In this document: positions 1 through 9,457 of the stretch, piece after piece | Numbering within the stretch: the stretch's first letter is position 1 | Layout: each line of letters starts with the position of its first letter | From: a virus | Lineage: Duplodnaviria > Heunggongvirae > Uroviricota > Caudoviricetes | Virus record (IMG/VR): IMGVR_UViG_2657245660_000018 | Strand: one strand, 5' to 3' | Length of the DNA stretch: 9,457 nucleotides | The notes under the pieces: generated by a model | Told to the model about the DNA's origin: nothing | The model's database searches: none | The model's input: only the letters and a program-made list of their open reading frames with translations | Position numbers and translations under genes: made by a program

Positions 1-173
1 TGTCAGTTATCATCTTCGGTTACGGTTATCGGCAGAACGCCCTGCCGCTGACAAGAGCTTATTTGCCTGACCAATCTACTCCACATGATAGATAACTATC
101 ATTTATAACATTTCATTGATTAGTCTTTATTTTTCACTATGTTACAAATAACAACTCCGTCAAAAACAGCGAA

Positions 174-197
174 ATTAACTACACCATTAACTACACC
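174..197. repeat. perfect tandem direct repeat, 2 x 12 bp (ATTAACTACACC)
   Basis: Read directly: attaactacacc at 174-185 and again at 186-197. Confidence 0.85.
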
Positions 198-203
198 GTT
201 TCA

Positions 204-240
204 CGAACAATATCGAACAACCACGAACAAAGATCAACAC
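204..240. repeat. helically phased short direct repeats (CGAACAA x3 plus TCAACAC, 10-bp period)
   Basis: CGAACAA at 204-210, 214-220, 224-230 and related TCAACAC at 234-240; the spacing is exactly 10 bp. Confidence 0.75.
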
Positions 241-293
241 GCTTTAACCGTTATCATTTTCCGGCCATCCGTTATGAAGCTGGTGGATGTTCC

Positions 294-396
294 CCGATAT
301 GGGTATCCCCACCTACCTGGCTTTTTTTCCGGTTAAATGTTAATCAGGCTGGTGGCCTTTACATACCCTTGATCACGGTAATGATGATTCAGGTGC
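294..396. repeat. copy 1 of a ~100-bp direct-repeat module (degenerate hairpin plus 83-bp core)
   Basis: Core 314-396 matches 851-933 at 81 of 83 positions. The preceding CCCGATATGG hairpin (294-313) is degenerate in this copy. The copy ends in a second hairpin, TTTTCCCC-agt-GGGGTAAAA, at about 401-420. Confidence 0.8.
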
Positions 397-536
397 GTAC
401 CTTTTCCCCAGTGGGGTAAAAGCTCCAACCGTAACGATGTTCGTTGTGGTTGCCTTGATGGTCTGCGTGGTCATTATGACCATTCAGAATTTGAAGGGTG
501 ATGTTTCCGATCTCCTCAAATTGAGGATTGTGGAAG

Positions 537-549
537 AATCAATGGGTTA
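537..549 (+). promoter_or_regulatory. exact match to IHF core consensus WATCAANNNNTTR (AATCAATGGGTTA)
   Basis: Consensus match read directly. It is part of a recurring AATCAATGGGTTAG unit. Confidence 0.5.
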
Positions 550-590
550 GTCTTACTTTCCCAACATCCCCCAATGGGGGTTTTCGAAAT

Positions 591-603
591 AATCAATGGG
601 TTA
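591..603 (+). promoter_or_regulatory. exact match to IHF core consensus (AATCAATGGGTTA)
   Basis: Second copy of the AATCAATGGGTTAGG unit. It is flanked by the palindrome CCATAGTGCA-attt-TGCACTATGG (606-629). Confidence 0.5.
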
Positions 604-742
604 GGCCATAGTGCAATTTTGCACTATGGAACAATTCCAACCAGTTATCGGCATCAGGCCCACCAGCCAACGCAATTTTGCGCTTTGCTTTAATCTCAGT
701 AAGTTACCGCGCCAATTTCCGCAGTCTGTGGAAATTGGGAAG

Positions 743-755
743 AATCAACGGGTTA
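743..755 (+). promoter_or_regulatory. exact match to IHF core consensus (AATCAACGGGTTA)
   Basis: Third copy of the unit, same orientation. Confidence 0.5.
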
Positions 756-796
756 GGCTGGTTTCCCCGATGTTCGCCGCTGGCGAATTTCGAAAA

Positions 797-809
797 TATC
801 AACCAGTTA
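797..809 (+). promoter_or_regulatory. exact match to IHF core consensus (TATCAACCAGTTA)
   Basis: Related unit. A degenerate fifth copy (TTCCAACCAGTTAT) lies at 635-648. The hairpin TTCGCC-gct-GGCGAA and the palindrome ATTTCGAAAT lie just upstream (774-795). Confidence 0.45.
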
Positions 810-818
810 CCGCCGTAT

Positions 819-933
819 CCCGATATGGTGATCCCCATATCGAGATTGGATACCTGGCTTTTTTTCCGGTTAAACGTTAATCAGGCTGGTGGGCTTTACA
901 TACCCTTGATCACGGTAATGATGATTCAGGTGC
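819..933. repeat. copy 2 of the ~100-bp direct-repeat module (hairpin 819-844 plus 83-bp core 851-933)
   Basis: CCCGATATGG (819-828) pairs with CCATATCGAG (835-844) at 9 of 10 positions. The core is near-identical to 314-396. Confidence 0.8.
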
Positions 934-936
934 TTC

Positions 937-962
937 CCCGATATGGTGATCCCCATATCGGG
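937..962. repeat. inverted repeat / hairpin CCCGATATGG-tgatcc-CCATATCGGG
   Basis: Perfect 10-bp stem with 6-nt loop, 17 nt beyond the capsid-homologue stop codon. Same motif as 819-844. No U-tract follows on the minus strand, so it is not a canonical intrinsic terminator. Confidence 0.75.
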
Positions 963-978
963 ATAGATGCTGGAAAAA

Positions 979-1902
979 TCAGCTTTTCGCCAGAACGGTG
1001 ACGGCCTTATCGAGTTTTTGCCATCCGCAATAGGTGATTGCCCTGAACGCTGTAGCGTCATTCTGGAAAAGGCTAACCGCCCCTGATTCGGTTTTTATTA
1101 CCGCCTCATCAGTTGGGGTTATAACCGTGGCTTCAACGTTAATAATCAGCTTTTGAGCGTCTATCAGCATCATGCGATCCGCCTGTTCGCTCACAATTAC
1201 CGGTATTCTCAAAAGCTCTATCTGCCAGAACTCAGCATCAGTAAGCTGTAAGGCGTTTTCTACGGGCAATATTAGCGACGACGTGGAAAGCGTGTTACCG
1301 TTCGCTATGTGCTTTTTGAAAATCTCTATGAAGTTTTCGGCCTCATCAGCACCATTAAGCACGCCCTCAGGGGATACGCCAGCCACCTCCTGATCACTGG
1401 AAAGAAATTTTTTATCTATTTCTTTCACCGATTCCGATGTGATCAAGTCTCTGATCGCTGAATTTGTACCAGGGGTGCTAAATTTGATTAGCTCGTTATT
1501 CAGCATCACAATAGCGCCAAGTTTGCACAATTTTAGCGCACTTTCGTTTACTTCTCCCTCTTTGACAGGGATTTCTTCGGCTTCTTTAAGCCATTTACTA
1601 CCCTTGCCTGATATTGAATGCAATTTTGCGCCAAACGGAAGATTAAGCGCGCTGCTGATTAGCTTGCCTGGTACAGACTGCGAAAAAATATACTCGCCAA
1701 GCTCTCTTACTATCGGCTCTGCCACCAGCGACGGCATGTTATCCGTAGTCATTCTGTTGACGATGGATTTTTCAAGAAATTTCGATACTGCCGGATCATT
1801 TCTTTTCGTCATCTCTATAGCGTCAGCATGGCTAAATTTACACGATGCCAGCACGCTGGCGGCGCGAACTGCTGACACGCCTTTCATGTTTTTACAGATC
1901 AT
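979..1902 (-). CDS. HK97-fold major capsid protein homologue (307 aa); possibly a capsid-size-redirecting capsid paralogue
   Basis: ATG at 1902 preceded by GGAGGAGGAAG. Two stretches resemble conserved blocks of the HK97-type Phage_capsid family: NSAIRDLITSESVKEIDKKFLSSDQEVAGVSPEGVLNG, and ELLRIPVIVSEQ with a C-terminal AFRAITYCGW. This is recognised by eye, not by search. At 307 aa it is short for a capsid protein with an N-terminal delta domain. Confidence 0.7.
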   Translation of the reverse strand: MICKNMKGVSAVRAASVLASCKFSHADAIEMTKRNDPAVSKFLEKSIVNRMTTDNMPSLVAEPIVRELGEYIFSQSVPGKLISSALNLPFGAKLHSISGKGSKWLKEAEEIPVKEGEVNESALKLCKLGAIVMLNNELIKFSTPGTNSAIRDLITSESVKEIDKKFLSSDQEVAGVSPEGVLNGADEAENFIEIFKKHIANGNTLSTSSLILPVENALQLTDAEFWQIELLRIPVIVSEQADRMMLIDAQKLIINVEATVITPTDEAVIKTESGAVSLFQNDATAFRAITYCGWQKLDKAVTVLAKS

Positions 1903-2053
1903 CTTCTTCCTCCTCCTGGAAGCACGGGTTTAGTGTTTCGTGAAAATATGGCATCAGAACAGCGGCGGCCTGTAACCGTATTTCGGTCGACTGCTGCTTG
2001 TCGTTCATGATTTCCGTGAGTACATCAATAGGGTCTGTGATGTATTCGCTCAT
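1892..2053 (-). CDS. small hypothetical protein (53 aa, acidic C-terminus), not in the supplied ORF track
   Basis: ATG at 2051-2053 with GAGGT 7 nt upstream; translates to MSEYITDPIDVLTEIMNDKQQSTEIRLQAAAVLMPYFHETLNPCFQEEEEDDL. Its 3' end overlaps the capsid-homologue RBS and start. The RLQAAAVLMPY segment loosely recalls the C-terminal motif of some Terminase_2 small subunits. Confidence 0.4.
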   Translation of the reverse strand: MSEYITDPIDVLTEIMNDKQQSTEIRLQAAAVLMPYFHETLNPCFQEEEEDDL

Positions 2054-2064
2054 AGTTCGCTACC

Positions 2065-2553
2065 TCAGTGTTTTAAGTCTGTTGGTGGCTTAGGGATGGG
2101 GAACCGATTTGAGTAGACACTAGCGGCATTGAGTTTTTTAACCTCTTTTTTCCCAATGCTGCCGATCTTGCGGTGGGTGAACTGGGCCAGCTTAAACGCG
2201 GCATCTAAAGCCAGTTTTGGATCTGTGTCCATGTTGTCAATCAGTATCCTGCCCATTGCTTTGATGGGGTCGGGTAGGCCGTTATCCATCATCTCAATGG
2301 TGTTAATTGATGCCCGTTCCGGTGTAACTTTTTCGGTAACTTTCTTTGTAACTTTTTTCGGTTTTGTAACCTGAAAAGTTACATCAGAAGTTACAGCCTT
2401 AAGATACTTTTTCACCTCAGGATCGTTGGATAGCTGCCAGCCTTTAACCCTTGCGGTCTTTTCGCTGTATCCCGCATGTATAGCGGCTTCCGTGGGATTT
2501 GCGCCCCTTGATAACGCATCAGCAAACCGCTTTTTTTTGGTCGTTAATGCCAT
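2065..2553 (-). CDS. terS: terminase small subunit (TerS, Terminase_2-like N-terminal HTH), 162 aa
   Basis: The protein from the internal Met reads MALTTKKKRFADALSRGANPTEAAIHAGYSEKTARVKGWQLSNDPEVKKYLKA, which matches the TerS N-terminal DNA-binding signature (KKxRF...AAIxAGYSEKTA). GAGG lies 8 nt upstream of the ATG at 2551-2553. The track ORF begins at GTG 2694 and would add 47 residues of implausible composition. A low-complexity VTKPKKVTKKVTEKVT repeat follows the HTH. Confidence 0.8.
   Translation of the reverse strand: MALTTKKKRFADALSRGANPTEAAIHAGYSEKTARVKGWQLSNDPEVKKYLKAVTSDVTFQVTKPKKVTKKVTEKVTPERASINTIEMMDNGLPDPIKAMGRILIDNMDTDPKLALDAAFKLAQFTHRKIGSIGKKEVKKLNAASVYSNRFPIPKPPTDLKH
2324..2394. 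repeat. periodic GTAAC / GTTAC array inside terS (candidate pac or TerS-binding site)
   Basis: GTAAC at 2324, 2336, 2348 and 2366 (12, 12 and 18 bp apart), then inverted GTTAC at 2378 and 2390. Includes the palindrome TGTAAC-ctgaaaa-GTTACA. Confidence 0.6.
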
Positions 2554-2577
2554 GCAAAAACCTCGTTTTGAGGGGGT

Positions 2578-2601
2578 GTAACTTTTCGTGTAACTTTTTT
2601 G
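2578..2601. repeat. two more TGTAACTTTT direct repeats (12-bp spacing) in the terS leader
   Basis: tgtaacttttcg at 2578-2589 and tgtaactttttt at 2590-2601, 25 nt upstream of the terS ATG on the minus strand. Confidence 0.6.
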
Positions 2602-2671
2602 AAAAGCAAAATTTTCTACGAATGAGACGGGGGGCGGTGTCCAGGGTGATCGACTTTCCGGCCGGAACACT

Positions 2672-2680
2672 CCCCCCCCC
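2672..2680. repeat. homopolymeric tract, 9 x C (G9 on the coding strand)
   Basis: tccccccccc read directly at 2671-2680, between the stop of the 2684-2845 ORF and terS. It sits immediately after an in-frame ATG (2680-2682) of the extended terS reading frame. Confidence 0.9.
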
Positions 2681-2683
2681 ATG

Positions 2684-2845
2684 TCATTGCTCACCGAGTA
2701 ACGAGATCAGGCCTTCAACTTCATTACTCAGCTTGTTTATTCGTGTCTCAAGCTCTGCGATCTTTTCCATCAATGGCGCTATAGTGTCTCTTGTTTCCTC
2801 GCCAATGGCCTTAATGATGCTTGCCTCGCGTTCTGTGATAGCCAT
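2684..2845 (-). CDS. small hypothetical protein (53 aa, predicted helical / coiled-coil-like), not in the supplied ORF track
   Basis: ATG at 2843-2845 with GGTGAGG 8 nt upstream; translates to MAITEREASIIKAIGEETRDTIAPLMEKIAELETRINKLSNEVEGLISLLGEQ. It starts 3 nt after the stop of the upstream 64-aa gene, and its TGA stop is at 2684-2686. Confidence 0.5.
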   Translation of the reverse strand: MAITEREASIIKAIGEETRDTIAPLMEKIAELETRINKLSNEVEGLISLLGEQ

Positions 2846-2848
2846 TTG

Positions 2849-3043
2849 TTATGCCTCACCTGTTGCAATGCCCAGTCTTTCGCGTAACAGCACACGTGCA
2901 AGATGACCTATTGTTGGCGTGGCGGCTCTGCCGTATATACCAGCTTCATTCATCCGGCGAATAACATCGAATTGAAGTTTTTTAAGCTCGTTTAGGATCT
3001 CGTGATCAATCATCACGGTAGCGCTTTGCTTTATCTCTTCCAC
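2849..3043 (-). CDS. small hypothetical protein (64 aa), first gene of the packaging operon; possibly DNA-binding
   Basis: GTG start at 3041-3043 with a strong AGGAGG 7 nt upstream. An AT-rich putative promoter lies at 3060-3110 (TTGATT ... AATACT on the minus strand). No family recognised. Confidence 0.5.
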   Translation of the reverse strand: MEEIKQSATVMIDHEILNELKKLQFDVIRRMNEAGIYGRAATPTIGHLARVLLRERLGIATGEA

Positions 3044-3130
3044 TTTGTTTCCTCCTGATACTTATCATCGCATAATCAGTATTTTCGATAGATTATCATT
3101 AATCAACCATTTTTTAAGATATGAGAGATC

Positions 3131-3155
3131 GAAAAAAAGCCGGATTGCTCCGGCT
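3131..3155 (-). terminator. rho-independent terminator (minus-strand transcripts)
   Basis: Stem AGCCGGA (3138-3144) and TCCGGCT (3149-3155) with loop TTGC. On the minus strand it is followed by a U7 tract (plus-strand A-run 3131-3137). It lies 19 nt after the stop of the 3174-3482 gene. Confidence 0.8.
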
Positions 3156-3173
3156 ATGTGCTCACTCCTTCGG

Positions 3174-3482
3174 TTATTCTCCAGTGCTTTTAACGTTGAT
3201 GGTTGTTACCTGTTCCGCTTCTGCAATCTCCCGCTCTGTCAGCGTGGCAAAGTTTGCCGCCGCCGTGGTCATGAATGCGCTTATTAGTTCGGGATTCTCC
3301 TTCGCGTATCCTTCCCGTGTGTGGCGGTCTATAACTTTGATTGCCACCTTTAGGGAAAGCTCTGTCATGTCTAACGCTTTATATTTTTGCTGTGTTCTGT
3401 CTCTGCGCATTTTGGTCATTTGTCGCCCCTGATTCATGTTTTCGGTCGGCATGTTTGTTAAGTGATTTTGATGTATGCACAT
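3174..3482 (-). CDS. hypothetical protein (81-102 aa) downstream of the origin
   Basis: ORF from the track. The most plausible start is the ATG at 3417-3419 (AGGGG 6 nt upstream), giving 81 aa; the ATG at 3482 has a more distant G-rich stretch. No family recognised. Confidence 0.5.
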   Translation of the reverse strand: MCIHQNHLTNMPTENMNQGRQMTKMRRDRTQQKYKALDMTELSLKVAIKVIDRHTREGYAKENPELISAFMTTAAANFATLTEREIAEAEQVTTINVKSTGE

Positions 3483-3530
3483 TTATTTTTACCCCCCTCG
3501 TTTAAAAAGTTTTAGGTTGTGGTGCACCTC

Positions 3531-3755
3531 CTCTACCTCTTCTACCTAATCATCTTTCAGGTCAGTAATGGCGCGGCTTTCAGATGGGTAGAGGACTTTT
3601 CGTGGCCCTCTACCCATCCTCTACCCGCCCCTCACAAACGACCTTAATCATGGTAGAGGGGGTAGAGGGGTTTTATTAGCCTTCTACCTATCCCTCTACC
3701 CACTTATCATGTTGAATAATATGCGTTTATTTCATTCAGGTAGATGGGGTAGAGG
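3531..3755. repeat. iteron array, candidate replication origin (11 copies of GGTAGAGG / CTCTACC in alternating orientation)
   Basis: CTCTACC at 3531, 3540, 3608, 3619, 3682 and 3694; GGTAGAGG at 3587, 3652, 3661, 3739 (GGTAGAT variant) and 3748. Paired copies are 9-12 bp apart. AT-rich stretches flank the array (3481-3515, 3761-3780). It lies immediately 3' of the primase gene. Confidence 0.75.
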
Positions 3756-3769
3756 GCTTTTACAAAAAA

Positions 3770-5524
3770 TTATAAAAACGCGTCACAATCATCCGTTGTA
3801 ATTGCGTTGGTCTGCGTTACTCCCTTAACTTTTCGCGTAATATATTCATGTCCGTAAACTTTCGCCGCTGGCTTCATGGCCTTGCTGAAATCAGCCACGT
3901 TTAGCGGCTTGCTTCTTCCTGCGTATGCCATAAACGCCAGATAGACGCGGTAAAGGCTGTTTCTGGTCGTGTACTTCACGGAATCGCCACCGCCACCCAT
4001 CATCAGGCCGCGCGCTTCCTCCAGAAAATTCAGGAACTGGCAAAACTCAATAACCGGATCTGTCTGTTGCTTTATCGCCAGTGCTTCATCACCGTCGCGC
4101 TGTTCCAGTAATAAAGCCCGTGCCTTTTCAGGGTCAGCAAAATTAGCCAGCAAGCGGCGGATAATCACAGGGATTTCAGCCGCGACCTTCTCCGGCAAAT
4201 CCTTGTCCTTTTCTGCCTCGCTAACGATATTGTCAAAGCGAAAAATAACCCGACGACGTGCCACGCCTCCGGCCCGTTCGGTGAATATCATCGGGTTGTT
4301 GTTGGTCGCCAGCACCACCGCCCTGATTACCGCCGTGAAACGCTTTTCATATTTCGGGTTAATTTCCACGGGGTCGCCGCCCGTGATTTTCTTGATGCCC
4401 GTTCCTTCGCCTGTATATTTCGGCTGGTCAGCCAGGACGATAAGACGACTCCCGACAACCTGCGCGCGCCCTCCTGCATCATCGAGTGATGTCATTTCAG
4501 CGCTTACCGTGTTCTGTTTCCCTGCCAGAAGGCTGGCTATGTGCGTGAATGTACTTTTACCGCTACCGCCGTCTCCGGTGGCCTCAATAAACATCTGCCA
4601 GTCGTACCGGTTCGCCATAATCATGTACAGCGCGGCACATATACGCATCATCTTGCGCGGGTCTTTTCCGGCTGCGTGATCAAGCCATTTGTGAAAGTTT
4701 GGCGCGTTGTCGCGAATGTTCTCCCCAGGTGCTGGTGGCGTGTACTCAATGCCGTTGTGCGTGGTGATCCAGTTCTCCGGCGTGTGCGGGGAAAATTCCC
4801 CCGTTTTCAGGTCAAGCGCACCATTGGCGAACGGCAGCAAATCGCAGGACGGCTCCCCCATTGGTTCGGCAATAACTTTTAACGCTTCAACGGCGTTATT
4901 GATTACGCGCTTGCTGAAAGTGGCCCTGTGCTCTGAATAGATCGCCACCATTTCGCGGCTAAGTTCCATTGTGCTGACCGGACACCATAACCCGCCGCGC
5001 CATACGTGAACGATTTCACTTTCAGGATGTACGCAAACGCCATCAAAGCGATCGGAAAGCAGCTGAGCGCGTTCACTGTCCGCCATCTGCGAAAGTTGCG
5101 CCTTTTGCTTTACCGGAAGCTCAACGAACAGACCTTCAGAAAGATTCTGGCGCTCACGGGCCAGATATTCGCGCCAGTTCTCCACCTCCTGAACGTGCAT
5201 TCCCTCAGGGTAAAAATTTGCATCCTGTACACCTGCCGCCGCCAGCTTCTGACCAATCGCCTTTATCATTACTGGCGCAAGATATCCGGCCCTGAATATG
5301 CGTACTGATTTTCGGCCTTCCGGCACAATTTGCAGCTTATCCAGTTCGGATAACTGCTGATCCCCAAGCCACACAGGAGGCTCATTATCTCCGGCTATAC
5401 GCGCGTCATGTTCCTGCCACTGTTTTGCATGTGCCCACGCATCACTACCCGCGAAAATAATTACCTCTGTGTCTTTGTGTTTTATTCCGCGTGACTGCTG
5501 TTTTACGTTCGGTGCAAGTTTCAT
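3770..5524 (-). CDS. replicative primase-helicase, P4 / D5 family C-terminal NTPase domain (584 aa)
   Basis: Walker A GDGGSGKST, followed by RLIVLADQP and ITGGDPVEINPKYEK as in the phage/plasmid primase P4-family C-terminal domain. The N-terminal ~250 aa is not assigned. GGGGT lies 6 nt upstream of the ATG, which overlaps the stop of the upstream gene (ATGA at 5521-5524). Confidence 0.85.
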   Translation of the reverse strand: MKLAPNVKQQSRGIKHKDTEVIIFAGSDAWAHAKQWQEHDARIAGDNEPPVWLGDQQLSELDKLQIVPEGRKSVRIFRAGYLAPVMIKAIGQKLAAAGVQDANFYPEGMHVQEVENWREYLARERQNLSEGLFVELPVKQKAQLSQMADSERAQLLSDRFDGVCVHPESEIVHVWRGGLWCPVSTMELSREMVAIYSEHRATFSKRVINNAVEALKVIAEPMGEPSCDLLPFANGALDLKTGEFSPHTPENWITTHNGIEYTPPAPGENIRDNAPNFHKWLDHAAGKDPRKMMRICAALYMIMANRYDWQMFIEATGDGGSGKSTFTHIASLLAGKQNTVSAEMTSLDDAGGRAQVVGSRLIVLADQPKYTGEGTGIKKITGGDPVEINPKYEKRFTAVIRAVVLATNNNPMIFTERAGGVARRRVIFRFDNIVSEAEKDKDLPEKVAAEIPVIIRRLLANFADPEKARALLLEQRDGDEALAIKQQTDPVIEFCQFLNFLEEARGLMMGGGGDSVKYTTRNSLYRVYLAFMAYAGRSKPLNVADFSKAMKPAAKVYGHEYITRKVKGVTQTNAITTDDCDAFL

Positions 5525-5820
5525 TTTTTACCCCTGAATACGTTAAGCATCTTTTTTATTTCCTGAATATTGGCGCGTGCTTTCTCCCTGCTGGTGGGCA
5601 CGTTACGCGGTACAGCCTGCACCAGAGAAAAATCACGATCGAACTGATAAACAGGCATAACGCAATCATATTCGTAGCCTTCACGGCGGTAAGTTACGCG
5701 CCGTTCCTCCACGCCCTTAATCATTACCGTGCCGCCGTACTTATCGCGGTAAATATCCCCGCACATGAATTTAGTGCGAGTTTTGCCGCTGGCAGTTAAG
5801 CCAGGATATTTAAGTTTCAT
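5521..5820 (-). CDS. hypothetical protein (99 aa), translationally coupled to the primase
   Basis: ATG at 5818-5820 with GGAGA upstream. Its stop overlaps the primase start. No family recognised. Confidence 0.55.
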   Translation of the reverse strand: MKLKYPGLTASGKTRTKFMCGDIYRDKYGGTVMIKGVEERRVTYRREGYEYDCVMPVYQFDRDFSLVQAVPRNVPTSREKARANIQEIKKMLNVFRGKK

Positions 5821-5825
5821 TATTT

Positions 5826-9457: not shown

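Follow-up and report, generated by a model that had tools for sequence, protein, structure and literature searches.

A doubled 12-mer and a phased heptamer array as a probable int-distal attP arm module of a PICI-type phage satellite

Close to the left edge of the window (i.e. the whole stretch of DNA that was analysed, 9,457 nucleotides long), a tandemly duplicated 12-mer is followed by a series of evenly spaced heptamers, and this arrangement raises the question of which protein or proteins recognise it. A first-pass annotation treated these repeats as one array, made up either of arm-type integrase binding sites or of sites for another protein, and named both the integrase (Int) and AlpA as candidate binders. 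According to the present analysis, the block at positions 174-247 is very probably the int-distal arm module of attP, in which the 12-mers would be putative Int sites and the heptamers putative sites of AlpA acting as a recombination directionality factor (RDF). The choice of these two candidates was thus apt, and both halves of the earlier alternative are retained, but as two types of site for two proteins rather than as a single array. The block is composed of the following elements:

174-197, plus strand: doubled 12-mer, two copies of ATTAACTACACC, proposed to be the two arm-type sites that Int would occupy in the int-distal attP arm
204-230, plus strand: three CGAACAA units, starting exactly every 10 bp (204, 214, 224), proposed as AlpA (RDF) array
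234-247, plus strand: degenerate in-phase fourth unit TCAACAC, followed by GCTTTAA, with which the conserved block ends

The letters of the window confirm the annotated repeats. Indeed, ATTAACTACACC is an exact tandem duplicate (174-185 and 186-197), and CGAACAA (reverse complement TTGTTCG) starts at exact 10-bp intervals, with no further copy on either strand of the window according to a motif search. The TCAACAC at position 234, which had been listed with these heptamers, is in phase with them but is a weaker unit, matching the variant CGAACAC at 5/7 positions; its position corresponds to that of CAAACAA in L017 and of ACACAA in L007/L016, which are arms of related islands presented below. 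When the whole window was shuffled 1000 times with preservation of dinucleotides, no shuffle (0/1000) contained any heptamer three times at a 10/11-bp period, so that the phased pattern is not an effect of composition; an exact tandem duplication of 10-14 bp was found in 21/1000. A Rfam scan of positions 1-1100 detected no known RNA family, its single hit being SNORD48 at E 0.65. It could be argued that the repeats arose by chance, which the shuffles contradict, or that they are a coding feature, since the ORF lister returns an ATG-started ORF of 65 aa across them (139-336). However, none of the RefSeq records examined annotates this ORF, and its ATG and frame are missing in class-2 islands that keep the motifs, leaving both ideas with a negligible probability.

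The block is conserved among eight islands of the clpS-cspD site, which are 85-100% identical over the distal arm. In their alignment, 0/52 motif columns vary, including 0/24 for the doubled 12-mer, against 46/114 flanking columns (23/71 from the core to the pair and 23/43 past position 247); inter-motif spacers vary in 4/15 columns. The comparison of motifs with flanks gives a Fisher p of about 1e-9, a value that is indicative only, the sequences being related. The TCAACAC unit is invariant across the eight islands and so are the seven bases after it (GCTTTAA), and the functional block is therefore taken as 174-247.

The window shows the gene order of a phage satellite of the Gram-negative phage-inducible chromosomal island (PICI) type, with all genes on the minus strand (Pfam scan), and it ends at the int ATG. 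The genes relevant here are as follows:

8234-9457, minus strand: int, tyrosine integrase with an N-terminal Arm-DNA-bind_3 domain (PF00589, E 1.6e-17; PF13356, E 1.5e-16)
between int and alpA in the gene list, minus strand: protein of 257 aa, function not assigned
7148-7372, minus strand: alpA, winged-helix regulator of the Phage_AlpA family (PF05930, E 2e-16; PDB 8c3t, E 6e-8)
elsewhere in the window, minus strand: DUF4222 protein (Pfam scan)
3770-5524, minus strand: pri, D5_N-type primase (Pfam scan)
elsewhere in the window, minus strand: small terminase subunit (terS) and capsid-family protein (Pfam scan)

The title of PDB entry 8c3t is 'AlpA family phage regulatory protein'. A search of PDB sequences with Int returned no structure of the arm domain, the sole hit (2kkp) corresponding to the central domain.

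The element lies between clpS and cspD in E. coli O157:H7 and other strains, and an integrase of the same group is present in about a fifth of complete E. coli genomes, O157:H7 included. Bases 1-106 of the window match 5425/5426 complete E. coli genomes, and bases 1-85 are chromosomal sequence upstream of clpS. The empty site in strain RR1 reads ...TGATAGATAACTATCATctatcg, while the int-proximal junction, read from the island L001, carries TGATAAATAACTATCAT. The longest block common to both junctions is ATAACTATCAT (11 bp, 92-102), and on sequence grounds the crossover is placed within it. Two features are located between the chromosomal sequence and the repeats:

86-102, no strand: att identity block TGATAGATAACTATCAT (17 bp) at the left (int-distal) junction, defined by the genome matches, the RR1 empty site and the proximal junction
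109-121, minus strand: IHF-like site AATCAATGAAATG, differing from WATCAANNNNTTR at one base and situated between core and doubled 12-mer

The palindrome TGATAG-ATAA-CTATCA, which had been described simply as lying upstream of the repeats, is present in the form of inverted core-type half-sites, TGATAG (86-91) and CTATCA (96-101), with ATAA between them; since the empty site and both junctions place the core at 86-102, it is now read as the att core itself. With the junction at about base 102, the repeats are inside the element, 72-145 bp inward from its int-distal end, and the possibility considered at the outset that the region belongs to the flanking DNA does not hold. The IHF site at 109-121 is predicted from its match to the consensus; in a consensus scan, the tqsA and phoQ islands show a perfect IHF consensus at the corresponding place.

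The window stops at the int ATG, and the int-proximal arm was therefore taken from the identical island L001 (20387-20570). The comparison with the int-proximal junction proposed in the first-pass annotation shows that the same repeats are present there. Indeed (i) a 12-mer pair, ATTAACTACACC ATTGACTACACC, is found at 20410-20433 of L001, 23 nt from the int ATG, (ii) CGAACTG, CGAACAA and CGAACAA follow at a 10-bp period, 16 nt past this pair, and (iii) CGAACAC occurs twice about 50 bp beyond the triple, near the core. The proximal module is co-oriented with the distal one and has the same order (12-mer twice, then heptamers), with heptamer units at +17, +27 and +37 after the 12-mer pair in both arms. 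Measured on the reconstructed attP from the centre of the 17-bp identity block, the start of the distal pair is at +81 and the end of the proximal pair at -128. The distances to the identity block are 71 bp (distal) and 126 bp (proximal), and the end of the proximal pair is 132 bp from the centre of the 11-bp block ATAACTATCAT. A promoter scan over the proximal module found no consensus-grade int promoter. The candidate TTGTTC-17-TACGAT was hand-picked and weak (7/12), and is not relied on.

The duplication of the motifs symmetrically around the att core also speaks against the idea that the array is the replication origin of the island, with iterons for the primase/helicase. Iteron origins typically contain short direct repeats in phase, and in P4 the replication element crr adjoins attP. 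Nevertheless, the motifs are common to islands with unrelated initiators (D5_N primase, DUF927 primase and RepA-family helicase), and an iteron cluster is present elsewhere in the window, namely 10 copies of GGTAGARG at 3530-3755, directly downstream of pri, where 0.34 would be expected. GN-PICI origins have been reported downstream of the primase gene (PMC10111431). Given this iteron cluster and the sharing of the motifs across three initiator types, an origin at 174-247 is excluded for practical purposes.

The arms were further compared with those of related islands, drawn from the E. coli and IMG/VR collections, which are inserted at clpS-cspD (L001, L003), at tqsA (L007; L013, with distal arm L016), at phoQ-roxA (L006/L008, and at the same site L004 of Shigella, the one useful relative among the genome-contig matches listed for Int), at abgR (L012), at allE (L015), at rcnR-thiM (L010, with distal arm L017) and at yhdJ-fis (L014, with distal arm L018), and with vB_KppS-Ant (L011), a packaged satellite whose attP is physically contiguous. 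Both arms could be read in eight elements, and the gap between their two pairs, counted from where the proximal one ends to where the distal one starts, measures 208, 208, 209, 209, 209, 208, 211 and 209 bp. This constant spacing spans six att sites and five unrelated classes of 12-mer sequence (ATTAACTACACC, AGTGACTACACC, AACTGACCACAC, AMTGACTGCAC and TGTTTATACA). Furthermore, the IMG/VR contig L026 runs uninterrupted from the proximal arm through the core to the distal arm, with a spacing of 208 bp, which indicates that the attP-type junction occurs naturally, either in an excised circle or in a tandem copy. Another candidate contig, L027, was dropped as a chance match in AT-rich DNA. The repeats are thus conserved or covarying in related islands, contrary to what the first-pass annotation had named as a case against a binding-site role.

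A purely transcriptional operator, acting toward clpS or inward and having no role in recombination, is very improbable in view of this geometry. The AT-rich, promoter-like sequence noted in the first-pass annotation amounts to a weak minus-strand consensus match (163-136, 9/12) facing clpS, which would suit an operator, and RDFs and integrases often act as repressors too, as in P4 and KplE1. However, the distance between the partner pairs is fixed at 208-211 bp whatever the flanking chromosomal gene, and the motifs are conserved at six insertion sites with different neighbour genes.

As regards the protein recognising the 12-mers, the comparison points to Int. In L004, L007, L008, L012 and L015, the beta-sheet segment of Int (NDGGNLSVRHST.GLLTWYFTYR) is as in the window and ATTAACTACACC is kept, while AlpA differs from that of the window (about 59% identity) and the heptamers differ. 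In L013, the Int segment is SDGGNLSVKYLTSGKL and the 12-mer AGTGACTACACC; in L010, they are SDGGGLEIKHSKGGKL and AACTGACCACAC; in L014 and L011, the Int N-domain and the 12-mer are different again. Two pairs of islands separate the proteins from each other: L013 and L007 share the tqsA site, the AlpA class and the heptamers, but differ in Int N-domain and 12-mers, and L010 and L001 have AlpA proteins that are 90.5% identical and the same heptamers, whereas their Int N-domains are 59.6% identical and their 12-mers differ. In each case the distal arm, which is 10-15 kb off when the element is integrated, changes together with the proximal arm. The sequence of the 12-mer therefore co-varies with the Int N-domain and not with the other element proteins tested, although the independent classes are few and linkage is possible.

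Together with the location in both arms and the fixed geometry, this covariation supports the part of the first-pass annotation that proposed arm-type integrase sites, as far as the 12-mers are concerned. That the doubled 12-mer is instead bound by AlpA or by some other factor, an option left open by the authors of the HE-PICI study (PMC10111431), appears quite improbable: the 12-mers stay identical when the AlpA class changes (L007/L008 compared with the window) and change in both arms with the Int N-domain while AlpA is constant, and the Int arm sites of P4 and KplE1 are 12-bp tandems at a matching position.

The heptamers follow a second, independent covariation pattern, with AlpA. An AlpA with the recognition helix CRTTRY (window, L003, L010 and L014) is accompanied by CGAAC-type heptamers, and an AlpA of the SRSCRY/SRTCRY type by GAAACAA, GGAACAA or GCAACAA heptamers. 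Among IMG/VR loci with the same 12-mer, 6 arms are of the CRTTRY/CGAAC type and 16 of the SRSCRY-SRTCRY type, with 0 exceptions among informative contigs. The loci L060 and L031 were rejected as exceptions, being truncated contigs in which the only hit is a cargo HTH paralogue of 33% identity. Similar motifs next to the alpA gene itself, a third location, support the assignment to AlpA:

7386-7400, minus strand: two GTTCG exactly 10 bp apart, in a hairpin that, with its T-run, directly precedes the alpA ATG; candidate site for autoregulation by AlpA

In class-2 AlpA islands, 10-bp arrays of the GACACAA/GGAACAA type are found upstream of alpA instead, so the alpA-upstream arrays also follow the AlpA class. 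As a rule, the targets of RDFs are direct repeats spaced by one helical turn, and RDFs often act in transcriptional control as well (PMC7498355). The CGAACAA array fits this RDF-site pattern, since it consists of short direct repeats about one helical turn apart that adjoin Int arm sites in att.

It is unlikely that the heptamers are something other than AlpA sites, e.g. Int arm sites of another class, targets of a host protein or phased sequence that is simply bendable. In favour of such alternatives, the heptamer consensus is short and degenerate, the role of AlpA as an excisionase in PICIs is putative, and AlpA had no effect on Pint in EcCICFT073. However, heptamer type tracks the recognition-helix class of AlpA with no exception among informative loci, and L010 shows that it does not track the Int class; upstream of alpA there are arrays of matching type; and mapped TorI sites agree with the heptamers in GTTCG core, 10-bp period and position, in keeping with the RDF signature. 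The identity between AlpA and TorI is weak (31%), and TorI falls below the Pfam threshold for Phage_AlpA.

The AlpA protein of EcCICFT073 turns on its own promoter, and its overexpression leads to int-dependent excision and replication (PMC6092414). It has been described as an activator and not as an excisionase, and a Pint reporter is unchanged by it; both points count against the reading proposed here (PMC6092414).

About 5 classes of Int and about 4 of AlpA were compared, and many of the loci are close relatives. The proximal 12-mers are linked to the region coding for the Int N-terminus, and the distal arm is also linked to it in the circular form. Part of the covariation could hence reflect co-inheritance. 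Simple linkage nevertheless explains the pattern poorly, because motifs that track Int alternate with motifs that track AlpA over about 330 bp of attP.

Comparable designs are known in several systems. In helper-embedded PICIs (HE-PICIs), attP contains a 'doubled motif', tgTGTATTGCantgTGTATTGCa, in two co-oriented copies located 81+/-2 and 132+/-2 bp from the centre, for which Int arm domains, AlpA or another protein were proposed as binders (Williams and colleagues, NAR Genom Bioinform 2023, PMC10111431). With the measurements used here, four HE-PICI loci give pair-to-pair distances of 211, 211, 208 and 210 bp, and their pairs lie 70-75 and 126-128 bp from the identity block (L114, L102 and L129, in which this block is absent or ambiguous, were left out). 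The likeness with the present island comprises the tandem of 12-bp period, the two co-oriented copies per attP and the proximal copy just upstream of the int ATG. In contrast, HE-PICIs have the core TGTATTGC and a site in a helper-prophage late gene, compared with ATTAACTACACC and clpS-cspD here; with its different motif and insertion site, the present island is therefore an analogue in another integrase clade and not a member of the HE-PICIs. The doubled motif was reported to be unique to HE-PICIs and absent from other PICIs (PMC10111431); an equivalent motif, with other sequences, is present in PICIs at clpS-cspD, phoQ, tqsA, abgR, allE, rcnR and yhdJ-fis.

Phage P4 (NC_001609) also carries pairs of 12-bp tandems, annotated as 'attP arm sequence repeat' (3942-3965 and 4151-4174; int ATG at 3926). 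It resembles the present island in having a P4-family integrase with an arm-binding domain, a proximal pair 16 nt from the int ATG (23 nt here), a co-oriented pair on the other arm and a triple of 10-bp period after the proximal pair. It differs in its motif (ATGCCCCCAATT), in its pair-to-pair distance (185 bp compared with 208-211 bp) and in its extra single repeats; furthermore, its Int is only distantly related, P4 being outside the top tblastn hits.

In KplE1 (CPS-53), attL has been mapped, in the order core, a group of two TorI sites, a group of three, Int arm sites and int ATG; the sites of the group of three (GTTCG, GATCG and GTCCG) are 2 nt apart, i.e. at a 10-bp period (PMC2951348). 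Its integrase IntS has the same Arm-DNA-bind_3 domain, its Int arm sites are 12-bp tandems, a 12-bp tandem pair is present in attR, and TTGTTCG, the heptamer read on the other strand, shares core, period and position with the TorI sites. The Int arm motif of KplE1 is of the GGGTAAAA type. Moreover, no TorI-type sites are evident on its int-distal arm, whereas the heptamer array is present on that arm here, a difference that counts against the parallel.

Lambda and 186 show a more general likeness, with a heterobivalent Int, arm sites in both arms and an RDF on direct repeats of about one helical turn next to an Int arm site. The arm domain of lambda belongs to an unrelated family, and its five sites (P1, P2 and P'1-3) are in mixed orientation and do not form two symmetric tandem pairs. 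Lambda attP also contains the Xis sites X1, X1.5 and X2 and the IHF sites H1, H2 and H'. Apl of phage 186 acts both at att and at promoters (PMC7498355).

A mechanism can be proposed on this basis. The 12-mer pairs would be bound by the Arm-DNA-bind_3 domain of the P4-family tyrosine integrase, and an Int tetramer, seated on the core through its catalytic domains, would dock its four N-domains on the four 12-mers (two per arm). The pairs would be held about 209 bp apart (roughly 20 helical turns) across the core, and putative IHF bends between each pair and the core could fold the arms back, allowing Int to bridge arm and core. A helper phage would induce AlpA, which may then coat the heptamers beside the Int pairs and, at the int-proximal junction, those beside the core. 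By polymerising cooperatively on one face of the DNA and bending it, AlpA would favour the excisive attL x attR complex. The GTTCG pair upstream of alpA would serve its self-activation.

Since any int promoter would have the proximal module between itself and the int ATG, autoregulation of int by Int or AlpA is possible, as in P4 and KplE1. P4 Int and Vis both regulate Pint; the footprinting work on these two proteins (Cali et al. 2004; Piazzolla 2006; Pierson and Kahn 1987) is cited here through PMC7286903 and the GenBank annotation. In KplE1, attL contains the int promoter, which both Int and the RDF repress (PMC2951348).

The att-site architecture of P4 and KplE1 and the doubled motif of HE-PICIs are known, and the island studied here is an ordinary, cleanly resolved example of this design. 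What is modestly new is that the doubled motif, whose spacing stays constant at about 209 bp, is general in Gram-negative PICIs and tracks Int, and that an AlpA-tracking motif flanks both arms. A broader generalisation, which is tentative but has a fair share of plausibility, can be drawn from these observations. In this generalisation, (i) two doubled 12-mers about 209 bp apart would be a general, previously unrecognised signature of Gram-negative PICI integrases and not peculiar to HE-PICIs, (ii) a code would relate the beta-hairpin of Int to the 12-mer and the helix of AlpA (CRTTRY or SRSCRY) to the heptamer, (iii) the Int N-domain and the arm sites would be exchanged as a module, the catalytic domain and the target site being kept (L007 compared with L013), and (iv) AlpA would be both master activator and true excision factor, coating both arms. 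If true, the induction of alpA by the helper phage would be coupled directly to excision.

In summary, the proposed assignment of 12-mers to Int and of heptamers to AlpA concerns satellites that mobilise virulence and defence genes and on which engineered delivery vehicles are being built. A map of the docking sites may give the precise ends of PICIs from sequence and, with the fixed spacing, a minimal attP for delivery tools. For the question in the literature of which protein, Int or AlpA, binds the doubled motif, it also provides an answer that can be tested. For the biology of these satellites, it suggests that AlpA ties the sensing of the helper phage directly to excision, with existing models left standing.

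The insertion site of the island was read from window bases 1-163, L001 (an island at the same clpS-cspD site) 10680-11000 and locus L002 699-773. Base 1 of the window is the base immediately 5' of the clpS ATG, and the island is inserted approximately 86-102 nt upstream of clpS, where the small gene yljB has its stop codon. This codon is restored at the int-proximal junction, and yljB now lies 9.4 kb from clpS-clpA through the insertion of the island. A weak promoter-like match (TTGACG-16-CATAGT; 163-136, minus strand), directed at clpS, was also observed inside the island end.

The metagenomic IMG/VR contig L026 (IMGVR_UViG_3300019373_000108) begins in the clpS-side chromosome and spans an entire island; at its far end, the int-proximal arm and the core are followed directly by distal-arm sequence (reverse-complement coordinates 10526-10780). 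This junction is direct sequence evidence that a close relative of the window island exists as an excised circle or has been inserted in tandem.

In phage P4 (L019), a triple of 10-bp period, CGGACAA cct CGGAAGA cgc AGGACGA (3966-4010), lies approximately 16 nt past the int-proximal arm-repeat pair. Its position relative to this pair matches that of the heptamer array of the window island, and the P4 triple may be a Vis-binding array.

The segment that separates the att arm from the capsid-like gene (window 250-1000) is non-coding and packed with repeats, namely:

314-401 and 851-938: 88-nt direct repeats, 95% identical
817-846 and 937-962: palindromes CCCGATATGGTGATCCCCATATCGGG
within 250-1000: several imperfect repeats of 47-72 nt around AATCAATGGGTTAG

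Two elements of this segment, the GATATGGGGATCCCCA palindrome and TTTTTTCCGGTTAA.GTTAATCAGGCTGGTGG, are also present in capsid-forming PICIs inserted elsewhere, again at this end of the island (13140-13210 in the phoQ-roxA island L006; 5290-5400 in L016, which carries the distal arm of the tqsA island L013). This segment may serve in packaging or in regulation.

Furthermore, the motif GGTAGARG occurs ten times, in both orientations, at window 3526-3755, directly 3' of the primase stop codon (0.34 occurrences expected by chance; at least ten in none of 200 shuffles). This cluster is very likely the iteron-type origin of replication of the island.

Two kinds of element were identified 5' of alpA, within 7373-7467:

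7467-7458 and 7446-7437, minus strand: two self-palindromic GTGATATCAC boxes, 21 bp apart
after these boxes, minus strand: hairpin GTCCTCG-12 nt-CGAGGAC, followed by a T-run reaching the alpA ATG

The hairpin and T-run look like a terminator; GTTCG is present twice at 10-bp spacing inside the hairpin, which has a counterpart in L010 (rcnR-thiM) and L014 (yhdJ-fis). Together, the hairpin/T-run and the boxes suggest that alpA is under terminator or antiterminator-style control, plus a separate operator.

Over bases 1-1000, the window is identical to the FRIK2455 island. Comparison with L001 (over window about 1000-3770) places the primase gene with a shift of 58 bp, and identity to L001 is only 94.5% for the primase (97.3% for AlpA; 99.3% for Int). 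L003, likewise inserted at clpS-cspD, has a primase 48% identical and a different capsid module. The island family is thus mosaic, even between copies at one site. At tqsA, L007 and L013/L016 share the target site, the AlpA class and the heptamers; their Int N-terminal arm-binding domains differ, as do the 12-mers on both arms (TTAAT versus TCACT). The arm domain and its putative arm sites look to have been swapped as a module, independently of catalytic and core specificity.

Follow-up and report, generated by a model that had tools for sequence, protein, structure and literature searches.

A duplicated end module and an intervening array of palindrome-plus-IHF cassettes at the distal end of an Escherichia coli PICI

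Related systems and the setting of the locus

Phage LLS and its relatives are lambdoid, have no recombination module, and carry clusters of Chi at their ends (PMC12315714). The island analysed here resembles them: it likewise has no Gam/Red genes and a Chi density several-fold above that of the host, and those of its relatives that possess a lambda-type cos place a Chi within about 1 kb of the cosQ-side 'right' end, in the orientation recognised by RecBCD entering there. However, 20 of the 23 Chi of LLS share one orientation (PMC12315714), whereas the island shows no orientation bias (7 on the + strand, 4 on the - strand). Satellites are not discussed in that paper; our locus belongs to a satellite that has only 1-3 Chi at its end and in which we recognised no lambda cos. 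Neither of the two main papers on EcCICFT073, the model PICI that shares its module with our locus, mentions the end region, IHF, RecBCD or palindromes.

The Roi protein of phage HK022 reportedly binds a site within its own gene, beside an IHF site, a result ascribed to Clerget and Boccard in 1996. This site and other internal sites of roi/rha genes share with the cassettes of our locus a palindrome followed, 17 bp from its centre, by WATCAANNNNTTR; cassettes and roi/rha alleles are 84-91% identical over 35-58 nt, in the same strand orientation. Unlike the roi/rha sites, the cassettes lie outside genes, are non-coding, and bring six to eight allele types together head to tail. Since the element that carries it encodes no Roi/Rha protein, the array cannot be an autoregulatory site.

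RIP/RIB elements, the IHF-binding BIMEs of E. coli, also place an extragenic IHF consensus beside palindromes. They hold one IHF site between two identical REP units and occur in many dispersed copies, whereas each IHF box of a cassette has one palindrome, different in every case and on one side, and the element has few copies, confined to PICI ends in all contexts inspected. The cosB of lambda, with its R sites and IHF site I1, and cos1/cos2 of EcCICFT073 likewise combine IHF-type sites with the vicinity of packaging and provide a precedent for duplicated PICI cis sites, but the array differs from cosB in lying on the cosQ side, 0.2-0.6 kb from cosN, in lacking R-type repeats, and in occurring in islands with unrelated packaging. 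Tandem non-coding copies away from a related gene are also known, of a protein-binding site in E. coli datA (DnaA) and plasmid iteron arrays, and of a hypervariable gene segment in the silent cassettes of Neisseria pilS; this likeness is one of layout only, and titration or gene conversion by our array would be putative.

The window, that is, the whole 9.46-kb stretch of DNA that we analysed, is an AlpA-type PICI satellite with a tyrosine integrase, inserted between clpS and cspD. According to the RefSeq annotation and Pfam, its genes include int and those for AlpA, a primase of the D5 type, and proteins resembling TerS and a phage capsid. GTAAC repeats were observed in and near the TerS-like gene (2317-2600). 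The probable att core TGATAGATAACTATCATTTAT recurs as a 21-nt direct repeat (90% identity) beyond int, at 20616-20636 of L001, and the arrangement ACTACACC-ATTA-ACTACACC is kept in relatives integrated at phoQ and tqsA. No tRNA or tmRNA was found in the window as integration target. Gam/Rec genes were absent from the RefSeq annotation of the island, and the ten ORFs scanned contained no such Pfam domains.

Because the att core and the arm-type repeats occupy 86-239, the region of interest starts just inside the att arm and past the last gene (Table 1). It lies downstream of the capsid-like gene. The end module was ruled out as an attP arm, as the arm-type repeats stop at 239, and the array was ruled out as part of the intasome, being too long and too variable in number. 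For the replication origin, the iterons beside the primase gene (3570-3762) are a better candidate than this region.

Table 1. Features at the left end of the island, in window coordinates
Feature	Position	Strand	Remarks
Probable att core, left copy, TGATAGATAACTATCATTTAT	86-106		Left edge of island; clpS immediately left of window
Integrase arm-type repeats, ACTACACC x2 and CGAACAA x3	167-239	+	Block repeated (74%) across island, beside int
Extra Chi octamer GCTGGTGG, upstream	279-286	+	Likewise in relatives L125 and L134
P0, degenerate module palindrome CCCGATATGGGTATCCCCA	293-311		Repeat search
Core copy 1	314-396	+	T-loop hairpin 315-333, Chi 348-355, promoter-like TTTACA-16-AATGAT 358-385
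Right-hand block of module, after copy 1 only	401-490		Most conserved stretch across relatives
Cassette 1	504-552	+	Palindrome TCCTCAAATTGAGGA (513-527), IHF consensus AATCAATGGGTTA (537-549)
Cassette 2	553-605	+	Palindrome CCCCCAATGGGGG (568-580), IHF consensus (591-603)
Cassette 3	606-650	+	Palindrome CCATAGTGCAATTTTGCACTATGG (606-629), degenerate IHF-like box
Cassette 4	651-709	+	CGCAATTTTGCG (671-682), IHF-like box; Chi on - strand (660-667)
Cassette 5	710-758	+	CCAATTTCCgcagtctgtGGAAATTGG (712-738), IHF consensus (743-755)
Cassette 6	759-811	+	TTCGCCgctGGCGAA (773-787), IHF consensus (797-809)
P1, module palindrome 5' of core copy 2	819-844		Repeat and palindrome searches
Core copy 2, truncated, without right-hand block	851-933	+	Chi 885-892, promoter-like site 895-922
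P2, module palindrome after core copy 2	937-962		16 bp before stop codon of capsid-like gene
Capsid-like protein gene, last of island (context)	979-1902	-	Pfam Phage_capsid, RefSeq annotation

The direct repeats as parts of a conserved end module

An earlier note on this DNA had described two near-identical cores, and our comparison bears this out: core copies 1 and 2 are identical at 81 of 83 positions and differ only at 338 (A/C) and 356 (C/G). The repeat search extended the match to 88 nt (314-401 and 851-938) with 95% identity and a spacing of 537 bp. A chance origin of an 83-nt near-identical repeat is impossible. The hairpin palindrome CCCGATATGGtgatccCCATATCG(A/G)G was found on either side of copy 2, as the note had stated, and copy 1 indeed has a degenerate palindrome upstream and CCCCagtGGGG downstream (407-417).

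Region 280-969 contains eight palindromes that are perfect over arms of 6 bp or more, compared with 1.7 +/- 1.2 (maximum 5) in 200 dinucleotide shuffles; the other 690-bp tiles of the window held 0-3. Most palindromes of this region have centres of 0-3 nt, and centres as short as these would match DNA sites bound by dimers better than RNA hairpins.

We aligned the corresponding region of related islands, which yielded 21 distinct versions. They show that the family shares a conserved non-coding 'end module', whose left part is present twice in our locus, as the two repeats. This left part begins with a 22-bp palindrome and further includes a T-loop hairpin, a Chi octamer and a promoter-like site. 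The counterpart of P0 in most relatives is a near-perfect 22-bp palindrome, CGATATGGGGATCCCCATA(T/A)CG, and the string TTAATCAG-GCTGGTGG-GnTTTAC is kept in 19 of 21 distinct relatives. Within the right-hand block lie a CTTTTCCCCagtGGGGTAAAAG hairpin and two palindromes, of which AACCGTAACGAtgtTCGTTGTGGTT is imperfect and TGGTCATtATGACCA occupies 468-482. The module is at least 90% conserved among islands with different att sites and packaging modules. Searches for phage homologs of the module or its palindrome gave no significant match, the best covering 22-25 nt with E values of at least 1.

A small protein or type I toxin gene across the module was also considered and rejected. The ORFs concerned (36-45 aa on the - strand, 26-37 aa on the + strand) belong to no Pfam or NCBIfam family, and their C-termini shift frame between alleles. 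In L125 and L136 the ORF on the + strand is interrupted, and the four substitutions between the main module alleles are all non-synonymous in these ORFs.

The core was present in 951 of 5426 complete E. coli genomes, at a median of one and a maximum of four places per genome. Every context inspected was the distal end of a PICI, including the clpS, phoQ and tqsA sites, cf-PICI, Shigella and the model EcCICFT073. When the 16-mer TTRATCAGGCTGGTGG was compared with 596 Gb of genome contigs, nearly all matches were chance matches; the one informative match was a Shigella locus. REP/BIME and ERIC sequences occur in tens to hundreds of intergenic copies in every E. coli genome. The low copy number of the core and its place at PICI ends agree with the earlier note, which had not recognised it as REP or ERIC, and uphold the association with satellites. 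The core is neither a genome-wide repeat nor absent from related islands, outcomes that the note had named as counting against its observation.

The note had offered three interpretations of the repeats: a duplicated site, the remnant of a small non-autonomous element, or a structured RNA motif. Under the second, the locus would be a MITE-like non-autonomous transposable element whose inverted ends are the palindromes P1 and P2, and 27-nt inverted repeats (93% identity) do flank core copy 2. Each of these 'ends', however, is palindromic in itself and occurs singly at the start of the module in all relatives. Moreover, the flanks GCCGTAT and ATAGATG show no target-site duplication, no transposase relative is present, and the core occupies one to four places per genome, of which all those inspected are PICI ends. 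A MITE-like origin is therefore extremely improbable, and the idea of a remnant found no support.

The duplicated site came nearest of the three; more exactly, the repeats are two partial copies of the end module, a candidate cis-acting element of PICIs. Most relatives have a single module and lack the second, truncated copy. In L003 and L132, different module alleles stand on either side of the array. L142 corresponds to L003 without its array; what is left there is a fusion in which module 1 supplies the left part and module 2 the right. The truncated second copy would be best explained by homologous or unequal recombination between the modules of related islands.

The cassette array and its counterparts in roi/rha genes

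The segment between the repeats, which the earlier note had called IHF-rich, consists of six cassettes of about 54 bp, each with its own palindrome followed by an IHF consensus or IHF-like box. All four exact matches of the window to the IHF consensus WATCAANNNNTTR lie at 537-809 on the + strand, with 0.64 expected window-wide. Every IHF box is accompanied by a single palindrome, always 5' of it, and no two cassettes have the same palindrome. Of 22 distinct PICI cassettes, 21 have a distance of 16-18 bp between the palindrome centre and the IHF consensus. In phage roi genes the same distance was 17.0 bp in five of the six measured, HK022 included; for the sixth, that of VT2-Sakai, the script chose another palindrome, and the imperfect roi palindrome gives 17 by eye only. 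The four free positions of the IHF consensus vary between cassettes, part of the set having been selected by the consensus itself.

The number of cassettes ranged from 0 (in L142) to 8, and their order was shuffled between near-identical islands, a variability typical of a fast-evolving interaction determinant, which the array may be. A CRISPR array was ruled out: the shared part is a degenerate IHF-like box of 13-20 nt, not a near-identical repeat of at least 23 nt, and the 'spacers' are palindromes. No cas genes were found in the island annotation or the ten ORFs scanned.

Judged by their sequences, the cassettes are copies of the palindrome-plus-IHF site that lies inside the roi/rha regulator genes of lambdoid phages, here mostly Stx phages. 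A phage partner was found for five of the six cassettes, always the same internal stretch but from different roi/rha alleles. Cassette 1 matches an internal stretch of the roi genes of JLK-2012 and Stx1a phages over 58 nt with 90-91% identity (E = 3e-12). Cassette 2 matches roi of VT2-Sakai, HK629 and PA phages over 40 nt with 87.5% identity, and the differences in its IHF box fall on free positions of the consensus. Cassettes of type 4 resemble genes for Rha-like regulators in P13374 and many Stx2a phages, cassette 5 matches the Roi-like 'DNA-binding protein' gene of Stx1_499, and cassette 6 a Roi-like gene of Stx2_EH1910; these three matches are weak when taken singly (E = 0.2-0.6) and persuade only through their common position and strand. 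No phage partner was found for cassette 3.

All nine of the phage matches that were checked are on the sense strand of a gene for a Rha-domain/Roi or KilA-N protein, 89-177 nt from its start. An alignment of seven Roi proteins showed that this DNA encodes the hypervariable stretch between GVIR and INNLG. Several palindromes of the PICIs are more perfect than their phage counterparts. We found no solved structures of Roi. Neither the ten window ORFs scanned nor the RefSeq annotation revealed a Rha, Roi, KilA-N or ANT domain; therefore, any protein that binds the cassettes would have to be supplied in trans. Lambda is not known to have a roi gene. Some relatives (L142) carry no cassettes, and lambda mobilises EcCICFT073 (PMC6092414), so that the array is not essential for induction or transfer.

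The region could be regarded as recombination debris without a function of its own, with the repeats as a neutral scar of unequal crossover. The truncated second copy missing from most relatives, the fall of the cassette number to zero and the resemblance of L142 to a simple deletion product all fit such an origin, and other relatives hold an unrelated phage fragment (a holin/endolysin junction) at the same place. Debris, however, would not draw all nine times on the same stretch of about 50 nt in one gene family, nor line the pieces up head to tail in a single orientation. Nor does it account for the symmetry and the 17-bp spacing to the IHF consensus, which are kept without coding constraint, or for a module conserved at 90% or above across islands that differ in att sites and packaging modules. 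We consider a functionless scar rather unlikely.

A function at the RNA level was also weighed, with the region as the 3' untranslated tail of the leftward late operon or as RNA made from the rightward promoter-like site of the core. The - strand cassettes might then silence helper roi/rha mRNAs as antisense, or the hairpins might stabilise the 3' end of the operon. On the transcribed strand, the region does follow immediately after the last gene, and the cassettes, being roi-sense on the + strand, are antisense in operon read-through; cassette 1 is perfectly complementary to roi mRNA over up to 38 nt. Such pairing, however, would not select palindromes more perfect than those of the phages, and the free positions of the IHF box vary between cassettes, while cassette 2 and its phage partner differ within the box at such positions, which fits protein binding and not base pairing. 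Predicted folding is very strong (z about -7) and a few G-T pairs occur within the + strand hairpins, but the two strands fold alike (z -6.8 and -7.8) and give no strand signal, and most palindromes have 0-3 nt centres. Each core has a promoter-like site (358-385 and 895-922), but the number of such sites does not exceed that of shuffles (3 versus 2.3 expected), and no terminator-like site was found. Rfam gave no family for the window at the gathering threshold, and a permissive search of 1-1100 returned only a chance snoRNA match (E = 0.65). These results make a role as RNA unlikely, although the promoter-like sites of the cores would allow for one, and the structured RNA motif proposed in the earlier note found no support.

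Chi sites, packaging and a proposed working

The Chi octamer GCTGGTGG occurs once in each core and a third time upstream of copy 1, always on the + strand. The whole window contains 11 Chi, against 0.19 expected from shuffles, and the islands have about 1.0-1.2 Chi per kb compared with 0.17-0.45 in the chromosomal flanks; the average for E. coli K-12 is 1 per 4.6 kb (PMC12315714). Chi is retained in 19 of 21 module versions and lost in two. Seven relatives have a lambda-type cosN, and in each of them the cosN closest to the module Chi is found 0.68-1.03 kb to its right on the same strand. By the rule given in PMC12315714, the module Chi of these seven relatives is in the predicted active orientation for RecBCD entering the terminase-free end. 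A lambda-type cosN is absent from the window. Across the relatives, we counted 79 Chi on the + strand and 120 on the - strand; because Chi is thus enriched on both strands island-wide, the module Chi could reflect mere general enrichment and not a dedicated guard of the end.

The repeats and palindromes might also be a packaging signal, that is, the cos or pac of the island, or accessory sites like cosB or IHF I1, for the TerS-like protein. In lambda, cos is assisted by IHF sites. A TerS-like protein is encoded by the island, which lacks a lambda cosN, the region is near cos in relatives, and EcCICFT073 has two cos sites (PMC6092414), which all count for a packaging role. In the relatives, however, whose cosN is placed 0.6-1 kb rightward from the module, the cosN/cosB side is separate, 0.2-0.6 kb past the array and across a small ORF. 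Module and array also occur in islands with three different systems, namely Rpp/lambda-cos, the cf-PICI HNH-TerS-TerL and the TerS-like one here, and the GTAAC repeats at 2317-2600 are a better pac candidate. The lambda cosN 12-mer GGGCGGCGACCT has no match in 290-970, and its sole match with one mismatch is inside the primase gene. Since lambda cosN is absent from the window, the repeats are not sites of the cos1/cos2 type. We regard a packaging signal as very unlikely.

Our preferred reading, which we hold with about even confidence, is that the region is a conserved non-coding cis-acting end of the PICI that would act as DNA rather than as a gene or RNA, through RecBCD protection and recombination at the repeats and through docking or titration of Roi/Rha and IHF at the array. 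The co-oriented Chi at 279, 348 and 885 would switch RecBCD, entering from the packaging end, from degradation to recombination, and this switch would protect a replicon without Gam/Red genes. Chi would also make the modules recombination hotspots, through which the intervening array could be gained, lost or swapped. The six cassettes may dock or titrate Roi/Rha-type proteins of several possible helpers, together with host IHF.

A more specific version, which we put forward tentatively as possible but doubtful, is that the array serves as a multi-helper recognition device. With it, a PICI in Shiga-toxin-producing E. coli might bind or titrate early regulators of any Stx or lambdoid phage that becomes active, thereby sensing the helper or interfering with it. 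It would hold optimised operator-plus-IHF copies of many roi/rha alleles, and the Chi repeats would make this repertoire exchangeable, so that it could track local phages. If this is true, helper phages would be listed in the DNA of the island in a 'catalogue' that is not CRISPR.

Should the cassettes bind Roi/Rha, no cis-acting 'helper catalogue' would have been described in a satellite before, the roi/rha genes, which are poorly understood, would gain a function, and satellites of STEC might modulate the development of Stx phages. With the Chi enrichment, the recently described phage strategy of many Chi in place of recombination genes would extend to satellites. Both the Chi sites and the roi/rha homology of the 'IHF-rich' units had been overlooked in the first reading of this DNA.

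The non-coding end of the island and its repeats

The first 1100 bp of the window are identical to a chromosomal island of O157:H7, O103 and O111 strains, where clpS and cspD flank it. Read leftward from its right end, the island encodes a tyrosine integrase, AlpA, an Icd-like protein, a DUF4222 protein, a D5-type primase, a TerS-like protein and a capsid-like protein, a gene content that matches that of an AlpA-type phage-inducible chromosomal island (PICI) (PMC6092414). The repeat region begins just inside the att arm, 3' of the last gene, and the att-like and arm-type repeats are mirrored next to int, placing the region in the distal, non-coding part of the island.

Features of the repeat region and of other parts of the window
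Feature	Position	Strand	Remark
att-like direct repeat, 21 nt	86-106		counterpart next to int
Arm-type repeats, ACTACACC x2 and CGAACAA x3	167-239		counterpart next to int
Degenerate palindrome	293-311		5' of copy 1
Direct repeat, copy 1	314-401		core 314-396
Sigma-70-like sites	358-385, 895-922		one in each core
CCCCagtGGGG	407-417		3' of copy 1
Cassette 1	504-552		roi of JLK-2012 and Stx1a phages; E = 3e-12 (8e-12 with longer pooled query)
Cassette 2	553-605		roi of VT2-Sakai and HK629
Cassette 3	606-650
Cassette 4	651-709		Rha-like regulators of P13374 and many Stx2a phages
Cassette 5	710-758		Roi-like gene of Stx1_499
Cassette 6	759-811		Roi-like gene of Stx2_EH1910
Exact IHF consensus sites	537-809	+	four
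Palindromes around copy 2	819-844, 937-962
Direct repeat, copy 2	851-938		core 851-933
Last gene of the island	979-1902	-
Chi	279, 348, 885, 4731, 5590, 5886, 6515	+
Chi	660, 1722, 7015, 8566	-
TerS-like gene	2065-2553	-
GTAAC-containing repeats	2317-2398, 2574-2600		direct and inverted
Iterons and inverted repeat	3570-3762		directly downstream of primase gene
Inverted match, 24 nt	264-287, 8565-8588		83%

The earlier note had described direct repeats of about 100 bp with cores identical at 81 of 83 positions. A repeat search recovered the pair (88 nt, 95% identity, 537 bp apart), and the core mismatches were indeed confined to positions 338 and 356. The hairpins described around both copies were also present, with the palindrome CCCGATATGG-tgatcc-CCATATCG(A/G)G on either side of copy 2, and the segment noted as IHF-rich contained all four exact IHF consensus sites of the window (0.64 expected). 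The repeat region is unusually palindromic: its 690 bp contained eight perfect palindromes with arms of 6 bp or more, whereas shuffles gave 1.7 +/- 1.2 and each of the other tiles of the window 0-3.

The 87-nt core was carried by 951 of 5426 complete E. coli genomes, at a median of one place per genome (maximum 4). It is not a dispersed repeat and, in line with the earlier note, is not REP or ERIC. The proposal of a small non-autonomous element remnant, or MITE, fails on the same lack of dispersal and on the absence of a target duplication. In every context inspected, the core lay at the distal PICI end: at the clpS site, at phoQ (seen also in Shigella), at tqsA, where the PICI is capsid-forming with HNH-TerS-TerL, and in the model island EcCICFT073. 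A packaging signal is unlikely: the region is shared by islands that use three different packaging systems, and in relatives cos lies apart from it.

We compared the module across 23 IMG/VR loci (21 distinct versions in total), and alignment of these versions gave a full length of about 190 bp. It consists of a near-perfect 22-bp palindrome, CGATATGGGGATCCCCATA(T/A)CG; a hairpin, ACCGGA-T(6-8)-TCCGGT; the segment TTAATCAG-GCTGGTGG-GnTTTAC; a variable stretch of 33-39 nt with two alleles; and a right-hand block that is very strongly conserved and holds three further palindromes. Most islands have one module, and a second copy across the array was found in the window, where it is cut down to palindrome-core-palindrome, and in the related loci L132 and L003. 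The sigma-70-like TTTACA-16-AATGAT of the cores points rightward, antisense to the island genes, and the other module allele has TGtTATGAT, an extended -10-like motif, at the aligned position. Small ORFs across the module matched no protein family and were not conserved among versions, and a small-ORF gene was rejected. Right of the module, many relatives have a piece of about 60 nt that matches the Stx-phage holin/endolysin junction (L133, anchor +70 to +260; also L066, L124, L129, L136 and L146), which is absent from the window. It is followed by four GTCAC repeats spaced about 10 nt apart, and together they are another phage-derived or cis-acting part of the non-coding end.

The cassette array and its phage partners

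Six units of about 54 bp lie between the repeats, each with its own palindrome followed by an IHF-type box. Across islands, the palindrome centre was 16-18 bp from the W of WATCAANNNNTTR in 21 of 22 distinct cassettes, while cassette number ranged from 0 to 8 and type and order also varied among otherwise similar islands. BLAST against phage genomes revealed that distinct cassettes match distinct genes over 35-58 nt at 84-91% identity; those of other islands matched TL-2011a roi, the Roi-like genes of ASU11 and Salmonella ST46, and the KilA-N gene of ST64B. A search for a phage partner of cassette 3 found none. The partner genes carry either the Rha domain (PF09669), accompanied by KilAC/ANT or ORF11CD3 where scanned, or KilA-N; Rha, KilA-N and ANT domains were not found among the ten window ORFs scanned.

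All nine matches inspected were on the sense strand, 89-177 nt into the gene. Neutral recombination debris does not explain them, as all nine fall on one and the same 50-nt segment of the gene, in a single orientation and with its geometry kept. The matched DNA encodes a hypervariable stretch between conserved GVIR and INNLG (seven aligned Roi proteins). At the DNA level, this stretch of phage roi is an allele-specific palindrome, and the IHF consensus lay 17 bp from its centre in five of the six roi genes measured, HK022 roi among them. The PICI cassettes thus reproduce both sequence and geometry of a site inside roi/rha genes, and the putative Roi binding site and the most variable segment of the protein share the same DNA. 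In the phage roi genes L147-L149, L152, L154, L155 and L157, this arrangement lies at about codons 43-58, and the IHF consensus encodes I-N-x-L. HK022 Roi, according to Clerget and Boccard, reportedly binds a site in its own gene beside an IHF site, and IHF is said to stabilise the binding. The title of their paper connects Roi with IHF (Clerget & Boccard 1996).

A rival explanation is that the region functions as RNA: the cassettes would be antisense to roi in read-through from the island operon, and each core has the promoter-like site. However, the structured RNA motif suggested previously had no match in Rfam, folding of both strands showed no asymmetry, and a search for a terminator found none. 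Within the IHF box, four positions are free, and these vary among cassettes; cassette 2 and its phage partner differ in the box at free positions only. Moreover, the symmetry of several PICI palindromes is closer to perfect than that of their phage counterparts, which points to protein binding. We infer that the simplest reading consistent with the evidence is that the region acts as DNA.

On this reading, the cassettes may dock or titrate the Roi/Rha-type proteins of phages that could act as helpers, along with host IHF; the roi/rha alleles matched by the STEC island of the window are mostly from Stx phages. The benefit to the island could lie in sensing, in interference through titration, or in a roadblock that stops read-through. 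This role could not be essential, since some relatives lack cassettes (L142) and since lambda, which to our knowledge has no roi gene, mobilises EcCICFT073. That mobilisation has been described (PMC6092414). The literature offered no described counterpart of the array, and its function is putative; the known kinds related to the region are Chi end-protection and operator-site arrays.

Chi sites and RecBCD

Each core contains a Chi octamer and a third lies at 279-286, all three on the + strand. The window contained 11 Chi in 9457 bp, compared with 0.19 in shuffles, a density about 5x the E. coli average on both strands; K-12 averages one per 4.6 kb (PMC12315714). Three related islands had 0.94-1.18 Chi per kb versus 0.17-0.45 in two of three flanks, the short third flank being no lower, and 184 kb of IMG/VR island sequence had 1.08 per kb.

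Chi was kept in 19 of 21 module versions. In every relative with a lambda-type cosN (L002 group, L125 group, L131, L136, L146 and EcCICFT073), the nearest cosN was 0.68-1.03 kb right of the module Chi on the same strand. RecBCD enters at the cos end left free by terminase, and the Chi that it recognises reads 5'-GCTGGTGG-3' on the strand starting with GGGCGGCGACCT (PMC12315714, citing Kobayashi et al. 1982). By this rule, the cosN orientation makes the module Chi the first active one from the terminase-free end in these relatives. The Chi-bearing modules would bring degradation by RecBCD from the packaging end to a halt and would be hotspots of recombination on both sides of the array.

Annotation and a domain scan of ten ORFs found no Gam or recombinase genes in the island. 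With many Chi and none of these genes, the island is similar to the "no Rec module - many Chi" lambdoid phages (PMC12315714), but its enrichment is island-wide without orientation bias and the window has no lambda cosN. The absent bias might be related to the inverted pair of cos sites in EcCICFT073. In that island, two lambda-type cosN lie in inverted orientation on either side of a small gene (993 and 1732 in reverse-complemented CFT073 locus L153, 7600-19300), presumably the published cos1/cos2 around rpp, and the module with three cassettes is 0.3-0.7 kb left of the first. The Chi aspect falls within a kind described in 2025 for phages; PMC12315714 does not mention satellites, neither of the two main EcCICFT073 papers refers to IHF, RecBCD, palindromes or inverted repeats, and a full-text literature search found no Chi/RecBCD-PICI link except in one general review.

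Proposed recombination between modules, and other repeats

In L003 and L132, the module alleles differ between the two sides of the array. L142 is L003 without the array, with the same att site, and its fused module derives on the left from module 1 and on the right from module 2. Judged from these sequences, the pattern would be expected from homologous recombination between modules of related islands, in both directions. It suggests that L142 is L003 after module-module recombination and that the direct repeats mediate array loss or gain. The duplication would then be a by-product of array exchange, not a requirement of module function, and possibly its vehicle.

An inverted match links the sequence left of the first repeat with the inside of the integrase gene; both partners contain Chi, and the match may be chance or a recombination trace. 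The TerS-like gene and the sequence immediately upstream of it contain the GTAAC repeats (GGTGTAACTTTT...), which might be a pac site or be bound by TerS or a regulator. Finally, the GGGTAGAGG-type iterons with their inverted repeat are probably the replication origin of the island.

Follow-up and report, generated by a model that had tools for sequence, protein, structure and literature searches.

Introduction

Gram-negative PICIs of the AlpA type (EcCIIHE3034, EcCICFT073; the 'PICI' model of SatelliteFinder) are islands of ~10 kb that are transcribed in one direction, with an iteron origin after pri and a late operon in which a TerS-type gene is accompanied by a lone capsid homologue. The combination of terS and a lone capsid homologue is listed among the PICI core components and is commoner in Proteobacteria (PMC10085698); 21 of the 29 reference Gram-negative PICIs have a capsid gene (PMC10111431). 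In EcCICFT073-type PICIs, helper enzymes cut a shared cosN and are directed by an island DNA-recognition protein, Rpp, a 144-153-aa mimic of the TerS DNA-binding domain that needs a phage TerS partner. In the capsid-forming PICIs (cf-PICIs; EcCIEDL933, EcCI2), which are AlpA-type satellites of enterobacteria, HK97-fold capsid genes and terS are accompanied by genes for terL, portal, protease, HNH and head-tail connectors. Small capsids are made by PmCI172 (PMC6092414), a Pasteurella multocida PICI with a major capsid homologue and a myovirus helper; because its small-capsid gene was never identified, it is a precedent without a mechanism. The cos-type staphylococcal island SaPIbov5 has a helper-like cos, a helper with HNH and TerS/TerL, and a lone HK97-fold capsid homologue, Ccm, which has a shortened N-terminal domain, comes without portal or protease and is 24% identical to the capsid protein of its helper (PMC8569155).

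The locus described here lies in a window of 9,457 nucleotides (IMG/VR record IMGVR_UViG_2657245660_000018) and forms the late operon, for packaging, of an AlpA-type PICI of 9.5 kb that is inserted between clpS and cspD in Escherichia coli. Its gene layout has already been catalogued for Gram-negative PICIs; the island is a new member with an anatomically ordinary late operon, not a new strategy. An earlier sequence-only reading had proposed an unusual 'minimal' packaging strategy, a framing that is not supported because terS with a lone capsid homologue is a listed core component. The anatomy given in that reading and what it deduced about the capsid N-terminus have stood; it missed the cos site and the TerS ancestry of the second 53-aa ORF. 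The cos site is what this locus adds to the known layout, and its sequence makes lambdoid phages of the Shiga-toxin type the likely helpers.

Island boundaries and backbone

The PICI parts (int, AlpA, primase, iteron origin, terS and capsid homologue) are all minus-strand-directed and lie within att repeats (Table 1); every annotated island gene except one small ORF is on this strand. The core repeat ATAACTATCAT, of which L001 has two copies 9,530 bp apart (0.01 expected by chance), reads on the opposite strand as the att core given for PICIs at cspD-clpS, a reference-PICI site (PMC6092414). Bases 1-106 are core chromosome (the clpS-yljB spacer) found in essentially all E. coli genomes; clpS ends one base to the left of the window, and the island is flanked by clpS and yljB/cspD. 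The direct repeats bound the island with the integrase at one end, the arrangement by which PICIs are defined together with a site unused by prophages. In L001, the motifs of the putative arm-type sites (ATTAACTACACC and CGAACAA) reappear beside the island's int end. The GGTAGARG iterons (ten observed, 0.34 expected) lie downstream of the primase gene, a layout known for Gram-negative PICI origins (PMC6092414). EcCIIHE3034 occupies this att site too (cspD-clpS, core ATGATAGTTAT) and shares the backbone of int, alpA, DUF4222 and D5-primase (PMC6092414).

Table 1. Features of the island, in window coordinates (+, - and. as strand).
Feature	Position	Strand	Remarks
att core repeat ATAACTATCAT, island left end	92..102	+	second copy 9,530 bp away, beyond int
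Probable integrase arm-type sites	174..242	+	ATTAACTACACC x2, CGAACAA x3
Island non-coding tail	293..965	.	repeats, palindromes, hairpin units
Two 88-nt direct repeats in tail	314-401, 851-938
Palindrome CCCGATATGGTGATCCCCATATCGGG in tail	819-846, 937-964		degenerate copy 293-320
Hairpin-plus-GGAAGAATCAATGGGTTAG units in tail	504-604, 738-809
HK97-fold capsid homologue, 307 aa	979..1902	-	no protease or full scaffold domain; island's last gene
53-aa 'mini-TerS' (second 53-aa ORF)	1892..2053	-	paralogue of TerS central helical segment, acidic tail
terS, 162 aa, Terminase_2 family	2065..2553	-	N-terminal HTH; ATG with GAGG upstream; same as RefSeq annotation
Six AAGTTACA motifs, candidate TerS-binding (cosB-like) array	2323..2596	.	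6 in 274 bp, 0.23 expected
cos region	2600..2680	-	G-run ... GGACACCGCCCCCCGT/CTCA ... AGAAAATTTT
53-aa coiled-coil protein (first 53-aa ORF)	2684..2845	-	conserved, dN/dS <= 0.14
64-aa protein, operon's first gene	2849..3043	-	AGGAGG, GTG start; dN/dS 0.08-0.10
Terminator-like hairpin + T-run	3138..3155	-	separates replication genes from packaging operon
Replication origin	3530..3755	.	ten GGTAGARG iterons, two sets around AT-rich core, just 3' of primase gene
Primase/replicase	3770..5524	-	D5_N, DUF5906, Pox_D5 domains
AlpA-family regulator	7148..7372	-	PF05930, E 2e-16
Tyrosine integrase with arm-binding domain	8234..9457	-	family scan

ORF and family scans of the whole att-bounded 9.5 kb detected no terL, portal, protease, tail or lysis gene, in agreement with the earlier claim that large terminase, portal and protease are lacking. 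The same reading had pointed to the left edge as a place where portal or protease genes might continue; with clpS one base outside the window, neither is found there. A 257-aa ORF had no match in PADLOC, NCBIfam or Pfam, and an Rfam scan of the whole window was likewise negative.

The non-coding repeats said to follow the capsid gene are real and were located by repeat search. Part of this tail is common to the tails of other E. coli PICIs with different backbones, and a 57-nt fragment in it resembles phage roi/antirepressor genes. Phage-derived genes adjoining such a repeat-rich tail might be read as a decaying prophage remnant, a functionless combination of genes. We rejected this reading as highly improbable: every gene is intact and shows purifying selection, the element has complete att repeats as well as an integrase, an origin and a cos site, and 220 genomes share the packaging cassette with 95-100% conservation, on two or more backbones.

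The packaging operon

All five ORFs of the proposed operon are on the minus strand, and the GTG at 3043 has AGGAGG 8 nt upstream, as first described. The hairpin between the operon and the replication genes is weak evidence for a boundary because terminator-like hairpins, like promoter-like sites, showed no enrichment over shuffles in the region. The 64-aa ORF matched no family in Pfam, PHROG, NCBIfam or PADLOC; the first 53-aa ORF gave weak coiled-coil matches only, and no PADLOC, NCBIfam or Pfam family.

The TerS with a canonical N-terminal HTH was confirmed by matches to Terminase_2 (PF03592, E 2.7e-10) and phrog_641 (E 3.7e-43, positions 1-156 of 162), with a correction of its start. Homology begins at Met48 of a 209-aa ORF, so the real gene is the 162-aa frame; the upstream 'extension' is non-coding and contains the cos site. 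The protein is 46% identical, across 96% of its length, to the TerS of Stx1a/Stx2c/PPompW phages. This identity is uneven: the HTH region (56%) and the C-terminal part (58%) are more alike than the linker (26%). A full TerS homologue with a conserved C-terminal part sets the island apart from Rpp, with which it shares the logic of redirecting helper enzymes to a shared cosN. The recognition helix is near-identical in the island and helper-type phage proteins, so a distinct site specificity of the island TerS is uncertain.

Profile and alignment evidence identifies the second 53-aa ORF as a conserved duplicate of the core helices of TerS. It matches positions 89-125 of phrog_641 (TerS) with E 3.5e-7, and 0.2% of shuffles score as high as its local alignment with the island TerS; in the islands of Arsenophonus and Serratia, the orthologues likewise match the TerS of their own island. 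BLASTP against the island TerS found no match, the relationship being visible only by PHROG profile and shuffle-controlled local alignment, and the local alignment with the helper-type TerS was not significant (p about 0.14). The ORF has a dN/dS of 0.15-0.18, and its stop overlaps the capsid-homologue start by 11 nt.

The cos site and candidate TerS-binding array

Just upstream of terS, at 2636-2627, lies the cosN-like 10-mer CGCCCCCCGT, which has 9 of the 10 bases of the cohesive end CGCCCCCCCT of the Stx1 phage Lys8385Vzw. The published cos of this phage is CGCCCCCCCT, with cohesive ends of the 3' type (PMC7946995), and the phage record ends in ...GGACACCGCCCCCCCT and starts with CTCACGCAGAG, such that the break falls exactly at the published cohesive end. 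The island cos region aligns over 68-80 nt, with 77-81% identity and centred on CGCCCCCCCT, to the HNH-terS spacer in 77 phage records. Outside this block, the only matches of those phages to island DNA are a part of terS and the 57-nt tail fragment. Long DNA identity between island and phage was rejected: megablast against phages returned the tail fragment only, and blastn added the cos block and part of terS. In the islands of Arsenophonus and Serratia, terS is preceded by the same cos architecture. Since the island 10-mer is one base off that of the phage, and relatives vary either in the 10-mer itself (CGCCCCCAGT in an O26 island) or directly after it, cleavage by the helper enzyme cannot be taken for granted. 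As in SaPIbov5, the island cos is helper-like; it is almost the same as in HNH-cos Stx-type phages and does not resemble that of lambda or phage 80.

Of the AAGTTACA motifs, two fall in the interval from the cos cut site to the terS ATG; the other four are internal to terS, in and next to the codons for the KKVTKKVTEKVT linker. In the helper-type phage, the corresponding position has a cluster of five GTTAAC motifs. The array is a candidate TerS-binding site.

The capsid homologue

The 307-aa protein matches PF05065 with 28.4 bits (cut-off 24.2) and falls narrowly under the cut-off of the stricter TIGR01554 equivalog model (26.3 versus 27.5 bits); we assign it to the HK97 fold. An AlphaFold model is moderately confident (pLDDT 67, with the E-loop region < 50). 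Phmmer against PDB sequences gave no match, and the family profile gave weak matches only, to the Bxb1 and 80alpha capsid proteins, with no sequence-level relationship to Ccm. Residues 7-296 align with residues 291-625 of a 645-aa Peptidase_S78-capsid fusion at 25% identity. Because it aligns only to this part of the fusion, the protein is without the protease and most of the scaffold, with ~50 N-terminal helical residues kept; extensions of about 100 or 290 aa at the N-terminus of more distant relatives are missing. The earlier suggestion that a typical delta domain is lacking therefore holds, as only the C-terminal capsid part of the fusion is represented. Neither a delta/scaffold domain nor a partner scaffold and protease for self-assembly was found.

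The gene is probably functional, judging from its dN/dS (0.16-0.17), its fixed length and synteny, and the likeness of its product to a helper-type capsid protein. The order terS, ~50-aa ORF, capsid, island end is fixed in E. coli, Arsenophonus and Serratia. Scanning GTDB genome contigs with the capsid alignment gave no confirmed loci; the same alignment found only near-identical E. coli islands in IMG/VR.

The sister islands EcCIIHE3034 and EcCICFT073 differ in this module. Instead of a PF05065 HK97-type capsid homologue, a Terminase_2 TerS and a TerS-core mini-protein, they have a 351-aa major capsid protein and a head decoration protein; EcCICFT073 has Rpp and no TerS, and EcCIIHE3034 a gene annotated as small terminase. 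Because the sister EcCIIHE3034 has a different late module, PICI late modules appear to be swapped as units.

SaPIbov5 Ccm offers a close parallel. Both proteins are lone HK97-fold homologues with shortened N-terminal domains and 24-25% identity to a helper capsid protein, which here is the capsid part of the phage group with the same cos and TerS type, our putative helper; the two differ in that they have no sequence homology. By this analogy a Ccm-like capsid-remodelling role is plausible. The second option of the sequence-only reading was a reduced capsid-forming module, in which the 307-aa protein forms an entire island-specific shell with portal, protease and scaffold from the helper. We think this improbable. 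Every feature that distinguishes cf-PICIs is missing: the att-bounded 9.5 kb has no terL, portal, protease, HNH or head-tail adaptor/connector genes of its own, on which a cf-PICI was rejected. The protein is only 14% identical to the cf-PICI protein and lacks the protease and most of the scaffold of its nearest phage relatives, and Ccm alone is unable to form complete capsids (PMC8569155).

A more serious alternative, which we rate as unlikely but worth keeping in view, is that capsid size does not change: island multimers (about five copies) would fill full-size helper heads, and the capsid homologue would be dispensable baggage or a poison subunit that does no more than lower helper yield. 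Multimers are tolerated by cos packaging, and EcCICFT073 is packaged in phage-sized capsids (PMC6092414). Its c1499, the sole Gram-negative PICI capsid homologue to have been deleted, is dispensable for transfer and interference (PMC6092414; PMC10111431); lambda plaque formation did not return to normal in the deletion mutant, and helper-assisted transfer was reported not to need PICI capsid genes (PMC10111431). However, purifying selection and synteny kept across three genera oppose the baggage reading. The EcCICFT073 result may also not transfer, because its late module differs in organization and has a head decoration gene, and PmCI172, likewise Gram-negative and with a capsid homologue, makes small capsids.

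Candidate helpers and proposed mechanism

TerS (46%) and the capsid homologue (25%) independently retrieve the same HNH-cos prophages of Stx1a/Stx2c type, a phage group that encodes HNH, TerS, TerL and the Peptidase_S78-capsid fusion. The cassette is present in 220 of 5,426 E. coli genomes, and its carriers among the matches listed nearly all belong to Shiga-toxin-associated serogroups or are cattle/beef isolates. Most of the best 45 records listed, nearly all of them island carriers, have the cos-like element at two or three places; about 10 of the 45 have no second such place at the threshold used. These matches make HNH-cos lambdoid prophages of Shiga-toxin-producing E. coli the likely helpers of the island.

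Taking the PICI late operon and the helper-type cos together, we favour, with somewhat better than even confidence, a three-step hijack. A helper of the HNH-cos type would induce the island, and the island TerS would bind the AAGTTACA repeats beside the island cos. Through its conserved C-terminal part, TerS would recruit the helper large terminase and HNH nuclease, which would cut the shared cosN-like sequence and package island concatemers. The capsid homologue, predicted to be unable to build or mature a shell alone, would co-assemble with the helper capsid protein, in the way that SaPIbov5 Ccm does with that of phage phi12, and bias assembly towards capsids with too little room for the ~50-kb helper genome. 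The TerS-core copy of 53 aa would probably become part of TerS rings or disturb them, and so either complete the island terminase or inhibit that of the helper.

More speculatively, and we hold this to be rather doubtful, the cassette may act as a two-part hijack of Stx lambdoid phages, the scaffold-less capsid paralogue shrinking shells and the TerS-core copy disturbing the helper terminase ring. If so, the paralogue would be the first Gram-negative, independently evolved counterpart of Ccm, forcing the helper fusion into small shells, and production and spread of Stx phages would be lowered in strains that carry the island.

Most Gram-negative PICIs carry capsid homologues, the sole deletion of one so far being without phenotype. 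This cassette offers a clean test case: the shared cos defines a candidate helper group, the capsid homologue is cut down to the mature-type domain, and the host range has its centre in Shiga-toxin-producing E. coli. Should the helpers prove to be Stx1a/Stx2c-type phages, the yield and transfer of toxin phages could be altered by the island.

Boundaries and gene content of the island

The window matches the chromosomes of O157:H7, O103:H2 and O121 strains over its whole length at 97% identity. In these chromosomes clpS stops one base before window position 1 and the integrase is followed by yljB/cspD; virtually all E. coli genomes contain bases 1-106. The att core ATAACTATCAT (Table) is the reverse complement of the core given for the cspD-clpS PICIs (phage-inducible chromosomal islands) EcCIIHE3034 and EcCI18098. 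The island encodes an arm-binding-domain integrase, AlpA, small ORFs, a DUF4222 protein, a D5-type primase and the packaging operon, and GGTAGARG iterons lie directly downstream of the primase (ten seen versus 0.34 expected). No large terminase, portal, protease, tail or lysis gene was found within the att-bounded 9.5 kb, in agreement with the sequence-only reading, which had described a packaging module devoid of the first three. That reading had left room for portal or protease genes beyond the left edge; clpS alone lies there and, with no portal, protease or terL gene in the 9.5 kb, an ordinary capsid-forming module is excluded. A reduced module of this kind, its other suggestion, is likewise not supported by a 9.5-kb island that has no large terminase, portal or protease.

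Table. Features of the island (window positions)
Feature	Position	Strand	Remarks
att core ATAACTATCAT	92-102		second copy 9,530 bp further on, beyond int
ATTAACTACACC and CGAACAA motifs	174-242		also 18470-18550 of L001, the E. coli locus with flanks
Non-coding tail	293-965		870-bp non-coding stretch
roi/antirepressor-like segment	499-555		57 nt of the tail
307-aa capsid homologue	979-1902	minus	Pfam Phage_capsid, PHROG major-head families
Second 53-aa ORF	1892-2053	minus	TerS PHROG profile match
terS, 162 aa	2065-2553	minus	Terminase_2, phrog_641; RefSeq annotation agrees
AAGTTACA motifs	2323-2596		six
cos site	2600-2680	minus	cosN-like 10-mer at 2636-2627; between first 53-aa ORF and terS
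First 53-aa ORF	2684-2845	minus
64-aa ORF	2849-3043	minus	GTG start, AGGAGG 8 nt upstream
257-aa ORF	7464-8237	minus	between int and alpA

The ATTAACTACACC and CGAACAA motifs recur near both island ends and are probably integrase arm-type binding sites. The 257-aa ORF, in a region of only 31-40% G+C, has no match in Pfam, NCBIfam or PADLOC; it occupies the usual PICI cargo position and could have an accessory or defence role. Strain 2014C-3061 is identical to the window at bases 1-1000 and, like several other strains, at 979-2553. No complete genome exceeds 97% identity to the full window, so the source island is a mosaic with no exact copy in the collection.

In the tail, two 88-nt direct repeats lie 537 bp apart, accompanied by the 26-nt palindrome CCCGATATGGTGATCCCCATATCGGG (two good copies and one degenerate) and several units of a hairpin plus GGAAGAATCAATGGGTTAG; the tail has no Rfam match. 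Parts of it also occur in the tails of three other E. coli PICIs (L008, L009 and L010), which have different integrases and late modules. The roi/antirepressor-like segment is 90-98% identical to part of that gene in Stx1a-type and related lambdoid phages.

A catalogued layout with a different cassette

An ORF scan recovered every gene of the proposed five-gene operon at its predicted coordinates. TerS, with its N-terminal HTH, matches Terminase_2 (E 2.7e-10) and, over its full length, phrog_641 (E 3.7e-43); as homology begins at Met48 of the long ORF, terS was assigned its 162-aa form. All five ORFs are working genes: comparison of E. coli alleles gave dN/dS values of 0.16-0.17 (capsid gene), 0.15-0.18 (second 53-aa ORF), 0.24-0.29 (terS) and ∼ 0.1 or lower (64-aa and first 53-aa ORFs).

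Integrase, regulator, primase-replicase, capsid-morphogenesis protein and small terminase are the five core PICI components, the capsid-morphogenesis component being commoner in Proteobacteria (Moura de Sousa et al., PMC10085698), and 21 of the 29 reference Gram-negative PICIs carry a major capsid gene (PMC10111431). Because terS plus a capsid homologue is thus catalogued PICI architecture, the idea of an unusual strategy was not upheld. EcCIIHE3034 (L011) has its att site and its backbone (int, alpA, primase) in common with the window, but its late module differs, its genes being annotated as major capsid protein, head decoration protein and small terminase (180 aa). The window is therefore a mosaic relative of this reference PICI with another packaging cassette, which suggests that PICI late modules are swapped as units, perhaps matching different helper types.

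The cos site and the probable helper

The 130-bp spacer upstream of terS is 77-81% identical, over 68-80 nt, to the HNH-terS spacer of 77 phage records of the Stx1a, Stx2c and PPompW types; the only other island DNA matched by these phages is part of terS and the 57-nt tail segment. The conserved cos block reads GGACACCGCCCCCCGT/CTCA in the island and GGACACCGCCCCCCCT/CTCA in the phages. The genome record of the Stx1 phage Lys8385Vzw ends exactly in CGCCCCCCCT and starts with CTCACGCAGAG, and its cos site has been published as CGCCCCCCCT with 3' cohesive ends (PMC7946995). Alignment of the island block with this cohesive end yields the cosN-like 10-mer, in which 9/10 bases match. Arsenophonus and Serratia islands show the same architecture upstream of terS: a G-run, about 40 nt, a C-run, TCTCA and then AGAAAAAATT. 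The G-run beside cos varies from G7 to G11 among near-identical islands. In the list of the 45 best-matching records, which come almost entirely from island carriers, most show the cos-like element at two or three places.

All six AAGTTACA motifs cluster near cos (0.23 expected). Two precede the terS ATG and the other four fall within terS, in and next to the part coding for the repetitive KKVTKKVTEKVT linker, so that DNA and peptide repeats coincide. At the corresponding place the helper-type phage instead shows a cluster of five GTTAAC motifs.

TerS (46% identity) and the capsid homologue (23-25%) independently retrieved the same phage group, whose genes encode HNH, TerS, TerL, a 645-aa Peptidase_S78-capsid fusion and portal. 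Between the two TerS proteins, identity falls from 56% in the HTH region to 26% across the linker and rises to 58% in the C-terminal part. On these sequence grounds, the Stx1a/Stx2c/PPompW-type group is the probable helper.

The capsid homologue and a TerS-core mini-protein

The 307-aa protein matches Pfam Phage_capsid at profile positions 47-274 of 280 (28.4 bits versus a cut-off of 24.2, E 1.3e-6) as well as PHROG major-head families, and falls narrowly below the stricter TIGR01554 model (26.3 versus 27.5 bits). Its residues 7-296 align with residues 291-625 of the 645-aa phage fusion (E 1e-19). Its nearest relatives in an exhaustive profile search all had 315-350 aa; more distant ones measured 440-490 aa, with an N-terminus longer by about 100 residues, or 630-680 aa, longer by about 290, the latter being protease-capsid fusions, with domain content shown for one of that size. 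This alignment and the longer relatives indicate that the island protein contains neither the protease nor most of the scaffold found in the phage fusion, supporting the earlier proposal that it has no typical delta domain. About 50 N-terminal helical residues are retained and are among the best conserved of the family.

The second 53-aa ORF hits the TerS PHROG profile at positions 89-125 (E 3.5e-7) and, in a shuffle-controlled local alignment, resembles the segment DP..M..I......L.L.AA.KL..F.H of TerS from its own island. Scores against shuffles were 41 versus 23 ± 4 in E. coli, 57 versus 24 ± 4 in Arsenophonus and 36 versus 23 ± 4 in Serratia. All orthologues have an acidic tail, whereas that of TerS is basic. 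Judged by sequence, this conserved mini-protein is paralogous to the TerS core (central helices); it is present also in the Arsenophonus and Serratia islands and may serve as a subunit or as an inhibitor.

Distribution of the cassette

Of 5,426 complete E. coli genomes, 220 have the terS, 53-aa and capsid genes together, with identities of 95-100%; those listed from the ranking are nearly all of Shiga-toxin-associated serogroups (O157, O26, O103, O111) or cattle/beef isolates. The cassette sits on at least two backbones, a D5-primase island at clpS-cspD and a RepA-helicase island at tRNA-Pro/yejM, and is thus both conserved and mobile. Capsid relatives of 307-322 aa (38-53% identity) were found in Arsenophonus, Serratia and Klebsiella, the first two with the same gene order: int, regulator, primase, small ORFs, terS, a ∼ 50-aa ORF, capsid, island end. 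The Arsenophonus nasoniae relative (L002 1999-10948, CP123498.1) lies inside a prophage, with head-completion genes on one side and tail genes on the other, like the published helper-embedded PICI configuration.

A model for the capsid homologue

The island holds a cos site, a TerS and a capsid homologue tied to one phage group, without the enzymes or other structural parts of these phages. We suggest that the island TerS would bring helper TerL and HNH to the island cos, and that the capsid homologue, unable to assemble or mature alone, would co-assemble with the helper capsid protein and alter shell geometry. Among systems worked out in detail, SaPIbov5 comes closest: this cos island has a helper of the HNH-cos type, and its capsid-size modifier Ccm, with 24% identity to the helper capsid protein and a shorter delta domain, sits in the pentons and cannot form complete capsids alone (PMC8569155). 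Unlike SaPIbov5 in this comparison, our island has its own TerS, and no sequence-level link was found between Ccm and the capsid homologue; the likeness is one of analogy rather than family membership. A Ccm-like role is plausible. By our size-based estimate, a ∼ 50-kb helper genome is about five times as long as the 9.5-kb island genome; small shells with one or two copies, or full heads with about five, are possible.

The main rival explanation is that the capsid homologue is not needed for transfer, as reported for that of EcCICFT073, whose deletion had no effect on interference (Fillol-Salom et al., PMC6092414). PICI major capsid genes have been stated not to be required for transfer (PMC10111431); PmCI172 has a capsid homologue and makes small capsids (PMC6092414). 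To the catalogued architecture we add a cos site, an assignment of helper type, a mini-protein resembling the TerS core and, at the level of domains, the relation of the capsid homologue to a protease-capsid fusion; through these the system makes the function of PICI capsid homologues testable.

Follow-up and report, generated by a model that had tools for sequence, protein, structure and literature searches.

Redirection of helper packaging by satellites is established for the pac-type SaPIs, which use a TerS of their own, for the lambda-dependent Escherichia coli PICIs, which use Rpp, and for satellites that copy the cos site of the helper. TerS-binding repeats beside cos and satellites encoding their own TerS are both already known. 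In phage lambda, the repeats of cosB (R3-I1-R2-R1, bound by gpNu1), one of which is inverted, set the packaging specificity (PMC9026076; PMC6092414), and in phage HK97, the TerS site, of which an A-tract is a part, lies 15–29 bp downstream of the cos cut (PMC11331095). In the literature that we searched, no packaging site was described for TerS-encoding enterobacterial PICIs, and neither the GTTAC/GTTAAC elements analyzed below nor the TerS sites of the Stx phages that carry the latter were described.

Here we analyzed a stretch of DNA of 9457 nt (the window), for which the original prediction had proposed that short GTAAC repeats inside terS and in its leader form a pac site. We assign a probability of about 0.65 to the following reading: the repeats act as the cosB, or recognition part, within the cos site of an island that depends on a helper, and are predicted to be the sites for the island's own TerS. 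The combination that would be new is an HNH-type cos core in common with the helper and a private, one-base-different array that is mostly embedded in the coding sequence of the TerS linker.

The arrangement is like that of lambda cosB in that several short repeats, predicted here to bind TerS, lie in mixed orientation downstream of the nick, before and into the TerS gene, which is a resemblance of mechanism and not of family membership. Nu1 is a winged-helix protein whereas the island TerS belongs to Terminase_2, lambda has a 12-nt 5' overhang whereas homology points to a 10-nt 3' overhang in the island, the island system would be HNH-dependent, most of its copies are inside the TerS coding sequence, and neither a Nu1-type winged-helix TerS nor a lambda cosN was found in it. 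HK97 (HNH gp74) has the hnh-cos-terS-terL order that is seen in the phage relatives of the island, a 3' overhang of 10 nt, as predicted for the island, and, a few tens of bp past the cut, a TerS site in which a specific base contact is joined to an A-tract (PMC11331095), and the position and conservation of the first island element would fit such a site; however, HK97 has one 15-bp site whereas the island has eight elements in two clusters, and HK97 TerS lies outside Terminase_2.

Among satellites, the pac-type SaPIs likewise combine a satellite TerS homologue and its own site with the TerL of the helper (10.1101/2022.09.08.507074), but they are headful, Gram-positive and HNH-independent, whereas the present island keeps the helper cos core and changes the adjacent repeats only. 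The Rpp-type island EcCICFT073 is also an E. coli PICI with helper-like cosN and cosQ, its own cosB and an island-encoded recognition protein (PMC6739421); Rpp differs in being lambda-Nu1-like and in acting as a heterocomplex with the phage TerS, whereas the TerS of the present island is a Terminase_2 protein of full length. Rpp-type islands are also reported to lack repeated R sequences (PMC9026076), in contrast to the obvious repeats seen here. SaPIbov5 and the cf-PICIs exploit or copy HNH-dependent cos packaging. SaPIbov5, however, has only the helper cos site and no TerS, and the cf-PICIs encode HNH, TerS, TerL and a complete capsid, whereas the present island encodes TerS, a 53-aa ORF resembling the TerS core and one capsid-like protein.

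A PICI-type island between clpS and cspD

In E. coli O157:H7, an insertion of ~9.5 kb that lies between clpS and cspD is 100% identical to the window, and copies of the island with at least 95% identity were present in 220 of 5426 complete E. coli genomes. Its minus-strand genes comprise an integrase, an AlpA regulator, a D5/P4-type primase, small ORFs, terS, the 53-aa ORF and a capsid-like gene, with Pfam matches in the window to AlpA, D5_N primase, Terminase_2 and Phage_capsid; the integrase call and the genomic context were taken from RefSeq annotation. The capsid-like gene (979–1902, minus strand; Pfam Phage_capsid, phrog_617) is the last gene of the island packaging module. By ORF and Pfam checks, the window genes include no portal, TerL, tail, lysis or HNH gene, and no Rfam family was found in the window.

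The core gene set of type A PICIs in SatelliteFinder consists of an integrase, an AlpA-type regulator, a primase-replicase, a capsid-like gene and terS, without tail, lysis, portal or TerL genes (PMC10085698). This set is present in the window, and the island is, as judged by gene content, a PICI-type satellite. Two assignments to described islands were considered and rejected, namely EcCIEDL933, a capsid-forming PICI that itself encodes HNH, TerL and a portal, and the Rpp type, as Rpp is lambda-Nu1-like and the island TerS is of a different protein family (Pfam Terminase_2).

TerS and an adjacent ORF resembling its core

The product of terS (2065–2553, minus strand; 162 aa) matched phrog_641 along its entire length and, in Pfam, Terminase_2 along residues 1–57. 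In an AlphaFold model based on the family alignment, helices were confident at residues 5–56 and 96–126, which divides the predicted protein into a helical DNA-binding domain (residues 1–56), a disordered linker with pLDDT below 50 and no secondary structure (57–84) and a helical core (96–126). The helix-turn-helix gave a weak match to the structures of SF6/SPP1 G1P. Compared with the TerS of Stx-converting lambdoid phages, the island TerS was 44–47% identical over the full length, and the two TerS types had 58% identity when the DNA-binding domains were compared, 6% for the linkers and 70% for the cores. Both types have a near-identical predicted recognition helix (GYS.KTARVKG.QL); its sole consistent difference is at residue 39 (window 2437–2439, minus strand), which is W, W, C, C and Y in proteins of the type associated with GTTAC and S, S and S in those associated with GTTAAC. 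Residue 39 is a candidate specificity determinant, and with so few lineages it is to be taken as a lead only.

Directly after terS lies an ORF of 53 aa (1892–2053, minus strand) that resembles the TerS core domain only. It matched phrog_641 at core positions 89–125 alone (E = 3.5e-7) and the TerS core of a Kosakonia phage with 38% identity over 32 aa (E = 4e-8), while BLASTP gave no match to the island TerS or to the TerS of phage 2851. ORFs of 50–53 aa occupy the equivalent position in four related loci (L012, L013, L014 and L231). Since the ORF has no DNA-binding domain, its product could possibly act as an interference factor, that is, a decoy or poison subunit for the helper TerS, by analogy with Ppi or Rpp.

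cos core and predicted cut

Upstream of terS, the window carries a cos core of 20 nt, GGACACCGCCCCCCGTCTCA (2623–2642, minus strand), which is identical to a part of the hnh-terS spacer of the Stx2c phage 2851 and is kept in all related loci. Within this core, CGCCCCCCGT (2627–2636, minus strand) is the homologue of the 10-nt 3' cohesive end CGCCCCCCCT, which was mapped by PhageTerm in phage Lys8385Vzw (PMC7946995); the record of this phage, MT225100, ends with ...GGACACCGCCCCCCCT and starts with CTCACGCAGAG.... A defined cut sequence with a 10-nt 3' end, as in HNH-type cos sites, is thereby assigned to the island by homology only. Positions below are numbered from the predicted cut, in which +1 is window 2626, the first base after CGCCCCCCGT, and numbers rise towards terS. 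From this cut, packaging is predicted to run to lower window coordinates, towards terS.

In four phage relatives (L002, L009, L135 and L162), cos is located between the HNH gene and terS-terL, and the packaging modules of Stx-converting lambdoid phages have the order hnh-terS-terL, as in HK97-type HNH-dependent cos phages. The hnh-terS spacer of phage 2851 and the island leader have in common not only the 20-mer but also a G-run. This run of nine G residues (2672–2680, minus strand) lies ~45 nt upstream of the predicted cut, is found in every lineage, phage or island, and may be a cosQ-like element or a contact for TerL/HNH. The G9 run is complementary to the C-run of the cohesive end; for a hairpin of the G-run and the C-run across the cos core, the single-strand fold was no better than that of shuffled sequences (z = −0.03). 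A search of public contigs for ends at the predicted cut gave internal matches only.

A second sequence reminiscent of a cohesive end, GGGCGGCGACCC at window 4371–4382 (minus strand), has 11 of 12 bases of the lambda cohesive end. It lies inside the primase ORF (...ITGGDPVEI...), far from terS and with no lambda-like flanks evident, and is probably a coincidence of coding sequence.

Eight copies of an 11-bp element downstream of the cut

The positions given in the original prediction were all correct: on the plus strand of the window, GTAAC occurs at 2324, 2336, 2348, 2366, 2578 and 2590, and GTTAC at 2378 and 2390, with spacings of 12, 12, 18, 12 and 12 bp within terS and 12 bp in the leader. 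A pattern-free repeat search recovered these families and also matched the leader to the internal array. Exact copies of the 10-mer TGTAACTTTT stand at 2323, 2347, 2374 (minus strand), 2577 and 2589 and nowhere else in the 9457 nt; the copy at 2386 (minus strand) has one mismatch and that at 2335 has two.

These units are copies of an 11-bp element, AAAAGTTACAC, of which the island has eight, arranged from +29 to +305 as two direct, two inverted and four direct copies (GTTAC/GTAAC at +33 and +45, inverted at +233 and +245, direct at +257, +275, +287 and +299; terS starts at +74). Both leader elements have the sequence AAAAGTTACAC on the minus strand (2588–2598, +29 to +39, and 2576–2586, +41 to +51). 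The inner cluster (+229 to +305) begins ~180 bp past the leader pair, in the part of terS that encodes the disordered linker. It opens with two inverted elements on the plus strand, AGAAGTTACAG (2386–2396) and AAAAGTTACAT (2374–2384), each of which is read in terS as Val-Thr (GTA ACT), and continues on the minus strand with four direct elements: TCAGGTTACAA, which has a weak A-tract (2364–2374, +253 to +263), AAAAGTTACAA, which encodes K-K-V-T (2346–2356, +271 to +281), GAAAGTTACCG (2334–2344, +283 to +293), which together with its neighbour is absent in variant L230, and a further AAAAGTTACAC (2322–2332, +295 to +305). As had been pointed out with the prediction, the internal array also encodes the TerS repeat ...AVTSDVTFQVTKPKKVTKKVTEKVT....

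Eight GTWAC in 280 nt were reached in none of 2000 dinucleotide-preserving shuffles (maximum 6, mean 2.5). Val-Thr is always encoded by GTNACN, and 12 bp equal four codons. When the protein was fixed and synonymous codons were resampled according to island usage, six GTWAC were unremarkable (null mean 4.0, P = 0.11), and the bare pentamer was rejected as in-gene evidence. The 7-mer AAGTTAC/GTAACTT occurred five times in terS against 0.82 expected, a number reached in 0 of 20000 codon resamplings. Because recent slippage can copy codons too, only diverged relatives and non-coding DNA can decide the matter.

Conservation in position, sequence and codon choice

Five other lineages, with TerS proteins 54–62% identical to that of the island, were available for comparison, giving about six partly independent lineages in all. 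They comprise two E. coli variants (L007, with the first element at +33 and the terS start at +228; L229, +31 and +67), a Hafnia phage (L009, +34 and +69), a Salmonella island (L011, +34 and +69) and a metagenomic lineage (L013, +35 and +67). The leader element was thus located at +31 to +35 from the cos core in all six lineages, while its distance from the start codon ranged from ~30 to ~195 nt; its position is tied to the cos core and not to the start codon. The second cluster was also present in 6 of 6 lineages. It consists of one or two GTAACT in inverted orientation and, after them, two to four direct AAAAGTTACA, and it lies at about +223 to +300, except in the long-leader lineage L007, where it is further downstream, to about +460. 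The long leader of L007 contains extra copies of the element, and pairs with a 12-bp spacing occur in non-coding DNA both in the window (+33/+45) and in L007 (+180/+192).

All 33 aligned sites gave the consensus AAAAGTTACAC, and this did not change when they were taken in three groups, namely 11 sites in non-coding DNA, 14 coding sites in forward orientation (K-K-V-T) and 8 in reverse (V-T-S/F). Codons were aligned for five lineages; at columns with an invariant residue, pairwise codon identity was 0.89 in the motif versus 0.51 outside, and a single codon was used across the five lineages in 5 of 7 motif columns versus 8 of 47 others (Fisher one-sided P = 0.006, a test that rests on the 7 motif columns). 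Codon choice was specific to position, in that the early Val-Thr was always GTA-ACT, forming the inverted element, and the later ones were always GTT-ACA/C. The 7-mer was 135 times denser in the cos-proximal region (320–470 nt per locus) than elsewhere, with 30 copies in 2070 nt versus 5 in 46562 nt over six loci. Close relatives differed by whole 12-bp units; L230, for instance, has two units fewer but retains both leader elements, both inverted ones and two direct copies. We argue from this that the DNA element is the selected feature and is accommodated by a tolerant linker. The Hafnia locus L009, which encodes HNH, TerS, TerL and a protease-capsid fusion, is a true phage module, and it has the same element layout, so the element belongs to the TerS type and not to satellites as such.

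Two of the E. coli variants differ from the island in neighbouring genes. L007 has an HNH-like gene just upstream of cos (3348–3836) and would be a satellite with its own HNH, and in L229 a type I restriction-modification system (5623–10474) follows terS in place of the capsid-like gene. As for the searches, a protein-based scan of species-representative genomes yielded no relatives, a scan of viral contigs yielded only near-identical island copies and Stx-type phages, and a DNA pattern scan for the cos core over 596 Gb, in which the pattern was too loose, returned 120 stretches, with L135 and L162 as the only real TerS loci. A variant pattern in L218, a contig of 4x coverage, was discarded on account of A/T errors creating stop codons.

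Element type follows TerS type in candidate helpers

Phage 2851 carries GTTAAC at +34, +42, +110, +133 and +148, all within its 230-nt leader, and no island 7-mers were found in its 6.5 kb. Phages of Kosakonia and Enterobacter have a single GTTAAC at +42, which overlaps the terS start, and no island 7-mers. Conversely, GTTAAC is absent from the island up to a distance of 420 nt from cos. When read on the same strand, the island element TGTAACTTTT and the phage element ATGTTAACTG are one base apart in the core, and the type of motif tracked the type of TerS in all eight to nine loci examined. The packaging module of the Stx type was present in 1253 of 5426 E. coli genomes, in up to seven copies per genome, and the island coexists with several such modules in one chromosome, for example in NZ_CP018252.2. 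Stx-type prophages are candidate helpers.

Discussion

Since a phage with the same core has mapped cohesive ends and the island core lies 33 nt upstream of the first repeat, the island system appears to be of the cos type (HNH/HK97-like), with the repeats as a cosB-like part of the cos site, and it would need to borrow HNH and TerL. In the mechanism that we propose, the island has retained the cleavage core of the resident Stx-type lambdoid phages, including the 10-nt end at 2627–2636. The island TerS would bind the elements, most likely via its N-terminal helix-turn-helix domains, its core, which is ~70% identical to that of the phage TerS, would recruit the TerL and HNH of the helper, these would cut at the common core, and island DNA would be packaged towards terS. 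The helper GTTAAC elements at equivalent positions suggest that the cutting machinery is common and the recognition step separate. The analysis itself shows how the sequence is organized, that this organization is conserved, that codon choice is biased and that motif and TerS type go together; TerS as the binding protein, the identity of the helper and the lack of cross-reaction between the two recognition systems are our inferences. A counterpoint is that the near-identical recognition helices of both TerS types do not account for GTTAC versus GTTAAC.

Four other explanations have to be weighed against the cosB reading. Headful packaging from a pac site inside terS, as in P22, SPP1 and the pac-type SaPIs, would be in keeping with a TerS that matches Terminase_2 and has a helix-turn-helix weakly matching SF6/SPP1 G1P, to which the protein is related, and with the location of recognition sequences inside or into the TerS gene in both phages, since P22 has its pac within the TerS gene and TerS contacts SPP1 DNA at several points (PMC9611059). 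P22 and SPP1 are without unique ends, however, and such a system should have neither an HNH gene nor a cos core, whereas all phage relatives of the island have the hnh-terS-terL order, the cos core is conserved in the island, defined 3' cohesive ends are on record for a phage with this core, and the first repeat keeps a fixed distance from the core. We regard headful packaging as very improbable, and of the proposed pac site only one half survives: a DNA-level element tied to packaging and to the TerS type is upheld by non-coding conservation at a fixed distance from cos, by codon choice and by the different motif that accompanies a different TerS, while the headful part gives way to the HNH-terS-terL relatives, the cos core and the mapped cohesive ends. 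The repeats might instead be a property of the protein, a low-complexity KKVT linker expanded by in-frame slippage of 12 bp, with an incidental DNA motif and coincidental leader copies. The period of four codons, the GTNAC that Val-Thr enforces, the P = 0.11 of the pentamer given the protein and the differing number of units among close relatives all agree with this, and part of the internal array could indeed have arisen by in-frame 12-bp slippage. A product of slippage alone would nevertheless consist of coding-only repeats, their period divisible by 3 and their synonymous sites free, whereas the same 11-mer stands in the non-coding leaders of six lineages at +31 to +35, the 12-bp spacing recurs in non-coding DNA, position-specific codons are kept at 54–62% protein identity, the inverted copies reproduce the motif in another codon context, and a linker predicted to be disordered is expected to be under weak constraint at the protein level. 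The chance that slippage explains the repeats is accordingly small in our estimate, if a shade above that of headful packaging.

Somewhat less remote, but still improbable, is a regulatory operator through which TerS, another regulator or a host protein controls transcription or translation of the packaging operon. In the lineages with short leaders, the leader element lies 30–40 nt upstream of the start codon, near the ribosome-binding site, where binding could affect expression. On the other hand, no sigma-70-like promoter was found in 1850–3600, the first element of L007 is ~195 nt from the start codon and yet +33 from cos, most copies are 160–230 nt inside the coding region, and the element type tracks the TerS type. 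For the same reasons, namely a distance fixed to cos and not to the start codon and the lack of a sigma-70-like promoter nearby, we do not retain the suggestion that the leader copy serves autoregulation; for a secondary effect of TerS binding on expression, which is possible, we found no support. Finally, the elements may be packaging signals that are read not by the helix-turn-helix of the island TerS but by the HNH, TerL or TerS of the helper, or by the 53-aa TerS-core protein in a complex. The near-identical recognition helices would allow the specificity determinant to sit elsewhere, and E. coli islands of the Rpp type obtain specificity from a heterocomplex with the phage TerS (PMC6739421). 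Motif type nevertheless equals TerS type in all eight to nine loci, including true phages without the 53-aa ORF, and we consider another reader unlikely.

Returning to the cosB reading, a more far-reaching form of it, which we put forward tentatively and hold to be rather doubtful as a whole, is that island and helper have orthogonal specificities on one common core. A single base (TGTAAC versus TGTTAAC) would decide whose DNA is packaged, with residue 39 (W/C/Y versus S) as the candidate determinant within the near-identical TerS helix-turn-helix domains that read it; the array, most of which lies in the coding sequence for the linker of its own reader TerS, would dictate the Val-Thr repeats of that linker; and the 53-aa ORF, which has no DNA-binding domain, would be a decoy that poisons the helper TerS ring. 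A common cos core with a private AAAAGTTACAC array makes a prediction that is testable at a single base.

If correct, the cosB reading would amount to a compact code for the specificity of cos terminases of the HNH type, among which, to our knowledge, the single HK97 site is the only one known. It would also point to the prophages that mobilise the island in Shiga-toxin-producing E. coli and supply parts for orthogonal cosmid or transducing-particle systems. In addition, the array would be an example of a cis-acting DNA signal that shapes the sequence of an overlapping protein.

Other features of the island

A hairpin followed by a T-run, resembling a terminator, is located at window 3138–3155 (minus strand), with the primase region on one side and the small ORFs ahead of cos and terS on the other, and an ORF under 1900–2900 is annotated as 'antitermination protein NusG' in one RefSeq genome. 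Together, these two observations hint at control of the packaging module by antitermination.

A metagenome contig of 12840 nt with a coverage of 175 (L210) carries a terS and capsid-like region 96% identical to that of the island and differs in other parts; by terminal overlap it was not circular. Beyond the capsid-like gene, window 1–1000 is built of repeats without convincing ORFs, including an 88-nt direct repeat at 314–401 and 851–938 (95% identical) and 27-nt palindromic units at 816–842 and 939–965. Possible identities for these repeats are REP-like elements or what is left of the island end or attachment region by clpS.

Follow-up and report, generated by a model that had tools for sequence, protein, structure and literature searches.

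In phage-inducible chromosomal islands (PICIs) the replication origin has been assigned to the DNA that directly follows the replication gene on its 3' side, where an AT-rich region is flanked by two sets of iterons (Fillol-Salom et al. 2018, ISME J; PMC6092414). For the island EcCICFT073, a thermosensitive plasmid bearing pri-rep together with the putative ori yields colonies at the restrictive temperature, a rep (delta-pri) mutant plasmid yields none, and a delta-ori plasmid yields significantly fewer colonies, although their formation is not abolished (PMC6092414). In SaPIs the rule is that 6-12 iterons lie immediately downstream of rep and that an AT-rich region has at least two iterons on each side, running in opposite directions (PMC9371898). 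SaPI Rep recognizes the iterons through its C-terminal winged-helix domain and is a self-loading helicase that probably loads as two hexamers, one per side (PMC9371898). In phage P4 the cis-acting sites occupy two places: according to GenBank record NC_001609, crr (4291-4590) comes right after alpha, and ori lies 4.5 kb away. PDB entry 1KA8 represents the winged-helix domain of P4 alpha (PMC2777425), and the title of one reference names it an origin-binding domain.

Here, we describe a computational analysis of a repeat array in a 9,457-bp stretch of DNA, the whole of which is referred to as the window. We present evidence that this array is very likely the vegetative replication origin of a Gram-negative PICI and that it would be recognized by Pri-Rep, which the island itself encodes just upstream of it. 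Origins of this kind are already known: where they lie and that they depend on Pri-Rep has been described and tested in a near-identical island. What is new is modest and consists of the apparent homology that links P4 ori and crr to the PICI origin, a stepwise series of iterons, the exchange of the replicon as a cassette, and a conserved 21-bp block.

The window is essentially one complete Gram-negative PICI of the cspD-clpS attachment site, as judged by Pfam, NCBIfam and PHROG matches together with the att core. This core, ATGATAGTTAT, was found at positions 92-102 and has been published for the cspD-clpS PICIs EcCIIHE3034 and EcCI18098. All convincing genes of the window lie on the minus strand; they are the tyrosine integrase gene int (8234-9457), the regulator alpA (7148-7372), an Icd-like gene within the listed open reading frame 6431-7138, a DUF4222 gene (5521-5820), pri-rep (3770-5524), three small open reading frames (2684-3482), a small-terminase-like (terS-like) gene (2065-2694) and an HK97-type capsid-like gene (979-1902). 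Thus int, alpA, unidirectional genes and a PICI-specific att site, all traits of a class of islands of about 8-15 kb, are present. Copies of the island at 97% identity are located between clpS and cspD in genomes of E. coli O157:H7, O103:H2 and O121, and one E. coli genome that carries the island matches the array at 100% identity. No sid, psu, delta or epsilon gene was found among the Pfam, NCBIfam and PHROG matches of the window's open reading frames, and an AT-rich 257-aa open reading frame had no PADLOC match.

Between the pri-rep stop codon and the next gene is a 287-bp gap, which is occupied by a 226-bp array (3530-3755) made up of eight exact and three one-mismatch copies of GGTAGAGG, or CCTCTACC when read in the sense of the primase gene. 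Eight exact copies of GGTAGAGG occur in the 9,457-bp window, where 0.10 are expected, and none of 200 shuffled sequences reached that number. When one mismatch was allowed, 11 of 13 matches in the window fell within 3530-3755. The hexamer GGTAGA is confined to the array, with all 11 of its exact occurrences in the window (2.4 expected) lying inside and none outside. The 11-copy cluster of a short motif 3' of the primase gene, proposed in an earlier note on this DNA, is therefore real, and the array lies where it had been placed, except that it begins at 3530, one base before the start of 3531 given there.

Iteron 1 (GGTAGAGG, 3748-3755, plus strand), the copy nearest to pri-rep, reads CCTCTACC in the primase sense, an orientation designated F, and ends 14 bp from the stop codon at 3770. 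Iterons 1 to 6 constitute module A: iteron 2 (GGTAGATG, one mismatch, 3739-3746) is also F on the plus strand, iterons 3 (GGTAGAGG, exact, 3693-3700) and 4 (GGTAGAAG, one mismatch, 3681-3688) are R on the minus strand, and iterons 5 (3661-3668) and 6 (3652-3659) are again F on the plus strand, both exact. Module B comprises iterons 7 (3618-3625) and 8 (3607-3614), both exact and R on the minus strand, iteron 9 (3587-3594), exact and F on the plus strand, and iterons 10 (GGTAGAAG, one mismatch, 3539-3546) and 11 (exact, 3530-3537), both R on the minus strand. The iterons form five pairs and one singleton, iteron 9, and from 3530 onwards the start-to-start spacing inside the pairs is 9, 11, 9, 12 and 9 bp. 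Both partners of each pair share a strand, and the strand switches from pair to pair, giving the order (--)(+)(--)(++)(--)(++). The alternating orientation reported earlier thus holds between successive pairs; the spacing of 9-12 bp between partners was also correct, but the partners are direct repeats and not forward and reverse copies.

Within module A, the pair at 3681 and 3693 (minus) and the pair at 3739 and 3748 (plus) are opposed across a 38-bp spacer (3701-3738) of 74% AT, so that the window has the AT-rich region with two oppositely directed iterons on each side that the SaPI rule describes. This spacer, the proposed site of first melting, is among the least stable 30-mers of 3300-3900, although across the window as a whole it does not rank with the least stable stretches, and it is off-centre in the array, with two iterons on one side and nine on the other. 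A further AT-rich tract on the primase side (3756-3780; 20-mers of 85-95% AT) overlaps the stop codon (3770-3772), and the flank on the far side (3483-3529) is weaker, at 62% AT. Of the AT-rich flanks noted earlier, then, the one beside the primase gene stands, the other is weak, and the main tract is internal to the array.

A scan for promoters and terminators found no sigma-70-like promoter or intrinsic terminator in the gap; the lack of a terminator is in keeping with the description of PICI transcription as reading through in one direction (PMC6092414). Next in this transcription unit is phrog_1231 (3174-3482, minus), whose ATG (3480-3482) has a GGGGGG Shine-Dalgarno sequence before it. 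No DnaA box (at most one mismatch), IHF consensus or GATC was found in 3450-3800, and an Rfam search of 3300-3900 returned sub-threshold noise only. Among 50,697 phage records none resembled the array, and only three plasmid records gave matches, which were partial and weak; in the literature, the iteron strings as written turned up in nothing but unrelated primers. A 42-aa open reading frame on the plus strand (3519-3647) was ruled out as a gene, since relatives carry 1-bp indels across it.

The 584-aa product of pri-rep (3770-5524, minus), labelled a 'P4-family primase', is the presumed initiator and helicase, on the basis of matches to D5_N, DUF5906, TIGR01613 and, towards the C-terminus, Pox_D5, and of homology to EcCICFT073. 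Domain matches place a D5_N and SF3 helicase core at residues 153-417 (4274-5068, minus), with the Walker A motif GDGGSGKS at 317-324, and residues 177-432 match the SaPI5 PriRep structure 7OLA (E 6e-15). A C-terminal origin-binding winged-helix domain is predicted at residues 488-576 (3797-4063, minus), which match 1KA8 with an E value of 9e-7 when the domain alone is used as query. Pri-Rep is 40% identical to P4 alpha over 434 aa (alpha 324-756), a segment that takes in both helicase and origin-binding domain. The first ~140 aa of Pri-Rep, by contrast with these parts, gave no alignment to the DnaG-type primase part of P4 alpha, and its N-terminal 150 aa matched no Pfam family and no PDB sequence. 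Judged by these matches, 'primase' is an annotation label, the recognizable parts being a helicase and an origin-binding domain, and the primase named in the earlier note finds no support in an N-terminus whose ~140 aa match no primase family. The best 120 matches to Pri-Rep were only near-identical E. coli proteins, and an AlphaFold2 model, made from an alignment of 20 sequences that are 96-98% identical, had a mean pLDDT of 37.6 and was unusable for a fold search or for placing residues 544 and 547.

These domains also bear on the way in which the iterons might be bound. A dimeric initiator, as had been suggested from the alternating orientation, is a poor fit, since Pri-Rep is a helicase of the hexameric SF3 type with hexameric homologues and one C-terminal winged-helix domain per subunit, and since the closely spaced copies repeat in the same direction at an interval of about one helical turn. 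The strand pattern appears instead to fit the arrangement proposed for SaPI Rep, in which oppositely oriented assemblies flank an AT-rich spacer (PMC9371898), and the inversions between pairs would match, as expected, two assemblies that either face each other or face away.

The array was compared across related loci, 80 of which came from an alignment-based scan of IMG/VR; loci from E. coli, Shigella, Serratia and Morganella, the induced element vB_KppS-Ant, and P4 were added, and a single-protein scan of genome contigs yielded three loci only. About 85 related loci each have at least six, and nearly all have 9-12, core copies within 420 bp 3' of the gene; lower counts were found only in a locus that ends 149 bp after the gene and in five TGTATACC-class loci with six copies each. 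Among 46 distinct GGTAGA-class arrays, conservation relative to the window is 87% for the six-base core, 62% for the spacer columns and 40% for iteron positions 7-8. In this comparison, the pattern of conservation is the apparent footprint of a bound site and not that of a conserved sequence block.

The iteron core shifts as the protein diverges, and the retained layout has F-F, then 35-40 bp of AT-rich DNA, then R. In the direction of the replicase gene, the unit reads CCTCTACC in the window, T(G/A)TCTACC (TRTCTACC) in EcCICFT073 and L057, CTGTTCAC in the Serratia locus (L007), TGTTCAT in the Morganella locus (L008) and in L083, TGTATACC in L086, and TGTTCACC in P4, vB_KppS-Ant, L077 and L010; relatives at 41-55% identity use TGTTCAC. 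The iterons of the family appear to be variants of one 8-bp frame. The P4 unit is the type-1 repeat, which we take to be the site bound by alpha on the strength of the GenBank annotation and paper titles.

With spacers given in base pairs, the layout of the window is F3F - 38 bp (74% AT) - R6R - 16 - F3F - 26 - R5R - 16 - F - 40 - R3R, and that of EcCICFT073 is F3F - 40 (78% AT) - R - 16 - F5F3F - 25 - R5R - 16 - F - 40 - R3R. The vB_KppS-Ant array, which has another iteron and a Pri-Rep that is 41% identical, begins F2F - 35 (86% AT) - R13F3F0F, and P4 ori proper, in the alpha sense, is F2F - 35 (83% AT) - R - 14 - F3F2F. These four arrays align collinearly, and a spacer of 35-40 bp and 69-86% AT occupies the same place in EcCICFT073, L057, L010, L077, P4 ori and P4 crr. 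The P4 ori arrangement FF-35-R-14-FFF is found exactly in EcCICFT073 and L010; in the window it is FF-38-RR-16-FF, likewise six iterons, with one flipped or shifted. By its layout, the proximal set of six iterons (3652-3755) appears to share the architecture of a known, annotated origin.

P4 also provides the grounds for a different assignment. The array directly 3' of alpha is there the crr, a region required in cis, with the true ori 4.5 kb away, and the distal five iterons of the window (3530-3625) have no AT-rich spacer of their own; the whole array might accordingly be a crr-like cis-acting helper, with replication starting at another site of the island. We consider this very unlikely. 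All 11 GGTAGA cores are in the one array, which leaves no second Pri-Rep-binding cluster in the island, and the layout of the proximal six iterons (F3F-38(74% AT)-R6R-16-F3F) appears collinear with that of P4 ori itself (F2F-35(83% AT)-R-14-F3F2F). Moreover, EcCICFT073 pri-rep and the homologous region are alone enough for plasmid maintenance (PMC6092414).

The distal module raises a separate issue. In L072 and L074 modules A and B occur in the reverse order, which indicates that they are separable. The 40-bp spacer of module B contains a 21-bp block, CAGTAATGGCGCGGCTTTCAG (3566-3586), that is not an iteron and yet is as well conserved as the iteron cores; it is present exactly in 44 of 92 fetched loci, with both iteron subtypes. 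In P4, Yeo et al. are said to have described in 2002 how a second winged-helix protein, Cnr, regulates the binding of alpha. Part of the array, mainly the distal five iterons and the 21-bp block, could on these grounds be a copy-number, incompatibility or second-factor site. We hold such a role to be very unlikely, and in the SaPI model iterons on both sides simply load two hexamers (PMC9371898). It would be compatible with, and not opposed to, the assignment of the array as an origin.

Within the GGTAGA class, the end of the iteron unit is associated with two residues of the predicted DNA-binding domain. Units ending in NG (mostly GG, as in the window) occur with a Pri-Rep that reads V-A-[DE]-F-S-K at residues 543-548, and units ending in YA with one that reads V-N-[DE]-F-G-K. 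This association holds in about 64 of 65 loci, with overall protein identities of 71-98%; only L015 clearly departs from it, and L074 is intermediate, with V-G-D-F-G-K and mixed units. Residues 544 and 547 lie inside the segment aligned with 1KA8, beside the invariant F546. These observations are weakly suggestive of residues 544 and 547 as a switch of iteron specificity. The association may be plain linkage, since the codons concerned are about 120 bp from the array, and it may represent a single evolutionary event.

A natural exchange in the published PICI EcCI11128 separates the array from its surroundings. The DNA of the window from the next gene through the capsid gene (937-3420) is 95% identical to EcCI11128, and that containing the DUF4222 gene and the replicase N-terminus (5151-5835) is 78% identical, with 66% amino-acid identity over the N-terminal domain of the replicase (residues 1-125). 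Homology ends at 5151 and restarts at 3420. Between these shared flanks EcCI11128 has an unrelated AAA_25/RepA-type helicase, and the 200-bp gap after this helicase gene contains about eight copies of AAGTGGGGA, which run in either direction and surround an AT-rich stretch; no GGTAGA or TCTACC was found in its 9.3 kb. This gap in homology indicates that the helicase core, the DNA-binding C-terminus and the array (3421-5150) move as one exchangeable replicon cassette, and that the array tracks the replicase rather than the downstream packaging genes.

The same comparison bears on the possibility that the repeats serve the terS-capsid module, whether as operators or promoters or as a pac/cos-type packaging signal bound by TerS. 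Small terminases often bind short repeated motifs, and the array is indeed upstream of a module with terS-like (2065-2694) and capsid-like genes. EcCI11128, however, carries this module at 95% identity and has no GGTAGA, but another array paired with another helicase; conversely, EcCICFT073, Nissle 1917 and others carry the same type of array in front of unrelated genes, ssb and perC among them. The exchange and the varied downstream genes together dispose of the operator and packaging ideas, against which the absence of a promoter-like site in the gap and of a match in phage genomes also count, and we regard a function of this kind as extremely improbable.

The assignment of the array as the replication origin, which the earlier note had made, is well supported by the PICI context, by a tested homologue whose Pri-Rep is 97% identical, by the retention of the array in ~85 relatives and P4 ori, and by the exchange in EcCI11128. 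Every sequence-level feature of SaPI/PICI origins is found in the window: the position, 11 8-bp iterons, the AT-rich region and the initiator domains. By analogy with EcCICFT073, the SaPIs and P4, Pri-Rep probably binds these iterons, and we infer from the same systems the melting site, the stoichiometry of the hexamers and the role of the second module. In the proposed sequence of events, Pri-Rep would be made upon induction, and its C-terminal winged helix, the homologue of the origin-binding domain of P4 alpha, would bind the 8-bp iterons CCTCTACC. Subunits would then assemble in opposite orientations on the inverted pairs beside the 38-bp spacer, and the duplex would open at 3701-3738. The SF3 helicase part would load itself on the opened strands, and host polymerase would copy the excised circle. 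The distal five iterons (3530-3625) would provide a second Pri-Rep-binding module, possibly the equivalent of P4 crr fused to the first.

A more far-reaching proposal is that the PICI origin consists of fused P4 alpha-binding regions, with one 8-bp frame, TGTNNACC, retuned by changes in the winged helix, and a 21-bp block that binds a further factor, and that it is not the independent invention that the 2018 description suggests. We offer this tentatively and regard it as somewhat doubtful. If it were true, A544/S547 versus N544/G547 would go with a change from TR to CC at iteron positions 1-2, and a separate group of replicon specificity would exist among E. coli PICIs that are otherwise 97% identical. 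More immediately, the analysis locates the putative cis-acting replication site of a satellite island of Shiga-toxin-producing E. coli lineages (O157:H7, O103:H2, O121) and supplies the exact bases to mutate. Studies of satellite replication and compatibility could make use of an iteron frame that is shared with P4 and appears to be retuned step by step, and of a helicase, DNA-binding domain and array that seem to be exchanged together.

Among the known systems, the classical plasmid iteron origins (pSC101, R6K, F, P1) have direct repeats of 17-22 bp, a non-helicase Rep, DnaA boxes and host loading of DnaB. They resemble the window in having repeated initiator-binding sites that adjoin an AT-rich stretch; in the window, however, the iterons are 8 bp long and in both orientations, the gap has no DnaA box within one mismatch, and the presumed initiator is a helicase. 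The SaPIs and other Gram-positive PICIs share with the window short iterons 3' of rep, opposed iterons around an AT-rich region, and a winged-helix helicase as initiator. Their iterons, in contrast, are unrelated in sequence, the AT-rich region of the window is off-centre, and the distal module and 21-bp block of the window have no described counterpart in SaPIs.

P4 differs from the window in having ori and crr 4.5 kb apart instead of one fused array, the single cluster of the island, and in its iteron, the type-1 repeat TGTTCACC in place of CCTCTACC; the window, for its part, lacks sid, psu, delta and epsilon, and its Pri-Rep lacks a recognizable DnaG-type primase domain. The two are nevertheless alike in the apparent collinearity of the proximal six iterons with P4 ori and in the position of the array directly 3' of the gene, which is that of crr, each 120-bp unit of which is arranged as FF - 35 bp AT-rich - RR. 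They also have an 8-mer frame in common, CCTCTACC matching 5 of the 8 bases of the type-1 repeat.

The closest system is EcCICFT073, which differs in its attachment site and downstream module, in iteron positions 1-2 (primase sense), which are T(G/A) there and CC in the window (2 of 8 positions), in Pri-Rep residues 544/547, which are N/G there and A/S in the window, and in a proximal module arranged as FF-AT-R-FFF rather than FF-AT-RR-FF. It has the same island type and gene order as the window, a Pri-Rep that is also 584 aa long and is 97% identical, and the 21-bp block CAGTAATGGCGCGGCTTTCAG. Its intergenic region of 288 bp, as against 287 bp in the window, can be aligned with that of the window from end to end and contains 11 iterons, in which the core TCTACC is invariant.

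The organization of the iteron array is clarified by two IMG/VR relatives, L072 and L074, in which, within the 420 bp following pri-rep, the array halves are reversed, with the distal module preceding the P4-ori-like module across a gap of about 86 bp. That the halves occur in reverse order shows that the array is made of two separable modules. Within the window array, a 40-bp spacer contains a 21-bp block, CAGTAATGGCGCGGCTTTCAG (3566-3586), whose conservation equals that of the iterons and which is present as an exact copy in 44 of the 92 fetched loci, with both iteron subtypes represented. The block does not correspond to a site for DnaA, IHF or Dam. In the more distant arrays of L072 and L074, the corresponding spacer is occupied by an inverted repeat.

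Among about 65 loci of the GGTAGA class, a single clear mismatch between Pri-Rep subtype and iteron subtype was found. The Pri-Rep of this IMG/VR locus, L015, is of the V-A-E-F-S-K subtype, yet its iteron units end in CA or TA. L015 is possibly a recent recombinant, or it may be a sign that the two distinguishing residues do not set specificity. An additional iteron class, TGTATACC, was observed in five IMG/VR loci (L086, L087, L089, L091 and L092), where these units share one array with TGTTCA-type units, and the Pri-Rep preceding these mixed arrays is about 52% identical to that of the window.

At one end of the window, positions 92-102 contain ATGATAGTTAT, the published att core of PICIs integrated at cspD-clpS; this core marks the island end, and the whole element therefore lies inside the window. 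The adjoining end of the island (103-978) is gene-free. Within it, a 57-bp stretch (499-555) matches, at 90-91% identity, a segment of the roi/anti-repressor gene carried by Stx-converting phages and by related lambdoid phages, and the remainder of this 880-bp region has no phage match. Between int and alpA, a 257-aa ORF (7464-8237) without a match in Pfam, NCBIfam, PHROG or PADLOC sits in a stretch of 27-34% GC (GC profile, 7600-8200), and it resembles a foreign accessory gene, placed where such islands carry cargo.

The N-terminal 125 or so residues of Pri-Rep (residues 1-125; window 5150-5524) matched neither a primase family nor any other family, and a low-confidence model predicts an alternation of strands and helices in this region. 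The region shares 66% identity with the N-terminus of an unrelated helicase, the AAA_25/RepA-type enzyme of the published PICI EcCI11128 (L093, 4985-5350), and it looks like a portable domain joined to two different helicases. Downstream (3') of the RepA-type helicase gene, this sister island (L093, 6386-6586), as well as L094, possesses an origin-like array of a different type, in which roughly eight AAGTGGGGA units, oriented both ways, surround an AT-rich stretch; the AAGTGGGGA array of EcCI11128 is the counterpart of the window array.
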